Shown: positions 1 to 64,000 of the stretch, piece after piece
Numbering within the stretch: the first letter of the stretch is position 1
How the letters are laid out: each line of letters begins with the position of its first letter
Assembly: GCF_044647545.1 (NCBI RefSeq)
Contig: NZ_CP172818.1
DNA length: 64,000 nucleotides
Origin: Escherichia coli
GTDB taxonomy: Bacteria; Pseudomonadota; Gammaproteobacteria; Enterobacterales; Enterobacteriaceae
Reading direction: 5' to 3' (one strand)
Position numbers and translations under genes: made by a program
The notes under the pieces: model-generated
Databases searched by the model: none
What the model saw: only the letters and a program-made list of their open reading frames with translations
What the model was told of the DNA's origin: nothing

Positions 1-579
1 TCTTGCTTCTTCACATTGTACCCATAAGAAAGGGTAGAAAGTGAAGGCTTCCGTTGCCGATAATTTTATTACGTCTTCTTGCCATTGCGGCCAGCGTACA
101 TTTTCATAGAAGGTATCTAAATCACCGGATAATGCCCACTGAAGAAACTCAGAATATCCAACCTCCAGACTTTCCCAATTCAGCGTATCTGGCGCAAAAT
201 AATAAACGCAGCCAGTATCTTCCCCAAGATCGCCACCATTAAGAGCAAAAATTCCCCCTGCGACATCATCGGCGATGGGTAAAGCCCGCACGCTTGCGAA
301 TTCAGGGCGTTGTGTCCAACTTGCTGGATCTCGTGGTAACCGGGGGTGACCAGAGCCTGCTATGCGTAACCAACCGTTATCAATCAGCAGACCTCCGGAG
401 CCATAGACAAGCGCACCCATCGGTGATTTTGTTGTAACCTGTAATTGATAAAGTGCGGTTTCGGCTAAATCTTTATTAACCGGTAAGAGTTCGGCATGGT
501 TTGTGGCTTCTTTTAACCAATTCTGGATTATTGGCCAGGCTGAATCTTCAGTATTTACTAACTGACTCACTTCACGCAT
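1..579 (-). CDS. Hypothetical protein, possibly DUF2625 family (ybfG-like); partial, runs off the window start
   Basis: Reverse-strand ATG at 577-579 preceded by an AGGAG Shine-Dalgarno; open for 193 codons to position 1 (MREVSQLVNTEDSAWPIIQNWLKEA...). Family assignment is from memory only. Confidence 0.55.
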   Translation of the reverse strand, partial: MREVSQLVNTEDSAWPIIQNWLKEATNHAELLPVNKDLAETALYQLQVTTKSPMGALVYGSGGLLIDNGWLRIAGSGHPRLPRDPASWTQRPEFASVRALPIADDVAGGIFALNGGDLGEDTGCVYYFAPDTLNWESLEVGYSEFLQWALSGDLDTFYENVRWPQWQEDVIKLSATEAFTFYPFLWVQCEEAR

Positions 580-702
580 CGCTACTTGCTCCTTGTGTGC
601 TACGGTGTCATTTATGATGAGGCATTGTATGGGACATTTTTTAAATATTAAGTTCCTTATATTTGAATAAAAAATGACTTTATCCATACATTGCCACTTT
701 TT

Positions 703-845
703 TCAAAGCATAAACCGATACCCAATACCGGCTTCAGTAATGAAATGGCGGGGCGGACGAGATCCTGTTCCAGTTTTTGTCGCAAATGCCTCATATAATT
801 ACGCAAATAGTTGCTGTGTTCGACCGCGTTTGGACCCTACACCTG
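703..845 (-). pseudogene. Degenerate fragment of a kdpE-like response-regulator 3' end (winged-helix C-terminus)
   Basis: About 90% nucleotide identity to the kdpE 3' end at 5038-5180, same orientation; would encode ...LEQDLVRPRHFITEAGIGYRFML* but carries an in-frame TAG and a 1-bp indel. I recall a similar fragment annotated as ybfI in K-12, unverified. Confidence 0.6.
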
Positions 846-885
846 CCGGATGCGGCATAAATAACGAACTCTTTGTCAACAAACA

Positions 886-918
886 GAAAGGGCGATCATT
901 CAATCGCCCTTTTTTATT
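886..918. terminator. Hairpin flanked by A- and T-tracts just downstream of potE; possible bidirectional intrinsic terminator
   Basis: gggcgat-cattca-atcgccc at about 890-911, followed by ttttttat on the plus strand and preceded by an A-rich run. Confidence 0.45.
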
Positions 919-927
919 TCGCTTTTT

Positions 928-2247
928 TTAACCGTGTTTATTTTTCAGTTCAAAGCGTGGAGATACCAGACCATACAGTGTCCAACCAAGGAAGGTCACG
1001 ATGGAACCGTACAGCATGGCTTCTTCCCCGGATGAGTACAGCGCATAGAAACTGTACATCGCACCAACAAAGGCAACAAAGTTTGCTACTTTCGCTTTTG
1101 ATGGTGGCACATTGGCGACCTGCTGAATAATGACTAACGCCGCCATCGACAGAATATACGGGATGATATTGGTCACAACGGCCAGGTTAACCAGCACGTT
1201 GAACTGACTGTTCAGCGACGGGCTAATGGTCATCAGTGATAATCCGCTCTGGATGATGACAATGGTCAGCATTCCCTGTACTGGTGCATCGACTTTGCTC
1301 ACACGGGAGAAAATTTTCGGGAAGTACCCTTCATCGGCAGAAGATTTAAACACCTGGGCAATGGTGAACTGCCAGCCAAGCAGCGAACCGCAGCAGGACA
1401 TCACCATCAGCGCCATAATGACTTTACCCACTCCCGGCGTGAACATCTGTGCGAAGGCCAGGCCAAATGGTGCCGTTGAATTTGCCAGCTCCATATTTGG
1501 CACAATCCCGGCAATCACGTTGGTGGAGACGATATAAATCACCGCCGCACCTAACGTACCGCCAAGAACTGCAATCGGCACGTTACGTTCCGGGTTTTCA
1601 ACTACTTCGGCGTTGGCACAGGCAGACTCCAGACCGAGGAAAGCCCACAATGTCATGGCGATGGAGGAACCTACAGCGCTAAAGAACGGTACATGATGAG
1701 GGTTCCATGAGTTAGCGTACAGCGTCGGGCTAAACCAGAACCAGCCGATAATGCACAGACCGACGACCGGAATAATGACCCCCCACACAGTAATGCTACT
1801 GATTTGCCCGGTAATGCGCGCACCACCAAAGTTAGCCACGGTACAAATCCACAGCACTCCGATGGTCGCAAGACCAATCTGCACTGGCGACAAACTCGCG
1901 CCGAGCAGTTCGGTGCCGTAACCAACCGCCGAAATAGCAATCGCGACGTTAGCAATCAGCAGCGAGACACCGTAGGTGTAGTTCGCCATAAAGTTCCCTG
2001 ATTTACCGAAAGCATACTCCGCATAACCGCCCATACCGCCTGATTTACGGCTGAACATGCCGCATTTTGCGAATGCCCATGCCAGCGCCATTGAGCCTAC
2101 GGCTGTCACCAGCCAGGAGATAATTGAGATTGTCCCAACTTCGGCAAGCTTTGTCGGCAGCATGATGATACCGGAGCCCATCATGTTGACCATCGTCAGT
2201 ATGGTTAACTGAACGACGCCCATCTTGTTCGATTTAGCCTGACTCAT
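928..2247 (-). CDS. potE: Putrescine-ornithine antiporter
   Basis: ORF-track protein matches PotE from MSQAKSNKMGVVQLT onward; 439 aa when started at the internal Met; 4-bp overlap with speF. Confidence 0.95.
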   Translation of the reverse strand: MSQAKSNKMGVVQLTILTMVNMMGSGIIMLPTKLAEVGTISIISWLVTAVGSMALAWAFAKCGMFSRKSGGMGGYAEYAFGKSGNFMANYTYGVSLLIANVAIAISAVGYGTELLGASLSPVQIGLATIGVLWICTVANFGGARITGQISSITVWGVIIPVVGLCIIGWFWFSPTLYANSWNPHHVPFFSAVGSSIAMTLWAFLGLESACANAEVVENPERNVPIAVLGGTLGAAVIYIVSTNVIAGIVPNMELANSTAPFGLAFAQMFTPGVGKVIMALMVMSCCGSLLGWQFTIAQVFKSSADEGYFPKIFSRVSKVDAPVQGMLTIVIIQSGLSLMTISPSLNSQFNVLVNLAVVTNIIPYILSMAALVIIQQVANVPPSKAKVANFVAFVGAMYSFYALYSSGEEAMLYGSIVTFLGWTLYGLVSPRFELKNKHG

Positions 2248-4442
2248 AATTTTTCCCCTTTCAGCAGGGTGCTTTGCGCACCACGAGGCTTGATGACATA
2301 GCACCAAACTTGCTTACGACCATCATGTTCTTCGATATAGACACCCTGAAGCTCCGGTGCAAAACCTGGCAGCAGGTTGATCCCTTCTTCCAGAGCGCTG
2401 AAGTAACGCAGAACAGCACCACCCCAGATTTCACCCGGAACAACACACAGCACTCCCGGAGGATAAGGAAGCGCACCTTCTGCAGCGATACGGCCTTCTG
2501 CATCCGGCAGACGAACCAGCTCCACTTCACCGCGTAAATAGGCGTAGTTGGCTTCTTGTGGATTCATGCTGACACGTGGGAAGTGTTCCTTACGAAACAT
2601 CTCTTTTTGCAGTTGTTTCACGTTGTGACGGGCATACAAATCATGCATTTCCTGACACAACTGACGCAGGGTATAACCGGTGTAGCGCTCTTCATGCTGT
2701 TTGTAGATGGAAGGCAGTACTTCTGATAATGGCGCGTCGGACTCAAGCAGTTTTTCGAAGCGTACCAGCAGAGCAGCAAGTTGCTGAAGTTTGGCCATAT
2801 CTTCTGCCGGAGTCAGCAGAAAGAGGATGGAGTTAAGATCGCATTTTTCCGGCACTACGCCATTTTCGCGCAGGAAGTTAGCAAGAATCGTCGCGGGTAC
2901 ACCGAACGCTTCATATTCGCCGTTACGTGCATCAATACCTGGGGTTGTCAGCAACAGTTTGCACGGATCGACAAAGTATTGATTCTCTGCATAGCCTTCA
3001 AAAGAATGCCAGTGCTCACCTGGTACAAACTGGAAGAAGCGCAGATCAACCGCAATTTGCGCTGTTTCATACGACTGCCAGGGTTTACCATCCACCAGTT
3101 CAGGTACGAATGGACGAATATGCTGACAGTTATCGAGGATCAGTTTGCGGGCATTAATGCCATTTACCACACAATCCATCCACATATTACGACCGCTGAC
3201 ACCTTCATGCATTTTGGCGTTGATATCCAGTGCGGCAAACAGCGGATAGAACGGGCTGGTGGAGGCATGCATCATAAAGGCGTTGTTCATGCGTTTGTGC
3301 GGTACATAACGCTGTTGCCCTTTGATATGGCTGTCTTTTTTATGGATTTGTGAAGTCTGGGAAAAACCAGCCTGCTGTTTATGCACAGATTGCGTAACCA
3401 GAATACCCGGATCGTTCTCATTTAGATCCAGTAACAGCGGTGAACAGTCCGCCATCATCGGGATAAACTGCTCATAGCCGACCCATGCGGAGTCAAAGAG
3501 GATGTAGTCACACAGATGACCCATTTTATCCACCACCTGACGGGCGTTATAAATCGTACCGTCGTAAGTGCCTAGCTGAATAACGGCGAGGCGGAAAGGA
3601 CGCGCCTCTTTTGCCCGCTGCGGTGCGACTTCTGTAATCAGTTCGCGCAGGTAATTTTCTTCGAAGCAGTGGGCATCAATACCACCGATAAAGCCATACG
3701 GGTTGCGTGCGGTTTCCAGATAAACTGGTGTTGCGCCAGCCTGTAGCAACGCTCCGTGGTGATTAGATTTATGGTTATTACGGTCAAACAGCACCAGATC
3801 CCCCGGTGTTAACAGGGCGTTTAAAACCACTTTGTTAGAAGATGAAGTGCCATTTAGAACGAAGTATGTTTTATCGGCATTAAACACTTTTGCCGCATGT
3901 TGCTGTGCAATGCATGGCGCGCCTTCGTGAATCAGCAGATCGCCCATTGCCACATCCGCGTTGCACAAGTCAGCACGGAACAGCGCCTCACCAAAGTATT
4001 CCACAAACTGATTCCCCGCCGGATGGCGACGGAAAAATTCGCCGCCCTGATGACCGGGGCAATCAAACGCGCTGTTACCCTGATTGACATAATCGACCAG
4101 TGCGCGGAAGAAGGGCGGGCGCAGTTGAGTTTCATAATGGCTGGCTGCGGTTTCTAACTGACGACCATAAAATTCTCGTCGCGATTCGCAATTCTCAAAG
4201 ACACCCGAAATACGGGGCAAATACTCTGCGGGTACACGTTCTTGATTTTCAGTAGCAATAAATACCGGGATGCCATAACCCGTGGCATCGATTTCATCGA
4301 GTTTTCCGCGTGTAACATCGTTGAGCGATAAAACTATTGCCGCCACATCGATATTACTGTTTTCATTAATATAGATACATTCTCGCTGCGTGGTAAAACA
4401 GTCCGGGCAAGAATCACTAACCGCAATTTTTAATTTTGACAT
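2244..4442 (-). CDS. speF: Inducible ornithine decarboxylase
   Basis: ORF-track protein matches SpeF from MSKLKIAVSDSCPDC onward; 732 aa when started at the internal Met. Confidence 0.95.
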   Translation of the reverse strand: MSKLKIAVSDSCPDCFTTQRECIYINENSNIDVAAIVLSLNDVTRGKLDEIDATGYGIPVFIATENQERVPAEYLPRISGVFENCESRREFYGRQLETAASHYETQLRPPFFRALVDYVNQGNSAFDCPGHQGGEFFRRHPAGNQFVEYFGEALFRADLCNADVAMGDLLIHEGAPCIAQQHAAKVFNADKTYFVLNGTSSSNKVVLNALLTPGDLVLFDRNNHKSNHHGALLQAGATPVYLETARNPYGFIGGIDAHCFEENYLRELITEVAPQRAKEARPFRLAVIQLGTYDGTIYNARQVVDKMGHLCDYILFDSAWVGYEQFIPMMADCSPLLLDLNENDPGILVTQSVHKQQAGFSQTSQIHKKDSHIKGQQRYVPHKRMNNAFMMHASTSPFYPLFAALDINAKMHEGVSGRNMWMDCVVNGINARKLILDNCQHIRPFVPELVDGKPWQSYETAQIAVDLRFFQFVPGEHWHSFEGYAENQYFVDPCKLLLTTPGIDARNGEYEAFGVPATILANFLRENGVVPEKCDLNSILFLLTPAEDMAKLQQLAALLVRFEKLLESDAPLSEVLPSIYKQHEERYTGYTLRQLCQEMHDLYARHNVKQLQKEMFRKEHFPRVSMNPQEANYAYLRGEVELVRLPDAEGRIAAEGALPYPPGVLCVVPGEIWGGAVLRYFSALEEGINLLPGFAPELQGVYIEEHDGRKQVWCYVIKPRGAQSTLLKGEKL

Positions 4443-4699
4443 TTTCCAACTCTTTATTTTTGGTAATAGCAGGTCCTCAATTTCTCGAATGAGAAATCGA
4501 TCGTGCCGGAAAAAAAGCAAAGTTACCCCGCTGATAAATTAATCAGAAGTTTGCTTTTTTCAGAATGCAGAAACCCTTATCAGTCCGGTGGCTGATAATA
4601 CAAGGGTTAACAGAGAATGAGCACTGCGGAATACAGGCATATGCCTGTAATACAGAGAGTCAGGAAGACCTGTACGCTGAAGTGCCCTTAGTCGGTAGA

Positions 4700-4804
4700 C
4701 TAACGGGCATTGAAGAAGTGAAAGTCGAAGCTATTGCGATGAGCAAACTTCATAATATGAGTTGTCCGCCTTATATGGGGCATAGTGCGGCTGTTATTTT
4801 CCAT
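4700..4804 (-). CDS. speFL: speF leader/arrest peptide, 34 aa (ornithine-sensing)
   Basis: Direct translation of the reverse strand gives MENNSRTMPHIRRTTHIMKFAHRNSFDFHFFNAR*; not in the ORF track because it is under 60 aa. Confidence 0.8.
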   Translation of the reverse strand: MENNSRTMPHIRRTTHIMKFAHRNSFDFHFFNAR

Positions 4805-4970
4805 TTAATTTACCTTTCCTGATGTGAATGAAGGTGAAGGTATTCTATCCAGGAAATACGGTTGAACTGTGAAGGTGATCAATAAAAAATGATCAATCTT
4901 AATTTATTTAATGATGAGCTTTTTACTCAGTAATATAAAATATTGAATTGTTATTTTTGTGTGTTGTTTA

Positions 4971-5002
4971 AGATAAAAAGCCGTATTTATTATTACGGCT
5001 TT
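4971..5002 (-). terminator. Intrinsic terminator downstream of kdpE
   Basis: Hairpin agccgta...tacggct followed by a T-tract on the reverse strand. Confidence 0.5.
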
Positions 5003-5037
5003 AATTAATAAAAGGCAGGATGTATTAAAATTAATAT

Positions 5038-5715
5038 TCAAAGCATAAACCGATACCCAATACCGGTTTCAGTAATGAAATGGCGGGGGCGAGCGGGATC
5101 CTGTTCCAGTTTTTGTCGCAGATGTCCCATATAAATACGCAAATAATGGCTGTGTTCGACCGCGTTTGGCCCCCACACCTGGTTAAGGAGCTGGCGCTGG
5201 GTGAGCACTTTTCCGGCATTGTTGAGCAGCACCGCCAGCAGGCGAAACTCAATCGGGGTGAGATGCACCTCTTCCTCACCGCGATGGATCACGCGGGCGG
5301 CTAAATCGACGGTCACATCGGAAAATTTCACCAGCGGATCGGGCGCGGTGGTGGCGGAGTGGCGGCGTAAAGCGACGCGCAGACGGGCCTGCAATTCGCC
5401 AATACCAAATGGCTTACTCAGGTAATCATCCGCTCCGGCATCCAGCGCGGCGATTTTGTCGCTCTCTTCGCTACGTGCGGAAAGCACAATTACGGGCACC
5501 GCGCTCCACTGGCGCAGGTCGCGGATAAACTCAATCCCATCGCCATCGGGCAGGCCGAGATCGAGAATAATCAAATCTGGTTTACGGGTTGCCGCTTCCA
5601 GCAAGCCCCGTTGTAGCGTTTCGGCTTCAAAGACGCGCATACCGTCGCCCTCCAGCGCTGTGCGCAGAAAGCGACGAATAGCTTGTTCATCTTCAACAAT
5701 CAGAACGTTTGTCAC
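5038..5715 (-). CDS. kdpE: Two-component response regulator KdpE
   Basis: 225-aa ORF with receiver and winged-helix domains, immediately downstream of and overlapping kdpD. Confidence 0.95.
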   Translation of the reverse strand: MTNVLIVEDEQAIRRFLRTALEGDGMRVFEAETLQRGLLEAATRKPDLIILDLGLPDGDGIEFIRDLRQWSAVPVIVLSARSEESDKIAALDAGADDYLSKPFGIGELQARLRVALRRHSATTAPDPLVKFSDVTVDLAARVIHRGEEEVHLTPIEFRLLAVLLNNAGKVLTQRQLLNQVWGPNAVEHSHYLRIYMGHLRQKLEQDPARPRHFITETGIGYRFML

Positions 5716-8396
5716 ATATCCTCATGAAATTCTTCAAGTTCAGGAGCGGTTTGCTGGGGAAGTGTAACACGAAAACAGGCACCGCCTTCCGGTCGGTTGA
5801 ACGCGGTAATGGTGCCGCCGTGTACATCCACAATCGCCCGACAAATTGCCAGCCCAAGCCCGACGCCCGGCACTGCCGACTCTTTATTCCCGCGGGCAAA
5901 CTTATCGAATATCGTCTGCTCCTGGCCTGGCGGAAGACCGGGGCCGTTATCCCAGACATCCAGTTGTAGATTTTCGCCCTCAACGTGGGCATCGATACCA
6001 ATTTCGGCCTGCGCACCCGCGTATTTCACCGCGTTTTCCAGCAGATTAATCAGCACCCGTTCAAAGAGTGGCCCATCAACGTGGATTAAGGTCAGCGGTT
6101 CTGGCAAAGACAGGTTGATGGGCGATGATAATCCCGGTTCCAGCATTTGCAGCGCGCTGCCGACCACTTCTTCCAGCGTTAACCACTCTTTCTTCAAATT
6201 AAAGCCGCCGGACTGAATTCGCGCCATATCCAGTAGATTATTCACCAGTCGGGTCGTGTTCAGCACATGCTGGCGAATCTCGCTGGCCTGGCGGGCGTGG
6301 GGCGATCCTTCGCTTGCCAGATCGAGCGTTAAGATTTCGGCCTGACCGAACAGCACCGTAAGCGGCGTGCGTAAATCATGCGAAAGTGCCGCCAGCAGGG
6401 CGTTGCGGATCTGTTCACGTTCGCTTGCCATCCGCGCCTGTTCTTCGCTGGCGGTCAGTGTCAGCCGCTCAAGCGCATTGGCGACTAACAGCGTAAACGT
6501 CTCCAGCAGGCGTTGCTGTTCCGGGATCATCAACTGGCGCAGATTCCCCGGTTCCACCACCACCAGCCCGTAGGTTTTCTCGCCGCTTTTTAGCGGCAAA
6601 ATCTGGTACGGTACACCGGGTAACGTGTCGGTGCCCGCGCCCGCAGGCAGGCCTTTATCAAAACTCCACTGCGCGATGGCATCGTCCCACGGCGTCATTC
6701 CTTGCGGATGTGTTAACGGCTGCAATTTACCGTTGTCATCAGGCAGCAACACCTGGCTACGGGCATGAAACGTGGAGGCAATAAACTGTTCGCTGGTGGC
6801 GGCGATATCCTGCGAACTACGGCCCACAGCCAGAGCTTTGGACATTTCATATAAGTGCCGTGTGCGTTGTTCGCGGTAACGGGCTACCCGCGCCTGATAA
6901 CGCACGCCAGCAGTAAGGTTCCCGATCACCAGCCCGACGGTTAACATCACCGCGAAGGTCAGCAGATATTGCACATCAGAGACGGCGAGCGTGCCGCGTG
7001 GGGCGATAAAAAAGAGATCGAAACTCACCACATTAATGACGGTGGCAACCACCGAAGGCCAGCGTCCGTAAAATAGTGCCACCACCACGACGCCAAGCAG
7101 ATACAGCATCACCAGGTTGGCGGCATCAAACGCCATCAGCCACTGCATGGCAATTAAGGTGATAACGGCGCATAACGCGGCGGCAACCACGCATCCCTGA
7201 ATCTGTACCCGCCACTTGTCTTTAAAAGAGCGGCTATCCGGCGCGTTGTTAATCGTGCGGGCGGGTGGTTCATCAAGCGCGACCAGCACCTGATCGAGAT
7301 CGGGGGCGATTCGCGCCAGTCGGTCAGCAAACGTTTCCCGACGCCACCAGCGGCGCGAGGCCGGGCGACCGAGAATAATCTTGCCGAGATTATGTTCACG
7401 GGCATAACGCACTACCGCTTTCTCTTCCGCTGGATCAGAAAGTGTTGCCGTCTCCGCGCCCAGCTCCTGCGCCAGACGTAAGGCGCTGAGAATTGCCCGA
7501 CGTTTTTTCTCCGGTAAGCGATGCAGGGCAGGGGTTTCAACATACACCGCGTGCCAGACACTACCCAGGCGCGAGGCCAACCGCGCCGCCGCGCGGACCA
7601 GTTTCTCACTGCCGGTGTTATGCCCGATGCATAAAAGGATCGCGTCGCGTGTGTGCCAGACTTTCTCTTCGCCAGGATGCCCCCGCCAGGCGCGCATTTG
7701 CTCATCAACGCGATCGGCAGTACGGCGCAGTGCCAGTTCGCGCAGGGCGATCAGATTGCCTTTGCGGAAAAAATGTTCAATGGCGCGCTCCGCCTGCCCG
7801 GCAATATAGACTTTGCCTTCTTTCAGCCGCTGGCGCAGATCGTCCGGGGGCAAGTCCACCAGTACTACGTCGTCGGCGGCATCAAAAAAAGGATCGGGCA
7901 CGGTCTCCCGTACCTGAATTCCGGTGACGCCGCTGACCACATCATTCAGACTTTCCAGATGCTGAACGTTGACGGTAGTGAAAACATCAATGCCAGCTTC
8001 CAGCAGCTCTTCGATGTCCTGCCAGCGTTTAGGATGACGTGAACCTGGCGCATTACTGTGCGCCAGTTCGTCCATTAAGATCAGTGCCGGACGGCGGGCG
8101 AGGGCGGCATCGAGATCAAACTCGCTGATGTGCCGCCCACGGTACGCCTGGCGTTTTAACGGCAGAACAGCCAGACCTTTCAGCATGGCGGCGGTATCTT
8201 TCCGACCGTGGGTTTCTACCACGCCAACCACAATATCCAGCCCTTGCGCCCGCAGTCGCTGGGCTTCCGCCAGCATCGCCCAGGTCTTCCCGACGCCTGC
8301 GCAGGCACCGAAGAATACTTTCAGCTTCCCCCGATGCGGCGCGGCAGCTTGTTCCAGCAGACGATCGGGGTCGGGACGTAAGGGTTCGTTATTCAT
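5712..8396 (-). CDS. kdpD: Sensor histidine kinase KdpD
   Basis: 894 aa from [16 protein letters not shown]; the ORF track has 11 extra N-terminal codons. Confidence 0.95.
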
Positions 8397-8961
8397 CAAG
8401 CTTATCCAGTGCCAGATTGAGTTCGACAATGTTGACGACCGGCTGGCCGATATAGTTCACCAGCGGTTGTTGGCTGTATTTTGCGATCAGTTGCGTGAGC
8501 TGTTCAACGCTGAGATTACGCGCTTTCGCCACGCGTGGGATCTGCCAGGCCGCCGCTTGCGGGGTGATGTTATTGTCCAGCCCGCTTGCCGACGCCGTCA
8601 CCAGTTCAACCGGAACGCTCGTGCTGGCGTCCGGGTTAGCGGCCCGTAATGCGGCAACGCGTGCGGCTATCTGTTTATCCAGCTCCGGGTTACTGACTGC
8701 CAGATTGCTCCCGCCAGAAGCCTGTGGATTATAGGGCATTTCTGCTGTTGCCGACGGGCGACCATGAAAATAGCCGTTGCCGGTAAAATTTTGCCCGATT
8801 AATGCCGAACCGCGCACCGTATCACCTTCACGAATCAATGAACCGTTGGCCTGCCAGGGAAACCACCATTGCCCCAGTGCGGTGGTCAGCAGCGGGTAAA
8901 CGCCGCCAGTAATCAATAACAGAAAGAGAAATGTCGATAATGCCGGACGTAATCCACTCAT
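8389..8961 (-). CDS. kdpC: K+-transporting ATPase subunit C
   Basis: 190 aa from [15 protein letters not shown]; overlaps the kdpD start. Confidence 0.9.
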
Positions 8962-8969
8962 GGTAAACC

Positions 8970-11018
8970 TCACACCAGACCGCAAACGGTTAGCAGTAAA
9001 TCAATGACTTTGATACCAATAAACGGCACCAGCAGCCCACCCAGACCGTAAATCCATAAGTTACGGCGCAACATGGCAGAAGCGGTAAGCGGTTTATAAC
9101 TCACGCCTTTTAACGCCAGGGGAATCAAAAAGACGATAATCAAGGCGTTGAAAATCACCGCACTGAGAATGGCGGAGTCGGGCGAATGCAGGCGCATGAT
9201 GTTCAGCGCATTTAACTGCGGATACGTTGCCGCGAACGCCGCCGGAATAATGGCGAAGTATTTCGCCACATCGTTGGCAATGCTGAAGGTGGTCAGCGAG
9301 CCACGGGTCATCAGCATCTGTTTGCCAATATGTACCACCTCGATCAACTTGGTCGGGTTAGAGTCGAGATCCACCATATTGCCCGCTTCTTTCGCCGCCT
9401 GAGTACCAGAGTTCATCGCCACCGCGACATCTGCCTGCGCCAGCGCCGGAGCATCATTGGTGCCGTCGCCGGTCATCGCCACCAAACGGCCTTCCGCCTG
9501 ATACTGACGAATCAATGCCAGCTTGGCCTCCGGTGTCGCTTCGGCGAGAAAATCATCGACACCCGCTTCCGCAGCTATCGCGGCGGCAGTCAGACGGTTA
9601 TCACCCGTAATCATCACCGTTTTAATGCCCATTTTGCGCAGTTGGGCGAAGCGCTCTTTAATACCGCCTTTGACGATATCTTTCAGCGCAATAACGCCCA
9701 GCACATGAGAACCTTCCACCACCACCAGCGGCGTAGCTCCCTGACGCGCAACCTGATCGACTTTTTGATCAACATCGGCAGGGAAGTGACCACCGTTAGC
9801 CTCAACATGGCGGCGAATGGCATCGACAGAACCTTTACGGATCATGCGGTTGTCGATGTTGATCCCGCTCATCCGGCTTTGCGCAGTAAACGGTACAAAG
9901 GTGGCGTGAAGCGACTGCACATCGCGCTCACGCAGGTTAAAACGCTGCTTGGCGAGGATCACAATACTGCGGCCTTCCGGCGTTTCATCAGCCAGCGAAG
10001 CCAGTTGTGCGGCGTCAGCCAGCGTTTTTTCATCCACGCCCTGCGCAGGGATAAACTCCGACGCCTGACGGTTACCAAGTGTGATGGTGCCGGTTTTATC
10101 CAGTAGCAGAACGTCAACGTCACCTGCCGCTTCAACTGCACGTCCGCTGGTGGCAATCACATTCGCGCCCAGCATCCGACTCATCCCGGCGACGCCAATC
10201 GCTGACAACAGGCCGCCAATAGTGGTTGGGATCAGACAGACCAGCAGCGCCACCAGTACCGTTACACTCACTGCATTACCGCCCCACGCGGAAAACGGCC
10301 ATAGCGTGGCGGTTGCCAGTAAAAAGACGATAGTCAGGGCAATCAGGAGAATGGTCAGGGCAATCTCGTTCGGCGTTTTGCGTCGCTGTGCGCCTTCCAC
10401 CATCGCGATCATCCTATCCAGAAATGTCTCGCCGGGGTTAACGCTGCACTCAATCACCAGCCAGTCAGAAAGAATACGCGTGCCGCCAGTGACGGAGGCA
10501 AAATCGCCGCCGGATTCACGGATCACCGGTGCCGATTCCCCGGTGATGGCGCTTTCATCGACCGATGCGCCGCCTTCAATGACTTCACCATCGCAGGGGA
10601 TAATATCGCCAGCTTCTACCAGCACGATATCGCCTTTACGCAGTTGATCGGCAGGAACTTTGTCCGCCGCAGCGCCATATTTCGGCTCACGAAGCTTGCG
10701 GGCAAAGGCAGTTTTTTTCACCCCTTTCAGACTGTTGGCCTGCGCTTTACTGCGGCCTTCTGCCAGCGCCTCGGCGAAATTAGCGAACAGTACGGTGACC
10801 CACAGCCAGCCGCTAATTGCCGCGCTAAACAGCGCATTGCCAGGCATCGCACCGCTTGCCATTGCGATGCAAATAAAGGTGGTTAACAGACTGCCGATCC
10901 AGACGATAAACATCACCGGATTGCGCCATTGCGCCTGCGGGTTTAATTTTTTCACCGCTTCTTTCAGCGCCTGAACGACAAGTGTTGGTTCGAATAGCGC
11001 CAGTTGTTTACGACTCAT
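8970..11018 (-). CDS. kdpB: K+-transporting P-type ATPase subunit B
   Basis: 682 aa with P-type ATPase motifs ([21 protein letters not shown]). Confidence 0.95.
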
Positions 11019-11040
11019 ATTCAGTGCTCACTCAATATCA

Positions 11041-37503: not shown

Positions 37504-37893
37504 ATGATAAGAAATGTGAAAAAACAAAGACCTGTTAATCTGGACCTACAGACCATCCGGTTCCCCGTCACGGCGATAGCGTCCATTCTCCATCGCGTTT
37601 CCGGTGTGATCACCTTTGTTGCAGTGGGCATCCTGCTGTGGCTTCTGGGTACCAGCCTCTCTTCCCCTGAAGGTTTCGAGCAAGCTTCTGCGATTATGGG
37701 CAGCTTCTTCGTCAAATTTATCATGTGGGGCATCCTTACCGCTCTGGCGTATCACGTCGTCGTAGGTATTCGCCACATGATGATGGATTTTGGCTATCTG
37801 GAAGAAACATTCGAAGCGGGTAAACGCTCCGCCAAAATCTCCTTTGTTATTACTGTCGTGCTTTCACTTCTCGCAGGAGTCCTCGTATGGTAA
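37504..37893 (+). CDS. sdhC: Succinate dehydrogenase cytochrome b556 subunit
   Basis: 129 aa from [21 protein letters not shown]. Confidence 0.95.
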
Positions 37894-38234
37894 GCAACGC
37901 CTCCGCATTAGGACGCAATGGCGTACATGATTTCATCCTCGTTCGCGCTACCGCTATCGTCCTGACGCTGTACATCATTTATATGGTCGGTTTTTTCGCT
38001 ACCAGTGGCGAGCTGACATATGAAGTCTGGATTGGTTTCTTCGCCTCTGCGTTCACCAAAGTGTTCACCCTGCTGGCGCTGTTTTCTATCTTGATTCATG
38101 CCTGGATCGGCATGTGGCAGGTGTTGACCGACTACGTTAAACCGCTGGCCTTGCGCCTGATGCTGCAACTGGTGATTGTCGTTGCTCTGGTGGTTTACGT
38201 GATTTATGGATTCGTTGTGGTGTGGGGTGTGTGA
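37887..38234 (+). CDS. sdhD: Succinate dehydrogenase membrane anchor subunit
   Basis: 115-aa ORF; stop overlaps the sdhA ATG. Confidence 0.95.
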
Positions 38235-40000
38235 TGAAATTGCCAGTCAGAGAATTTGATGCAGTTGTGATTGGTGCCGGTGGCGCAGGTATGCGCGCGG
38301 CGCTGCAAATTTCCCAGAGCGGTCAGACCTGTGCGCTGCTCTCTAAAGTCTTCCCGACCCGTTCCCATACCGTGTCTGCGCAAGGCGGCATTACCGTTGC
38401 GCTGGGTAATACCCATGAAGATAACTGGGAATGGCATATGTACGACACCGTAAAAGGTTCGGACTATATCGGTGACCAGGACGCAATTGAATATATGTGT
38501 AAAACCGGGCCGGAAGCGATTCTGGAACTCGAACACATGGGCCTGCCGTTCTCGCGCCTTGATGATGGTCGTATCTATCAACGTCCGTTTGGCGGCCAGT
38601 CGAAAAACTTCGGCGGCGAGCAGGCGGCACGCACTGCGGCGGCAGCTGACCGTACCGGTCACGCACTGTTGCACACCCTTTATCAGCAGAACCTGAAAAA
38701 CCATACAACCATTTTCTCCGAGTGGTATGCGCTGGATCTGGTGAAGAACCAGGATGGCGCAGTGGTCGGTTGTACCGCATTGTGCATCGAAACTGGTGAA
38801 GTGGTTTATTTCAAAGCCCGCGCTACCGTGCTGGCGACTGGCGGGGCAGGGCGTATTTATCAGTCCACCACTAACGCCCACATTAACACTGGCGACGGCG
38901 TCGGCATGGCTATCCGCGCAGGCGTACCGGTGCAGGATATGGAAATGTGGCAGTTCCACCCGACCGGCATTGCAGGTGCGGGCGTACTGGTCACCGAAGG
39001 TTGCCGTGGTGAAGGCGGTTATCTGCTGAACAAACATGGCGAACGCTTTATGGAGCGTTATGCGCCGAACGCCAAAGACCTGGCGGGCCGTGACGTGGTG
39101 GCGCGTTCCATCATGATCGAAATCCGTGAAGGTCGCGGCTGTGATGGTCCGTGGGGGCCACACGCGAAACTGAAACTCGATCACCTGGGTAAAGAAGTTC
39201 TCGAATCCCGTCTGCCGGGTATTCTGGAACTCTCCCGTACCTTCGCTCACGTTGATCCGGTGAAAGAGCCGATTCCGGTTATCCCAACCTGTCACTACAT
39301 GATGGGCGGTATTCCGACCAAAGTGACCGGTCAGGCGCTGACGGTGAACGAGAAAGGCGAAGATGTGGTTGTTCCGGGGCTGTTTGCCGTTGGTGAAATC
39401 GCTTGTGTATCGGTACACGGCGCTAACCGTCTGGGCGGCAACTCGCTGCTGGACCTGGTGGTCTTTGGTCGCGCAGCGGGTCTGCATCTGCAAGAGTCTA
39501 TCGCCGAGCAGGGCGCACTGCGCGATGCCAGCGAGTCTGATGTTGAAGCGTCTCTGGATCGCCTGAACCGCTGGAACAATAACCGTAACGGTGAAGATCC
39601 GGTGGCGATCCGTAAAGCACTGCAAGAATGTATGCAGCATAACTTCTCGGTCTTCCGTGAAGGTGATGCGATGGCGAAAGGGCTTGAGCAGTTGAAAGTT
39701 ATCCGCGAGCGTCTGAAAAATGCCCGTCTGGATGACACTTCCAGCGAGTTCAACACCCAGCGCGTTGAGTGCCTGGAACTGGATAACCTGATGGAAACGG
39801 CGTATGCAACGGCTGTTTCTGCCAACTTCCGTACCGAAAGCCGTGGCGCGCATAGCCGCTTCGACTTCCCGGATCGCGATGATGAAAACTGGCTGTGCCA
39901 CTCCCTGTATCTGCCAGAGTCGGAATCCATGACGCGCCGAAGCGTCAACATGGAACCGAAACTGCGCCCGGCATTCCCGCCGAAGATTCGTACTTACTAA
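38234..40000 (+). CDS. sdhA: Succinate dehydrogenase flavoprotein subunit
   Basis: 588 aa from [23 protein letters not shown]. Confidence 0.95.
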
Positions 40001-40015
40001 TGCGGAGACAGGAAA

Positions 40016-40732
40016 ATGAGACTCGAGTTTTCAATTTATCGCTATAACCCGGATGTTGATGATGCTCCGCGTATGCAGGATTACACCCTGGAAGCGGAAG
40101 AAGGTCGCGACATGATGCTGCTGGATGCGCTTATCCAGCTGAAAGAGAAAGATCCCAGCCTGTCGTTCCGTCGCTCCTGCCGTGAAGGTGTGTGCGGTTC
40201 CGACGGTCTGAACATGAACGGTAAGAATGGTCTGGCCTGTATTACCCCGATTTCGGCACTCAACCAGCCGGGCAAGAAGATTGTGATTCGCCCGCTGCCA
40301 GGTTTACCGGTGATCCGCGATTTGGTGGTAGACATGGGACAATTCTATGCGCAATATGAGAAAATTAAGCCTTACCTGTTGAATAATGGACAAAATCCGC
40401 CAGCTCGCGAGCATTTACAGATGCCAGAGCAGCGCGAAAAACTCGACGGGTTGTATGAATGTATTCTCTGCGCATGTTGTTCAACCTCTTGTCCGTCTTT
40501 CTGGTGGAATCCCGATAAGTTTATCGGCCCGGCAGGCTTGTTAGCGGCATATCGTTTCCTGATCGATAGCCGTGATACCGAGACTGACAGCCGCCTCGAC
40601 GGTTTGAGCGATGCATTCAGTGTATTCCGCTGTCACAGCATCATGAACTGCGTCAGTGTATGTCCGAAGGGGCTGAACCCGACGCGCGCCATCGGCCATA
40701 TCAAGTCGATGTTGTTGCAACGTAATGCGTAA
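40016..40732 (+). CDS. sdhB: Succinate dehydrogenase iron-sulfur subunit
   Basis: 238-aa ORF with Fe-S cysteine clusters. Confidence 0.95.
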   Translation: MRLEFSIYRYNPDVDDAPRMQDYTLEAEEGRDMMLLDALIQLKEKDPSLSFRRSCREGVCGSDGLNMNGKNGLACITPISALNQPGKKIVIRPLPGLPVIRDLVVDMGQFYAQYEKIKPYLLNNGQNPPAREHLQMPEQREKLDGLYECILCACCSTSCPSFWWNPDKFIGPAGLLAAYRFLIDSRDTETDSRLDGLSDAFSVFRCHSIMNCVSVCPKGLNPTRAIGHIKSMLLQRNA

Positions 40733-40912
40733 TTAATGTCGGGAATTCAGGAAATCTTTAAAAACTGCCCCTGACACTAAGACAGTTTTTAAAGGTTCCT
40801 TCGCGAGCCACTACGTAGACAAGAGCTCGCAAGTGAACCCCGGCACGCACATCACTGTGCGTGGTAGTATCCACGGCGAAGTAAGCATAAAAAAGATGCT
40901 TAAGGGATCACG

Positions 40913-43714
40913 ATGCAGAACAGCGCTTTGAAAGCCTGGTTGGACTCTTCTTACCTCTCTGGCGCAAACCAGAGCTGGATAGAACAGCTCTATGAAGACT
41001 TCTTAACCGATCCTGACTCGGTTGACGCTAACTGGCGTTCGACGTTCCAGCAGTTACCTGGTACGGGAGTCAAACCGGATCAATTCCACTCTCAAACGCG
41101 TGAATATTTCCGCCGCCTGGCGAAAGACGCTTCACGTTACTCTTCAACGATCTCCGACCCTGACACCAATGTGAAGCAGGTTAAAGTCCTGCAGCTCATT
41201 AACGCATACCGCTTCCGTGGTCACCAGCATGCGAATCTCGATCCGCTGGGACTGTGGCAGCAAGATAAAGTGGCCGATCTGGATCCGTCTTTCCACGATC
41301 TGACCGAAGCAGACTTCCAGGAGACCTTCAACGTCGGTTCATTTGCCAGCGGCAAAGAAACCATGAAACTCGGCGAGCTGCTGGAAGCCCTCAAGCAAAC
41401 CTACTGCGGCCCGATTGGTGCCGAGTATATGCACATCACCAGCACCGAAGAAAAACGCTGGATCCAACAGCGTATCGAGTCTGGTCGCGCGACTTTCAAT
41501 AGCGAAGAGAAAAAACGCTTCTTAAGCGAACTGACCGCCGCTGAAGGCCTTGAACGTTACCTCGGCGCAAAATTCCCTGGCGCAAAACGCTTCTCGCTGG
41601 AAGGCGGTGACGCGTTAATCCCGATGCTTAAAGAGATGATCCGCCACGCTGGCAACAGCGGCACCCGCGAAGTGGTTCTCGGGATGGCGCACCGTGGTCG
41701 TCTGAACGTGCTGGTGAACGTGCTGGGTAAAAAACCGCAAGACTTGTTCGACGAGTTTGCCGGTAAACATAAAGAACACCTCGGCACGGGCGACGTGAAA
41801 TACCACATGGGCTTCTCGTCTGACTTCCAGACCGATGGCGGCCTGGTGCACCTGGCGCTGGCGTTTAACCCGTCTCACCTTGAGATTGTCAGCCCGGTAG
41901 TTATCGGTTCTGTTCGTGCCCGTCTGGACAGACTCGATGAGCCGAGCAGCAACAAAGTGCTGCCAATCACCATCCACGGTGACGCCGCAGTGACCGGGCA
42001 GGGCGTGGTTCAGGAAACCCTGAACATGTCGAAAGCGCGTGGTTATGAAGTTGGCGGTACGGTACGTATCGTTATCAACAACCAGGTTGGCTTCACCACC
42101 TCTAACCCGCTGGATGCCCGTTCGACGCCGTACTGTACTGATATCGGTAAGATGGTTCAGGCACCGATTTTCCACGTTAATGCGGATGATCCGGAAGCCG
42201 TTGCCTTTGTTACCCGTCTGGCGCTCGATTTCCGTAACACCTTTAAACGTGATGTCTTCATCGACCTGGTATGCTACCGCCGTCACGGCCACAACGAAGC
42301 CGACGAGCCGAGCGCAACCCAGCCGCTGATGTATCAGAAAATCAAAAAACATCCGACGCCGCGCAAAATCTACGCTGACAAGCTGGAGCAGGAAAAAGTC
42401 GCGACGCTGGAAGATGCCACCGAGATGGTTAACCTGTACCGCGATGCGCTGGATGCTGGCGATTGCGTGGTAGCAGAGTGGCGTCCGATGAACATGCACT
42501 CCTTCACCTGGTCGCCGTACCTCAACCACGAATGGGACGAAGAGTACCCGAACAAAGTTGAGATGAAGCGCCTGCAGGAGTTGGCTAAACGCATCAGTAC
42601 GGTGCCGGAAGCCATTGAAATGCAGTCTCGCGTTGCCAAGATTTATGGCGACCGTCAGGCGATGGCAGCCGGTGAAAAACTGTTCGACTGGGGCGGCGCG
42701 GAAAACCTCGCTTACGCCACGCTGGTTGACGAAGGCATTCCGGTTCGCCTGTCGGGTGAAGACTCCGGTCGCGGTACCTTCTTCCACCGCCACGCGGTGA
42801 TCCACAACCAGTCTAACGGTTCAACTTACACGCCGCTGCAACATATCCATAACGGTCAGGGCGCGTTCCGTGTCTGGGATTCCGTACTGTCAGAAGAAGC
42901 CGTGCTGGCGTTTGAATACGGTTATGCCACCGCAGAACCGCGCACACTGACTATCTGGGAAGCACAGTTCGGTGACTTTGCCAACGGTGCTCAGGTGGTT
43001 ATCGACCAGTTCATCTCTTCTGGCGAGCAGAAATGGGGCCGGATGTGTGGCCTGGTGATGTTGTTGCCGCACGGTTACGAAGGGCAGGGGCCGGAGCACT
43101 CCTCCGCGCGTCTGGAACGTTATCTGCAACTTTGCGCTGAGCAAAACATGCAGGTGTGCGTACCGTCTACCCCGGCACAGGTTTACCACATGCTGCGTCG
43201 TCAGGCGCTGCGCGGGATGCGTCGTCCGCTGGTCGTGATGTCGCCGAAATCCCTGCTGCGTCATCCGCTGGCGGTTTCCAGCCTCGAAGAACTGGCGAAC
43301 GGCACCTTCCTGCCAGCCATCGGTGAAATCGACGAGCTTGATCCGAAGGGCGTGAAGCGCGTAGTGATGTGTTCTGGTAAGGTTTATTACGACCTGCTGG
43401 AACAACGTCGTAAGAACAATCAACACGATGTCGCCATTGTGCGTATCGAGCAACTCTACCCGTTCCCGCATAAAGCGATGCAGGAAGTGTTGCAGCAGTT
43501 TGCTCACGTCAAGGATTTTGTCTGGTGCCAGGAAGAGCCGCTCAATCAGGGCGCATGGTACTGCAGCCAGCATCATTTCCGTGAAGTGATTCCGTTTGGG
43601 GCTTCTCTGCGTTATGCAGGCCGCCCGGCCTCCGCCTCTCCGGCGGTAGGGTATATGTCCGTTCACCAGAAACAGCAACAAGATCTGGTTAATGACGCGC
43701 TGAACGTCGAATAA
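40913..43714 (+). CDS. sucA: 2-oxoglutarate dehydrogenase E1 component
   Basis: 933-aa [41 protein letters not shown]... Confidence 0.95.
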
Positions 43715-43728
43715 ATAAAGGATACACA

Positions 43729-44946
43729 ATGAGTAGCGTAGATATTCTGGTCCCTGACCTGCCTGAATCCGTAGCCGATGCCACCGTCGCAACCTGGCAT
43801 AAAAAACCCGGCGACGCAGTCGTACGTGATGAAGTGCTGGTAGAAATCGAAACTGACAAAGTGGTACTGGAAGTACCGGCATCAGCAGACGGCATTCTGG
43901 ATGCGGTTCTGGAAGATGAAGGTACAACGGTAACGTCTCGTCAGATCCTTGGTCGCCTGCGTGAAGGCAACAGCGCGGGTAAAGAAACCAGCGCCAAATC
44001 TGAAGAGAAAGCGTCCACTCCGGCGCAACGCCAGCAGGCGTCTCTGGAAGAGCAAAACAACGATGCGTTAAGCCCGGCGATCCGTCGCCTGCTGGCTGAA
44101 CATAACCTCGACGCCAGCGCCATTAAAGGCACCGGTGTGGGTGGTCGTCTGACCCGTGAAGATGTGGAAAAACATCTGGCGAAAGCCCCGGCGAAAGAGT
44201 CTGCTCCGGCAGCGGCTGCTCCGGCGGCGCAACCGGCCCTGGCTGCACGTAGCGAAAAACGTGTGCCGATGACTCGCCTGCGTAAGCGTGTGGCAGAGCG
44301 TCTGCTGGAAGCGAAAAACTCCACCGCCATGCTGACCACGTTCAACGAAGTCAACATGAAGCCGATTATGGATCTGCGTAAGCAGTACGGTGAAGCGTTT
44401 GAAAAACGCCACGGCATCCGTCTGGGCTTTATGTCCTTCTACGTGAAAGCGGTGGTTGAAGCCCTGAAACGTTACCCGGAAGTGAATGCTTCTATCGACG
44501 GCGATGACGTGGTTTACCACAACTATTTCGACGTCAGCATGGCGGTTTCTACGCCGCGCGGCCTGGTGACGCCGGTACTGCGTGATGTCGATACCCTCGG
44601 TATGGCAGACATTGAGAAGAAAATTAAAGAGCTGGCTGTTAAAGGCCGTGACGGCAAGCTGACGGTTGAAGATCTGACCGGTGGCAACTTCACCATCACC
44701 AACGGTGGTGTGTTCGGTTCCCTGATGTCTACGCCTATCATCAACCCGCCGCAGAGCGCAATTTTGGGTATGCACGCTATCAAAGATCGTCCGATGGCCG
44801 TGAATGGTCAGGTTGAGATCCTGCCGATGATGTACCTGGCGCTGTCCTACGATCACCGTCTGATCGATGGTCGCGAATCCGTGGGCTTCCTGGTAACGAT
44901 CAAAGAGTTGCTGGAAGATCCGACGCGTCTGCTGCTGGACGTGTAG
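43729..44946 (+). CDS. sucB: Dihydrolipoyllysine-residue succinyltransferase (E2)
   Basis: 405-aa ORF with lipoyl domain, Ala/Pro linker and catalytic domain. Confidence 0.95.
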
Positions 44947-45035
44947 TAGTTTAAGTTTCACCTGCACTGTAGACCGACGGGATGTGTCGGTCTACGGTTT
45001 AAAAGATAACGATTACTGAAGGATGGACAGAACAC

Positions 45036-46202
45036 ATGAACTTACATGAATATCAGGCAAAACAACTTTTTGCCCGCTATGGCTTACCAGCACCGGTGGG
45101 TTATGCCTGTACTACTCCGCGCGAAGCAGAAGAAGCCGCTTCAAAAATCGGTGCCGGTCCGTGGGTAGTGAAATGTCAGGTTCACGCTGGTGGCCGCGGT
45201 AAAGCGGGCGGTGTGAAAGTGGTAAACAGCAAAGAAGACATCCGTGCTTTTGCAGAAAACTGGCTGGGCAAGCGTCTGGTAACGTATCAAACAGATGCCA
45301 ATGGCCAACCGGTTAACCAGATTCTGGTTGAAGCAGCGACCGATATCGCTAAAGAGCTGTATCTCGGTGCCGTTGTAGACCGTAGTTCACGTCGCGTGGT
45401 CTTTATGGCCTCCACCGAAGGCGGCGTGGAAATCGAAAAAGTGGCGGAAGAAACTCCGCACCTGATCCACAAAGTTGCGCTTGATCCGCTGACTGGCCCG
45501 ATGCCGTATCAAGGACGCGAGCTGGCGTTCAAACTGGGTCTGGAAGGTAAACTGGTTCAGCAGTTCACCAAAATCTTCATGGGCCTGGCGACCATTTTCC
45601 TGGAGCGCGACCTGGCGCTGATCGAAATCAACCCGCTGGTCATCACCAAACAGGGCGATCTGATTTGCCTCGACGGCAAACTGGGCGCTGATGGCAACGC
45701 ACTGTTCCGCCAGCCTGATCTGCGCGAAATGCGTGACCAGTCGCAGGAAGATCCGCGTGAAGCACAGGCTGCACAGTGGGAACTGAACTACGTTGCGCTG
45801 GACGGTAACATCGGTTGTATGGTTAACGGCGCAGGCCTGGCGATGGGCACCATGGACATCGTTAAACTGCACGGCGGCGAACCAGCTAACTTCCTGGACG
45901 TTGGCGGCGGCGCAACCAAAGAGCGCGTAACCGAAGCGTTCAAAATCATCCTCTCTGACGACAAAGTGAAAGCCGTTCTGGTTAACATCTTCGGCGGTAT
46001 CGTTCGTTGCGACCTGATCGCTGACGGTATCATCGGCGCGGTAGCGGAAGTGGGTGTTAACGTACCGGTCGTGGTACGTCTGGAAGGTAACAACGCCGAA
46101 CTCGGCGCGAAGAAACTGGCTGACAGCGGCCTGAATATTATTGCAGCAAAAGGTCTGACGGATGCAGCTCAGCAGGTTGTTGCCGCAGTGGAGGGGAAAT
46201 AA
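45036..46202 (+). CDS. sucC: Succinyl-CoA synthetase beta subunit
   Basis: 388-aa [23 protein letters not shown]...; TAATG overlap with sucD. Confidence 0.95.
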
Positions 46203-47071
46203 TGTCCATTTTAATTGATAAAAACACCAAGGTTATCTGCCAGGGCTTTACCGGTAGCCAGGGGACTTTCCACTCAGAACAGGCTATTGCATACGGCACT
46301 AAAATGGTTGGCGGCGTAACCCCAGGTAAAGGCGGCACCACCCACCTCGGCCTGCCGGTGTTCAACACCGTGCGTGAAGCTGTTGCTGCTACTGGCGCTA
46401 CCGCTTCTGTTATCTACGTACCAGCACCGTTCTGCAAAGACTCCATTCTGGAAGCTATTGATGCAGGCATCAAACTGATTATCACCATCACTGAAGGCAT
46501 CCCGACGCTGGATATGCTGACCGTGAAGGTGAAACTGGATGAAGCGGGCGTTCGCATGATCGGCCCGAACTGCCCAGGCGTTATCACTCCGGGTGAATGC
46601 AAAATCGGTATCCAGCCTGGTCACATTCACAAACCGGGTAAAGTGGGTATCGTTTCCCGTTCCGGTACACTGACCTATGAAGCGGTTAAACAGACCACGG
46701 ATTACGGTTTCGGTCAGTCGACCTGTGTTGGTATCGGCGGCGACCCGATCCCTGGCTCTAACTTTATCGACATCCTCGAAATGTTCGAAAAAGATCCGCA
46801 GACCGAAGCGATCGTGATGATCGGTGAGATCGGCGGTAGCGCTGAAGAAGAAGCGGCTGCGTACATCAAAGAGCACGTTACCAAGCCTGTTGTGGGTTAC
46901 ATCGCTGGTGTGACTGCGCCGAAAGGCAAACGTATGGGCCACGCGGGTGCGATCATTGCCGGTGGGAAAGGGACTGCGGATGAGAAATTCGCTGCTCTGG
47001 AAGCCGCAGGCGTGAAAACCGTTCGCAGCCTGGCTGATATCGGTGAAGCACTGAAAACTGTTCTGAAATAA
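46202..47071 (+). CDS. sucD: Succinyl-CoA synthetase alpha subunit
   Basis: 289-aa [27 protein letters not shown]... Confidence 0.95.
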
Positions 47072-47170
47072 ATATCTGTAATAAGAAATAGCCCTCGCCG
47101 CTTCCCTCTACAGGAATGGCGAAGGGCTGTCGGTTTCGACATGGTTGGCCATCATATGATGGCCTTTTTT
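47072..47170 (+). ncRNA. sdhX: sucD 3' UTR with terminator hairpin; candidate SdhX (RybD) 3'-UTR-derived sRNA
   Basis: Hairpin ggcc-atcatatgat-ggcc at 47147-47164 followed by tttttt; assigned by position after sucD; boundaries approximate. Confidence 0.45.
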
Positions 47171-47174
47171 ATGC

Positions 47175-47897
47175 TTATCGCGATGATTTTCGCTGCGCTA
47201 TCAGGGTAAATTTATAGTCATCGGTATTAAAAGCGTTGCGGCTATATTCAAACACCCGACCATCAACTAAATATCCACGCGATACTTTTTCAAGAATCGG
47301 CTTTGTCTGGCTGATATTAAGCAGACGGCTCATCTCTTCGGTTGGCATCAGAGGAATGATTTCCTGTTCGCTACGATCGATAACCATTTTCTTCACTTCT
47401 TCGATAAAGTGATATTTCGAATTTTCCATGACCTGCCAGGTGAGATCCGGGAACAACGCAAGCGGCATCCAGGTTTCTTCCAGCGCCATTGGCTTTTGCT
47501 TGCGATAGCGCACGCGCTTCACATGCCACACACGATCCTGCGGGGTGATTTGTAGCTGTTGCTGAAGAAAATCGTCAGCCGGAATCACTTCGAATATCAG
47601 AACTTCACTGTGTGTATCGACGTGACGGTCCGACAGTTTTTCATCAAAACTGGTTAACTGAAAAATATCGTAATTGACCCGCTCTTCTTTGACGTAAGTC
47701 CCGCTGCCCTGAATGCTTTCGAGGATCTGCTGCTCGACTAGCTGGCGCAAAGCCTGACGCACCGTAACCCGGCTGACGCCAAACTCTGTTTGTAGCGCTG
47801 ATTCAGTGGGTAACGCATCGCCAGGTTTAAGCTCGCCACGCGCAATTTGTTCACGAATGCGATCGGCAATCTGCCGGTATAAGGGCTTGTGTCCCAT
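47175..47897 (-). CDS. mngR: GntR-family transcriptional regulator of mannosyl-D-glycerate uptake
   Basis: 240-aa ORF with N-terminal GntR helix-turn-helix and UTRA-like C-terminal domain. Confidence 0.9.
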   Translation of the reverse strand: MGHKPLYRQIADRIREQIARGELKPGDALPTESALQTEFGVSRVTVRQALRQLVEQQILESIQGSGTYVKEERVNYDIFQLTSFDEKLSDRHVDTHSEVLIFEVIPADDFLQQQLQITPQDRVWHVKRVRYRKQKPMALEETWMPLALFPDLTWQVMENSKYHFIEEVKKMVIDRSEQEIIPLMPTEEMSRLLNISQTKPILEKVSRGYLVDGRVFEYSRNAFNTDDYKFTLIAQRKSSR

Positions 47898-48005
47898 TTT
47901 TAGTATCTCATTAATACGAATTTAACCATTATGCCCGATAAATTCATCCTGTAAATAATACAAATACAATACAAATAATTTCAATCAAGTGAAATTGATC
48001 ACATA

Positions 48006-49982
48006 ATGGTATTGTTTTATCGGGCACACTGGCGCGACTATAAAAACGATCAAGTGAGGATCATGATGAATCTGACGACTCTGACCCACCGCGATGCGTT
48101 GTGTCTGAATGCGCGCTTTACCAGCCGTGAAGAGGCCATCCACGCGTTGACTCAACGTCTTGCTGCTCTGGGGAAAATTTCCAGTACTGAGCAATTTCTG
48201 GAAGAAGTGTATCGCCGTGAAAGCCTTGGCCCGACCGCCTTAGGTGAAGGGTTGGCTGTGCCGCATGGCAAAACTGCTGCGGTAAAAGAAGCGGCGTTTG
48301 CGGTCGCCACACTCAGCGAGCCGCTTCAGTGGGAAGGCGTTGATGGCCCGGAAGCAGTTGATTTAGTGGTGCTGCTGGCGATTCCCCCCAATGAAGCGGG
48401 TACTACGCATATGCAACTGCTGACAGCGCTGACCACGCGCCTTGCGGATGATGAGATTCGGGCGCGTATACAGTCGGCGACGACGCCTGATGAGTTGCTC
48501 TCGGCGCTGGATGACAAGGGAGGCACGCAACCTTCTGCCTCTTTTTCCAACGCGCCAACTATCGTCTGCGTAACGGCCTGTCCGGCGGGTATTGCTCACA
48601 CCTATATGGCTGCGGAATATCTGGAAAAAGCCGGACGCAAACTCGGCGTAAATGTTTACGTTGAAAAACAAGGCGCTAACGGCATTGAAGGGCGTTTAAC
48701 GGCGGATCAACTCAATAGTGCAACCGCCTGTATTTTTGCGGCTGAAGTCGCCATCAAGGAGAGTGAGCGTTTTAATGGCATTCCCGCGCTTTCAGTGCCT
48801 GTTGCCGAGCCGATTCGCCATGCAGAAGCGTTGATCCAACAAGCGCTTACCCTCAAGCGTAGCGATGAGACGCGTACCGTACAGCAAGATACGCAACCGG
48901 TGAAAAGTGTCAAAACGGAGCTGAAACAGGCACTGTTGAGCGGAATCTCTTTTGCCGTACCGTTGATTGTCGCGGGGGGCACGGTGCTGGCGGTCGCGGT
49001 ATTACTGTCGCAAATCTTCGGGCTACAAGATCTGTTTAATGAAGAAAACTCCTGGCTGTGGATGTACCGCAAGCTGGGCGGCGGGCTGCTCGGAATTTTG
49101 ATGGTACCGGTGCTCGCGGCCTATACCGCCTATTCTCTGGCAGATAAACCGGCGTTAGCGCCAGGCTTTGCGGCTGGACTTGCCGCCAACATGATCGGCT
49201 CCGGGTTTCTCGGCGCGGTCGTTGGCGGATTGATAGCCGGTTACTTGATGCGCTGGGTGAAAAATCACTTGCGTCTTAGCAGTAAATTCAATGGATTCCT
49301 GACTTTTTATCTCTACCCGGTGCTCGGTACGTTGGGAGCGGGCAGTCTGATGCTGTTTGTGGTGGGGGAACCTGTCGCCTGGATCAATAACTCGCTTACC
49401 GCCTGGCTGAACGGTCTGTCAGGAAGTAACGCGCTGTTGCTGGGTGCCATTCTCGGTTTTATGTGTTCCTTTGACCTTGGAGGGCCAGTGAATAAAGCCG
49501 CTTATGCATTCTGCCTGGGCGCAATGGCGAACGGCGTTTACGGCCCGTATGCCATTTTCGCCTCCGTCAAAATGGTTTCGGCATTTACCGTAACCGCTTC
49601 CACGATGCTCGCACCGCGCCTGTTTAAAGAGTTTGAAATTGAGACCGGGAAATCCACCTGGCTGTTAGGGCTGGCAGGTATTACCGAAGGGGCGATCCCG
49701 ATGGCGATTGAAGATCCGCTGCGGGTTATTGGTTCGTTTGTGCTGGGCTCTATGGTAACGGGCGCTATTGTCGGTGCGATGAATATCGGCCTTTCGACAC
49801 CCGGTGCCGGCATTTTCTCGCTCTTTTTACTTCATGATAATGGCGCGGGCGGTGTTATGGCGGCAATTGGCTGGTTTGGCGCGGCATTGGTGGGGGCTGC
49901 AATCTCGACTGCAATTCTCCTGATGTGGCGGCGTCACGCGGTTAAGCATGGCAACTATCTGACTGATGGCGTAATGCCATAA
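48006..49982 (+). CDS. mngA: PTS 2-O-alpha-mannosyl-D-glycerate-specific EIIABC component; start uncertain (48006 or 48066)
   Basis: 658-aa open frame with fructose-type PTS domains; the in-frame ATG at 48066 has a strong GAGGA Shine-Dalgarno, the one at 48006 has none. Confidence 0.85.
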
Positions 49983-49999
49983 ACAAAAAGGAAACGACG

Positions 50000-52633
50000 A
50001 TGAAAGCAGTATCTCGCGTTCACATCACCCCGCATATGCACTGGGATCGAGAGTGGTATTTCACCACCGAAGAGTCACGTATTCTGCTGGTCAATAATAT
50101 GGAAGAGATCCTGTGCCGACTGGAACAGGACAACGAATACAAATATTACGTACTCGACGGGCAAACGGCGATCCTCGAAGATTATTTCGCGGTGAAACCG
50201 GAAAACAAAGACCGTGTGAAGAAACAGGTAGAAGCCGGCAAGTTGATTATCGGCCCCTGGTATACCCAGACCGATACCACGATTGTTTCTGCGGAATCCA
50301 TCGTCCGTAATCTGATGTACGGAATGCGTGACTGCCTCGCGTTTGGCGAGCCGATGAAAATAGGTTATTTACCAGATTCCTTTGGCATGTCCGGGCAACT
50401 GCCGCATATCTACAATGGATTTGGCATTACCCGCACCATGTTCTGGCGCGGATGTTCGGAGCGCCACGGTACTGATAAAACCGAGTTTTTGTGGCAAAGC
50501 AGTGACGGTAGCGAAGTGACGGCGCAGGTGCTGCCGCTGGGCTACGCCATCGGTAAGTACTTACCTGCCGACGAAAACGGATTACGTAAACGCCTCGACA
50601 GTTATTTTGACGTGCTGGAAAAAGCGTCTGTAACCAAAGAGATTTTGCTGCCGAATGGGCATGACCAGATGCCATTGCAGCAAAATATCTTCGAAGTGAT
50701 GGATAAGCTACGTGAGATCTACCCTCAACGTAAGTTTGTGATGAGCCGCTTTGAAGAGGTATTTGAGAAGATCGAAGCGCAGCGAGATAATCTGGCAACC
50801 CTGAAAGGGGAATTTATTGATGGCAAATATATGCGCGTGCATCGCACCATCGGTTCTACGCGTATGGATATCAAAATTGCCCACGCGCGTATTGAAAATA
50901 AGATTGTTAATCTGCTGGAACCGCTGGCAACACTGGCCTGGACGTTGGGTTTTGAATACCACCACGGCTTGCTGGAGAAAATGTGGAAAGAGATCTTAAA
51001 AAATCATGCCCACGACAGTATCGGCTGCTGCTGTAGTGACAAAGTTCATCGCGAAATCGTCGCCCGCTTCGAACTGGCTGAAGACATGGCGGATAATCTG
51101 ATTCGTTTCTACATGCGCAAAATTGCCGACAACATGCCGCAGAGCGACGCCGACAAACTCGTCCTGTTTAACCTGATGCCCTGGCCGCGTGAAGAAGTTA
51201 TCAACACCACTGTGCGGCTGCGCGCCAGCCAGTTTAATTTGCGGGACGATCGCGGTCAGCCTGTACCGTATTTTATTCGCCATGCCCGTGAGATCGATCC
51301 AGGCCTAATCGATCGGCAAATAGTTCATTACGGTAATTACGATCCCTTTATGGAGTTTGATATACAGATCAACCAGATTGTCCCTTCTATGGGCTATCGC
51401 ACGCTTTATATCGAAGCGAATCAGCCTGGCAACGTAATTGCGGCAAAAAGTGACGCTGAAGGGATACTGGAAAATGCTTTCTGGCAAATTGCGCTCAATG
51501 AGGATGGTTCTCTGCAACTGGTAGATAAAGACAGCGGTGTGCGCTATGACCGGGTATTGCAAATTGAAGAAAGCTCTGATGATGGTGATGAATATGACTA
51601 TTCACCCGCAAAAGAAGAGTGGGTAATTACCGCAGCGAACGCGAAACCGCAATGCGATATTATTCATGAAGCCTGGCAGAGCAGGGCTGTTATCCGCTAT
51701 GACATGGCAGTGCCGCTCAATTTGTCAGAACGCAGCGCCCGGCAATCCACTGGCAGAGTAGGGGTGGTGTTGGTTGTCACTCTTAGTCATAACAGCAGGC
51801 GTATTGATGTGGATATCAATCTTGATAACCAGGCTGACGATCATCGCCTTCGTGTCCTGGTCCCTACACCTTTTAACACCGACAGTGTTCTGGCAGATAC
51901 GCAGTTTGGTTCGCTAACGCGCCCCGTGAACGACAGTGCAATGAACAACTGGCAGCAAGAAGGCTGGAAAGAAGCGCCGGTTCCGGTATGGAATATGCTC
52001 AACTATGTTGCCTTACAGGAAGGGCGTAACGGCATGGCTGTCTTTAGCGAAGGGTTACGTGAATTTGAAGTCATCGGTGAAGAGAAGAAAACCTTTGCCA
52101 TTACGTTGCTGCGTGGCGTGGGCTTACTGGGCAAAGAAGATCTGCTTTTAAGGCCTGGGCGGCCTTCGGGAATTAAAATGCCAGTCCCGGACTCACAACT
52201 ACGTGGTCTGCTTTCTTGTCGCCTAAGTTTATTGAGTTATACCGGTACGCCAACCGCCGCTGGTGTAGCTCAGCAGGCGCGAGCATGGCTGACTCCAGTA
52301 CAGTGTTACAACAAAATCCCATGGGATGTGATGAAGCTCAACAAAGCCGGATTCAACGTGCCGGAAAGTTATAGTTTGTTGAAAATGCCCCCAGTGGGAT
52401 GCCTGATAAGCGCACTTAAGAAAGCTGAAGACCGACAAGAAGTGATTTTACGGCTGTTTAATCCGGCTGAATCAGCAACCTGTGATGCGACTGTTGCTTT
52501 CAGTCGCGAGGTGATTTCTTGCTCAGAAACGATGATGGATGAACACATTACCACCGAGGAAAATCAAGGTTCAAATCTATCGGGGCCTTTTTTACCCGGC
52601 CAGTCACGGACGTTCAGTTACCGGCTTGCCTGA
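50000..52633 (+). CDS. mngB: Alpha-mannosidase (GH38)
   Basis: 877-aa [39 protein letters not shown]... Confidence 0.9.
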
Positions 52634-53482
52634 ATAGCAATCAAACCGAAGCCACATATGCGCGGCCAGATTGTTGACAAAGGGCGCTTTGTTCATGCCG
52701 GATACGGCATGAACGCTTTATTCGGTCTACAAAAGCAGGCAAATTCAATATATTGCAGAGATGATGTAGACACTGGCAAGCGTAGCGCATCAGGTAATTT
52801 TGCGTTTATCTTCACTCTCAAGCCACGTATATGTGGCTTTATTTTTAACAAAATAATAACCCTGGGTGAGTTAATTATAATATAATTATAAGTTAACTAA
52901 ATGTTAATATTGGCGGGGTGGATTTATGCCTTTATTAGTAATCCTGAAACTCTGCGTCGTATTAGCCAGTGACCAAAAAAAGAATTAAGGTCAACCGTGC
53001 TGTTTTTGCTTCGTCTCTTTTTATCTTTAATTGCCAACCGAAACTAATTTCAGCCTTATAACTCACACATTTTAAACATAAATGTCACTAAAGTTACCTT
53101 ATTGAAACATAATTAACATATTTGGTTGGTTTTGATATAAATCAATTTTTAATTCTTGAAAAAAATCTGCAAAACACGATAAATTGTCGTAGATCAAATT
53201 GGTGAGATCGTGACAATTTCGCTATAAATTGATCACTGTCGAAAAATGCAAATTTGCTCAATAAAAACCTGTTTATTGTAAGGATTTTGCGGCGTAATAT
53301 AATTACGGGATCAATTTGGTTTATTCATTAACATATTTGTAACTTTTTTATCATTGTCTTTTCCTCTTTTGATGAAATGGCAACGATAGAGGCGAGCAAA
53401 TAATTTTGTATTGGGGCATGCGTGTGACCCTTTCTAACGGGGTTCACTCTCGGAGTCTTCATGCGATGAGCAAGGAGTCATG
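52634..53482 (+). promoter_or_regulatory. cydAB upstream regulatory region
   Basis: About 850-bp AT-rich intergenic region before cydA, of the size expected for its multi-promoter control region; individual sites not resolved. Confidence 0.5.
52696..52730. repeat. Diverged REP-like palindromic element
   Basis: gccggatacggcatgaacgctttattcggtctac resembles the REP consensus GCCGGATGCGGCGTGAACGCCTTATCCGGCCTAC. Confidence 0.5.
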
Positions 53483-55051
53483 ATGTTAGATATAGTCGAA
53501 CTGTCGCGCTTACAGTTTGCCTTGACCGCGATGTACCACTTCCTTTTTGTGCCACTGACGCTCGGTATGGCGTTCCTGCTGGCCATTATGGAAACGGTCT
53601 ACGTCCTTTCCGGCAAACAGATTTATAAAGATATGACCAAGTTCTGGGGCAAGTTGTTTGGTATCAACTTCGCTCTGGGTGTGGCTACCGGTCTGACCAT
53701 GGAGTTCCAGTTCGGGACTAACTGGTCTTACTATTCCCACTATGTAGGGGATATCTTCGGTGCGCCGCTGGCAATCGAAGGTCTAATGGCCTTCTTCCTC
53801 GAATCCACCTTTGTAGGTCTGTTCTTCTTCGGTTGGGATCGTCTGGGTAAAGTTCAGCATATGTGTGTCACCTGGCTGGTGGCGCTCGGTTCAAACCTGT
53901 CCGCACTGTGGATTCTGGTTGCGAACGGCTGGATGCAAAACCCAATCGCGTCCGATTTCAACTTTGAAACTATGCGTATGGAGATGGTGAGCTTCTCCGA
54001 GCTGGTGCTTAACCCGGTTGCTCAGGTGAAATTCGTTCACACTGTAGCGTCTGGTTATGTGACTGGCGCGATGTTCATCCTCGGTATCAGCGCATGGTAT
54101 ATGCTGAAAGGTCGTGACTTCGCCTTCGCTAAACGCTCCTTTGCTATCGCTGCCAGCTTCGGTATGGCTGCCGTTCTGTCTGTTATTGTTCTGGGTGATG
54201 AATCTGGTTACGAAATGGGCGACGTGCAGAAAACCAAACTGGCTGCTATTGAAGCCGAGTGGGAAACGCAACCTGCGCCTGCTGCCTTTACTCTGTTCGG
54301 CATTCCTGATCAGGAAGAGGAGACGAACAAATTTGCGATCCAGATCCCTTACGCGCTGGGCATCATTGCAACGCGTTCCGTGGATACTCCAGTTATCGGC
54401 CTGAAAGAACTGATGGTGCAGCATGAAGAACGCATTCGTAACGGGATGAAGGCGTACTCTCTGCTCGAGCAACTGCGTTCTGGTTCTACCGACCAGGCGG
54501 TTCGTGACCAGTTCAATAGCATGAAGAAAGACCTCGGTTACGGTCTGCTGCTGAAACGCTATACGCCAAACGTGGCTGATGCGACTGAAGCGCAGATTCA
54601 ACAGGCAACCAAAGACTCCATTCCGCGTGTAGCGCCGCTGTACTTCGCGTTCCGTATTATGGTGGCGTGTGGCTTCCTGCTGCTGGCAATCATCGCGCTC
54701 TCTTTCTGGAGTGTCATCCGCAACCGCATTGGCGAGAAAAAATGGCTGCTGCGCGCCGCGCTGTACGGTATTCCGCTGCCGTGGATTGCTGTAGAAGCGG
54801 GCTGGTTTGTGGCTGAATATGGCCGCCAACCGTGGGCTATCGGTGAAGTGCTGCCGACAGCTGTGGCGAACTCGTCACTGACCGCAGGCGATCTCATCTT
54901 CTCAATGGTGCTGATTTGCGGCCTGTATACCCTGTTCCTGGTGGCAGAATTGTTCTTAATGTTCAAGTTTGCACGCCTCGGCCCAAGCAGCCTGAAAACC
55001 GGTCGCTATCACTTTGAGCAGTCTTCCACGACTACTCAGCCGGCACGCTAA
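53483..55051 (+). CDS. cydA: Cytochrome bd-I ubiquinol oxidase subunit I
   Basis: 522 aa from [28 protein letters not shown]. Confidence 0.95.
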
Positions 55052-55066
55052 GACAGGAGTCGTCAA

Positions 55067-56206
55067 ATGATCGATTATGAAGTATTGCGTTTTATCTGGT
55101 GGCTGCTGGTTGGCGTTCTGCTGATTGGTTTTGCAGTCACTGACGGTTTCGACATGGGGGTGGGCATGCTCACCCGTTTCCTCGGTCGTAACGACACCGA
55201 GCGTCGAATTATGATTAACTCCATTGCACCACACTGGGACGGTAACCAGGTTTGGCTGATCACCGCGGGCGGCGCACTCTTTGCTGCCTGGCCGATGGTC
55301 TATGCCGCTGCGTTCTCCGGCTTCTATGTGGCGATGATCCTCGTGCTGGCGTCTTTGTTCTTCCGTCCGGTCGGTTTTGACTACCGCTCCAAGATTGAAG
55401 AAACCCGCTGGCGTAACATGTGGGACTGGGGCATCTTCATTGGTAGCTTCGTTCCGCCGCTGGTGATTGGTGTAGCGTTCGGTAACCTGTTGCAGGGCGT
55501 ACCGTTCAACGTTGATGAATATCTGCGTCTGTACTACACCGGTAACTTTTTCCAGCTGCTTAACCCGTTCGGCCTGCTGGCAGGCGTGGTGAGCGTAGGG
55601 ATGATCATTACTCAGGGCGCAACCTATCTGCAAATGCGTACCGTGGGTGAACTGCACTTGCGTACCCGTGCAACGGCTCAGGTGGCGGCACTGGTGACAC
55701 TGGTCTGCTTCGCACTGGCTGGCGTATGGGTGATGTACGGTATCGATGGTTATGTTGTGAAATCAACAATGGACCATTACGCAGCCTCTAACCCGCTGAA
55801 TAAAGAAGTGGTTCGTGAAGCTGGCGCATGGCTGGTTAACTTCAACAACACGCCAATTCTGTGGGCTATTCCGGCACTGGGTGTGGTTCTGCCGCTGCTG
55901 ACCATCCTGACTGCACGTATGGATAAAGCCGCGTGGGCGTTTGTGTTCTCCTCCCTGACGCTGGCCTGCATCATCCTGACTGCCGGTATCGCAATGTTCC
56001 CGTTTGTGATGCCGTCCAGCACCATGATGAACGCAAGTCTGACAATGTGGGATGCAACTTCCAGCCAGCTGACGCTTAACGTCATGACCTGGGTTGCGGT
56101 GGTTCTGGTACCGATCATTCTGCTCTACACCGCCTGGTGCTACTGGAAAATGTTCGGTCGTATCACCAAAGAAGATATTGAACGTAACACCCACTCTCTG
56201 TACTAA
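55067..56206 (+). CDS. cydB: Cytochrome bd-I ubiquinol oxidase subunit II
   Basis: 379-aa ORF MIDYEVLRFIWWLLVGVLLIGFAVTDGFDMGVG... Confidence 0.95.
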   Translation: MIDYEVLRFIWWLLVGVLLIGFAVTDGFDMGVGMLTRFLGRNDTERRIMINSIAPHWDGNQVWLITAGGALFAAWPMVYAAAFSGFYVAMILVLASLFFRPVGFDYRSKIEETRWRNMWDWGIFIGSFVPPLVIGVAFGNLLQGVPFNVDEYLRLYYTGNFFQLLNPFGLLAGVVSVGMIITQGATYLQMRTVGELHLRTRATAQVAALVTLVCFALAGVWVMYGIDGYVVKSTMDHYAASNPLNKEVVREAGAWLVNFNNTPILWAIPALGVVLPLLTILTARMDKAAWAFVFSSLTLACIILTAGIAMFPFVMPSSTMMNASLTMWDATSSQLTLNVMTWVAVVLVPIILLYTAWCYWKMFGRITKEDIERNTHSLY

Positions 56207-56220
56207 GTAAGGAGCTAAAA

Positions 56221-56334
56221 ATGTGGTATTTCGCATGGATTCTGGGAACGCTTCTTGCCTGTTCGTTTGGGGTAATCACCGCGCTGGCGCTTGAGCACGT
56301 CGAATCAGGCAAAGCCGGTCAAGAAGACATCTGA
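56221..56334 (+). CDS. cydX: Cytochrome bd-I small subunit CydX, 37 aa
   Basis: Direct translation gives MWYFAWILGTLLACSFGVITALALEHVESGKAGQEDI* with an AGGAG Shine-Dalgarno; under 60 aa so absent from the ORF track. Confidence 0.85.
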   Translation: MWYFAWILGTLLACSFGVITALALEHVESGKAGQEDI

Positions 56335-56627
56335 TGAGTAAGATTATCGCAACCTTGTATGCGGTAATGGACAAGCGCCCCCTGCGGGCGCTTTCCTTCG
56401 TGATGGCGCTTCTGTTAGCAGGATGTATGTTTTGGGACCCATCACGTTTCGCCGCGAAGACCAGTGAACTGGAAATCTGGCATGGTTTATTGCTGATGTG
56501 GGCCGTCTGTGCTGGTGTGATTCACGGCGTGGGCTTTCGTCCGCAGAAGGTTCTCTGGCAAGGGATTTTTTGCCCTTTGCTTGCCGATATTGTTCTCATT
56601 GTCGGGCTGATTTTCTTCTTCTTTTAA
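56334..56627 (+). CDS. ybgE: Small membrane protein YbgE (cyd operon)
   Basis: 97-aa ORF; its ATG overlaps the cydX stop. Confidence 0.85.
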   Translation: MSKIIATLYAVMDKRPLRALSFVMALLLAGCMFWDPSRFAAKTSELEIWHGLLLMWAVCAGVIHGVGFRPQKVLWQGIFCPLLADIVLIVGLIFFFF

Positions 56628-56644
56628 ATCAGAATTCTCTTTAA

Positions 56645-56680
56645 AAATTTATGGGCCGCTTCAGGCCCATAAATTTTTAC
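56645..56680 (+). terminator. Intrinsic terminator after cydABX-ybgE
   Basis: aaatttatgggcc-gcttca-ggcccataaattttt. Confidence 0.65.
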
Positions 56681-56776
56681 GCTCCCTTAACTTGCCCTCA
56701 TTCCCAAACCTCAATCGCGCGCGTATAGTAGCAGCGTTTAAAAGCTCTAACTTTTGTTGCATTACCGGGATGTAAA

Positions 56777-57870
<1,094 letters not shown>

Positions 57871-57873
57871 GCC

Positions 57874-58302
57874 ATGGCCAGAGCGCGTGGACGAGGTCGT
57901 CGCGATCTCAAGTCCGAAATCAACATTGTACCGTTGCTGGACGTACTGCTGGTGCTGTTGCTGATCTTTATGGCGACAGCGCCCATCATTACCCAGAGCG
58001 TGGAGGTCGATCTGCCAGACGCTACTGAATCACAGGCGGTGAGCAGTAACGATAATCCGCCAGTGATTGTTGAAGTGTCTGGTATTGGTCAGTACACCGT
58101 GGTGGTTGAGAAAGATCGCCTGGAGCGTTTACCACCAGAGCAGGTGGTGGCGGAAGTGTCCAGCCGTTTCAAGGCCAACCCGAAAACGGTCTTTCTGATC
58201 GGTGGCGCAAAAGATGTGCCTTACGATGAAATAATTAAAGCACTGAACTTGTTACATAGTGCGGGTGTGAAATCGGTTGGTTTAATGACGCAGCCTATCT
58301 AA
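57874..58302 (+). CDS. tolR: Tol-Pal system protein TolR
   Basis: 142-aa ORF MARARGRGRRDLKSEINIVPLLDVLLVLLLIFMATAP... Confidence 0.95.
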   Translation: MARARGRGRRDLKSEINIVPLLDVLLVLLLIFMATAPIITQSVEVDLPDATESQAVSSNDNPPVIVEVSGIGQYTVVVEKDRLERLPPEQVVAEVSSRFKANPKTVFLIGGAKDVPYDEIIKALNLLHSAGVKSVGLMTQPI

Positions 58303-58366
58303 ACATCTGCGTTTCCCTTGCTTGAAAGAGAGCGGGTAACAGGCGAACAGTTTTTGGAAACCGAGA

Positions 58367-59632
58367 GTGTCAAAGGCAACCGAACAAAACGACAAGCTCA
58401 AACGGGCGATAATTATTTCAGCAGTGCTGCATGTCATCTTATTTGCGGCGCTGATCTGGAGTTCGTTCGATGAGAATATAGAAGCTTCAGCCGGAGGCGG
58501 CGGTGGTTCGTCCATCGACGCTGTCATGGTTGATTCAGGTGCGGTAGTTGAGCAGTACAAACGCATGCAAAGCCAGGAATCAAGCGCGAAGCGTTCTGAT
58601 GAGCAGCGCAAGATGAAGGAACAGCAGGCTGCTGAAGAACTGCGTGAGAAACAAGCGGCTGAACAGGAACGCCTGAAGCAACTTGAGAAAGAGCGGTTAG
58701 CGGCTCAGGAACAGAAAAAGCAGGCTGAAGAAGCCGCAAAACAGGCCGAGTTAAAGCAGAAGCAAGCGGAAGAAGCGGCAGCGAAAGCGGCGGCAGATGC
58801 TAAAGCGAAGGCTGAAGCGGATGCAAAAGCTGCGGAAGAAGCAGCGAAGAAAGCGGCTGCAGACGCGAAGAAAAAAGCAGAAGCAGAAGCCGCCAAAGCC
58901 GCAGCCGAAGCGCAGAAAAAAGCCGAGGCAGCCGCGGCGGCACTGAAGAAGAAAGCGGAAGCGGCAGAAGCAGCTGCAGCTGAAGCAAGAAAGAAAGCGG
59001 CAACTGAAGCTGCTGAAAAAGCCAAAGCAGAAGCTGAGAAGAAAGCGGCTGCTGAAAAGGCTGCAGCTGATAAGAAAGCGGCAGCAGAGAAAGCGGCAGC
59101 CGACAAAAAAGCAGCAGAAAAAGCGGCTGCTGAAAAGGCAGCAGCTGATAAGAAAGCAGCGGCAGAAAAAGCCGCCGCAGACAAAAAAGCGGCAGCGGCA
59201 AAAGCAGCAGCTGAAAAAGCCGCTGCAGCAAAAGCTGCCGCAGAGGCAGATGATATTTTCGGTGAGCTAAGCTCTGGTAAGAATGCACCGAAAACGGGGG
59301 GAGGGGCGAAAGGGAACAATGCTTCGCCAGCCGGGAGTGGTAATACTAAAAACAATGGCGCATCAGGGGCCGATATCAATAACTATGCCGGGCAGATTAA
59401 ATCTGCTATCGAAAGTAAGTTCTATGACGCATCGTCCTATGCAGGCAAAACCTGTACGCTGCGCATAAAACTGGCACCCGATGGTATGTTACTGGATATC
59501 AAACCTGAAGGTGGCGATCCCGCACTTTGTCAGGCTGCGTTGGCAGCAGCTAAACTTGCGAAGATCCCGAAACCACCAAGCCAGGCAGTATATGAAGTGT
59601 TCAAAAACGCGCCATTGGACTTCAAACCGTAA
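58367..59632 (+). CDS. tolA: Tol-Pal system protein TolA
   Basis: 421-aa ORF with N-terminal anchor, long Ala/Lys/Glu-rich helical domain II and C-terminal domain III; GTG start. Confidence 0.95.
   Translation: MSKATEQNDKLKRAIIISAVLHVILFAALIWSSFDENIEASAGGGGGSSIDAVMVDSGAVVEQYKRMQSQESSAKRSDEQRKMKEQQAAEELREKQAAEQERLKQLEKERLAAQEQKKQAEEAAKQAELKQKQAEEAAAKAAADAKAKAEADAKAAEEAAKKAAADAKKKAEAEAAKAAAEAQKKAEAAAAALKKKAEAAEAAAAEARKKAATEAAEKAKAEAEKKAAAEKAAADKKAAAEKAAADKKAAEKAAAEKAAADKKAAAEKAAADKKAAAAKAAAEKAAAAKAAAEADDIFGELSSGKNAPKTGGGAKGNNASPAGSGNTKNNGASGADINNYAGQIKSAIESKFYDASSYAGKTCTLRIKLAPDGMLLDIKPEGGDPALCQAALAAAKLAKIPKPPSQAVYEVFKNAPLDFKP
59035..59250 (+). repeat. Tandem coding repeats in tolA domain II (KAAAEKAAADKKAA units)
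   Basis: Repeated gctgctgaaaaggcagcagctgataagaaagcggcagca-like units; encodes reiterated AEKAAADKKAAA. Confidence 0.8.
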
Positions 59633-59764
59633 TCGCGATGTTGACTGTTCCGACGGTCAACATCAGGCACCGGTTGCCACGGGGTTCTGGTAGTTTTGTG
59701 TATTTTAGTTTGTTAACATTCTGCTAAATTATCGTGGGCCATCGGTCCAGATAAGGGAGATATG

Positions 59765-61057
59765 ATGAAGCAGGCATTACGAGTAGCATTTGGTTTTCTC
59801 ATACTGTGGGCATCAGTTCTGCATGCTGAAGTCCGCATTGTGATCGACAGCGGTGTAGATTCCGGTCGTCCTATTGGAGTTGTTCCTTTCCAGTGGGCGG
59901 GCCCTGGTGCGGCACCTGAAGATATTGGCGGCATCGTTGCTGCCGACTTGCGTAACAGCGGTAAATTTAATCCGTTAGATCGCGCTCGTCTGCCACAGCA
60001 GCCGGGTAGTGCGCAGGAAGTACAACCAGCTGCATGGTCCGCGCTGGGTATTGACGCTGTAGTTGTCGGTCAGGTCACTCCGAATCCGGATGGTTCTTAC
60101 AATGTTGCTTATCAACTTGTTGACACTGGCGGCGCACCGGGTACTGTACTTGCTCAGAACTCGTACAAAGTGAACAAGCAGTGGCTGCGTTATGCTGGTC
60201 ATACCGCCAGTGATGAAGTGTTTGAAAAACTGACCGGCATTAAAGGTGCGTTTCGTACCCGTATTGCCTACGTTGTTCAGACCAACGGCGGTCAGTTCCC
60301 GTATGAACTGCGCGTATCTGACTATGACGGTTACAACCAGTTTGTCGTTCACCGTTCACCGCAGCCGCTGATGTCTCCGGCGTGGTCACCAGACGGTTCT
60401 AAACTGGCTTATGTGACCTTCGAAAGCGGTCGTTCCGCGCTGGTTATTCAGACGCTGGCAAATGGCGCTGTACGTCAGGTGGCTTCATTCCCGCGTCACA
60501 ACGGTGCACCTGCATTCTCGCCAGACGGCAGCAAACTGGCATTCGCCTTGTCGAAAACCGGTAGTCTGAACCTGTACGTAATGGATTTGGCTTCTGGTCA
60601 GATCCGCCAGGTGACTGATGGTCGCAGTAACAATACCGAACCGACCTGGTTCCCGGATAGCCAGAACCTTGCATTTACTTCTGACCAGGCCGGTCGTCCA
60701 CAGGTTTATAAAGTGAATATCAACGGCGGTGCGCCACAACGTATTACCTGGGAAGGTTCGCAGAACCAGGATGCGGATGTCAGCAGCGACGGTAAATTTA
60801 TGGTAATGGTTAGCTCCAACGGTGGACAGCAGCACATTGCCAAACAAGATCTGGCAACGGGAGGCGTACAAGTTCTGTCGTCCACGTTCCTGGATGAAAC
60901 GCCAAGTCTGGCACCTAACGGCACTATGGTAATCTACAGCTCTTCTCAGGGGATGGGATCCGTGCTGAATTTGGTTTCTACAGATGGGCGTTTCAAAGCG
61001 CGTCTTCCGGCAACTGATGGACAGGTCAAATTCCCTGCCTGGTCGCCGTATCTGTGA
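59765..61057 (+). CDS. tolB: Tol-Pal system periplasmic protein TolB
   Basis: 430 aa from [21 protein letters not shown]; beta-propeller. Confidence 0.95.
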
Positions 61058-61067
61058 TAATAATTAA

Positions 61068-61613
<546 letters not shown>

Positions 61614-61622
61614 GAGAATTGC

Positions 61623-62414
61623 ATGAGCAGTAACTTCAGACATCAACTATTGAGTCTGTCGTTACTGGTTGGTATAGCGGCCCCCTGGGCCGCTTTTGCT
61701 CAGGCACCAATCAGTAGTGTCGGCTCAGGCTCGGTCGAAGACCGCGTCACTCAACTTGAGCGTATTTCTAATGCTCACAGCCAGCTTTTAACCCAACTCC
61801 AGCAACAACTCTCTGATAATCAATCCGATATTGATTCCCTGCGTGGTCAGATTCAGGAAAATCAGTATCAACTGAATCAGGTCGTGGAGCGGCAAAAGCA
61901 GATCCTGTTGCAGATCGACAGCCTCAGCAGCGGTGGTGCAGCGGCGCAATCAACCAGCGGTGATCAAAGCGGTGCGGCGGCATCAACGACGCCGACAGCT
62001 GATGCTGGTACTGCGAATGCTGGCGCGCCGGTGAAAAGCGGTGATGCAAACACGGATTACAATGCAGCTATTGCGCTGGTGCAGGATAAATCCCGCCAGG
62101 ATGACGCAATGGTGGCATTTCAGAATTTCATCAAAAATTACCCTGATTCAACTTACCTGCCAAACGCCAATTATTGGCTGGGTCAGTTAAACTACAACAA
62201 GGGTAAAAAAGATGATGCGGCGTATTATTTTGCTTCGGTAGTGAAAAACTATCCGAAGTCACCGAAGGCTGCAGATGCGATGTTTAAAGTCGGCGTCATC
62301 ATGCAGGACAAAGGTGACACCGCAAAAGCGAAAGCCGTATACCAGCAGGTTATCAGTAAATACCCTGGTACTGATGGCGCTAAACAGGCGCAAAAACGTC
62401 TGAACGCGATGTAA
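61623..62414 (+). CDS. cpoB: Cell division coordinator CpoB (YbgF), TPR protein
   Basis: 263-aa ORF with signal peptide, coiled coil and TPR repeats; last gene of the tol-pal cluster. Confidence 0.9.
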   Translation: MSSNFRHQLLSLSLLVGIAAPWAAFAQAPISSVGSGSVEDRVTQLERISNAHSQLLTQLQQQLSDNQSDIDSLRGQIQENQYQLNQVVERQKQILLQIDSLSSGGAAAQSTSGDQSGAAASTTPTADAGTANAGAPVKSGDANTDYNAAIALVQDKSRQDDAMVAFQNFIKNYPDSTYLPNANYWLGQLNYNKGKKDDAAYYFASVVKNYPKSPKAADAMFKVGVIMQDKGDTAKAKAVYQQVISKYPGTDGAKQAQKRLNAM

Positions 62415-62578
62415 TGCATAACACACGACCAGAAGTCGCATTATTTCTGGTCGTGTCGTGCGAATCATAAGCAGTTGAGTGATCTACATCGAAATTTTTG
62501 TTGCGCTCAAGTCTGAAATCAGTAATATATGCCGCCGTTGCCACGGGATATCAAACAAACCGAAAGCAACGAAAAAGT

Positions 62579-62654
62579 GGGTCGTTAGCTCAGTTGGTAG
62601 AGCAGTTGACTTTTAATCAATTGGTCGCAGGTTCGAATCCTGCACGACCCACCA
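62579..62654 (+). tRNA. lysT: tRNA-Lys (UUU)
   Basis: 76-nt gggtcgttagctcagttggtagagcagttgacttttaatcaattggtcgcaggttcgaatcctgcacgacccacca; anticodon loop cuUUUaa; encoded CCA. Confidence 0.95.
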
Positions 62655-62789
62655 ATCGCTAAGGTGGAAGCGGTAGTAAAACGTGAAGGATAACGTTGCG
62701 TCAGCAACGGCCCGAAGGGCGAGACGAAGTCGAGTCATCCTGCACGACCCACCACTAACATAGTTAGTTGTAGTATCCAGCGTAGTATC

Positions 62790-62865
62790 GGGTGATTAGC
62801 TCAGCTGGGAGAGCACCTCCCTTACAAGGAGGGGGTCGGCGGTTCGATCCCGTCATCACCCACCA
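62790..62865 (+). tRNA. valT: tRNA-Val (UAC)
   Basis: 76-nt gggtgattagctcagctgggagagcacctcccttacaaggagggggtcggcggttcgatcccgtcatcacccacca. Confidence 0.95.
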
Positions 62866-62867
62866 CC

Positions 62868-62943
62868 GGGTCGTTAGCTCAGTTGGTAGAGCAGTTGACT
62901 TTTAATCAATTGGTCGCAGGTTCGAATCCTGCACGACCCACCA
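62868..62943 (+). tRNA. lysW: tRNA-Lys (UUU)
   Basis: Identical 76-nt tRNA-Lys sequence. Confidence 0.95.
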
Positions 62944-62994
62944 CTAATTACGGTGGGTTCGGTGGAAGTAGTTTGTAGTATCCAGCGCAGTATC

Positions 62995-63070
62995 GGGTGA
63001 TTAGCTCAGCTGGGAGAGCACCTCCCTTACAAGGAGGGGGTCGGCGGTTCGATCCCGTCATCACCCACCA
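62995..63070 (+). tRNA. valZ: tRNA-Val (UAC)
   Basis: Identical 76-nt tRNA-Val sequence. Confidence 0.95.
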
Positions 63071-63073
63071 CTC

Positions 63074-64000: not shown

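Follow-up and report, generated by a model that had tools for sequence, protein, structure and literature searches.

The short copy of the kdpE 3′ end at positions 702-845 of the DNA analyzed here, a 64,000-nt stretch of the Escherichia coli contig NZ_CP172818.1 (the window), probably marks the join-point of an old illegitimate, REP-associated recombination in the slot between kdpE and pgm. The feature itself is already known: it is the annotated E. coli pseudogene ybfI, listed as b4636 between ybfG and potE in the MG1655 RefSeq record NC_000913.3. K-12 curation lists ybfI as a pseudogene homologous to KdpE. A search of the accessible literature found no paper on E. coli ybfI or its origin, and none linking speF, potE, kdpE and pgm.

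Both kdpE copies are located on the minus strand and therefore form direct repeats. Local alignment of 702-845 with 5037-5181, the 3′ end of intact kdpE (5038-5715), revealed 132 identical positions in 145 columns (91%) with a single 1-nt gap, the score being 223. Against 200 segments of 4.5 kb drawn at random from the window, the fragment scored 27 at most. Chance similarity was thus excluded, and the precise pairwise alignment bore out the degenerate direct copy with an in-frame stop and an indel that had been reported in a preliminary description of this DNA. A repeat search split this pair into a block of 52 nt (98%) and one of 96 nt (89%). The fragment comprises the last 143 nt of kdpE and 1 nt beyond the stop codon; it spans the last 47 codons only, start and N-terminus being absent. 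Translated in the kdpE frame, it reads Q-V followed by a stop (TGG to TAG), and the frame is then shifted by a 1-nt deletion. PGAP labels the short copy as a 'winged helix-turn-helix' pseudogene, 'incomplete, missing N-terminus', here with a frameshift; in K-12 BW25113, it is likewise an incomplete winged helix-turn-helix pseudogene.

On the minus strand, the order of the locus is ybfG, a 122-nt spacer, the short kdpE copy, a terminator, potE, speF, speFL, kdpE and kdpD. The gene ybfG is cut by the window edge and only its 5′ part (DUF2625) is contained at 1-579. The adjoining spacer (580-701) showed no homology to any kdpE-downstream sequence elsewhere. According to the ORF list and the annotation, potE covers 928-2247 and speF 2244-4442, followed by the speF leader region (4443-5037) with speFL at 4700-4804, which is of the 'type a' allele. 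That the kdpE repeats bracket exactly speFL, speF and potE was confirmed, as the 4.19 kb between them harbor no other annotated gene. Within the bracketed DNA, neither the annotation nor the ORF list disclosed a gene for an integrase, transposase or other recombinase. Positions 560-960 match E. coli FDAARGOS_497 at 100% identity, and the record of this strain was used as locus L001 (L001 coordinate = window coordinate + 5441).

The position of the fragment is orthologous to that of MG1655 ybfI, and its flanks and breakpoint match the K-12 locus (L002, BW25113). Three fragment alleles, those of the window, K-12 and GPEC1185, have a common breakpoint, the in-frame TAG and five derived substitutions, which argues for a single founding event; the 1-nt deletion is an additional change of the window allele. 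Pairwise divergence among these alleles reaches about 8%, similar to the surrounding island (window and K-12 alleles are 92% identical), so that the founding event must be old. Identity of the fragment is highest to E. coli kdpE (90-92%), followed by other Escherichia (85-90%), and falls to 83-84% or less for the nearest Citrobacter locus, with lower values elsewhere. Judged by these identities, the fragment is a genuine paralog of a kdpE 3′ end of the Escherichia type and, as part of the explanation favored here, probably a non-functional relic of such an end. A functional small gene or RNA at this position was considered and rejected, since the disabling mutations differ among the alleles. 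Rfam yielded only a sub-threshold MicX match on the terminator (26 bits vs a gathering score of 75), and a promoter scan performed no better than on shuffled sequences. Strain-specific gene conversion between the fragment and kdpE was not indicated either, as the few informative sites showed no co-variation.

The sequence next to the inner end of the fragment points to an involvement of REP elements. A REP remnant (CCGGATGCGGC) together with about 32 nt (DR2, 845-888) is identical at 38 of 44 positions to the REP1 arm plus ybfP leader (DR1). The DR1 copy lies to the left of the window at 4772-4815 of L001, 1.5 kb from the inner end of the fragment, and the REP/DR pattern of 845-888 is unique in the window. 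Because CCGGATGCGGC directly abuts the inner end of the kdpE fragment, a REP sequence is situated at the novel junction. The other partner of the join, an internal kdpE site broken between AAC and CAGGTG, has no REP similarity, and at this kdpE position (-143) no clear microhomology beyond 1 nt was detected. The REP remnant does not agree base for base with the REP1 arm, its central 4 nt being inverted, and an extra step such as a deletion in the hairpin interior or a template switch is needed for this inversion. Terminator T2, downstream of potE (885-914), duplicates T1, the hairpin located behind pgm. The loop of T2 is of the E. albertii type, while the T1-type loop occurs in all four E. coli short alleles inspected (see below). 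The complete order of what we call the long allele is pgm-T1-REP2-REP1-DR1-ybfP-ybfG-spacer-'kdpE(143 nt)-REP remnant-DR2-T2-potE-speF-speFL-kdpE. It contains three nested pairs of direct repeats: the kdpE ends (143 nt, 91%), the REP/DR sequences (44 nt, 86%) and the terminator hairpins (roughly 30 nt). The allele looks like two tandem units, kdpE end - ybfG-ybfP - DR - REP and kdpE end - speF module - T2 - DR - REP.

A census of 5426 complete E. coli genomes, in which alleles were counted by megablast coverage thresholds, revealed the long allele with its ybfG-fragment-potE junction in 1826 genomes, all of them carrying the ybfP-ybfG island along with the fragment. The short allele, consisting of pgm, one terminator and potE with a 56-nt gap and possessing neither island nor fragment, was found in 3164 genomes. 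In total, speF-potE is present in about 5039 genomes, whatever the allele, and absent in about 387-390. The latter have one kdpE end and fall into a ybfP-only class (pgm-T1-BIME-DR-ybfP-BIME'-kdpE, 247 genomes) and a BIME-only class (kdpE-BIME-T1-pgm). We put the BIME-only class at about 140 genomes and not at the 290 obtained with the junction query, because this figure overlaps the ybfP class and only about 387 genomes are devoid of speF-potE. Other variants at the locus are IS1 or IS200 derivatives. No genome without speF-potE was found to carry both kdpE copies, so that neither of the refuting outcomes named in the preliminary description came about. In E. coli, the interval between kdpE and pgm exists in at least six structural forms and holds several BIMEs, which makes it a REP-rich recombination hotspot.

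For other species, 80 kdpE loci of Enterobacterales were compared including 10-kb flanks, in a set that contained no Salmonella, E. fergusonii, E. marmotae or Shigella. The usual arrangement is kdpE convergent with pgm-seqA, and in 30 of the 80 loci (Citrobacter, Enterobacter, Kluyvera, Lelliottia, Leclercia, Atlantibacter, Cedecea, E. albertii and others) speFL-speF-potE is located between the two. A second kdpE fragment was detected in none of the 80 loci. Since the module occupies the same slot in 30 loci without any kdpE duplication, its presence there is far older and wider than the fragment. The assumption that the repeat records the original arrival of the module was thus not upheld, the module being free of the fragment in these loci as well as in 3164 E. 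coli genomes. What can be retained of the proposed insertion into, or next to, an ancestral kdpE 3′ end is that the structure implies a recombination by which the module and an intact kdpE came to lie beside a displaced kdpE 3′ end. The BIME-only arrangement also exists in E. whittamii and in the lineage L004, both of which are without the module. As for the island, ybfG and ybfP were absent within 10 kb of kdpE in the 80 loci of other species; both genes were found only in E. coli loci, and YbfP is essentially restricted to E. coli. The nearest relatives of YbfG are about 55% identical and reside in unrelated contexts; outside E. coli, none exceeds about 57%, exceptions being two short unplaced contigs (75% and 86%). 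Both ybfP and ybfG look horizontally acquired. Two further loci (L101, L102) that came up in the tracing of a ybfG/ybfP donor were merely frameshift-ridden assemblies of ordinary long alleles.

Recombination between the members of each repeat pair predicts three deletion products, and all three are present in natural genomes. The product of kdpE and the fragment, ybfG beside intact kdpE without the module, was found in two genomes (CUWW10 and GF4-3). These are the only module-less genomes in which a single kdpE borders on the left flank ybfG, an arrangement that had been envisaged as the ancestral state; normally, kdpE of such genomes adjoins a BIME and pgm, or ybfP. The kdpE-kdpD region of CUWW10 is 100% identical to K-12, and its island is 99.2% identical to many long-allele genomes over query positions 1-1667. 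The about 13 mismatches are roughly the number expected within the 144-nt kdpE/fragment stretch. CUWW10 would thus most simply be the result of a recent deletion between the kdpE repeats, the site of crossover lying within about 19 nt of their end. A crossover deeper in the repeat would import the amino-acid changes of the fragment. The product of DR1 and DR2, pgm-T1-BIME-DR-T2-potE, also exists in two genomes (R32_14_1F and N96). They possess private substitutions and a type b leader and are either old derivatives or relics. The T1/T2 product is represented by the short allele of CREC-544, in which a terminator of the T1 sequence continues into the flank of T2. The module of this allele agrees with that of the window at 100% over 3628-5031 and at 93-100% elsewhere; on these values, the CREC-544 allele is a derivative of a long allele resembling that of the window. 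Such deletion events are rare because the repeats are short and diverged, with the exception of the terminator-level product, which is the commonest allele.

The favored explanation starts from the observation that the contents of the slot alternate among E. coli genomes, being a BIME alone, ybfP, ybfP-ybfG or speFL-speF-potE. The long allele would then consist of two slot contents in tandem, each with its own kdpE end and its own REP/DR sequence and terminator. The simplest event would be either the join of a tandem duplication or unequal crossing-over of two chromosomes that differed in the contents of the slot, by which position -143 of kdpE in an arrangement kdpE-ybfG-ybfP-DR-REP1 became linked to the REP1 edge in an arrangement kdpE-speF-potE-T2-DR-REP1. 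The displaced kdpE end would subsequently have decayed neutrally, and the three nested repeats would now serve as substrates for deletions leading to the loss either of speF-potE or of ybfP-ybfG and the fragment. Both proposed parental arrangements are known only as very rare alleles, in two genomes each, and the long allele may in turn have been the source of these.

The leader sequences have a bearing on the alternatives. The leader/speFL region of the long allele is of type a, a type counted in 1706 genomes; it shares no more than 65-80% identity with type b and has its nearest relatives in Citrobacter. The divergence between the types extends to the kdpE stop codon, and identity calculated in 300-nt windows begins to fall within speF, near window position 3900. 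In long alleles, the 3′ end of intact kdpE has the ordinary sequence of E. coli, the divergence beginning at the stop codon. The stop context of the fragment is TGA+A, as in module-linked kdpE. The divergence of the type a leader and its affinity to Citrobacter suggest an import. This would suit a scenario in which speFL-speF-potE, equipped with a kdpE 3′ end of its own, was inserted into a kdpE-ybfG-ybfP-pgm chromosome by Campbell-type or homology-facilitated illegitimate recombination, comparable to e14 in icd, the native end becoming the fragment. The predicted 'empty' arrangement exists in two genomes, the loop of T2 looks foreign, being of the E. albertii type and not of the T1 type of the four short alleles, and the close relatives of E. 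coli, E. whittamii and L004, do not possess the module. We nevertheless regard this scenario as rather doubtful. The bracketed DNA encodes no recombinase, intact kdpE is of the ordinary E. coli kind up to its stop codon, and no account is given of the 44-nt REP/DR copy that separates T2 from the fragment. Moreover, the 'empty' CUWW10 matches long alleles in the island and K-12 in kdpE-kdpD, as anticipated for a recent deletion, and the many E. coli genomes and the 30 loci of other species that have the module without the fragment also argue against it. To some degree, the insertion merges with the favored recombination, because both describe one crossover, seen from different parents. A tentative extension, which we likewise consider rather doubtful, is that an E. 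coli ancestor lacking speF-potE, like E. whittamii and L004, regained the module horizontally into a locus with ybfP or ybfP-ybfG. The long allele would then be a fossil of this re-acquisition, the short allele the outcome of a secondary terminator deletion, and the two leader types would reflect two imports.

A tandem duplication from REP1 to position -143 of kdpE in a module-bearing chromosome, with later replacement of the promoter-distal module by ybfP-ybfG, would account for the duplicated REP/DR sequence, the duplicated kdpE end and the join-point in one step. REPs have been reported as join-points of tandem duplications, and the TGA+A of the fragment agrees with that of module-linked kdpE. 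However, the replacement would need both ends to fall exactly at the module boundaries, and we judge such a course of events improbable. The stop codon does not discriminate here. Its use as a marker of the kdpE source of the fragment (TGA being shared by the fragment and module-linked kdpE, as opposed to the TAG of module-less alleles) had to be dropped, since TGA/TAG is polymorphic in module-less alleles too, the module-less L100 having TGA. Slightly less credible still is that a foreign donor having ybfG downstream of kdpE supplied the fragment, already formed, along with the ybfP-ybfG island. The strict association of fragment and island in long alleles and the apparently horizontal acquisition of ybfP and ybfG would fit such an origin, which is opposed by the fact that the fragment resembles most closely the kdpE gene of E. 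coli itself, whereas relatives of YbfG outside E. coli are distant. None of the 80 loci of other species has ybfG or ybfP near kdpE, and in the 247 genomes of the ybfP-only class, ybfP alone adjoins intact kdpE.

The favored recombination offers an origin for an annotated but unexplained pseudogene of K-12. The repeats on either side of ybfP-ybfG and of speF-potE, a module for acid stress and putrescine, can also bring about the deletion of these genes, a point to bear in mind when strains are compared or the locus is engineered. No new mobile element or mechanism is revealed, and the importance of the finding is mostly housekeeping. Compared to K-12 ybfI, the fragment of the window has the same locus, breakpoints and orientation without any structural difference. 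A displaced gene 3′ end left by an integrative element is exemplified by icdC beside the prophage e14 in icd. The locus described here bears a superficial resemblance to it, showing a short, degenerate 3′ end separated by a block of DNA from the intact gene in direct orientation. By contrast, the 4.2-kb block contains no integrase, att core or mobile element, and most carriers of the block do not have the repeat. A site-specific integrative element with att duplication was therefore rejected, there being no recombinase and the repeat missing in 30 loci and 3164 module-bearing genomes. REP/BIME rearrangements are more similar in that a REP arm is found at the junction, the duplication is REP-adjacent and several BIMEs are present; the difference is that a REP forms just one side of the join, the opposite side being a site within kdpE. 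With direct-repeat-mediated deletion polymorphisms, the locus has in common that genomes exist for each of the three repeat-to-repeat deletions. The mechanism is hence best read as belonging to an ordinary class, a REP-associated illegitimate join followed by repeat-mediated deletions.

The speF leader region of E. coli exists in two deeply divergent versions, designated type a and type b, which share only 65-80% identity. The divergent region (window about 3900-5037) comprises the 5′ end of speF, speFL and the spacer between kdpE and speFL, and the kdpE stop codon marks its limit. Type a was detected in the present window, in K-12 and altogether in 1706 of the 5426 complete E. coli genomes, and type b in JJ1886 and O157:H7. 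The closest relatives of type a were found in Citrobacter (80-85%), those of type b in E. albertii (84%). The SpeFL peptides encoded by the two types differ by just two residues.

Divergence was also observed in potE (window 928-1827). Compared in 300-nt windows, this gene is only 88-95% identical to its counterparts in K-12, O157 and JJ1886, while these three are 97-100% identical among themselves. This pattern suggests mosaic recombination within the speF-potE module. On the hairpin of the potE terminator, Rfam reported a weak match to MicX (window 857-924), whose 26 bits lie below the gathering score of 75; this match is most likely spurious.

A further E. coli allele, present in 247 genomes, contains neither ybfG nor speF-potE and harbors ybfP alone between pgm and an intact kdpE, with REP1 copies on both sides. 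Another E. coli assembly carries a divergent ybfP-only allele, in which the ybfP region shows about 85% nucleotide identity. The coordinates recorded for these ybfP-only alleles are 2787-3760 in kdpE locus L097 and 7815-8760 in the module-less locus L100. Individual E. coli genomes revealed IS1-mediated deletions with one end at ybfG or ybfP and the other in the module or kdpD, or an IS200 element inserted in the pgm-ybfP interval (loci L084, L091, L098 and L085). In the strain studied here, ybfG (DUF2625; window 1-579) is intact and encodes 216 aa; the K-12 copy (L002 5370-6020) contains an internal stop and is a pseudogene.

Pseudocitrobacter faecalis possesses speF without potE ahead of pgm (L024 3251-5404). 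In Klebsiella indica, potE is reduced to its last 28 codons, immediately after kdpE (L018 10668-10751), and this remnant is a relic of module loss.

Follow-up and report, generated by a model that had tools for sequence, protein, structure and literature searches.

The 34-codon open reading frame on the minus strand at positions 4700-4804 of the window, the window being the whole 64,000-nucleotide stretch of Escherichia coli DNA that was analysed, is very probably speFL, the leader ORF of the E. coli speFL-speF-potE operon (probability of about 0.95). The ORF starts with ATG and ends with a UAG stop at 4700-4702, and direct translation, the ORF list and RefSeq all place it at these boundaries. 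Its translation, MENNSRTMPHIRRTTHIMKFAHRNSFDFHFFNAR*, is identical letter for letter to the one given in an initial annotation of this DNA, which had recognised it as the ornithine-sensing arrest peptide SpeFL. This recognition is borne out by the RefSeq label and by identity at 34/34 residues to the SpeFL chain of PDB 6TBV/6TC3 (E = 7.6e-20). The window speFL is thus the type member of a family that is already known and adds no new biology; it matters here as an annotation point only, being a 34-codon regulatory gene that is invisible under ORF-length cut-offs.

Identity and annotation of the leader ORF

Alignment to annotated speFL, which had been proposed as a check, gave identity at 105/105 nucleotides with annotated E. 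coli copies, among them b4803 of E. coli K-12 MG1655. Several E. coli chromosomes match a 701-nt query over the site at 100% identity and bear RefSeq entries for kdpE, 'speFL: leader peptide SpeFL' and speF there; in one of them, which has the same sequence as the window, the RefSeq speFL CDS falls exactly on 4700-4804. The sole Pfam match of the peptide is PF10940 'Leader peptide SpeFL' (E = 4e-5), with a score of 23.8 bits against a gathering cut-off of 25, a threshold that is operational and not a biological criterion here because the query is the type sequence of the family. The allele typical of O157 strains scores 27.9 bits and peptides of other genera score 23-47 bits. No HMM of NCBIfam matched the peptide in scans with E up to 0.01 and then up to 10, so the RefSeq gene name does not derive from the NCBIfam HMM library, and a search of all Rfam families on both strands of 4300-5200 with E up to 1 returned 0 matches. 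Annotation by HMM thresholds would therefore miss a K-12-type SpeFL, which lies 1.2 bits under the Pfam cut-off and is without an NCBIfam HMM.

The initial annotation had remarked that speFL was missing from the ORF track. This is probably explained by length, as the default cut-off of the ORF tool is 60 aa and the 34-aa speFL falls below it; in the program-made list with a minimum length of 20 aa it appears as '4700..4804 - 34aa ATG'. The sole ORF of at least 60 aa over the site is an 85-aa antisense ORF (4565-4822, plus strand), a spurious frame that may be displayed in place of speFL. With 137 ORFs of 20 aa or more lying in or reaching into the first 9 kb of the window, the existence of a 34-aa ORF is by itself insignificant, and it is identity and conservation, not ORF length, that lift speFL above chance.

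Start signals and upstream region

A Shine-Dalgarno sequence, AGGAAAGG, can be read on the minus strand at 4813-4820, ending 8 nt 5' of the speFL ATG, and a purine-rich AGG/GGA block occupies the same position in most of the orthologous loci. In Salmonella the transcription start site (TSS) of the operon maps 31 nt 5' of orf34, which places orf34 at +32 (PMC6386406). By homology, a candidate -10 hexamer, TAGAAT, would lie at 4842-4847 (minus strand) and the TSS of the speF operon near 4835, with the speFL AUG likewise at +32. The block GGATAGAATA near the putative -10 hexamer is common to both of the diverged alleles found within E. coli. A strict sigma-70 consensus scan of 4400-5100 called no promoter site, and the placement of promoter and TSS is consequently by homology to Salmonella only. 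TTCACA at 4868-4873 was considered as a canonical -35 element and rejected, as its spacer to TAGAAT would be 20 nt.

Further upstream, about 30-50 nt 5' of the putative -10 hexamer, lies a repeat, TGATCATTTTTTATTGATCA (4876-4897, minus strand), which contains two GATC Dam sites. It is among the few blocks kept between the diverged E. coli upstream regions, the O157 version reading TGATCGTTTTTTGTTGATC, and could be a candidate regulator-binding site for the acid and anaerobic induction of speF.

Functional elements of the peptide

All published functional elements of speFL are found in the window sequence. The sensor motif HIRRxxH is present as HIRRTTH in codons 10-16 (4757-4777, minus strand), within a stretch that reads P9-H10-I11-R12-R13-T14-T15-H16. 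In the cryo-EM structure of the K-12 peptide on the ribosome 23S rRNA and the residues Pro9, Arg12 and Arg13 jointly bind a single L-ornithine, HIRRxxH forms the recognition loop, and Phe residues F20, F26, F28, F30 and F31 form a core (10.1101/604074). Both arginines of the motif are encoded by rare codons (4766-4771, minus strand), namely AGG for R12 (4771-4769) and CGG for R13 (4768-4766). The effector domain comprises codons 14-34 (4703-4765, minus strand) and has all five effector phenylalanines as well as N32; the remaining elements at the 3' end are A33 and R34, the P-site residues at the published stall, and the UAG stop. The HIRRxxH motif is mutationally required and Phe26 is described as a strictly conserved effector residue, while the displacement of U2585 by Asn32 leaves RF1 unable to act (10.1101/604074).

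In K-12, ornithine causes a dose-dependent, puromycin-resistant stall with codon 33 or 34 in the P-site, and a speF-lacZ fusion gains ornithine induction from speFL plus the 257-nt leader and becomes constitutively expressed in the presence of bicyclomycin (10.1101/604074). The ornithine stall relieves Rho-dependent termination ahead of speF (10.1101/604074; PMC6386406). The rare arginine codons 12-13 play a role in the exposure of the rut site, and a synonymous swap to common arginine codons has already been reported to have partial effects in K-12 (10.1101/604074). In Salmonella, where an orf-lacZ translational fusion is expressed, Rho yields a transcript of about 157 nt when orf34 is not translated, and the same two codons mediate an effect of arginine on mRNA stability via RNase G (PMC6386406).

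Structure of the leader RNA

The published RNA polymerase pause hairpin is predicted at 4683-4709 (minus strand) as a stem of 11 bp with one bulge, which runs from the last base of codon 32 through codons 33-34 and the UAG stop to 17 nt further downstream. The minimum free energy (MFE) fold of the 121 nt around it, which includes the hairpin, is better than those of 200/200 shuffled sequences (z = -3.7), and 22 Enterobacteriaceae sequences retain the stem, with compensatory changes at 3 of 7 consensus pairs. C is abundant and G scarce in the 3' half of speFL and the proximal leader, the C/G ratio being 1.4-2.3 over bases 4646-4795 when computed in every 60-nt segment starting between 4795 and 4705. 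In its base composition this stretch would fit a rut site that overlaps speFL.

The leader between speFL and speF is 257 nt long (4443-4699, minus strand), and the 426-nt leader that runs from the putative TSS has an MFE fold with z = -4.4 relative to shuffles. This fold contains a predicted long-range helix on the minus strand whose upstream arm (4713-4726, transcript nt 110-123) lies in speFL codons 27-31 and whose downstream arm (4438-4454, nt 382-398) takes in the Shine-Dalgarno sequence and AUG of speF. In Salmonella, ORF nucleotides 99-125 pair with the speF RBS, as proven by compensatory mutations of C116/A117 and U510/G511 (PMC6386406). In the pairs parsed from the MFE fold of the window sequence, transcript bases C116/A117, which carry the same numbers as the bases mutated in Salmonella, pair with G389/U388.

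An additional element consisting of an A6-tract, a hairpin and a U7-tract was found as a terminator-like match and in the MFE fold at 4510-4560 (minus strand), about 70-120 nt 5' of the speF AUG. It is kept, with changes in the stem, in Escherichia, Citrobacter, Phytobacter, Yokenella, Enterobacter and Kluyvera, and judged by these features it looks like an intrinsic terminator. The consensus fold of the last 140 nt 5' of speF, computed from 22 sequences, holds one small hairpin only, and no Rho-independent terminator was seen in the Salmonella leader (PMC6386406).

Expected mode of action

In the window strain, the mechanism that is established for the identical K-12 sequence would run as follows. 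Transcription would begin about 31 nt 5' of speFL, and a ribosome translating speFL would melt the pause hairpin. At low ornithine the ribosome would terminate at the UAG and depart, while the AGG-CGG codons 12-13 hold back the ribosomes that follow; the C-rich rut site overlapping speFL would thus be exposed and Rho would stop transcription ahead of speF. At high ornithine one molecule of L-ornithine would lodge between the 23S rRNA and the nascent HIRRxxH sensor hairpin, whereupon the Phe-rich C-terminal domain would compact in the exit tunnel and shift U2585 such that RF1 is blocked. The stalled ribosome, with codon 33 or 34 in its P-site, and the queue behind it would then mask the rut site and allow transcription to proceed into speF-potE. 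Translation of speFL would in addition open the long-range helix that otherwise sequesters the speF RBS, and pausing at the two arginine codons would provide an arginine-responsive layer acting on mRNA stability. The latter layer, which arises from the rare arginine codons (PMC6386406), was not mentioned in the initial annotation.

Conservation and alternative readings

A search for SpeF in one genome per species yielded 80 loci, and up to 800 nt upstream of each was examined. Three loci had too little upstream DNA, leaving 77 that could be assessed. The initial annotation had named a lack of conservation upstream of speF as evidence that would speak against it, and the survey found the opposite, with a SpeFL-like upstream ORF (uORF) at 60/77 loci, a copy truncated at its N-terminus in Shewanella hafniensis, and 16 loci without one. 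The positive loci belong to Escherichia, Citrobacter, Salmonella, Enterobacter, Raoultella, Kluyvera, Hafnia, Edwardsiella, Proteus, Morganella, Serratia, Yersinia, Plesiomonas, Shewanella and the Sutterella/Burkholderiaceae group. Within the 800 nt upstream, a SpeFL-like uORF was not found at nine Pseudomonas loci, at two second gene copies in Yersinia and Edaphovirga, and in three betaproteobacterial metagenome-assembled genomes (MAGs) that are labelled Paludibacterium, Burkholderiaceae and Sutterella respectively. Pseudocitrobacter faecalis (L027) and Escherichia sp. ESNIH1 (L077) have no SpeFL-like ORF in any frame of a kdpE-speF spacer of about 250 nt. The speF-like genes of these two genomes directly follow kdpE and are 80-81% identical to SpeF, and the loci are either leaderless speF loci or harbour another paralogue at the same site.

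The SpeFL family has been described as gamma-proteobacterial (10.1101/604074). SpeFL-like uORFs, for example MHVNAYVQNSVIRRIRHIMCFVCRSCFSFHRFSSASTNAS, were also observed in betaproteobacterial MAGs of gut Sutterella and Burkholderiaceae (L053, L058, L059, L060, L065, L066 and L078), where they lie 165-400 nt 5' of speF-like genes and match PF10940 with 23-38 bits. Most of these Sutterella-type uORFs extend by 6-18 codons beyond the point where the E. coli frame stops, the 33-aa uORF of L078 by only about 3, and owing to this extension any arrest on a Sutterella-type uORF would occur during elongation and not at termination.

Codon statistics were obtained by comparing 46 nucleotide-distinct 34-codon orthologues of the MENN type with the window. 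Mean pS is 0.77 and mean pN 0.11, which gives a pN/pS of 0.14, and variation falls mostly on third codon positions, which are variable in 29 of the 34 codons compared with 18 for first and 17 for second positions. Residues M1, E2, N3, N4, H10, I11, R12, R13, H16, M18, R23, F26 and F28 are invariant. This is the pattern of a protein-coding sequence, and it shows strong purifying selection on speFL across genera.

The conservation of the arginine codons bears on an alternative according to which speFL is mainly an arginine-sensing attenuator, where the speed of the ribosome at codons 12-13 would set the fold of the speF mRNA and its decay by RNase G, and ornithine would be secondary. Rare arginine codons are kept at both positions in the orthologues (AGG in 34 and CGA in 9 of the 46 at codon 12, CGG in 24 and CGA in 12 at codon 13), the window has AGG-CGG, and arginine-dependent destabilisation via these codons occurs in Salmonella (PMC6386406). 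However, selection acts on the whole peptide, as is evident from the low pN/pS and from the invariance of H10, I11, H16, M18, R23, F26 and F28 outside the two codons, while a double frameshift in the speFL template abolishes stalling and ornithine is visible in the cryo-EM map (10.1101/604074). An attenuator that mainly senses arginine is therefore unlikely, and the arginine and ornithine mechanisms are layers of one system and not alternatives.

The same codon statistics bear on the possibility that the AT-rich leader regulates through RNA structure alone and contains the ORF by chance, as an untranslated frame. Short ORFs are as frequent in this part of the window as noted above and the leader is strongly structured (z = -4.4), yet conservation is codon-periodic, synonymous sites are near saturation, the Shine-Dalgarno sequence stands at the correct spacing, and a peptide of identical sequence has been seen on the ribosome. 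As Salmonella mutants in the start codon or with premature stops moreover lose speF expression altogether (PMC6386406), a chance frame is extremely improbable. That the antisense ORF is a real gene of which speFL is the shadow is rejected and has next to no probability: no other ORF over the site reaches 60 aa, but the antisense frame is interrupted by a stop within the span of speFL in 16/48 orthologues, the second E. coli allele among them, its protein sequence shows poor conservation, and the most variable positions are the third positions of speFL codons, which are first positions in the antisense frame.

The operon in this strain and alleles within E. coli

The reading as a speFL leader is matched by the gene order, which is kdpE, speFL, speF and potE, with flanking ORFs that are all full length; the KdpE ORF upstream of speFL has 225 aa. 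The regulated gene, speF (2244-4442, minus strand), encodes the inducible ornithine decarboxylase of 732 aa, which scores 1429 bits against NCBIfam TIGR04301 'ornithine decarboxylase SpeF' (cut-off 1310) over model positions 1-719/719. The second gene of the operon, potE (928-2247, minus strand), encodes the putrescine-ornithine antiporter of 439 aa, with 852.8 bits against NCBIfam NF007938 (cut-off 409). RefSeq annotation of both genes agrees with the NCBIfam assignments. The 257-nt gap between speFL and speF equals the figure for K-12 (10.1101/604074), and the intergenic sequence between kdpE and speF has, over its whole length, 99% identity to K-12. The differences amount to about 10 substitutions or single-base indels in the distal leader, all of them at least 114 nt past the stop, and one further base directly after the putative -10 hexamer.

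The initial annotation had described the peptide as intact, and this stands, since the sequence agrees with K-12 at every base of speFL, of the pause hairpin and of the leader's first 113 nt, and both speF and potE are full length. Judged by sequence identity, the regulatory logic of the operon is likely to be preserved in the window strain, and all elements are expected to work here as in K-12 and Salmonella. With speFL and speF-potE both intact, the strain is predicted to be able to respond to ornithine by switching on the synthesis and export of putrescine.

Just 3' of potE, at 703-836 (minus strand), is a remnant of a winged-helix regulator of the OmpR/CadC type, which matches Pfam Trans_reg_C below the cut-off (E = 0.0037) and is annotated by RefSeq as a frameshifted partial pseudogene. 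The K-12 counterpart at this position is the ybfI pseudogene.

Among 5,426 complete E. coli genomes, 1,701 carry the window allele, the K-12 type beginning MENNSRT, at an identity of at least 99%, and 3,347 carry the O157-type allele, which begins MENNNRLMPH. One or the other allele is thus present in about 5,048 of the genomes, and the speF-potE operon is covered to at least 80% in 5,026. The notion that speFL is missing from about 70% of E. coli was rejected, as the 3,347 further genomes carry the diverged allele, a divergence that megablast does not bridge. A Nei-Gojobori count over the 105 nt gives about 12 synonymous and 3 non-synonymous differences between the two alleles, and the peptides have two replacements, at residues 5 and 7, and are identical from residue 8 on. 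The intergenic regions are about 83% identical (window 4430-5045 compared with L002 540-1320, O157:H7); the O157-type leader has a 51-nt insertion between speFL and speF, and its kdpE-speFL spacer is mostly different. That the two types are distinct regulatory alleles with a different set-point for ornithine, arginine or pH, kept apart by selection or recombination and not by neutral drift, is an unlikely proposition; if it were true, the window would carry the minority regulatory setting.

Two further observations concern the annotation of this site in other E. coli strains. In CFT073 (NC_004431.1; L084 4996-5037) an in-frame deletion of 63 nt in speFL removes the HIRRxxH sensor and the rare arginine codons and leaves MENSFDFHFFNAR* (13 aa), with speF-potE intact; the RefSeq label at this spot is a 'TonB-dependent receptor' fragment. 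The deletion occurs in 1/5,426 genomes, for which reason it was rejected as a lineage marker, and it may be strain-specific or an error of an old assembly. O157-type genomes have a 44-aa 'hypothetical protein', WP_001299172.1 (L002 725-859), on the same strand as speFL and overlapping its start by 22 nt, which probably is no real gene but a false prediction within the promoter and 5' UTR of speFL.

Comparison with known systems

The closest known system is SpeFL/orf34 of K-12 (b4803, PF10940), with which the window shares the same peptide, CDS, spacing, hairpin, rare arginine codons, UAG stop and flanking genes. In alpha-proteobacteria, a cis-regulatory leader 5' of an ornithine decarboxylase gene is known as the speF 5' UTR element of Rfam (speF motif); unlike speFL it is an RNA motif without a leader peptide.

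TnaC, the tryptophan-sensing leader peptide of tnaCAB, resembles SpeFL in that the nascent peptide and a free amino acid in the exit tunnel block the action of the release factor at the stop codon, and in that the ribosome, once stalled, covers a rut site and so keeps Rho from terminating transcription (comparison in 10.1101/604074). The two peptides are unrelated in sequence, TnaC responds to L-Trp and ends in a UGA codon read by RF2 whereas SpeFL responds to L-ornithine and ends in a UAG codon read by RF1, and SpeFL, unlike TnaC, has a separate N-terminal sensor hairpin. The classical attenuators trpL, hisL and leuL also employ a short uORF in which the progress of the ribosome over regulatory codons decides the fate of the transcript, and the rare codons for R12-R13 of speFL are a codon-speed input comparable to these. 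The classical attenuators, however, use runs of codons for the end product together with an intrinsic terminator and antiterminator, and the sequence of their peptides is otherwise unconstrained, whereas in the case of speFL sensing resides in the peptide sequence and termination is Rho-dependent.

Follow-up and report, generated by a model that had tools for sequence, protein, structure and literature searches.

What is a perfect palindrome doing between sucB and sucC, two cistrons that Escherichia coli carries on one long sdhCDAB-sucABCD transcript? A sequence-only reading of a 64,000-nt stretch of E. coli DNA (contig NZ_CP172818.1; hereafter the window) had marked a 10-bp stem in this spacer with no T-tract after it, and had suggested that it might be an RNA processing or stability element, or else an attenuator balancing the 2-oxoglutarate dehydrogenase and succinyl-CoA synthetase halves of the operon. 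Here we ask what the hairpin is, what it derives from and what it may do in the transcript.

A perfect hairpin in the sucB-sucC spacer

We find a perfect 10-bp stem between the two genes, with the sequence and the coordinates first described. The junction contains the following features:

43729-44946, + strand: sucB coding sequence (odhB in RefSeq), with its stop codon TAG at 44944-44946
44948-44958, + strand: two AG↓UUU motifs 5' of the hairpin that fit RN↓WUU, reportedly the RNase E consensus (motif match only)
44959-44964, + strand: CACCTG, immediately 5' of the hairpin, the fixed left border of a variable slot
44966-44998, + strand: extended RNA stem-loop predicted by RNAfold, with 14 pairs including two G.U pairs, a 5-nt loop and a free energy of -22.5 kcal/mol
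44969-44995, + strand: perfect palindrome, arms GTAGACCGAC and GTCGGTCTAC around the 7-nt spacer GGGATGT
44996-45000, + strand: GG↓UUU at the hairpin's 3' foot, compatible with the RNase E consensus (motif match only)
44999-45035, + strand: conserved sucC leader TTAAAAGATAACGATTACTGAAGGATGGACAGAACAC, with the Shine-Dalgarno sequence GGATGGA at about 45021-45027, unpaired with the hairpin in the predicted fold
45036-46202, + strand: sucC coding sequence

The left arm, GTAGACCGAC, spans 44969-44978, the GGGATGT loop 44979-44985 and the right arm, GTCGGTCTAC, 44986-44995. The arms open with GTAG (44969-44972) and close with CTAC (44992-44995), which is the hallmark of REP sequences. The 27-mer occurs once in the window, and none of 100 shuffles produced it. 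As RNA, the predicted stem extends beyond the palindrome: on the + strand, RNAfold adds an A-U, a C-G and a U.G pair at the foot and a G.U pair at the top, whereas RNA from the - strand forms the 10-bp core only, at -17.5 kcal/mol. Relative to the other strand, the transcribed strand is predicted to gain 4 pairs and 5 kcal/mol of stability. The whole spacer has a predicted structure of about -26 kcal/mol in the window, and when the 89-nt spacer was compared with dinucleotide shuffles, it scored z = -3.15, with 1 of 200 shuffles folding as well, and z = -2.86 in a second run.

Perfect stems of at least 10 bp with a loop of 3-12 nt are found at 11 distinct loci in the window, whereas mononucleotide shuffles yield 0.63 on average and never more than 4. 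These hairpins are a non-random class, and the sucB-sucC hairpin belongs to it. Four other members, at 24975-25010, 28319-28350, 30213-30240 and 62424-62455, are unlike most in that they are not obviously flanked by A/T runs; the one at 24975, ATTTATGCAAT...ATTGCATAAAT, looks like a protein-binding palindrome.

The stem runs into (GG)UUUAAAAG, where the only U stretch is a UUU that is followed by AAAAG, and the tail past the extended stem, TTAAAAGATA, has 2 T in its first 8 nt. A terminator scan did not call the hairpin, and the lack of a T-tract noted in the first reading is borne out. We rejected the hairpin as an intrinsic terminator because the 8 nt directly after the stem do not hold at least 5 U. 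Like such terminators, it is GC-rich and closes a cistron, but it differs in its UUU and AAAAG and stands at a site that must let transcription continue into sucCD. No promoter-like site was found near the hairpin in a promoter scan, and Rfam covariance models run over 43500-46500 at E <= 10 gave no match at it.

With respect to its neighbors, the foot of the hairpin lies 19 nt past the sucB stop codon when the extended stem is counted and 22 nt when the perfect stem is, and the distance from the hairpin to the sucC ATG is 37 nt. A terminating ribosome is said to collide with a REP that lies within about 15 nt of the stop codon; as both distances exceed this limit, REP-mediated translation coupling would not be expected. 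Occlusion of the sucC Shine-Dalgarno sequence was ruled out as well, no pairing being predicted between the hairpin and the sucC leader. A second in-frame TAG (44947-44949) directly follows the sucB stop, and this double stop, TAG TAG (44944-44949), is kept in every Escherichia allele examined.

The same site carries REP/BIME arrays in other strains

The window is E. coli-like, in that a 1-kb region is matched in 5,425 of 5,426 complete E. coli genomes at 95-99.6% identity. The spacer itself is far from uniform. Within Escherichia we find at least seven length alleles (89, 93, 181, 184, 261, 274 and 365 nt), which correspond to 0-3 BIME units. Ton-Hoang and colleagues cite 1997 work by Bachellier and colleagues for variable BIME copy number. 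Read from representative sequences, the alleles other than that of the window have the following structures:

93 nt (short allele): CTGTAGACCGAC-GTGGATAGGGT-GTCGGTCTACGG, a single hairpin
181 or 184 nt: one BIME unit
261 or 274 nt (274 nt in K-12): two BIME units
365 nt: three BIME units

The short allele is present in 3,402 of the 5,426 complete E. coli genomes (62.7%), at one place in each and at a second place in three of them; about 2,020 genomes (~37%), K-12 included, have a long allele of 181-365 nt. Short and long alleles share the fixed ends CTGTAGACCG...TCGGTCTACGG, and the borders of the slot, ...CACCTGCACTGTAGACCG (left) and TCGGTCTACGGTTTAAAAGATAACG... (right), are identical in all alleles. 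Inside the slot, the long alleles are made up of canonical Y/Z REP units whose orientation alternates (for example GTAGACCGGATAAGGC...CCGGCA and GCCTGATGCGACGC...CTTATCAGGCCTAC). As the K-12 RefSeq record has no REP feature annotated at sucB-sucC, we turned to copy number to establish the REP identity of the long alleles: one of their canonical units occurs at 40 or more places per genome. A 261-nt BIME allele, with a predicted fold of -106.7 kcal/mol, is also found in the E. albertii type strain. This pattern agrees with the published observation that BIME copy number at a fixed locus varies between E. coli strains (Ton-Hoang 2012, PMC3333891).

In each arm of the hairpin, the outer 8 bp are identical to the REP arms at the outer edges of the long alleles, and the interior of the hairpin has no convincing match to Y, Z1 or Z2. 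Judged by sequence, the arms correspond to two outward-facing REP heads (GTAGACCG... and ...CGGTCTAC) that elsewhere bracket 1-3 BIME units, and two REP heads joined directly make a perfect palindrome. The hairpin is thus very probably the zero-copy allele of a REP/BIME-polymorphic sucB-sucC site in Escherichia. The sequence-only reading had the structure right and missed its REP/BIME identity.

Two deletions within the loop, of 1 nt and 3 nt, set the 89-nt allele of the window apart from the common short allele. This exact allele, with the loop GGGATGT, is absent from the 5,426 complete E. coli genomes, where the best match has 94.9% identity with 4 gap positions, and JGI metagenome contigs gave no match to it either. 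Over positions 33000-57000 of the window, the best identity to any of the 5,426 genomes is 98.7% over 24 kb, which places the lineage of the window outside that set; it may be Shigella or some lineage that has been little sampled. The window has no IS1 end, and its SucA protein is the common E. coli form.

A REP pair of the ordinary kind is found elsewhere in the window, at 52680-52800, downstream of an mngB-like ORF (50000-52633). There, a degenerate but genuine REP, TGCCGGATACGGCATGAACGCTTTATTCGGTCTAC, ends at 52730 and is followed by an inverted degenerate REP that starts with GTAGACACTGGCAAGCGTAGCGCATCAGG at 52766, the pair forming a small BIME. The first of the two ends in ...TTATTCGGTCTAC, the ...TTCGGTCTAC head variant, which is the same head variant as in the suc hairpin; the heads of this BIME are of the GTAGAC/GGTCTAC variant, again as in the suc hairpin.

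The hairpin is REP-derived but not itself a REP

REPs are defined by GTAG at the foot of the hairpin and by an imperfect palindrome with a mismatch or bulge in the stem (PMC3333891). The hairpin has the GTAG/CTAC feet and the extragenic position, in the 89-nt sucB-sucC spacer, but lacks a stem mismatch, measures 27 nt rather than 30-50 nt and is single-copy. A REP from which the stem mismatch had been removed, to give a perfect palindrome, was neither bound nor cleaved by RAYT (Ton-Hoang 2012, PMC3333891). As the hairpin is perfect, it would likewise be inert to this REP-associated transposase. A scan of the window with REP consensus fragments gave no match at the sucB-sucC hairpin. Canonical REPs (Y, Z1 and Z2, the substrates of TnpA-REP) are, like it, palindromic and extragenic with GTAG/CTAC feet, and the true REP in the window, on the mngB side, shares its ...CGGTCTAC head variant; canonical REPs, however, occupy at least 40 places per genome and the hairpin one, and its interior resembles neither Y nor Z.

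The REP/BIME-2 array of K-12 (274 nt, with variants of 181, 184, 261 and 365 nt) has the same slot, borders, GTAG/CTAC heads and transcript context as the hairpin. The difference lies in the filling. Arrays of the K-12 type carry Y/Z units and linkers, whereas the window has neither and is left with the two heads around a 7-nt loop; accordingly large is the gap in predicted stability, about -107 kcal/mol for the 261-nt allele against about -26 kcal/mol for the whole spacer of the window. We rejected the hairpin as a BIME-2 array, as the window allele has zero units where allelic loci elsewhere have 1, 2 or 3, and as a dispersed repeat family, given its single copy in the window and the one place per genome in the 3,402 genomes above, three with a second.

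When metagenomes were scanned for the arm pattern, 9 of 120 matches were E. coli suc loci, with three known loop variants, and the other 111 were unrelated hairpins. Contig Ga0099364_10331887 carries two hairpins with GTAGACCG.../...CGGTCTAC arms (214-244 and 398-427), 184 nt apart and each followed by a T-run, which look like an unrelated repeated terminator-like element. Collectively, these comparisons identify the hairpin as a REP-derived intercistronic stem-loop rather than a mobile REP.

A hairpin without a U-tract recurs at the junction

The loop GTGGATAGGGT is found in 2,560 of the 3,402 short alleles, a T>G change in the loop in 560, and a G>A change in the loop, which adds an A-U pair, in 201. 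Two changes are found in 6-7 of the 3,402; the one of these that was read (L008) combines a loop change with an A>G change in the stem that turns an A-U into a G.U pair. The natural variants that were identified thus fall in the loop, and the sole sampled stem variant, L008, stays paired. No stem-breaking variant is present among the identified short alleles, a reading that does not extend to 74 single-difference variants of the 3,402, some of which could disrupt the stem. Moreover, with so little diversity in E. coli, stem invariance is weak evidence here. Neither the extra pairs nor the G.U-tolerant variant work on the opposite strand; both require the transcribed one.

The slot can be followed outside Escherichia. 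CACCTG is conserved in Escherichia, Citrobacter, Pluralibacter, Pseudocitrobacter and Enterobacter, and across these five genera the slot is bracketed by (AT)CACCTG upstream and by GATAACGATTAC(C)TGAAGGATGGAYAGAAC downstream (45005-45035), the latter holding the sucC Shine-Dalgarno sequence. In Citrobacter sp. FP75, identical borders enclose another single short GTAG...CTAC hairpin, one that differs from that of E. coli. The positional homologue in Enterobacter sp. BIGb0383 is CTTCAGACCGGATG-ACTCTG-CATCCTGTCTGAAG, in which TCAG/CTGA replaces GTAG/CTAC: a G-C and a U-A pair become a U-A and a C-G pair, two compensatory changes that erase the GTAG hallmark and keep the helix.

We then compared gammaproteobacteria in which sucC is the next gene after sucB, across a spacer of 40-230 nt: 54 other species, or 55 with the window. 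The spacer folds with z < -2 in 41 of the 54 (76%), with a median of -3.1. A stable junction hairpin without a U-tract is predicted in 51 of the 55, each with an unrelated sequence; taking the best single hairpin of each spacer, the median is -18 kcal/mol. In 4 of 55, the 8 nt that follow the junction hairpin include 5 or more T. Median distances from the strongest hairpin at the junction are 13 nt back to the sucB stop and 58 nt on to the sucC ATG. Many of these hairpins seem to resemble the REP families of the lineages in which they occur. About 20 more distant species (Pseudomonas, Halieaceae/Halioglobus, Marinobacterium, Endozoicomonas and others) have about 1.5-1.8 kb between sucB and sucC; a gap of this size fits an inserted lpdA-type gene, so the direct sucB-sucC junction is not universal.

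A proposed role in mRNA stability

What could such a hairpin do? We lean towards a model in which the zero-copy allele of the BIME site acts as a REP-type stabiliser in the sdhCDAB-sucABCD mRNA. By analogy with REPs, its effect would most likely be modest, a punctuation of RNA stability between the two enzyme halves. The palindrome would fold as a 14-bp stem-loop (-22.5 kcal/mol) in the long transcript. After an endonucleolytic cut, perhaps by RNase E in the AU-rich spacer, or after some other formation of a 3' end downstream, the stem-loop would stop 3'-to-5' exonucleases (PNPase, RNase II). The upstream sucAB segment would thereby be protected and a stable 3' end or decay boundary set, and levels of sucAB and sucCD mRNA could then differ. 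The sucC ribosome-binding site would be left free by the hairpin, which would not be an efficient intrinsic terminator and would cause weak pausing or attenuation at most.

Several published observations are in line with this model. PMC5371410 and PMC6393394 describe sdhCDAB-sucABCD as co-transcribed and heavily processed, citing Cunningham & Guest 1998, and name RNase E and RNase III as processing enzymes, with RNase III acting in the sdhB-sucA spacer. With co-transcription taken from the literature, the hairpin is what a REP-type 3' stabiliser is expected to be, a stable stem-loop co-transcribed downstream of a cistron. REPs between tandem genes go with a higher ratio of upstream to downstream expression, and their stabilising effects depend on context and are sometimes absent (Harris et al. 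2026, bioRxiv 10.64898/2026.03.23.713779). In the same preprint, REP325 stabilises the upstream mRNA and also partly terminates transcription, attenuating the downstream yjdN. By Term-seq, stable 3' ends that do not arise by termination were found at a BIME in MG1655, in a gene that the text leaves unnamed (Choe et al. 2022, PMC9023263). One end in that study, T3PE-226, is said to fall at a BIME that serves to stabilise RNA, and since its index comes shortly after that of leuW (T3PE-211), it could fall in the 0.7-0.8 Mb region of sucB-sucC. A literature search for sucB together with Term-seq found no paper.

The hairpin resembles known REP stabilisers (the malE-malF paradigm, and REP325 in yjdMN) in being intercistronic, stable, free of a U-tract and placed after a highly expressed cistron, and by analogy it would be expected to protect the upstream mRNA and bias the ratio towards the upstream genes. 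It differs from them in that they consist of one or more imperfect REPs of 35-40 nt, whereas the hairpin is single, short, perfect and single-copy. The near-universal junction hairpin without a U-tract and the compensatory changes in BIGb0383 favor a structural RNA role. The stability or processing role put forward in the sequence-only reading is plausible on this analogy, as it fits both the documented roles of REPs and BIMEs between co-transcribed genes and the junction hairpins of other species. Against a stabiliser, ~37% of E. coli carry a very different structure at the junction, which means that the function of the hairpin is either dispensable or also supplied by the BIMEs. Recurrence of hairpins across taxa could also reflect a preference of REP-like elements for insertion into a permissive spacer, with no selection for function behind it.

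Alternatives to a stabiliser

The palindrome may instead be a neutral relic, left when a BIME contracted to zero units or dating from before expansion, with no selected role as RNA. We consider this possible but doubtful. A perfect DNA palindrome is what two inverted REP heads are expected to leave, and RAYT, which requires a stem mismatch (Ton-Hoang 2012), would not act on it. The number of BIME units at this hypervariable locus ranges from 0 to 3, the loop tolerates indels and SNPs, and the loop variant of the window is absent from the 5,426 genomes and the metagenome scan. A relic would not account so readily for a stable hairpin without a U-tract at the junction of 51 of 55 species with unrelated sequences, nor for the compensatory changes in the BIGb0383 homologue. 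Extra G.U pairs that form on the transcribed strand only, and a sole sampled stem variant that is still paired, also speak against it.

If the hairpin were a partial terminator or attenuator, RNA polymerase would pause at it and release some transcripts, intrinsically or through Rho/NusG, and sucCD would be lowered relative to sucAB. A stable GC-rich stem followed by UUU is compatible with this. Some REPs are partial Rho-dependent terminators, and REP325 attenuates yjdN (Harris et al. 2026); internal partial terminators have been reported in the operon (Conway 2014, PMC4161252), the one described appearing to lie at sdhB-sucA. Yet fragments of REP325 with 2-4 hairpins showed no Rho dependence (Harris et al. 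2026), and the sucC translation start 37 nt downstream leaves little untranslated RNA on which Rho could load. The absence of a U-tract and of a call in the terminator scan, together with the rarity of T-runs after junction hairpins (4 of 55), weighs further against termination, and we regard this explanation as unlikely. For want of a U-tract, neither a classical attenuator nor an intrinsic terminator finds support here.

Protection of a 5' end is less likely again. Here RNase E would cut at the AG↓UUU motifs (44949/44955), and the hairpin, now 5'-terminal, would shield the processed sucCD mRNA against attack by RNase E that depends on the 5' end, in the manner of the 5' hairpin of ompA. Two motifs of the RN↓WUU type do lie between the sucB stop and the hairpin, the sucC ATG follows 37 nt after the hairpin, with no predicted pairing between the hairpin and the Shine-Dalgarno sequence, and the operon is processed by RNase E and RNase III in the literature accounts cited above. 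These RNase E sites are, however, motif matches only, and a similar motif is present at the 3' foot. In other species, moreover, the strongest hairpin is much nearer to the sucB stop (median 13 nt) than to the ATG (median 58 nt), a position that better fits a 3' element of sucB.

Typical RNase III substrates have about 20 bp or more of near-continuous duplex, and the hairpin, with 14 pairs including two G.U, falls below this and was rejected as a substrate, even though RNase III acts in the sdhB-sucA spacer of the operon according to the same accounts. A role at the level of DNA, as the operator of a dimeric protein or a gyrase or IHF site, is, like that of an RNase III target, highly improbable: the inverted repeat has a suitable form, with its 7-bp spacer, and BIMEs are described as binding gyrase, IHF and Pol I (PMC3333891), but in 37% of strains the half-sites lie ~110-295 bp further apart, which would destroy an operator, no promoter-like site is nearby, and the short allele is without the BIME linkers that carry the IHF and gyrase sites.

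Discussion

In an annotation, the element between sucB and sucC can be entered as an intercistronic stem-loop of REP origin, allelic to the sucB-sucC BIME of K-12 with zero copies; it is not a new regulator. As for the stabiliser that we lean towards, a broader form of the proposal can be offered tentatively: stem-loops without a U-tract at this junction may be a deeply conserved gammaproteobacterial punctuation that is refilled in each lineage by its own REP-like elements, with the 0-, 1-, 2- and 3-BIME alleles of E. coli dialing the SucAB:SucCD ratio. If it is true that the alleles differ in their protection of sucAB or attenuation of sucCD, then this common polymorphism (~63% against 37%) would be a case in which turnover of a non-coding repeat tunes the stoichiometry of TCA-cycle enzymes.

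Follow-up and report, generated by a model that had tools for sequence, protein, structure and literature searches.

Does the untranslated tail that follows sucD in this stretch of E. coli DNA encode the small regulatory RNA SdhX (RybD), as a reading of the sequence alone had proposed, or does it do no more than end one or both of two convergent transcripts? The tail was analysed within the 64-kb stretch of which it forms part (referred to below as the window), using homology and covariance-model searches, structure prediction, target pairing and comparison with related genomes, together with the published work on SdhX.

The sucD-mngR gap and annotated K-12 sdhX

The sucD ORF encodes the alpha subunit of succinate--CoA ligase (NCBIfam NF004230, 492.5 bits against a cut-off of 336), and the ORF upstream of it encodes SucC (NCBIfam). 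Upstream of sucD, the + strand ORFs match sdhCDAB-sucABC in order and size; in E. coli records, this stretch carries the annotations sdhA, sucA, odhB and sucC. The convergent ORF on the other side of the gap encodes a 240-aa GntR-family regulator (NCBIfam NF007292, 524 bits), for which the name MngR was taken from the annotation of E. coli records. The gap between the two stop codons is 103 nt long (47072-47174), and 4 nt separate the end of the U-tract (47170) from the mngR stop codon (47175). The sequence-only reading had described an untranslated tail after the sucD stop codon, with a strong terminator at its end and abutting the 3' end of mngR, and all of these features are present at 47072-47170. 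This interval closes with the final T of the T-run; in K-12, sdhX is annotated 2 nt beyond that point (to 47172). The features of the locus and the computed target pairings are collected in Table 1.

Table 1. Coordinates of the features at the sucD-mngR boundary (window positions) and computed pairings of SdhX with its targets (SdhX nucleotides, target positions and energies in kcal/mol).
Feature	Position	Strand	Description
sucD	ORF 46202-47071	+	Stop codon TAA 47069-47071; last cistron of sdhCDAB-sucABCD; parental mRNA of the sRNA
Full-length SdhX (RybD), 101 nt	47072-47172	+	As annotated in K-12
SL1, long 5' stem-loop	47090-47128	+	Variable, Escherichia-specific part of SdhX; predicted in MFE and centroid structures
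katG-pairing region, SdhX nt 29-42	47100-47113	+	Spans SL1 loop and 5' arm
Small 4-bp hairpin, loop G62-U65	47129-47140	+	Predicted from fold and unpaired probabilities
Seed UUCGACAUGGU	47135-47145	+	Exact match to published seed; core CGACAU 47137-47142
Rho-independent terminator	47147-47170	+	Scan, fold, covariation
mngR	ORF 47175-47897	-	Convergent with sucD; context only, outside the sRNA
ackA -2..+8, target sequence to pair CCAUGUCGAG	SdhX nt 64-73		10 bp, 1 G.U; hybrid -14.4; net after opening -8.9
fdoG -22..-13, target sequence to pair AUGUCGAAAC	SdhX nt 62-71		10 Watson-Crick bp; hybrid -12.0; net after opening -4.7
katG -20..-7, target sequence to pair CUGUAGAGGGGAGC	SdhX nt 29-42		14 bp, 1 G.U; hybrid -25.1; net after opening -5.3

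In the RefSeq record of E. coli K-12 MG1655 (NC_000913.3), the sdhX ncRNA b4764 ("small regulatory RNA SdhX") lies at 765050-765150; its first base comes directly after sucD and its end is 2 nt before mngR. Alignment of 47072-47172 with b4764 was gapless, with 99 of 101 bases the same and the seed unchanged. The K-12 gene has the same position, length (101 nt), seed, G62, C34, SL1 and terminator stem as the window, and differs from it at two bases. Position 47154, the first base of the terminator loop, is A here and G in K-12 (U in E. albertii), while 47171, after the U-tract, is A here and G in K-12. Both substitutions lie outside the seed, the stems and the pairing positions, and the predicted fold and energy are the same for the window and K-12 alleles. 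Thus the identification of the tail as SdhX, which had been made from position alone, stands: position, identity with b4764, seed, G62 and C34 all agree. The RNA size of roughly 40-100 nt that had been expected also agrees with the published forms of ~101 and ~38 nt (PMC9438474).

We conclude that 47072-47172 is almost certainly the sdhX (rybD) locus, encoding a 3' UTR-derived, Hfq-dependent sRNA with the published processing and ackA mechanism. SdhX at this locus is already known. Sequence identity, anatomy, an intact seed and intact pairing residues, conservation and covariation were established in this analysis; from published work on near-identical alleles (98% identity, every functional residue kept) we infer that the window allele would also be processed, bind Hfq and repress its targets.

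Predicted structure, target pairing and processing

The 101-nt RNA was predicted to fold to -41.3 kcal/mol (z = -5.4; none of 200 shuffles was as good), and the predicted structure comprises SL1 (in both the MFE and the centroid structures), the 4-bp hairpin and the terminator. The terminator consists of a 7-bp GC-rich stem (47147-47153/47158-47164), the loop AUAU (47154-47157) and six U residues (47165-47170), the hairpin reading GGCCAUC-AUAU-GAUGGCC (47147-47164). Its fold of -11.5 kcal/mol equals that of the K-12 allele. A simple terminator scan was not discriminating here (1 found vs. 1.1 expected in shuffles), and fold z-scores and covariation were consequently used instead. In an alignment of 23 sequences, 100% of the cells in the terminator stem were paired and 4 of the 7 pairs showed compensatory changes; the covariation score of the stem was reached by none of 500 shuffles, and slid registers were 22-62% paired. 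Terminators of this type are preferred Hfq targets (PMC6393394), and this one would be the expected Hfq-binding module. As for SL1, SdhX of E. albertii carries a compensatory double change, C28U/G47A, at the predicted pair 28-47 (L007 2389-2427), which supports the view that the SL1 stem is under selection within Escherichia.

The published seed, UUCGACAUGGU, is located directly before the terminator and has CGACAU as its conserved core (Miyakoshi et al., PMC6393394). In the window, it ends one base 5' of the terminator stem. Compensatory mutations have shown that, in E. coli, G62 pairs with C-13 of fdoG and C34 with the Shine-Dalgarno region of katG (C34G) (PMC6393394). Numbered from the end of the sucD CDS, these residues correspond to 47133 and 47105, where G and C, respectively, are present.

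Pairing was computed against target 5' regions from K-12; the ackA, katG and fdoG genes of the source strain lie outside the window. The computed registers match the published ones (ackA C+5/G67, fdoG C-13/G62 and the katG Shine-Dalgarno with nt 29-42), which were validated by compensatory mutations (PMC6393394). The ackA range takes in the AUG and the UCG second codon, and the katG range covers the Shine-Dalgarno sequence. Moreover, SdhX-ackA and SdhX-katG chimeras have been recovered by Hfq CLASH in E. coli (PMC7213987). A run of at least 10 bp to nt 61-76 was found in 65 of 4,000 random 90-nt windows (1.6%); at this chance rate complementarity alone is weak, and the functional claim rests on the published genetics and the Hfq CLASH chimeras. 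RNAduplex with the full-length sRNA and 90-nt targets gave hybrids no better than shuffled ones (ackA -37.0 vs. a shuffle mean of -35.5). Full-length RNAduplex is unsuited to the question, and a contiguous-complementarity search with opening energies was used instead.

Two further matches to the seed region were observed in the window. The seed recurs at 55143-55156, a site that was considered as a - strand target start (CC-ATG-TCG); it is in frame within cydB and has the sense of the sRNA itself, and was rejected on these grounds. The sequence at this site, CGGTTTCGACATGG (+ strand, inside the cydB ORF 55067-56206), has a 14-nt same-sense identity to SdhX nt 60-73 and reads G-F-D-M-G in the CydB frame; being in the same sense, it cannot pair with SdhX. 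Its chance probability is about 5e-4 (a 14-mer in 128 kb), for a match that was noticed post hoc and is under coding constraint. The other match, CATGTCGAA, lies in sucA (42025-42033, + strand), within the parental transcript, and matches the seed's complement over 9 nt. About 0.24 such matches are expected by chance per window strand, and it was treated as noise.

In the long form, the predicted fold places the 5' half of the seed partly within the 4-bp hairpin. The cost of opening the seed was 3.2 kcal/mol in the 101-nt form vs. 0.2 kcal/mol in the short form, and because of this drop we infer that cleavage would free the seed fully. The motif GG/UUU (47132-47136; the slash marks the cleavage position) lies in the predicted loop G62-U65. 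We take this motif to match the RNase E consensus RN/WUU. It is at the published processing position, since the SdhX2 processing site was placed at UUU and at E. coli G62 (PMC6393394). Both forms of SdhX were active in the published work, and the short form depends on the 5' sensor of RNase E (PMC6393394).

Taken together with the published results, the anatomy of the locus would fit the following course of events. The sdhCDAB-sucABCD transcript would run through sucD and stop at the intrinsic terminator. RNase E would cut the 3' end off the mRNA to give the ~101-nt form, starting near the sucD stop codon, and cleavage at GG/UUU (47133/47134) would give the form of ~38-39 nt. Hfq would bind the terminator hairpin and the U-tail, and the single-stranded seed UUCGACAUGG would pair with the ackA mRNA across the AUG and the UCG second codon (-2..+8). 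This pairing would block translation initiation of acetate kinase, leaving pta unaffected, and expression of the TCA-cycle operon would in this way be tied to the metabolism of acetate and acetyl-phosphate. In E. coli-type alleles, G62 would extend the seed so that fdoG is repressed, and the SL1 loop region around C34 would pair with the katG Shine-Dalgarno sequence so that katG is repressed as well.

Conservation and covariance-model searches

Within E. coli, the 101-nt stretch was found in 5,425 of 5,426 complete genomes, at a median copy number of one. A 36-nt query that runs from the end of SL1 through the seed to the terminator's 5' arm (47118-47153) was identical in 5,365 of the 5,426. 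No feature is annotated at the sdhX position in the PGAP records of E. coli genomes. An origin of SL1 from a REP-like repeat was considered and rejected, the 101-nt stretch being single-copy in genomes and the covariance model described below having one hit in the window. Over 37000-49000, the best-matching complete E. coli genomes were ~98.7-98.8% identical to the window, in 2-3 pieces, and spanned 190-305 more bases, so that one or more short insertions are missing from the window in the sdh-suc-mng region. This places the window within the divergence seen at the E. coli/Shigella level, though it comes from none of the complete genomes compared.

The downstream flank of sdhX varies. It is mngR in the window and in K-12, a convergent RtcB-family gene followed by hutU in E. 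coli FDAARGOS_497, and a convergent uncharacterised ORF in E. albertii. Identity with the window stops ~4 nt past the U-tract, at the downstream stop codon (47172-47180; L004 3098-3110; L007 2468-2480). Judged by coverage of at least 80% of 46900-47300, which was reached by 3,882 of 5,426 genomes, mngR is not contiguous with sdhX in ~28% of complete E. coli genomes, while sdhX is universal.

Across species, we collected 80 loci, one genome per species, by SucD protein and without reference to the seed, and scanned the 260 nt after the stop codon. The exact seed and the terminator were found in Escherichia albertii, Citrobacter, several Enterobacter, Kluyvera, Pluralibacter, Phytobacter, Mangrovibacter, Superficieibacter and Cedecea. 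A variant seed with 1-2 changes that keep GACAU was present in three of four Serratia species, Dickeya, Rahnella and Hafnia; the variant seeds all read UCGACAU, except in the metagenome-assembled genome L008 (UUGACAU). In the same 80-locus sample, the seed was absent after sucD in Pantoea, Erwinia, Tatumella, Rosenbergiella, Photorhabdus, Arsenophonus, Budvicia and all sampled non-Enterobacterales. Within the sample, seed and terminator after sucD are confined to Enterobacteriaceae plus Serratia, Rahnella, Dickeya and Hafnia. Between 15 and 134 nt separate the seed from the stop codon, and the sequence of this spacer is unrelated between genera. In the 23-sequence alignment, GACAU was invariant and the C preceding it nearly so. 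Invariant sequence beside a covarying stem is the pattern that would be expected of a base-pairing seed placed before a structural terminator. This cross-species pattern reproduces the published picture.

Three tails deviate individually. The seed is degenerate in Enterobacter sp. BIGb0383 (TTGCGACTTAACT, L019 2415-2465), missing from the tail of Serratia grimesii (L024) and partial in Yersinia artesiana (TTCGACACCTC, L046 2407-2440), and each of them has kept the terminator after sucD. The seed is lost or decayed in these individual lineages, which still have the terminator.

Rfam 15 holds no SdhX family. No SdhX was returned either by scanning the whole window at gathering thresholds or by a local scan (46950-47300, E <= 10), and the local hits were at chance level. 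Among the local hits, RyhB (RF00057) reached 15.1 bits (E = 3.2) against a gathering threshold of 55 and covered the terminator hairpin only, a chance likeness between terminators; two archaeal snoRNA models were likewise at chance level. Elsewhere in the window, Rfam matched the CpoB/ybgF thermometer (142 bits), a cluster of seven tRNAs and an RtT element (60.6 bits) (61514-61652; 62579-63378; 62586-62754). A covariance model of the seed-terminator module gave exactly one hit in the 64-kb window, at 61.6 bits. Since the training alignment included the window, this hit is no independent evidence. A match to any training sequence is built in, and consequently the model shows only uniqueness in the window and the absence of missed copies. 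In taxa outside the training set, the model matched the terminator half only (<=32 bits), except for a degenerate full-length match in BIGb0383 (L019, 25.6 bits).

Other readings of the gap, known systems and meaning

That the tail is a bare terminator or a cis-acting 3' UTR is very improbable. The terminator is certainly present, by scan, fold and covariation, and taxa without the seed keep a terminator after sucD (the terminator-only model matches in Erwiniaceae and others). In addition, removing the entire 3' UTR lowers SucD protein (Miyakoshi et al., PMC6393394), so the tail also has a cis role. However, a bare terminator leaves unexplained an invariant 11-nt single-stranded sequence that is kept upstream of a covarying stem in many genera while the rest is unrelated, and regulation in trans has been published for a 98%-identical allele, through both compensatory mutations and Hfq chimeras. 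More improbable still is an sRNA gene that, like MicL, is transcribed independently from a promoter of its own, here within the 3' end of sucD, instead of a processing product. The imperfect tracking of SucD and SdhX levels (Miyakoshi et al., PMC6393394) would fit such a gene, but the only promoter-like site in 46500-47700 is at 46626-46653 (9/12 matches), ~450 nt upstream, and one site is no more than chance (1 vs. 1.2 expected). No promoter-like site was found within ~420 nt upstream of the sRNA. The lack of a site above chance fits processing and not independent transcription, as do the published absence of a transcription start site or conserved promoter, the loss of both species in the rne-ts strain and the dependence on the RNase E 5' sensor (Miyakoshi et al., PMC6393394).

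A reading of the structured gap from the opposite strand, mainly as the terminator of convergent mngR with the likeness to SdhX secondary, is likewise extremely unlikely. The reverse complement of SL1 (47072-47130, - strand) has a predicted fold of -24.2 kcal/mol, with UAUUUCUUAUU after it, and each of three different flanks has a convergent gene or ORF downstream whose end lies only a few nt from the 3' end of sdhX. Against this, the seed and the + strand terminator are kept in genera with a different SL1 and a different downstream gene, and SL1 is identical in a strain without mngR next to sdhX. In the reverse reading, the hairpin of the sdhX terminator has AACCAUGU after it and lacks a U-run, and searching the literature for a bidirectional terminator between sucD and mngR returned nothing. 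Termination of mngR is at most an added role of SL1. In a weaker version, SL1 might double as a - strand intrinsic terminator of whichever convergent gene lies downstream, an idea that we hold tentatively and consider rather unlikely; if it were true, the 103-nt gap would be an overlapping two-way terminator and sRNA module at the boundary of strain-variable gene cassettes.

As an sRNA processed from the sucD transcript, SdhX of the window can be compared with that of Salmonella Typhimurium, where SdhX1 (87 nt) and SdhX2 (38 nt) come from the 3' end of the same operon, carry the same seed UUCGACAUGGU and target ackA (PMC6393394). Salmonella SdhX is also processed by RNase E and Hfq-dependent (PMC6393394). 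By contrast, it has U in place of the G62 of the window and E. coli, and does not repress fdoG (PMC6393394); it is also without the katG-pairing 5' region, whereas the window carries the E. coli-type features. Furthermore, Salmonella SdhX represses fumB and yfbV, which E. coli SdhX does not, owing to synonymous changes in the targets (PMC6393394). CpxQ, SroC, NarS, MalH and the glnA 3' UTR sRNA share with SdhX the release by RNase E, the use of the parental terminator as Hfq module and a short seed upstream of it (PMC9438474). Unlike the CpxQ-type sRNAs, SdhX comes from the end of a ~10-kb operon of eight genes. Beyond a core of ~6-11 nt its sequence varies to an unusual degree, in contrast to CpxQ, which is better conserved than the coding sequence of its parent.

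Biologically the locus adds nothing new, and its practical value lies in annotation. Since there is no PGAP feature and no Rfam 15 model, sdhX is unannotated in nearly all genomes, and across the functional core the unannotated copies have the same sequence as the curated K-12 gene. SdhX is a textbook regulatory RNA from the 3' end of an operon, linking expression of the TCA cycle to acetate kinase and acetyl-phosphate.

Follow-up and report, generated by a model that had tools for sequence, protein, structure and literature searches.

In Escherichia coli, mngA almost certainly begins 20 codons downstream of the start given in NC_000913.3, and the 60 nt between the two positions (48006-48065) are non-coding. 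The start was placed downstream because these "extra" codons turned out to be conserved promoter and operator DNA. We hold it to be very probable that translation proceeds from 48066, with a possible contribution of the adjacent ATG at 48063, that 48006 is no start, and that the 60 nt belong to the mngR-mngA control region.

In the window, by which we mean the whole 64-kb stretch of DNA analysed, the genes follow the E. coli K-12 order sucCD-sdhX-mngR-mngA-mngB. The longest open reading frame with mngA is opened by ATG 48006, spans 48006-49982 and encodes 658 aa; this is the start of b0731/NP_415259.1 in NC_000913.3 (position 765984). The product was identified by NCBIfam NF007293 (PRK09765, equivalog; 1286 bits, cut-off 763) as MngA, the PTS 2-O-alpha-mannosyl-D-glycerate EIIABC. 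The divergent mngR and the downstream mngB, coding for an alpha-mannosidase, are the context expected for MngA, and a divergent mngR was found next to mngA in every one of the 78 orthologous loci whose flanking DNA was long enough. The features discussed below are collected in Table 1.

Table 1. Observed and predicted features of the mngR-mngA locus, in window coordinates
Feature	Position	Strand	Remarks
mngR (farR), GntR/HutC-type repressor	47175..47897	-	Pfam GntR + UTRA
Predicted mngR promoter, TSS near 47921	47928..47955	-	10/12 match
Left arm of inverted repeat, tgcccgataaa	47932..47942	.	-11 to -21 of predicted mngR promoter
FarR/MngR boxes 1 and 2, TGTATTATTT (exact) and TGTATTGTAT	47953..47973	-	overlap mngR -35
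Predicted CRP-like site GTGAAATTGATCACA	47989..48003	.	centre 47995.5, i.e. -41.5 from predicted TSS (class II geometry)
Codons 1-20 of b0731/NP_415259.1, included in error	48006..48065	+	non-coding promoter/operator DNA
Predicted third FarR/MngR box, inverted; K-12 GGTATTGTTT, degenerate	48008..48017	+	comparative
Right arm of inverted repeat, tttatcgggca	48016..48026	.	-21 to -11 of predicted mngA promoter
Predicted mngA extended -10, family TGnCAnAAT, K-12 GGGCACACT	48022..48030	+	predicted TSS near 48037
Shine-Dalgarno GAGGA	48056..48060	+	duplex -7.6 kcal/mol, 5-nt spacing to 48066
Adjacent in-frame ATG, codon 20 of long ORF	48063..48065	+	possible minor/alternative start (639 aa)
mngA CDS from conserved start, 638 aa	48066..49982	+	orthologs, PGAP, INRI-seq peak at ATGATG

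Translation start of mngA

A sequence-only reading of this DNA had claimed that ATG 48006 lacks a Shine-Dalgarno (SD) sequence and that the in-frame ATG 48066 follows GAGGA at a distance of 5 nt. Both claims were borne out. Pairing to the 16S tail amounted to -1.6 kcal/mol upstream of 48006, with a window background of -2.5 ± 2.4 kcal/mol, and to -7.6 kcal/mol upstream of 48063/48066. In a set of 80 orthologous mngA loci, ranging from Citrobacter to Vibrio, the codon equivalent to 48066 was ATG in 78 cases and an SD-like tetramer was present in 77; the alignment of the orthologous spacers showed GTGAGGA to be conserved. None of the 80 loci had a counterpart of ATG 48006. An in-frame stop lay at most 19 codons upstream of the 48066-equivalent start in 49 of them, and an upstream ATG, GTG or TTG was wholly absent in 30.

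Variation within the species pointed in the same direction. In a population sample of typed E. coli genomes (about 3775), 3110 complete genomes had ATG as the codon at 48006, 118 had ATA and 547 had AAT, the ATG having moved out of frame in the last group. ATG 48006 is missing from about 18% of the E. coli genomes with an intact mngA. Within E. coli it has disappeared on two independent occasions, and mngA is annotated as intact in the lineages without it.

In published cell-free initiation profiling by INRI-seq (PMC9825163), 48006 was silent and ATGATG (48063-48068) had a clear peak. The synthetic RNA used there carried both candidate starts of mngA, at a template level of 143 CPM (PMC9825163). 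The annotated start gave 0, 0, 0, 0 and 0 CPM in the five replicates, and the in-frame ATG at +57 gave 81 CPM, was seen in three replicates and was called TRUE (PMC9825163, Table S3), in an assay whose peak assignment of ±3 nt does not separate 48063 from 48066. In vivo, Ribo-RET yielded 0 at both candidate starts; mngA is repressed under standard conditions. The case of mngA resembles start re-assignments made by INRI-seq for genes such as uidR (Hoer et al. 2022, PMC9825163), where the annotated start is silent and initiation peaks solely at a downstream ATG that is in frame and has an SD sequence. It differs in the size of the shift, which is 19-20 codons instead of 4, and mngA is listed in Table S3 but absent from the text of that paper.

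The earlier proposal of a shift by about 20 codons was right as to 48066, but it omitted the nearest downstream in-frame ATG at 48063, only 19 codons away and directly upstream of 48066. That this ATG (639 aa, MMNLT...) and not 48066 is the physiological start in E. coli appears unlikely to us, even though several observations speak for it: it is the ATG at +57 named in Table S3 of the INRI-seq study, the 639 positions of NF007293 align from residue 20 of the long ORF, one deposited record has 639 aa, and 24 of the 80 orthologs have ATG or GTG at this place. Its spacing to GAGGA is, however, 2 nt as compared to 5 nt for 48066, and in 54 of the 80 orthologs the codon is a non-start codon (GTT, CTT, TTT, others) with the distance from the SD sequence to the 48066 ATG unchanged. 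The tolerance of the INRI-seq assignment further weakens the argument from Table S3, and PGAP picks 48066.

A 658-aa MngA, initiated at 48006 alone or together with a downstream start, would have an N-terminal extension of 19-20 residues on its EIIA domain. ATG 48006 opens the longest ORF and is the start used in NC_000913.3, the 658-aa sequence is common in public protein sets, and the ATG is retained in the majority of the typed genomes mentioned above. These points are opposed by the lack of an SD sequence, by the silence of 48006 in all INRI-seq replicates, by the two independent losses with mngA still intact, and by the lack of a counterpart among the 80 orthologs, of which 49 are closed by a stop within 19 codons. 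Moreover, the extension lies outside the two domain models. On the long ORF, the full profile of NF007293 (positions 1-639) covers residues 20-658, and Pfam EIIA_2 is aligned from residue 30 of the long form, there at profile position 6. The N-terminus of a 638- or 639-aa protein is situated a few residues ahead of EIIA_2, without a leader, which the 658-aa form does not fit. The extension also coincides in part with the predicted -10 and with motifs conserved as non-coding DNA. We regard the 658-aa reading as scarcely credible and as already largely refuted. That mngA does not start at 48006, as first suspected from the sequence, is supported by the orthologs, the E. coli population, INRI-seq and PGAP/NCBIfam.

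Control region between mngR and mngA

In an alignment of 30 Enterobacteriaceae sequences of the mngR-mngA spacer, positions 47988-48030 were conserved and showed no 3-nt periodicity, and positions 48031-48055 contained indels of 1-25 nt. The distance between the conserved block and the start varied by 1, 2, 3 or 17 nt between genera; across genera, indels within 48006-48065 were not multiples of 3. The idea that the 57-60 nt ahead of the start are promoter or operator rather than coding DNA is supported. From left to right, the region would comprise the mngR -10, the mngR -35 overlapped by two FarR/MngR boxes, a CRP-like site, a third, inverted MngR box and the extended -10 of mngA, followed by a short leader with GAGGA. 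We infer the promoters, the transcription start sites (TSS), the CRP site and the third MngR box from this comparison.

MngR reportedly acts as a repressor at the mngR-mngA spacer (Sampaio et al. 2004, as cited in other sources). The FarR/MngR motif consists of direct repeats of TGTATTAWTT, as quoted from Quail et al. 1994 in PMC4494728. It had a single exact match in the 64 kb, the box at 47953-47962, and a second box follows 11 bp away; read on the + strand, boxes 1 and 2 are two copies of AATACAAAT, 11 bp apart. Their conservation reaches Vibrio and Aeromonas, and TGTATT boxes were found across Gammaproteobacteria wherever mngR-mngA is conserved. The third box is a comparative prediction made here. 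Other genera have TGTATTATTT or TGTATTGTTT at the place of the degenerate K-12 sequence, and the box begins with the G of the false ATG 48006. This ATG may be a K-12-lineage variant of the box, in which the consensus AAATGTATT became AATGGTATT, a change that would have opened the reading frame at 48006 by chance.

The predicted mngR promoter has the -35 TTTACA (reverse complement of 47950-47955), a spacer of 16 nt and the -10 CATAAT (reverse complement of 47928-47933), and each hexamer position is conserved in 24-30 of the 30 sequences. For mngA, the promoter scan returned no + strand promoter. At class II CRP-dependent promoters, CRP is centred at -41.5, the -35 is weak or absent and the -10 is often extended. 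The empty scan is explained by the lack of a -35 match in the presumed mngA promoter, as expected for this class. In the candidate extended -10, A48026 (hexamer position 2) and T48030 (position 6) were present in all 30 sequences, G48023 (-14) in 26 and T48022 (-15) in 19. The family therefore has the features of a sigma-70 extended -10 (A2, T6, TG at -15/-14); in K-12 itself, position -15 is G and not T, and the proposed -10, CACACT, is weak and without TG. The position of the extended -10 leads to a predicted mngA TSS near 48037. The supplements of Kim 2012 have no entry for a TSS of mngA, and the literature search gave only predicted hexamers. TATAAA at 48039-48044 would be a possible -10 in K-12, but it was rejected as none of its columns is invariant across genera. 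With either choice of -10 the TSS falls downstream of 48006.

The CRP-like site was the sole match of its kind in the window. Its core bases are conserved in 28-30 of the 30 sequences, and Photobacterium and Aliivibrio have a perfect TGTGA-N6-TCACA at the equivalent place. With this conserved GTGA-N6-TCACA 41.5 bp upstream of the predicted TSS, mngA would resemble class II CRP promoters; the distance rests on the predicted TSS, which was itself set from the invariant A2 and T6 of the -10 and the G at -14. In the literature searched, including the CRP SELEX paper, neither CRP control of mngA nor CRP binding at the spacer was reported. H-NS binding has been flagged at the spacer, and mngAB shows a response to SlyA, so factors besides MngR act there.

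Annotation of the locus

PGAP placed the mngA start at 48066 in all eight E. coli genomes inspected (WP_001054864.1, 638 aa) and has no annotated feature at 47984-48028. PGAP and NF007293 agree with the start proposed from the sequence alone or differ from it by at most one codon, whereas the curated NC_000913.3 and the 658-aa entries based on it keep 48006. Since PGAP already annotates 48066, the shorter start is not new to the databases (PGAP, NCBIfam), and with the NCBI automatic annotation already there the correction amounts to an ordinary curation fix. None of the findings is conceptually new. Their practical value lies in curation, because in b0731/NP_415259.1 and derived entries the first 20 residues are almost certainly never synthesized. 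This bears on expression constructs and N-terminal tags, on knock-outs planned from the annotated start, and on work that analyses promoters or operators in the mngR-mngA spacer; a clean deletion from 48006, for instance, removes both the predicted -10 of mngA and the predicted third MngR box. The footprint further provides a testable regulatory map of a poorly studied PTS operon, in which two divergent promoters are accompanied by a predicted class II CRP site and by three or four MngR boxes.

The 11-bp inverted repeat

The perfect 11-bp inverted repeat that had been noticed across the spacer is indeed present, its right arm falling within codons 4-7 of the long ORF. The arms are separated by 73 nt, and the repeat extends to 17 nt at 88%. 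In Markov-1 simulations, a perfect repeat of at least 11 nt in a 168-nt spacer had P = 0.011. Simulated 64-kb windows contained 2.0 ± 1.4 perfect 11-mer inverted repeats (spacer 3-100 nt), and the real window has three other long-spacer 11-mer repeats, all inside genes. With about two such repeats per 64 kb arising by chance, this one is unsurprising in a 64-kb scan and is more than chance only locally.

The suggestion that the repeat is the MngR operator did not survive. MngR binds direct repeats of TGTATTAWTT, and TTTATCGGGCA has no resemblance to this motif; the known operator and the repeat are unrelated in sequence. The repeat also lacks the conservation that the MngR boxes display wherever mngR-mngA is conserved. 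In K-12 its core matched at 11/11 positions; other E. coli lineages had 10/11 and 9/11, C. amalonaticus had 9/11, and a further 26 Enterobacteriaceae had 0-7/11. The changes, both within E. coli and in other Enterobacteriaceae, were not compensatory. Outside Escherichia, conservation of the repeat is limited to the bases next to the -10. In the left arm, the distal 7 nt are unconserved (K-12 match in 5-15 of 30 sequences) and conservation is confined to 47932-47934, part of the mngR -10. The repeat would arise because both back-to-back promoters carry TTTATCGGGCA at -21 to -11. Its proximal G(G)CA would be the extended -10/-10 element common to the two promoters, and the match in the distal TTTATCG is Escherichia-specific and most likely fortuitous.

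As an alternative, the repeat might be a functional paired site through which MngR or another factor loops the spacer and co-represses both promoters. Its half-operators would be in phase, 84 bp apart from centre to centre or about 8 helical turns, and both arms occupy identical promoter positions. The local improbability, the retention of 9-10 of 11 positions in other E. coli lineages and C. amalonaticus, and the H-NS and SlyA effects mentioned above would fit as well. We nevertheless consider it quite improbable, given the unrelated MngR motif, the non-compensatory changes in E. coli, the number of such repeats expected by chance, the poor conservation of the distal left arm, and the poor match of the core in 26 Enterobacteriaceae in which all the other elements are conserved. 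A lineage-specific version, in which TTTATCGGGCA at both promoters is selected in Escherichia, and partly in C. amalonaticus, as a paired site 8 turns apart, appears about as improbable. Seven further bases (TTTATCG) matching in a register fixed by the -10 have a chance of about 1e-4, and C. amalonaticus keeps 5/7 of them. If true, the TTTATCGGGCA pair would couple transcription of mngR and mngA via some factor or via contacts of RNA polymerase with the spacer.

An RNA hairpin formed by the repeat and its nested repeats in a spacer-spanning transcript was rejected as the least credible reading: 47922-48036 does fold into one long hairpin (z = -3.9 on the + strand and -4.7 on the - strand), but the predicted TSSs of mngR and mngA point outward, so that neither mRNA should contain both arms, the outer stem is unconserved and without covariation, and the fold is accounted for by the DNA-level symmetry of the MngR boxes and -10 elements.

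Translation start of mngA

On reading 47000-48400, all coordinates of the sequence-only reading were borne out. It had moved the start of mngA, which encodes the PTS EIIABC for 2-O-alpha-mannosyl-D-glycerate, from the ATG opening the longest ORF (48006, 658 aa) to the in-frame ATG at 48066 (638 aa), found 5 nt after GAGGA. This choice stood, but a nearer in-frame ATG had been overlooked: the sequence at 48063-48068 is ATGATG, and the ATG at 48063 (639 aa) lies 19 codons 3' of 48006 and only 2 nt from GAGGA. Predicted pairing with the 16S 3' tail was -1.6 kcal/mol upstream of 48006 versus -7.6 kcal/mol upstream of 48063/48066 (window background -2.5 +/- 2.4).

INRI-seq (Hoer et al. 2022, PMC9825163) detects retapamulin-arrested initiation complexes formed in a cell-free system on pooled synthetic E. 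coli start regions, so that expression of the gene is not needed. Measured from the annotated start, the mngA template (143 CPM, Table S4) covers -30 to about +130 (Table S6) and therefore includes all candidate starts. The annotated start, 765984, scored 0, 0, 0, 0, 0 CPM and counted as FALSE (Table S2); the ribosome-profiling check on 48006, in which a signal would have spoken against the sequence-only reading, came out the opposite way. The in-frame ATG at +57 reached 81 CPM, peaked in three replicates and counted as TRUE; a GTG at +48 reached 8.7 CPM in a single replicate and counted as FALSE (both Table S3). The position column is off by one, as seen in the thrA row, and +57 corresponds to 48063. 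Because peaks are assigned to start codons lying 15 +/- 3 nt upstream of them, 48063 and 48066 cannot be told apart by this method. In vivo, where the operon is repressed, Ribo-RET gave no signal at these two candidates or at 48006.

A scan of 100,044 species genomes yielded 80 orthologous loci, ranging from Citrobacter and Enterobacter to Serratia, Rahnella, Hafnia, Aeromonas, Vibrio and Photobacterium, with a divergent mngR in 78/78 loci with sufficient flanking DNA. The codon aligned to 48066 was ATG in 78/80, the other two starting 1-5 codons upstream, and an SD-like tetramer lay at -16 to -4 in 77/80. These counts make the position of 48066 the start of the family. Upstream of it, 49/80 orthologs had an in-frame stop within 19 codons, and in 30/80 the open frame held no ATG, GTG or TTG. 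The codon aligned to 48063 was ATG in 15, GTG in 9, TTG in 2 and a non-start in 54 of the 80; for E. coli this leaves 48063 no more than a secondary role in initiation.

Within aligned divergent E. coli lineages, ATGATG at 48063-48068 was invariant. At 48006, K-12-like strains had ATG and AR_0067 had ATA; Iso00225 and A1.S1.126 had AAT, an allele in which the ATG is displaced by one base, out of frame. Counted in complete E. coli genomes with 45-mers centred on the variant, for which no cross-hit is possible in megablast, the three alleles occurred in 3110 (ATG), 118 (ATA) and 547 (AAT) genomes. About 18% of the genomes carrying the locus thus lack a start codon at 48006, and their mngA is annotated as intact.

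Probable regulatory DNA between mngR and mngA

The spacer (47898-48065) was aligned with MAFFT and counted per column in K-12, two divergent E. coli and 27 other Enterobacteriaceae (n=30). It showed blocks conserved as DNA, not as codons. Depending on genus, block 3 lay 70.5, 71.5, 72.5, 73.5 or 87.5 nt from the start codon, which places a conserved block in differing reading frames and rules out 48006-48065 as coding sequence. The proposal that these 60 nt are promoter or operator DNA was upheld by the same alignment.

Features of the mngR-mngA region (window positions; counts out of 30 aligned spacers)
Feature	Position	Strand	Details
Gene order			sucC-sucD-sdhX, mngR (-), then mngA and mngB (+)
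sdhX small RNA (b4764)	47072-47172		between sucD and mngR 3' end; known feature, NC_000913.3 annotation
mngR	47175-47897	-	
Mini-ORF	47900-47911	-	ATG AGA TAC TAA; three codons, ends 2 nt ahead of mngR ATG (47897)
Block 1	47928-47933, 47950-47955	-	ATTATG and TGTAAA; on - strand CATAAT, TTTACA, 16-nt spacer
Block 2	47957-47976		AATACAAAT twice, 11 bp apart
Block 3	47989-48003		GTGAAAnTGATCACA; core 28-30/30
Block 4	48006-48018		A(A/T)nGTATTgTTT
Block 5	48022-48030		TGnCAnAAT; A48026 30/30, T48030 30/30, G48023 26/30, T48022 19/30
Block 6	48031-48055		poorly conserved, indels of 1-25 nt
Block 7	directly before start		GTGAGGA
MngR box, sole exact match in window	47953-47962	-	TGTATTAWTT
MngR boxes, looser	47964-47973, 47909-47918	-	
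Third MngR box, looser	48008-48017	+	GGTATTGTTT
CRP-like site	47989-48003		GTGAAATTGATCACA; unique in window
GAGGA	48056-48060		
Inverted repeat, left arm	47932-47942		TGCCCGATAAA
Inverted repeat, right arm	48016-48026		TTTATCGGGCA; 73 nt between arms
9-mer	47984-47992, 48049-48057		ATCAAGTGA; 65 nt apart

The blocks were assigned by conservation and geometry. Block 1 is the predicted mngR promoter, also found by a promoter scanner, with each position kept in 24-30/30 and a predicted TSS near 47921. MngR, formerly FarR, binds direct repeats TGTATTAWTT according to PMC4494728, which cites Quail et al. 1994. Matched to the motif as cited there, Vibrio, Photobacterium and Aeromonas keep the same layout, with two minus-strand boxes spaced by 11 bp and an inverted one some 40 bp downstream of them. 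The plus-strand box reads TGTATTATTT or TGTATTGTTT in other genera, exact or with one mismatch; in K-12 and most E. coli it is degenerate. A T-to-G change in this K-12 box provides the G of the 48006 ATG, so what NC_000913.3 takes for the start codon is a predicted operator box in a lineage-specific form.

Block 5 carries the signature of a predicted extended -10 of mngA (-11A and -7T invariant, G at -14), with a TSS near 48037. With such a TSS, the third MngR box would span -29 to -20 and the CRP-like site would be centred (47995.5) on -41.5, a class II position. At the place equivalent to block 3, Photobacterium and Aliivibrio have a perfect TGTGA-N6-TCACA; the literature searched gave no report of CRP control of mngAB, of CRP binding at the spacer or of a mapped TSS at this locus. 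The predicted mngA -10 is weak in K-12 (CACACT, with no TG, as T is missing at 48022), and TATAAA at 48039-48044 is a possible alternative there; with either choice the TSS lies downstream of 48006. To judge from the sequence, the degenerate third box and the missing T48022 would weaken mngA control or expression in E. coli compared with its relatives.

The MngR operator motif and the role of MngR as repressor of mngAB are already published. Details that may be new are the inverted third box, a CRP-like site in class II geometry and the false ATG as a box variant, all of them ordinary features of a sugar-PTS operon.

The copies of ATCAAGTGA belong to a longer direct repeat (18 nt, 78% identity). 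One of them overlaps the CRP-like half-site and the other the SD region; this duplication is probably coincidental. The ATG of the mini-ORF, at -14 to mngR and out of frame, gave 37 CPM in 4 replicates of INRI-seq, and the annotated mngR start was scarcely detected (0, 0, 0, 6.6, 6.1; PMC9825163). The mini-ORF was not conserved in other genera of the Enterobacteriaceae spacer alignment.

The 11-bp inverted repeat

The perfect 11-bp inverted repeat noted earlier is present and can be extended to 17 nt at 88%. In simulation, a perfect repeat of at least 11 nt was unusual for a 168-nt spacer (P = 0.011); simulated 64-kb sequences contained 2.0 +/- 1.4 such repeats when the spacer was limited to 100 nt, and three further long-spacer repeats occur in the actual window, inside genes. 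In the predicted promoters, the left arm covers positions -11 to -21 (mngR) and the right arm positions -21 to -11 (mngA), the dyad centre (47979) being the midpoint between the two predicted TSSs. Read on their own strands, the promoters are TTTATCGGG-CATAAT-GG (mngR) and TTTATCGGG-CACACT-GG (mngA). In the 30 Enterobacteriaceae, what remained of both arms was G(G)CA..AAT alone, which comprises the G at -14 and the hexamers at -10. The best reading of the repeat is a promoter element present twice, extended in Escherichia by a fortuitous 7 bp.

A lineage-specific function of the repeat is very unlikely. Core matches numbered 11 of 11 in K-12, 10 and 9 in two other E. coli lineages, 9 in C. amalonaticus and 0-7 in 26 other Enterobacteriaceae, and the distal bases of the left arm were identical to K-12 in only 5-15/30. 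The E. coli substitutions fall at adjacent, non-pairing positions and are therefore not compensatory. The suggestion that the repeat is an MngR operator did not hold, since its sequence is unrelated to the motif TGTATTAWTT as cited in PMC4494728. Folded as RNA, 47922-48036 forms a long hairpin (z = -3.9 and -4.7); this reading was rejected, as neither predicted mRNA has both arms and the stem lacks covariation, and the fold reflects the DNA-level symmetry of the boxes and -10 elements.

Annotation and distribution of the locus

The window is an E. coli K-12 region (window position = NC_000913.3 position minus 717978), and b0731 starts at window 48006 in NC_000913.3. PGAP places the mngA start at the base equivalent to 48066 (638 aa) in every PGAP-annotated E. 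coli genome opened, and lists no feature under 47984-48028. The NCBIfam equivalog NF007293 (639 positions) matches residues 20-658 of the long form end to end, and Pfam EIIA_2 starts at residue 30 of that form. Public protein sets hold 658-, 638- and 639-aa versions alike. The sequence-only reading thus rediscovered a real annotation conflict; PGAP and NCBIfam have the corrected start already, and a supplementary table in the literature implies it. The useful result is a curation note for b0731.

The mngR-mngA segment (47700-48400) was present in 3867/5426 complete E. coli genomes, and the locus is therefore variably present in the species. In E. coli TUM1857 (locus L009, 2005-3446) mngA is broken. 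The spacer carries an H-NS-associated flag in an RpoD genomic SELEX table, and SlyA overproduction raised mngAB 3.4-fold; together these suggest that nucleoid-protein silencing is added to MngR repression.

Follow-up and report, generated by a model that had tools for sequence, protein, structure and literature searches.

The intragenic tandem-repeat tract of Escherichia coli tolA and its in-frame length variation among strains

Background

TolA of Escherichia coli contains a long, Ala/Lys-rich helical domain (domain II) that spans the periplasm and through which force from the TolQR motor reaches the outer membrane, and the DNA that encodes the C-terminal part of this domain is a tandem repeat. 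Such a tract raises the questions of whether the number of repeats is fixed or differs from strain to strain, by what kind of event it would change, and whether the apparent differences and the long open reading frames on the opposite strand are real or are by-products of the repetition. These questions are addressed here for a stretch of 64,000 nucleotides of an E. coli genome (NCBI RefSeq assembly GCF_044647545.1, contig NZ_CP172818.1), hereafter the window. An earlier note on this DNA, made from the sequence alone, had described the interval 59035-59250 as near-perfect coding repeats prone to slipped-strand expansion or contraction and to misassembly, and as the source of spurious antisense open reading frames.

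The variability of the tolA tract has already been described and experimentally characterised: Zhou, Michiels and Aertsen in 2012 (PLoS One 7:e47766, PMC3477136) reported that the C-terminal part of domain II holds 13 imperfect repeats, each of 15 or 18 bp. The studies of Levengood, Beyer and Webster in 1991 and of Schendel et al. in 1997 (reviewed in PMC7391070) had found thirteen copies of the same motif in a domain that is extended and alpha-helical and spans the periplasm; they cover the protein repeat, whereas length variation from strain to strain was not their subject. Helical domain II and its part in force transduction are described in PMC10666116 and PMC7391070.

Results and discussion

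Identity and genomic context of the gene

The gene that holds the repeats is tolA (Table 1), as the earlier note had named it, and this identity is borne out by Pfam, by NCBIfam equivalogs and by the tol-pal operon context. The ORF list and Pfam matches give the gene order ybgC, tolQ, tolR, tolA, tolB, pal, cpoB, with MotA_ExbB in tolQ, ExbD in tolR, and TolB_N plus PD40 in tolB. In TolA itself, the C-terminal domain family PF06519 (domain III) matches residues 325-419 (E 2e-38, 130.9 bits, cutoff 25), and the NCBIfam TolA equivalogs NF007065 and TIGR02794 score 554 bits (cutoff 213) and 308 bits (cutoff 59.45), respectively. TolA chains in the PDB match the full length of the protein (residues 1-421), and the domain III chains 1tol, 1s62, 3qdp and 2x9a align to residues 292-421. 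Its nucleotide sequence shows 100% identity with tolA of E. coli FDAARGOS_497 and 98.9% identity with that of K-12; the window is therefore E. coli chromosome. Residues 14-32, IIISAVLHVILFAALIWSS, were read by eye as a hydrophobic N-terminal helix with S18, H22 and L26; on this reading of the sequence the SHLS motif, which binds the TolQR motor, is present in the N-terminal transmembrane anchor, and its H22 is the residue that was mutated in PMC10666116.

Directly downstream of cpoB (61623-62414), the window carries seven tRNA genes in a row on the plus strand at 62579-63381 (Lys, Val, Lys, Val, Lys, Lys, Lys; anticodons ttt/tac), which looks like the ordinary lysT-valT cluster of E. coli.

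Table 1. Features of tolA and its repeats, in positions of the window; indels are given with their size in nt and the range over which they map.
Feature	Position	Strand	Description
tolA coding sequence and domains	58367..59632	+	GTG start, 421 aa; I, membrane anchor; II, long Ala/Lys/Glu-rich helix; III, C-terminal globular domain
Degenerate upstream domain II repeats	58780..59038	+	Periods of 24, 12 and 9 nt; TRF rows for 58754-58925
Canonical tandem-repeat tract	59039..59245	+	13 imperfect units of 15 or 18 nt (TR1-TR13), K(K)AAA(E/D/A), delineated unit by unit
First arm of 38-nt pair	59042..59079	+	TR1-TR3; only near-perfect DNA repeat
Second arm of 38-nt pair	59120..59157	+	TR6-TR8; 78 nt from the first arm; with it, likely substrate of 5-unit deletions and duplications
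Upstream indel, +24	58793-58831		
Upstream indel, -45	58869-58879		
Upstream indel, -42	58949-58959		
Upstream indel, -6	58970-58977		
Upstream indel, -48	58991-59002		
Upstream indel, -81	58991-59003		
In-tract indels, +33 and +81	from 59032 onwards		
In-tract indel, +78	59042-59140		Strain C9, clean duplication
In-tract indel, -33	59060-59068		
In-tract indel, -15	59073-59086		
In-tract indel, +12	59106-59125		
In-tract indel, +15	59192-59214		
Antisense ORF, 224 aa	58705..59379	-	TTG start; low-complexity, A/F/S/L-rich; judged spurious
Antisense ORF, 162 aa	58800..59288	-	GTG start; Leu/Pro/Gln/Ser-rich; judged spurious

Anatomy of the repeat tract

Parsed in frame, the thirteen units TR1 to TR13 measure 18/15/18/15/15/15/15/18/15/18/15/15/15 nt, encode peptides such as KKAAAE, KAAAD and KKAAE, and together correspond to residues 225-293 of the 421-residue protein. 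TRF detects a period of 15 nt (12.3 copies, 68% match, 59042-59235) and another of 78 nt (2.0 copies, 88% match, 59037-59195), and the earlier note thus placed the tandem coding repeat accurately and rightly assigned it to the Ala/Lys-rich part of domain II. Composition falls far short of explaining the periodicity: the best in-frame lag identity is 0.750, compared with 0.582 +/- 0.023 in codon permutations, none of which (0/500) reached the observed value. The repetitive, indel-prone zone is wider than the interval that had been flagged and reaches upstream to about 58780 through degenerate repeats.

The description of the repeats as near-perfect, in contrast, was too strong. The 15-nt units match at 68%, all 13 units differ in sequence from one another, exact direct repeats in the tolA gene of the window reach 20 nt at most, and repetition at synonymous sites is at the level of chance. 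The last point comes from a control in which synonymous codons were shuffled with the protein held fixed (400 shuffles for each of three measures and 500 for a 38-nt pair). The observed best lag identity was reached by 253 of the 400 shuffles, the longest exact repeat by 62/400 and the fraction of identical codons by 207/400, so that these three measures gave no overall excess of a recent-duplication signal beyond the protein motif. Since shuffling leaves the sequence no less repetitive than before, the repetition in the DNA is in essence imposed by the amino-acid repeat. The sole exception is a pair of 38-nt segments with one mismatch, which contains an exact 20-mer and an exact 17-mer and was equalled by none of the 500 synonymous shuffles. 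With units this far from identical and synonymous sites scrambled, the tract does not belong with the high-rate perfect microsatellites or VNTRs of the classical kind, in which units are nearly identical in DNA. Inverted repeats were sought in the tract and none was found.

Length polymorphism across E. coli

A comparison of tolA against 5,426 complete genomes of E. coli located the gene in 5,425 of them. Lengths were taken from three evenly spaced samples down three differently ordered rankings, each of 59 full-length rows (n = 177). A tolA of 1266 nt is present in 118 of the 177 sampled genomes (67%), including all K-12 derivatives sampled. Seventeen other lengths, from 1185 to 1347 nt, bring the number of lengths to 18; they differ from 1266 nt by -81, -51, -48, -45, -42, -33, -15, -6, -1, +9, +12, +15, +24, +33, +45, +78 and +81 nt, and every difference is a multiple of 3 except that of a single 1265-nt record (NCTC_86). 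The comparison of lengths across strains that had been proposed as a check therefore gives a repeat number that varies, with 33% of the 177 genomes departing from 1266 nt, and not one that is invariant, which supports the main idea of the earlier note. The longest alleles, of 1344 and 1347 nt (about 18 units), account for 2 of the 177 genomes. A length of 1311 nt was found in 17 sampled genomes, which look lineage-linked, and one of 1185 nt in five genomes of the O157:H7 type; within clonal groups the alleles are stable.

These natural alleles agree closely with the published tract (Zhou, Vanoirbeek, Aertsen and Michiels 2012, Res Microbiol 163:316; PMC3477136): the locus is the same, it likewise has 13 units of 15 or 18 nt, and the 8-unit shortest and the 16-unit alleles are those found here. 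A survey of 234 isolates by the same authors, as summarised in PMC3477136, gave 8-16 repeats with 13 in 66% of isolates, against 67% in the present sample of complete genomes. Both data sets share a prominent 78-nt (5-unit) step, the invariance of the last units and variability in the degenerate units upstream. The rare 1344/1347-nt alleles extend beyond the published range of 8-16 units; nothing essential is different.

A few records depart from the usual arrangement. One of the 5,426 complete genomes had no tolA match at all, in CAVP773 the gene is divided by the start of the record, and CP061260.1, a 'plasmid' record, has a 1263-nt match that is 3 nt below the query length. The presence of tolA on plasmids was considered and rejected: the 'plasmid' records concerned are 0.28-4.9 Mb in size and non-mobilizable, and apparently are mislabelled chromosomal sequences.

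Location and recency of the indels

Nineteen alleles were aligned and 18 in-frame indel alleles were mapped at the nucleotide level. In all 18 the in-frame indels lie in domain II, about half of the events being inside the flagged tract and the remainder in the degenerate upstream repeats (Table 1). Among the 15 alleles that were aligned first, domains I and III do not differ in protein sequence. TR11-13 encode a constant protein sequence in the 19 alleles from which the tract was extracted, and this fits the published contractions, some of which run into the degenerate units upstream and none of which involves TR12-13 (PMC3477136). In strain MB50, the 24-nt-period array at 58780-58830 is duplicated.

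Several of the events appear on backgrounds that are otherwise unchanged. Five indel alleles (+24, -33, -42, -48 and +78) have 0 substitutions relative to the K-12 allele over the remainder of the gene, and the -45 allele has 0 substitutions relative to the allele of ATCC 25922. Alleles of equal length from different lineages, by comparison, are 14-19 substitutions apart, nearly all of them synonymous in the tolA frame (14/14 and 18/19). Clean indels with no substitutions, set against 14-19 substitutions between lineages, indicate that indels outpace point changes at tolA. Strains 147 and 116 fit poorly to the window allele under a single-gap model (45 and 27 mismatches, respectively), but both are clean indels with 0 mismatches when compared with the O157:H7 allele. 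Among the O157-type strains, three alleles (1185, 1215 and 1275 nt) are distinguished from one another only by perfect-repeat blocks of 30, 60 or 90 nt and have in common the substitution ADDKAAEE, which is absent from other lineages; these block alleles may be usable as a sub-lineage marker.

The ranges over which gaps can be placed fix the polarity of the event in several cases, and arithmetic on these ranges gives the putative junction homologies: deletions have 8-13 nt, most duplications have 6-14 nt and the +78 duplication has 20 nt.

Proposed origin of the length variation

Taken together, the interval is with high confidence the intragenic repeat tract of E. coli tolA, in which misalignment of or recombination between units gives an in-frame helix length that varies from strain to strain. 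The tract forms the C-terminal portion of domain II, the long alpha-helix that connects two parts of the protein: the anchor in the inner membrane, which is bound to the TolQR motor, and the C-terminal domain, whose site of action is the outer membrane. Short identities of 6-14 nt among neighbouring units may lead to misaligned replication or unequal recombination, and the identity between TR1-3 and TR6-8 (20 + 17 nt, 78 nt apart) may lead to deletions and duplications of five units. Whole in-frame blocks would then be gained or lost. The periplasm-spanning helix is accordingly longer in some strains than in others, whereas domains I and III do not change and neither do the last repeat units.

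The events probably fall under two mechanisms, judging from their sizes and junctions. Most natural small events are best read as slippage at homologies of 6-14 nt, and the 78-nt events as recombination. The natural +78 duplication of strain C9 is the reciprocal of the published 5-unit deletions and uses the 78-nt-spaced homology. In PMC3477136, spontaneous contraction occurred at a rate of 6.9e-5, fell in recA to 15% of the wild-type rate, rose 3.3-fold in uvrD and was not affected by mutS, and the contractions selected were mostly 5-TR deletions. The dependence on RecA and the increase in uvrD point to recombination rather than pure slippage for contraction, whereas the small steps with junction homologies of 6-14 nt fit replication slippage. 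The slipped-strand process that the earlier note proposed is accordingly still plausible for the small natural steps, with which the junctions are compatible, but by itself fits less well with the published contraction, most of which is RecA-dependent.

Neutral spacer or selected locus

The repetition might instead be no more than the low-complexity composition of a helical spacer, its indels tolerated as neutral drift at a locus that is not a selected 'contingency' locus. This reading concerns the selective meaning of the tract and not the identity of the sequence, and it is only partly exclusive of variation through unit misalignment and recombination. Synonymous positions without extra repeat signal, a single length that dominates (67%) and the stability of alleles within clones are all in its favour, as is the ability of the unrelated domain II of TonB to substitute for that of TolA with partial function (PMC10666116). 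The periodicity of the tract, however, is far above that of composition (0/500 codon permutations), and several independent indels sit on zero-substitution backgrounds, which implies that indels arise at a much higher rate than substitutions. Length also has consequences for the cell: domain II length affects bile-salt tolerance, acid and osmotic tolerance and filamentous-phage infection, and variants engineered to carry 2-39 units have deoxycholate tolerances that lie orders of magnitude apart, with further differences in salt tolerance at low pH and in fd phage plating (PMC3477136). On balance neutral drift of a spacer is an unlikely account, although one that deserves to be kept in mind.

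Assembly artefacts

Far less credible is the proposal that the length differences among strains are assembly or sequencing artefacts around a repeat number that is truly constant. Errors do occur in such assemblies, as the 1265-nt tolA of NCTC_86 (NZ_OZ489144.2), annotated 'frameshifted', illustrates, and long perfect repeats are present in a few alleles (98 nt in strain C9, 66 nt in strain 147 and 68 nt in CCUG 73778), which could be harder to assemble from very short reads. The NCTC_86 gene, however, is the same as the K-12 allele apart from one G missing from the G6 run at 59296-59301, outside and downstream of the repeats, and may be either a homopolymer sequencing error or a real pseudogene. 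The remaining length differences are all multiples of 3, and the same length recurs per lineage in independent assemblies (the five 1185-nt genes of O157:H7 type, the 17 of 1311 nt and the K-12 derivatives at 1266 nt). The 13-unit share also matches that obtained by PCR sizing in the 234-isolate survey, as quoted in PMC3477136. As for the window itself, its longest exact repeat of 20 nt is below the usual assembly k-mers and far below the length of reads. The suggestion that the tract is prone to misassembly is thus unlikely to apply to the window allele, given that repeat length, its unique units and the concordance of independent assemblies; individual assembly records may contain errors, the comparison having been made at the level of assemblies.

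Antisense open reading frames

Two long open reading frames lie antisense to the repeats (Table 1), as the earlier note had stated, and 'spurious' is the best reading of both. All three minus-strand frames are free of stops for 171-225 codons. Between 58700 and 59250 there are only three stop-making trinucleotides (TCA, TTA, CTA), all of them at the 5' edge, and the 183 codons of the region include 96 for Ala, 42 for Lys and 27 for Glu. This codon set (GCN, AAR, GAR, GAY) almost never makes stops on the opposite strand, and the antisense open reading frames are therefore by-products of it; in codon-permuted controls the longest antisense open frame averages 160 of 183 codons. A Pfam search with the 224-aa and 162-aa translations found no family. 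Within the 162-aa frame, only 0-1 of 8-13 allele substitutions are synonymous, which argues against coding.

That a long antisense frame, especially the 224-aa one, is a real overlapping gene is scarcely believable: its length, its TTG start and the synonymous nature of 11/12 to 13/14 allele substitutions within it would speak for a gene, but the silent changes are explained geometrically by third codon positions that fall on those of tolA, all three antisense frames are open across the tract, codon-permuted sequences have long open antisense frames too, and the translation is of low complexity without a Pfam family. Because of the shared third positions, changes that are synonymous in tolA are mostly silent in the 224-aa frame too, and conservation there is uninformative. 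This coincidence of wobble positions is a geometric trap for conservation-based gene calling, and long minus-strand open reading frames across tolA should not be called genes.

Comparison with other repetitive genes

In-frame coding VNTRs such as the TCT tract of ahpC and the CTGGCG tract of mutL, as cited in PMC3477136, likewise alter a protein without destroying the gene product. The units of tolA differ from these in being long (15 or 18 nt), imperfect and each unique, and changes in tolA, unlike those of the ahpC and mutL contingency tracts, are not sensitive to mismatch repair, are largely RecA-dependent, and tune length rather than switch a function on and off. Domain II of TonB, with its Glu-Pro and Lys-Pro repeats, is also a repetitive periplasm-spanning spacer in a homologous force transducer and is partly interchangeable with domain II of TolA (PMC10666116). 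The two domains nevertheless differ, that of TonB having a polyproline-II structure and another repeat, without sequence similarity. The repeat length of TolA in Salmonella Typhi and Typhimurium is said to have been the subject of work by Lahiri et al. in 2011.

Conclusions

To the tract characterised in 2012 the present analysis makes small additions: a census of complete genomes that extends to about 18 units, natural junctions at the nucleotide level, and three O157-type alleles that differ by single blocks. In-frame length alleles of tolA are to be expected by annotators and should not be flagged as errors, and tolA is a poor choice for typing schemes that assume a fixed length. A bolder proposal, which we consider speculative and rather improbable, is that tolA repeat length is lineage-diagnostic and niche-selected over a range of 8 to about 18 units, with two mutational regimes (slippage for small steps and recombination for steps of 78 nt) through which pathotypes tune their envelope. 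If this were true, the tuning in pathotypes such as O157:H7 would take place on epidemiological time scales and would concern the stiffness or reach of the envelope, or else the resistance to filamentous phage and colicins.

Follow-up and report, generated by a model that had tools for sequence, protein, structure and literature searches.

What lies between tolA and tolB in Escherichia coli, and does a stem-loop just past the tolA stop codon have a part in expressing the two genes separately? The K-12 RefSeq record annotates no feature between them. An earlier note on this DNA, made from the sequence alone, drew attention to a stable stem-loop there and proposed that it might be an attenuator or be associated with an internal promoter that separates expression of tolQRA from that of tolB-pal-cpoB. 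Here we describe the stem-loop and its surroundings in a window of 64,000 nt, the whole stretch of DNA that was analyzed, compare it among relatives of E. coli, and weigh the roles that it might have.

The tolA-tolB spacer and its hairpin

The window is from E. coli. With 401 nt around the site as a query, matches were obtained in 5425 of 5426 complete genomes (at least 99% in 5415), and the genes overlapped by these matches were tolA and tolB. In the RefSeq annotation of K-12 MG1655 (NC_000913.3), tolA occupies 776342-777607 and tolB occupies 777740-779032. Window coordinates are K-12 coordinates minus 717975, and over the 181 nt compared, a single base differs between K-12 and the window. 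The interval first given for the stem-loop, 59633-59764, turned out to be the whole spacer of 132 nt, and the hairpin proper spans 59637-59664. Its placement just after the tolA stop and before tolB was correct. The features needed to follow the spacer are these:

58367-59632, + strand, tolA coding sequence (ORF list and RefSeq K-12)
59630-59632, + strand, tolA stop codon TAA (ORF list)
59637-59664, + strand, the whole hairpin, beginning 4 nt past the tolA TAA
59637-59648, + strand, 5' arm of the hairpin, GAUGUUGACUGU, with a probability of 0.01 of being unpaired in long transcript contexts
59649-59652, + strand, tetraloop of the hairpin, UCCG (UCGG in K-12)
59653-59664, + strand, 3' arm of the hairpin, ACGGUCAACAUC, then AGGCACCG, without a U-tract
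59666-59678, + strand, a small and weak second stem-loop, GGCA-CCGGU-UGCC, in the fold of 59625-59700
59753-59759, + strand, tolB Shine-Dalgarno sequence AAGGGAG (invariant alignment columns)
59765-59767, + strand, tolB start codon ATG (invariant alignment columns)

The inverted repeat exceeded chance expectation on all measures applied, and its stem was longer than the 9 bp originally described. It has 12 bp, 11 of them Watson-Crick and one a U·G pair, around a loop of 4 nt; in the arm that had been read as ggtcaacatc, one G pairs by wobble. As RNA, a 36-nt segment holding the hairpin had a minimum free energy (MFE) of -17.2 kcal/mol, whereas dinucleotide shuffles gave -7.75 +/- 2.24 kcal/mol (z = -4.2), with 1 of 200 being equally good. 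The reverse strand of this segment gave a weaker fold (-14.0 kcal/mol). Bulge-free hairpins of equal stability occurred in only 0.35% of the window's 50-nt segments, while shuffling the spacer produced a perfect inverted repeat of at least 9 bp in only 0.4% of copies. When the hairpin was placed in transcript contexts of 168 nt and 301 nt, its arms were 99% paired in the predicted ensemble. At the site of the small second stem-loop (59666-59678), many relatives have comparable stems of 3 to 4 bp with GG-containing loops, and one rare E. coli allele disrupts one of its pairs.

Within the species, the hairpin sequence is single copy, with a median of one place per genome across 5425 E. coli genomes. 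Over a 51-nt segment containing it, 2048 E. coli genomes were identical to the window and 3367 (about 62%) had one differing position. In K-12 and two other genomes, all three that were sampled, this position was loop base 59651, which makes the loop UCGG. E. coli is apparently dimorphic at this base, with UCCG and UCGG forms. We considered attaching significance to a UNCG tetraloop and dropped the idea, since the loop is UCGG in K-12 and in most E. coli. In the stem, a rare E. coli allele changes base 59645 from C to U and so yields a U·G pair, and in two Escherichia relatives (L001 and L003) the stem changes only exchange Watson-Crick and wobble pairs.

Pairing is retained while the stem sequence is replaced

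For comparison we used tolB loci from 80 Enterobacteriaceae species and located the tolA stop in each. Spacer length in this set was nearly constant, at about 120-135 nt, and the first ~40 nt were the only part of the spacer in which sequence was not conserved. Within the first 45 nt past the tolA stop, 76 of the 80 species had a fold of -8 kcal/mol or better (median, -13.3 kcal/mol). A strict search for bulge-free hairpins at -10 or better succeeded in 50 of 81 cases, versus 4.5% of background segments. The hairpins also kept their distance from the stop codon, with a median offset of 6 nt and an offset of 0-9 nt in 70 of 79.

The stems themselves fell into sequence types that are mutually unrelated among Enterobacteriaceae genera. 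Escherichia has GAUGUUGAC..., many genera share UUUUCCCCG/CGGGGAAAA, and other types are found in Kluyvera (UUUUUCGCG), the Citrobacter freundii group (GGCCCCUGA), and Kosakonia (CUUUCCUCGCG). In Pantoea, Yersinia, Edwardsiella, and Klebsiella, the same position after the tolA stop is taken by hairpins that are unrelated in sequence, and Pectobacterium has a weak hairpin, again of other sequence, just past the stop. Pairing has been retained through many independent sequence replacements in at least four Enterobacterales families.

The structure does not reach every species. In loci of the Kosakonia oryziphila type (L068 and L075), the spacer is only 57 nt long, the tolA stop abuts GTTTGTTAA, and the spacer lacks the hairpin as well as the upstream half of the conserved block described below. 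Enterobacter hormaechei/cloacae has only a weak stem. Since it is missing or weak in these few species, the hairpin is dispensable.

In the raw MAFFT alignment of entire spacers, rows were out of register, and for this reason RNAalifold missed the first hairpin. We therefore specified the structure by hand and scored it on another alignment, limited to the first 43 nt (the stop codon and 40 nt), which was a plain MAFFT alignment and not fitted to structure. There, the stem of E. coli and the common one share alignment columns. Pairing in register was found in 76% of cells, compared with 46-59% when the partner was slid by 1-3 columns, and the covariation score was 0.313 in register versus 0.10-0.16 when slid. 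Double changes were present at 10 of the 11 pairs of the aligned stem. The observed pairing and covariation values were reached in 0 of 500 shuffles, a count that carries no formal probability because the species are related.

The type of mismatch and the strand of the better fold also bear on what is conserved. Across the inner eight pairs, there were 68 G·U cells and 24 A·C cells, an A·C cell on the + strand being G·U on the opposite strand, and the + strand fold was the more stable in 61 of 78 species. This excess of G·U, the preference for the + fold, and changes that are confined to the loop or preserve pairs together indicate selection on pairing rather than on sequence, and on a structure of the sense-strand RNA rather than on a protein-binding DNA palindrome.

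Variation of another kind was seen just upstream of the stop codon. Among close genera, and even within Citrobacter, TolA C-termini are of two kinds, ...FKNAPLDFKP and ...(I/V)KDAKLDFKL (loci L008, L010, L011, L013, L015, L017, L018, L033, L050, L053-L055, L057, L060, and L074). Such a distribution suggests that the C-terminal domain of TolA has undergone recombination or allelic replacement.

The hairpin lies upstream of the tolB promoter

According to PMC6013679, which cites Muller & Webster 1997, at least two promoters drive transcription of the tol-pal cluster; the same source attributes an internal tolB promoter, PB, to Vianney 1996 and Muller & Webster 1997. SMRT-Cappable-seq (PMC6131387) places two transcription start sites (TSSs) for tolB-pal-cpoB in the spacer, at K-12 777700 and 777712, which are 59725 and 59737 in the window, and five more inside tolA, at window positions 59353, 59418, 59466, 59497, and 59562. 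The features related to these starts are as follows:

59527-59556, + strand, promoter-like site in tolA, TTGTCA-18 nt-TAAACT, sigma-70-like, the sole match of the promoter scan
59689-59734, + strand, sequence-conserved promoter block (Enterobacteriaceae alignment)
59708-59734, + strand, GTTTGTTAACATTCTGCTAAATTATCG, unchanged or almost so across 79 Enterobacteriaceae sequences
59722-59730, + strand, TGcTAAATT, probable extended -10 element of the tolB promoter, in invariant columns
59725-59737, + strand, interval between the spacer TSSs (SMRT-Cappable-seq supplement, PMC6131387)
59735-59749, + strand, second conserved hairpin, UGGGCC-AUC-GGUCCA (RNAalifold, columns 120-135 of alignment A2)

The last ~75 nt of the spacer are highly conserved. 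The stretch GTTTGTTAA-ATTCTGCTAAATTATCG was invariant or nearly so in 79 sequences and is followed by a small hairpin, then by GGATAAGGGAG, and then by the ATG. Near-identical promoter blocks were also present in Yersinia, Pectobacterium, and Edwardsiella. Judging from its motif and from its spacing to the mapped TSS at 59737, 7 nt downstream, TGcTAAATT is probably the extended -10 element. The short spacers of L068 and L075 are in effect a natural deletion, and what they retain defines a minimal promoter region for tolB. Conservation of 59708-59734 goes far beyond the need of a -10 element, and a perfect palindrome, TGTTAACA, lies inside it at 59711-59718; from these two features, a regulator site may overlap the tolB promoter.

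An internal promoter is thus borne out, both by the spacer TSSs and by PMC6013679, but the hairpin is not part of it. TSSs 59725 and 59737 lie 61 and 73 nt downstream of the end of the hairpin, which is therefore not a core promoter element, and no promoter-like match of the promoter scan overlaps it. PB is in the same spacer and explains the separate expression of tolB-pal-cpoB. The promoter corresponds to the invariant block at 59689-59734, whereas the hairpin lies upstream and is not conserved in sequence. Starts inside tolA have another relation to the hairpin. TSS 59562 (K-12 777537) is 6 nt past the TTGTCA-18-TAAACT site, and tolB-pal mRNAs that begin there carry the hairpin in their 5' untranslated region (UTR).

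The second conserved hairpin, at 59735-59749, stands at the 5' end of the transcript from 59737, just upstream of the tolB Shine-Dalgarno sequence. It covaries over 79 species, with one pair being CG in 51, UA in 17, and UG in 11. By analogy with ompA mRNA, it may be a 5'-terminal stabilizing stem. The idea that upstream-spacer transcripts hide the tolB Shine-Dalgarno sequence more than the transcript starting at 59737 does was dropped, predicted accessibility being low everywhere.

No sign of a terminator or attenuator

The hairpin lacks canonical features of an intrinsic terminator. It has a stable, G+C-containing stem-loop and lacks both a U-tract and mapped 3' ends. In E. coli, there is no T in the 8 nt past the stem (tail AGGCACCG), and in the 79 homologous hairpins the number of T in these 8 nt was 0-4 (median, 1), with none having 5 or more. 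A terminator scan gave no match at the hairpin.

Published maps of transcript ends agree. In the Term-seq data of Adams et al. (PMC7815308, three conditions), no + strand 3' end falls between K-12 774374 and 779674, and the TRS termini table (PMC10687069) has no + strand 3' end between K-12 774654 and 778985. The + strand termini in that table are 774654, 778985 (weak), 779673, and 780436, none of which is in the spacer. The supplements of TERMITe hold no tolA or tolB entry. The missing 3' ends at the hairpin could be an effect of low expression. Elsewhere in the cluster, the TRS table records a weak internal 3' end at window 61010 (K-12 778985), 47 nt before the tolB stop.

The hairpin does have the form expected of a Rho-type or processed end, being stable, U-less, conserved, and at the end of a gene, and no rut site or bicyclomycin-sensitive region was found with it. 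The table of Rho regions (PMC7815308, supplementary file 2) lists nothing in the spacer. When sought as a Rho loading region, the RNA downstream of the hairpin proved G-rich and C-poor (C/G, 0.5-0.7), and this flanking RNA is a poor Rho substrate. As for attenuation, a single fold dominates, with no anti-terminator alternative, and neither a leader ORF or peptide nor a riboswitch match was found in the ORF list or Rfam. A scan of 59300-60100 with Rfam 15 at E values up to 10 returned a single chance hit (E = 9.2) elsewhere in the region.

Read-through primary transcripts from ybgC to tolB are present in the SMRT-Cappable-seq data (PMC6131387), and the hairpin is therefore no efficient stop for polymerase. 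With no U-tract, mapped 3' end, or Rho region, and with read-through, the proposal of an attenuator or terminator is not supported. The earlier note had named end mapping as its check, and on published maps the outcome is divided, as 5' ends occur nearby and 3' ends do not. We rejected the ybgC-tolA class of transcripts as proof of an end in the spacer because an end 47 nt before the tolB stop, such as that at 778985, gives an identical call.

Comparison with other hairpins

Three other stem-loops in and next to the operon provide a standard for the hairpin after tolA:

56642-56679, between ybgE and ybgC, the cyd terminator, a 16-bp perfect palindrome, TAAAAATTTATGGGCC-N6-GGCCCATAAATTTTTA
61678-61699, 56-76 nt inside cpoB, an intrinsic terminator, GCGGCCC-CCT-GGGCCGC-TTTT, with a strong 3' end at K-12 779673/4
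62423-62456, after cpoB, the cpoB 3' hairpin, a 12-bp perfect stem with no U-tract

The primary 3' end mapped for the cyd operon (K-12 774654) falls at the cyd palindrome, which has the shape of a bidirectional terminator. In addition to the terminator inside cpoB, there is a listed Rho region at K-12 779749, and many pal transcripts evidently stop inside cpoB. Like these two intrinsic terminators, the tolA hairpin lies downstream of a gene and is a stem-loop of the nascent RNA. They have T-runs and mapped ends, however, and it has neither.

The cpoB 3' hairpin is closer in kind. Its stem is followed, 3-5 nt on, by the operon's main mapped 3' end at K-12 780434-780436 (PMC7815308, PMC10687069), and this end (62423-62461) is probably processed or of the Rho type. 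Because both data sets found it, ends at U-less hairpins are detectable, and the cpoB hairpin serves as a positive control. Its strong 3' ends also show that U-less hairpins act as 3'-end barriers in the same operon. Dar & Sorek 2018 (PMC6061677) described stem-loops that protect mRNA 3' ends, whether processed or Rho-dependent. The tolA hairpin resembles that class and the cpoB hairpin in its stable 12-bp stem, its lack of a U-tract, its place just past a stop codon, and its conservation of structure and not of sequence. It differs from the cpoB hairpin in that it has no mapped 3' ends and transcription runs past it.

Another known group consists of the REP/BIME intercistronic stabilizer hairpins, such as that of malE-malF, which are proposed as barriers to 3' exonucleases that confer segmental stability on mRNA. 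The tolA hairpin shares with them an intercistronic site in a polycistronic mRNA and a proposed function as a 3' exonuclease barrier. It differs in having no REP consensus and no Rfam match and in occurring once per genome, the median of one place in 5425 genomes being unlike REP/BIME or other families of extragenic palindromes. In contrast to the malE-malF type, the upstream genes of tol-pal are the less expressed ones.

Discussion

The spacer hairpin is best filed as an unannotated, structure-conserved stem-loop at the end of a cistron, which is a familiar class. In the searchable literature, we found no study of a tolA-tolB stem-loop or of tolA or tolB mRNA; the primary papers of 1989-1997 are outside that coverage, and an earlier mention is possible.

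What might such a hairpin do? Tentatively, and with somewhat less than even confidence, we propose that it is a passive structural barrier to RNA decay at the 3' boundary of the tolA cistron. The hairpin forms in the sense (tolA-strand) RNA, 4 nt past the tolA stop. It is carried by read-through transcripts of ybgC-tolQRA-tolB-pal-cpoB as well as by tolB-pal transcripts started inside tolA, and it is absent from transcripts of the spacer promoters (59725 and 59737). The long mRNA would be cut or would end further downstream, for example in the AU-rich and unstructured stretch at 59690-59735. Exonucleases working 3' to 5' would then stall at the stem, and the tolQRA message would stay intact, with its stop codon, while RNA polymerase reads through. 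The proposal draws on the conservation of structure only, the sense-strand polarity, the linkage to the stop codon, the AU-rich stretch, and the behavior of the cpoB hairpin. The published end maps (PMC7815308, PMC10687069) contain no decay intermediates ending at the stem, and two data sets without a 3' end at the hairpin count against a barrier, unless tolQRA mRNA is too scarce.

Some of this evidence would also suit a hairpin that serves tolB-pal-cpoB and not tolA. As a 5'-UTR element of tolB-pal mRNAs, it would impede scanning by RNase E or the loading of Rho, and the message of the downstream genes would thereby be protected or tuned. The structure is on the sense strand and is predicted to fold autonomously in such transcript contexts, the five published tolA-internal TSSs feed tolB-pal-cpoB and put the hairpin 75-311 nt into the leader, and one of these TSSs matches the predicted sigma-70-like site. 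We still regard a 5'-UTR function as unlikely, if not negligibly so: the leader past the hairpin, G-rich and C-poor with a C/G of 0.5-0.7, is a poor Rho substrate unaided, and a hairpin that hugs the stop codon at a median of 6 nt is a better fit to a role at the end of a cistron. That closeness bears as well on translation, where the hairpin might be an insulator that keeps the 3' end of tolA off the tolB ribosome-binding site or blocks ribosome sliding or reinitiation. With the stem 0-9 nt from the stop codon in 70 of 79 hairpins, a terminating ribosome would have to melt the stem base, and in each transcript context tested, the predicted folds pair most of the tolB Shine-Dalgarno sequence. 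However, its predicted accessibility (0.06-0.30) differs little and inconsistently with and without the hairpin, the hairpin and the Shine-Dalgarno region do not covary, and insulation, purely speculative as it is, seems improbable to us.

A leaky terminator or attenuator, at which some polymerases stop after tolA and read-through into tolB-pal-cpoB is reduced, could use a stable and fairly G+C-containing stem right past the stop codon. It could also account for the ybgC-tolA and ybgC-tolB classes that SMRT-Cappable-seq gives, both from TSS 774710. Against it, neither PMC7815308 nor PMC10687069 has a 3' end or Rho region there. The U-tract is absent in E. coli and in all 79 homologous hairpins, the terminator scan is silent, and neither an anti-terminator fold nor a leader peptide was seen. 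The downstream genes of the tol-pal cluster are, moreover, more highly expressed than the upstream ones, which also counts against a leaky terminator, and we consider one quite unlikely. The hairpin might instead have no specific function and be a neutral or weakly selected by-product, such as a decayed ancestral terminator; it is dispensable in some species, and published end maps hold no experimental signal at it. That is highly unlikely for pairing that survives many independent sequence replacements in at least four Enterobacterales families, with changes within the species that fall in the loop or preserve pairing. We give least weight, close to none, to a DNA element, whether the palindrome is an operator at which a dimeric protein regulates the tolB promoter or forms a cruciform upstream of that promoter. 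The center of the inverted repeat is ~75-87 bp upstream of the mapped TSSs, and binding of CRP to the tolB promoter region of Klebsiella has been reported (PMC6985210). Yet the half-sites are wholly different between genera while the adjoining promoter is invariant, the arms on inspection are unlike a CRP site, and the ratio of G·U to A·C cells (68 versus 24) and the favored + strand fold are RNA-like. Visual inspection for motifs resembling those of CRP, sigma-E, sigma-54, and sigma-28 turned up none that was convincing.

The hairpin might also be a dedicated post-transcriptional control element of Tol-Pal, shared by the Enterobacterales, that sets the ratio of TolQRA, the inner-membrane motor, to TolB-Pal, either by blocking 3' exonucleases or RNase E in its scanning or by recruiting an RNA-binding protein specific for structure, such as ProQ, and that works together with the covarying 5'-terminal hairpin of the tolB mRNA. 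We think this rather unlikely.

The main yield of the finding is a clearer anatomy of the tolA-tolB spacer, which runs from a variable-sequence hairpin to an invariant promoter block, a hairpin at the 5' end of the tolB transcript, and the ribosome-binding site. One cluster yields the Tol-Pal subunits in widely differing amounts, and control of their ratio has been described in part, by two promoters. A hairpin at the tolA boundary could add to the subunit ratio via mRNA stability. If this is true, it would be a further example of segmental mRNA stabilization within an operon and would leave the present understanding of the system as it is. It would also be a practical caution for those who engineer deletions or fusions of tolA.

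Follow-up and report, generated by a model that had tools for sequence, protein, structure and literature searches.

The long spacer between the first two tRNA genes of the Escherichia coli lysT operon holds one copy of the tRNA-linked repeat (TLR), the element that Rfam describes as RtT RNA. In the window, by which we mean the whole 64,000-nucleotide stretch of DNA that was analysed, this copy occupies positions 62655-62754, and we consider it likely to be a co-transcribed, structured spacer RNA in which a copied tRNA end pairs back within the unit and sets a tRNA-like 3' end. It is no new kind of element: it belongs to a family, not recognised in the initial annotation, that was described decades ago and is already covered by Rfam and by genome annotations. 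The first TLRs were reported from tyrT in 1978 (Egan and Landy, as cited in PMC8144298), and the K-12 catalogue comprises 22 copies at 10 loci with one to five copies each (Rudd, 1999, as cited in PMC8144298). Their hallmark is that 18-19 bp at the 3' end exactly repeat the 3' end of whichever tRNA or rRNA lies upstream (PMC8144298), and they are described as having 'no known function' (Stenum et al., 2021, PMC8144298). In other strains, PGAP annotates an 'RtT sRNA' next to lysQ. The family is conserved, structurally constrained and abundant in stable-RNA operons, and the question of its function is an old one.

Seven tRNA genes were placed by ARAGORN at the end of the 64-kb window, between cpoB and nadA, and the operon has the following parts.

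62579-62654, + strand: lysT, tRNA-Lys(UUU) (ARAGORN; Rfam tRNA model, 79.2 bits)
62637-62654, + strand: last 18 nt of lysT, the upstream copy of a direct repeat (repeat family D3)
62790-62865, + strand: valT, tRNA-Val(UAC), the next operon gene after lysT (ARAGORN)
62868-62943: tRNA-Lys, lysW (ARAGORN)
62995-63070: tRNA-Val (ARAGORN)
63074-63148: tRNA-Lys, lysY, the third tRNA-Lys (ARAGORN)
63197-63272: tRNA-Lys (ARAGORN)
63306-63381: tRNA-Lys (ARAGORN)
63386-63412, + strand: terminator hairpin of the lysT operon (inverted repeat I6)

With these ARAGORN boundaries the spacers measure, in order, 135, 2, 51, 3, 48 and 33 nt. The lysT-valT spacer (62655-62789) therefore has the 135 nt given for it in the initial annotation, judged by the ends of tRNA-Lys and tRNA-Val, while the range of 2-50 nt given there for the other spacers was nearly right, the real maximum being 51 and thus one more. 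Because the terminator hairpin comes only after the last tRNA-Lys gene, the TLR unit lies inside the transcription unit, in agreement with the earlier placement of the insert within a polycistronic precursor. For K-12, a processing study describes the lysT operon as one polycistronic transcript whose precursors are detected by spacer probes and which is processed by RNase P, helped by RNase E (PMC4176162). A scan of the lysT-valT spacer revealed no promoter or terminator-like signal on the + strand, the sole match being the P4 hairpin (see below) read on the - strand. An intrinsic terminator or attenuator was ruled out, as the spacer contains no + strand GC-rich hairpin with a U-run.

The 3' part of the spacer carries the sequence ATCCTGCACGACCCACCA at 62737-62754, identical in 18 of 18 positions to the 3' end of tRNA-Lys (62637-62654). 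Elsewhere in the 64-kb window this sequence is found only at the 3' ends of five tRNA-Lys genes, and the chance expectation was a mean of 0 over 100 shuffles. The copy of the tRNA-Lys 3' end that had been pointed out at this place is thus exact, and the possibility, also raised in the initial annotation, that such an 18-nt match might be common by chance did not materialize. Identity between lysT and the remnant ends at exactly 18 nt; the remnant together with the CTAA (4 nt) that follows it is identical to the lysW 3' end and its flank (repeat family D3). Single-piece empty lysT-valT alleles exist, as was seen in junction searches and checked in the sequences of UPEC-774U and FRIK1989. When the filled allele was aligned with these two, the difference amounted to exactly 100 nt, that is, 82 nt plus one copy of the 18-nt repeat; the indel can be placed anywhere within the 18-nt direct repeat, and apart from it the flanks have nearly the same sequence. 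This exact indel defines the limits of the unit as 62655-62754. An insert, proposed earlier at roughly 85 bp, is therefore real, but its size relative to empty alleles is 100 nt. The parts of the unit and of the remaining spacer are as follows.

62655-62754, + strand: TLR/RtT-like unit, 100 nt, short form without P2 and P3 (RF00391; 100-nt indel; fold)
62655-62681, + strand: variable 5' linker of the unit, 27 nt (fold; differs among the four K-12 units)
62682-62691, + strand: 5' strand of P1, CGTGAAGGAT, which apart from one A.G mismatch is complementary to the beginning of the remnant (folds; family covariation)
62694-62709, + strand: P4 hairpin, CGTTGC (62694-62699)-GTCA-GCAACG (62704-62709) (folds), the short hairpin that had been described in front of the remnant
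62710-62720, + strand: P5 hairpin, GCCC-GAA-GGGC (folds)
62720-62734, + strand: P6, C-GA-[GAC-GAA-GTC]-GA-G, a small hairpin of variable sequence between G.A / A.G positions (covariation in both alignments)
62737-62754, + strand: remnant, comprising the T-loop end, T-stem 3' strand, acceptor 3' strand and CCA (exact repeat match; fold)
62737-62746, + strand: 3' strand of P1, within the remnant (fold)
62755-62789, + strand: spacer proper, 35 nt, up to valT, which is the whole spacer where the unit is absent (filled/empty alignment)

A permissive Rfam scan of 62400-63450 gave a match to RF00391 (RtT RNA) at 62586-62754 with 60.6 bits and an E-value of 3.9e-11, the gathering score of this model being 45. 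In the alignment, the 5' half of the model falls on the tRNA-Lys body across a 44-nt insertion, and we therefore regard the unit in the window as a truncated RtT relative that lacks P2 and P3. From the RtT architecture it retains P1, P4, P5, P6 and the tRNA end, whereas P2 and P3 are absent. The unit begins at 62655, the base after the CCA of lysT and inside the lysT operon, the 18 nt at its 3' end are those of the upstream tRNA-Lys, and it aligns with the K-12 units of the lysT operon, tyrT, the arg operon and rrnB. The similarity of its core to the tyrT, arg and 5S units extends beyond the 26-nt pattern that was used for searching. A relaxed tRNA search of the spacer, as had been proposed in the initial annotation, returned no tRNA-like match within 62655-62789, neither with ARAGORN nor with the Rfam tRNA model even at E ≤ 10. 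A tRNA gene or pseudogene was ruled out, since the spacer shows neither a cloverleaf nor a tRNA-model match. The term 'decayed tRNA copy' describes the unit only in part: an outer shell derived from a tRNA is plausible, but the core between lysT and the remnant is not tRNA, is common to other linked units and contains covarying helices. In annotations, the long lysT-valT spacer should accordingly carry a TLR/RtT label and not that of a tRNA pseudogene or an unexplained insert.

In K-12 MG1655, the spacers of the lysT operon measure 135, 2, 149, 3, 146 and 132 nt, and each of the four long ones holds a unit that starts right after the CCA of a tRNA-Lys and ends in the same 18-nt remnant. All four units score above the RtT threshold (54-60 bits), and the four copies at the K-12 tyrT locus, one of which overlaps the annotated rttR, reach 133-137 bits with the same model. 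A fifth, full-length lysine TLR follows the lysQ terminator in a K-12-like strain, where the 'RtT sRNA' annotated by PGAP ends exactly at the CCA of the remnant, and the five lysine units at the K-12 locus thus agree with the published 'one to five' per locus. The K-12 units 1 and 4, as well as 2 and 3, are pairwise alike, flanks included, as block duplication inside the operon would produce. Across the four K-12 spacer units the P4 loops read GTCA, ATGA, GCCA and GTTA, and the 5' linkers differ. In the TLR after lysQ of the K-12-like strain (locus extract 2560-2600), GAGCCGC-TC-GCGGCGAC replaces the CGTTGC..GCAACG of P4; P4 is therefore not invariant, and the core search pattern missed part of the family.

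Compared with K-12, the window keeps the unit at only the first of the five operon positions. Units are missing after lysW (62944), lysY (63149) and lysZ (63273), where the sequence is otherwise that of K-12 with the units precisely removed, and the terminator-plus-TLR unit is missing, just as precisely, after lysQ (63382-63420). Each missing unit is bounded by an 18-nt repeat or by the duplicated terminator. A comparison of spacer lengths across strains, another of the checks proposed earlier, showed that the lysT-valT spacer has 135 nt here and in MG1655 and 35 nt in UPEC-774U and FRIK1989; UPEC-774U has no spacer unit anywhere in the lysT operon. Occupancy was then counted by the 5' junction sequence of each unit in 5426 complete E. 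coli genomes. The junction was present in 3549 of 5426 genomes for the lysT-valT unit, in 2310/5426 for lysW-valZ, in 4057/5426 for lysY-lysZ and in 1799/5426 for lysZ-lysQ. About a third of the E. coli genomes thus lack the lysT-valT junction, which indicates that any function of this unit is non-essential or redundant. Single lysine TLR copies are dispensable and are often lost or gained. The unit is bounded by two direct repeats of 18 nt, one being the real tRNA end and the other the remnant, and its copies are therefore lost or gained precisely. The simplest cause would be recombination or slippage, both between these two repeats and among the repeated tRNA-Lys genes.

Folding of the window unit gave a minimum energy of -35.5 kcal/mol (z -2.54) with P1, P4, P5 and P6 formed, and predicted an additional pairing of GGTGG (62663-62667) with CCACC (62749-62753). 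The GGTGG of the 5' linker is kept in Citrobacter orthologues. When a precursor of lysT, spacer and valT was folded, the same unit domain appeared and tRNA-Lys folded separately, although the ensemble was diffuse. P1 of the window unit contains one A.G mismatch and is followed by a tail of 8 nt instead of ACCA. In full-length units, P1 has a 5' strand complementary to three parts of the remnant, namely ATCC, the 3' strand of the T-stem and 2-7 nt from the 3' strand of the acceptor; P2 is a hairpin with a 3' strand that reproduces the T-stem 5' strand of the cognate tRNA together with TTCGA; P3 and P6 are hairpins flanked by almost invariant G.A / A.G positions; and P4 and P5 are two small hairpins. 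The E. coli lysine spacer units are of the short form, in which a variable linker replaces P2 and P3 and in which P1, P4, P5, P6 and the remnant are kept.

For an alignment of 46 distinct full-length units, P1-P6 were written by hand and pairs were counted; RNAalifold on the full-length set recovered only a partial P1, P4, P5 and one alternative helix. Standard pairs were present in 90.9% of cells, as compared to 34-45% when partners were slid by 1-3 columns, and compensatory changes occurred in 17 of 38 pairs (147 cells). The covariation score was 0.236 versus 0.05-0.08 in the slid controls, and none of 500 shuffles reached the observed values. P4 and P5 had been fixed by the search pattern, so that their invariance carries no weight, and the signal came mostly from P1, P3 and P6. 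Within P1, 6 of 10 pairs showed compensatory changes and the helix follows the tRNA type; in Amphritea, for example, the P1 strand CGTATAGGAT matches the altered T-stem of the strain's own tRNA-Lys. Similarly, an alignment of 48 short-form units behind Lys or Arg genes showed covariation in P1 and P6. These data show that the TLR family is under selection for an RNA-type fold and indicate purifying selection on its structure. At the closing position of P4 (alignment columns 87/106), A..G was found in 20 units and G..A in 24, and the G.A / A.G flanks of P3 and P6 lie in columns 71-72/81-82 and 117-118/133-134. The alternating and invariant G/A positions at P3, P4 and P6 suggest non-canonical purine pairs.

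The core pattern CGTTGC-N4-6-GCAACG-R-CCCG-W-AGGG, scanned in one genome per species, was found in at least 120 stretches. The matches listed come from many Enterobacterales, from Gilliamella and Zophobihabitans, and from Marinobacterium, Amphritea, Marinobacter and Alloalcanivorax. In the latter four genera, well outside the Enterobacterales, the TLR core stands behind tRNA genes. Among the matches listed, ARAGORN found the core downstream of tRNA-Lys(UUU), tRNA-Tyr(GUA), tRNA-Arg(ACG or CCG), tRNA-Pro(UGG or CGG) and tRNA-Glu(UUC), and where a tRNA lay closely upstream, about three quarters of the listed cores were followed after 5-27 nt by an exact copy, mostly of 18 nt, of the cognate tRNA 3' end. 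Lys-to-Val spacer units with the same layout were found among the listed matches from Citrobacter, Enterobacter, Phytobacter, Pluralibacter and Pseudocitrobacter, and Klebsiella carries the lysT-valT unit at 91% identity. Since the same spacer unit is present in Citrobacter, Enterobacter, Klebsiella and other genera, the lysT-valT unit is old and not a recent accident. The core also occurs behind 5S rRNA: downstream of rrfB in K-12 (rrnB locus extract 255-325), rrB shows CGTTGC-GAA-GCAACG, GCCC-GGA-GGG, a further hairpin and then 18 nt of the 5S 3' end, and it scores below the RtT gathering score of Rfam. With the same core behind 5S rRNA, the core is not tied to tRNA T-loops, and the idea that it is specifically a T-loop insertion was weakened. 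In Yersinia nurmii, a unit at tRNA-Arg (locus extract 2034-2160, minus strand) reproduces tRNA-Arg almost exactly from the anticodon stem through the TTCGA of the T-loop, continues directly with the core and then has the remnant, as if the core had come to lie in the T-loop of a copied tRNA gene. An outer shell can therefore derive from a tRNA gene copy.

A functionless scar, that is, a tRNA-Lys duplicate that lost its 5' two thirds and is kept because it is harmless, would explain why the remnant is the exact 3' end of tRNA-Lys and why the unit is dispensable in many strains, and the Yersinia nurmii unit demonstrates that a shell can have such an origin. We nevertheless consider it unlikely, because the 82 nt before the remnant are not tRNA-like (no tRNA match at E ≤ 10), the core is common to units behind five tRNA types and 5S rRNA among the matches listed, and the helices covary. 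Moreover, a Lys-to-Val unit retained in the five genera named above, and at 91% in Klebsiella, is too conserved for neutral decay.

Under the preferred reading, as one TLR copy, the unit would be co-transcribed within the tRNA operon, a step shown for K-12 in the literature and extended here to the window strain, and would fold independently into a compact domain. In this domain, P1, formed by the 5' strand and the copied T-stem/acceptor 3' strand, would enclose P4, P5 and P6, and with P1 built from the copied tRNA end, the RNA would present a 3' end like that of tRNA-Lys. The 18 copied nt may, by analogy, let the normal tRNA 3'-end machinery, with an endonuclease cut downstream followed by exonuclease trimming, set the 3' end of the unit at CCA. 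The product would be a structured spacer RNA of about 100 nt that is released or marked, or else a protected intermediate. This analogy draws on the annotated RtT RNA of tyrT and on the 5S-linked RrB. The K-12 rttR (tyrT locus extract 937-767, minus strand) ends exactly at the CCA of the remnant, and the 3' end of RrB maps 3 nt past the 5S-end copy, which was proposed as an RNase E determinant (PMC8144298).

Expression of relatives has been reported. In A. pleuropneumoniae, Northern blots revealed RtT RNAs encoded next to tRNA-Lys and tRNA-Asn genes (PMC4986893). In Klebsiella, four RtT RNAs that are 166-170 nt long and have closely spaced locus tags were annotated on the basis of Rfam, and RNA-seq showed them to be differentially expressed (PMC4147364); we infer them to be Lys-linked units. 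For the K-12 lysT operon itself, the text of a Northern study with probes in the lysT-valT spacer describes spacer-containing species only in RNase P mutants, mentions 'surprisingly few' intermediates in the wild type and reports no discrete RNA released from this spacer (PMC4176162). It may therefore be that no stable RNA of 100 nt accumulates.

The initial annotation had also suggested a processing decoy. As a decoy or regulator, the remnant would compete with the true tRNA-Lys 3' strand or with processing enzymes and so slow or tune the maturation of lysT and valT. The remnant indeed has the sequence of the strand to which the 5' acceptor and T-stem strands of tRNA-Lys pair, it lies 82 nt downstream in the same transcript, and in cmscan the tRNA body and the unit can be aligned together to a single RtT-like fold. 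However, the minimum-energy folds pair the remnant with its own P1 strand and leave the tRNA separate, an objection of little weight given the diffuse ensemble, and the covariation of P1 with the remnant across tRNA types suggests that selection keeps the intramolecular pairing. Strains without any spacer unit exist (UPEC-774U), and the published processing pathway (PMC4176162) needs only RNase P and RNase E. Since the conserved partner of the remnant lies inside the unit and many strains lack the unit, a decoy or regulator of processing is not favoured and appears quite improbable.

A more far-reaching proposal, which we put forward as a long shot, is that TLRs are released as mimics of the 3' end of the cognate stable RNA (acceptor/T-arm side plus CCA if tRNA-linked) and could titrate, or serve as reporters for, a factor recognizing the 3' ends of uncharged tRNAs, or that the core is a non-autonomous module that inserts into stable-RNA genes at a distance of about 18 nt from their 3' end. 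Factors that such mimics could titrate include 3' exonucleases, the CCA-adding enzyme, RelA-type sensors and tRNA-targeting toxins. If true, either version would provide the first function or origin for a repeat family unexplained since 1978. Experiments on TLRs may be guided by three points, namely the combinatorial presence and absence of units in 5426 genomes, the outer helices that covary with the cognate tRNA and the core common to the 5S-linked units.

A site-specific insertion element or its footprint, targeting the last ~18 nt of stable-RNA genes and restoring the gene end as integrative elements do, was also considered and is very unlikely. The layout resembles attL/attR, with an intact gene, an insert and a displaced 3' end; presence and absence are precise; and the same core stands behind many tRNA genes and 5S, each time with the cognate end. 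Yet the unit has only 100 nt, no integrase or mobility gene is nearby, the neighbours of the operon being cpoB and nadA, and the matches in phage and plasmid collections are essentially mislabelled chromosomal records, with all plasmid matches being non-mobilizable and many of them megabase-sized. The pairwise likeness of K-12 units 1/4 and 2/3 with their flanks is as expected for block duplication inside the operon, and clean loss between the 18-nt repeats explains the polymorphism without transposition. One match in the phage collection is a 7-kb unannotated record named 'Salmonella phage S.Kent 1-2-1'. Like attL/attR duplications in tRNA genes, the unit shows a direct repeat of the tRNA 3' end flanking an insert, but the insert has 82 nt here, is gene-free, conserved and RNA-structured, and lies inside an operon without an integrase. 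The integrase or element genes expected for the att scar of an integrative element are absent, with only 82 nt between the repeats and with cpoB and nadA as neighbours.

A small arginine-rich peptide, like tpr of the tyrT repeats, is extremely improbable: a 20-codon ORF with a TTG start (62696-62758) contains RQQRPEGR, matching RRQRPEGR of the 'protamine-like' tpr, and a 26-codon ORF with a GTG start (62683-62763) is also Arg-rich, but both are very short, begin at non-ATG codons within RNA helices and lack a visible ribosome-binding site. The residues in common with tpr are a consequence of the conserved nucleotide core, and variation in the family follows base-pairing and not codons. The two Arg-rich ORFs over the unit are probably a by-product of conserved nucleotides.

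Taken as a TLR, the window unit shares with the E. coli TLRs its site after a tRNA gene, the 18-nt cognate end and the conserved core, and there is no essential difference, the window strain keeping one of the five K-12 lysT-operon positions. With the RtT RNA rttR it has P1, P4, P5, P6 and the cognate tRNA 3' end in common, and it differs in being a short form with a 27-nt variable linker for P2/P3 and a score of 60.6 versus 133-137 bits. Whereas rttR lies after the last tRNA gene, the window unit lies between two tRNA genes and is known from its sequence. rttR is a 171-nt RNA released from the tyrT-tyrV transcript (Bosl and Kersten, 1991, as cited in PMC8144298), and a phenotype of rtT in the stringent response (amino-acid starvation) was later retracted (PMC8144298). 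The 5S-linked TLRs RrA, RrB and RrF have the same core and an 18-nt copy of the 3' end of the upstream stable RNA as the window unit, but are linked to 5S rRNA and not to a tRNA, and their GGA loops are CsrA motifs. RrA, RrB and RrF bind Hfq and CsrA in vitro, whereas 19 tRNA-linked TLRs scored <0.01 for CsrA binding (PMC8144298). Like the window unit, 3'ETS-leuZ and the tRNA-spacer sponge RNAs are by-products of polycistronic tRNA precursors that could act in trans (Lalaouna et al., 2015, as cited in PMC8144298); 3'ETS-leuZ and the window unit have no sequence or structure in common.

Two further observations concern the surroundings of the unit. The lysY gene has 75 nt instead of 76, due to a deletion near 63132, and its T-loop reads TTCGAA-CC and not TTCGAATCC, with an Rfam score of 74.4 versus 79.2 bits. 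In the closest genome, the E. coli strain FDAARGOS_497, which is 99.9% identical to the window over the tRNA operon region, the counterpart has 76 nt, and no identical single-piece 76-mer was found for the lysY region among the top-ranked matches in complete E. coli genomes. Unless it is an error of sequencing, the deletion is a private mutation and would impair the T-loop. An inverted repeat with perfect 12-bp arms, ACACGACCAGAA / TTCTGGTCGTGT, at 62423-62456, located just past the cpoB stop codon and ahead of the lysT promoter region, is probably the cpoB terminator.
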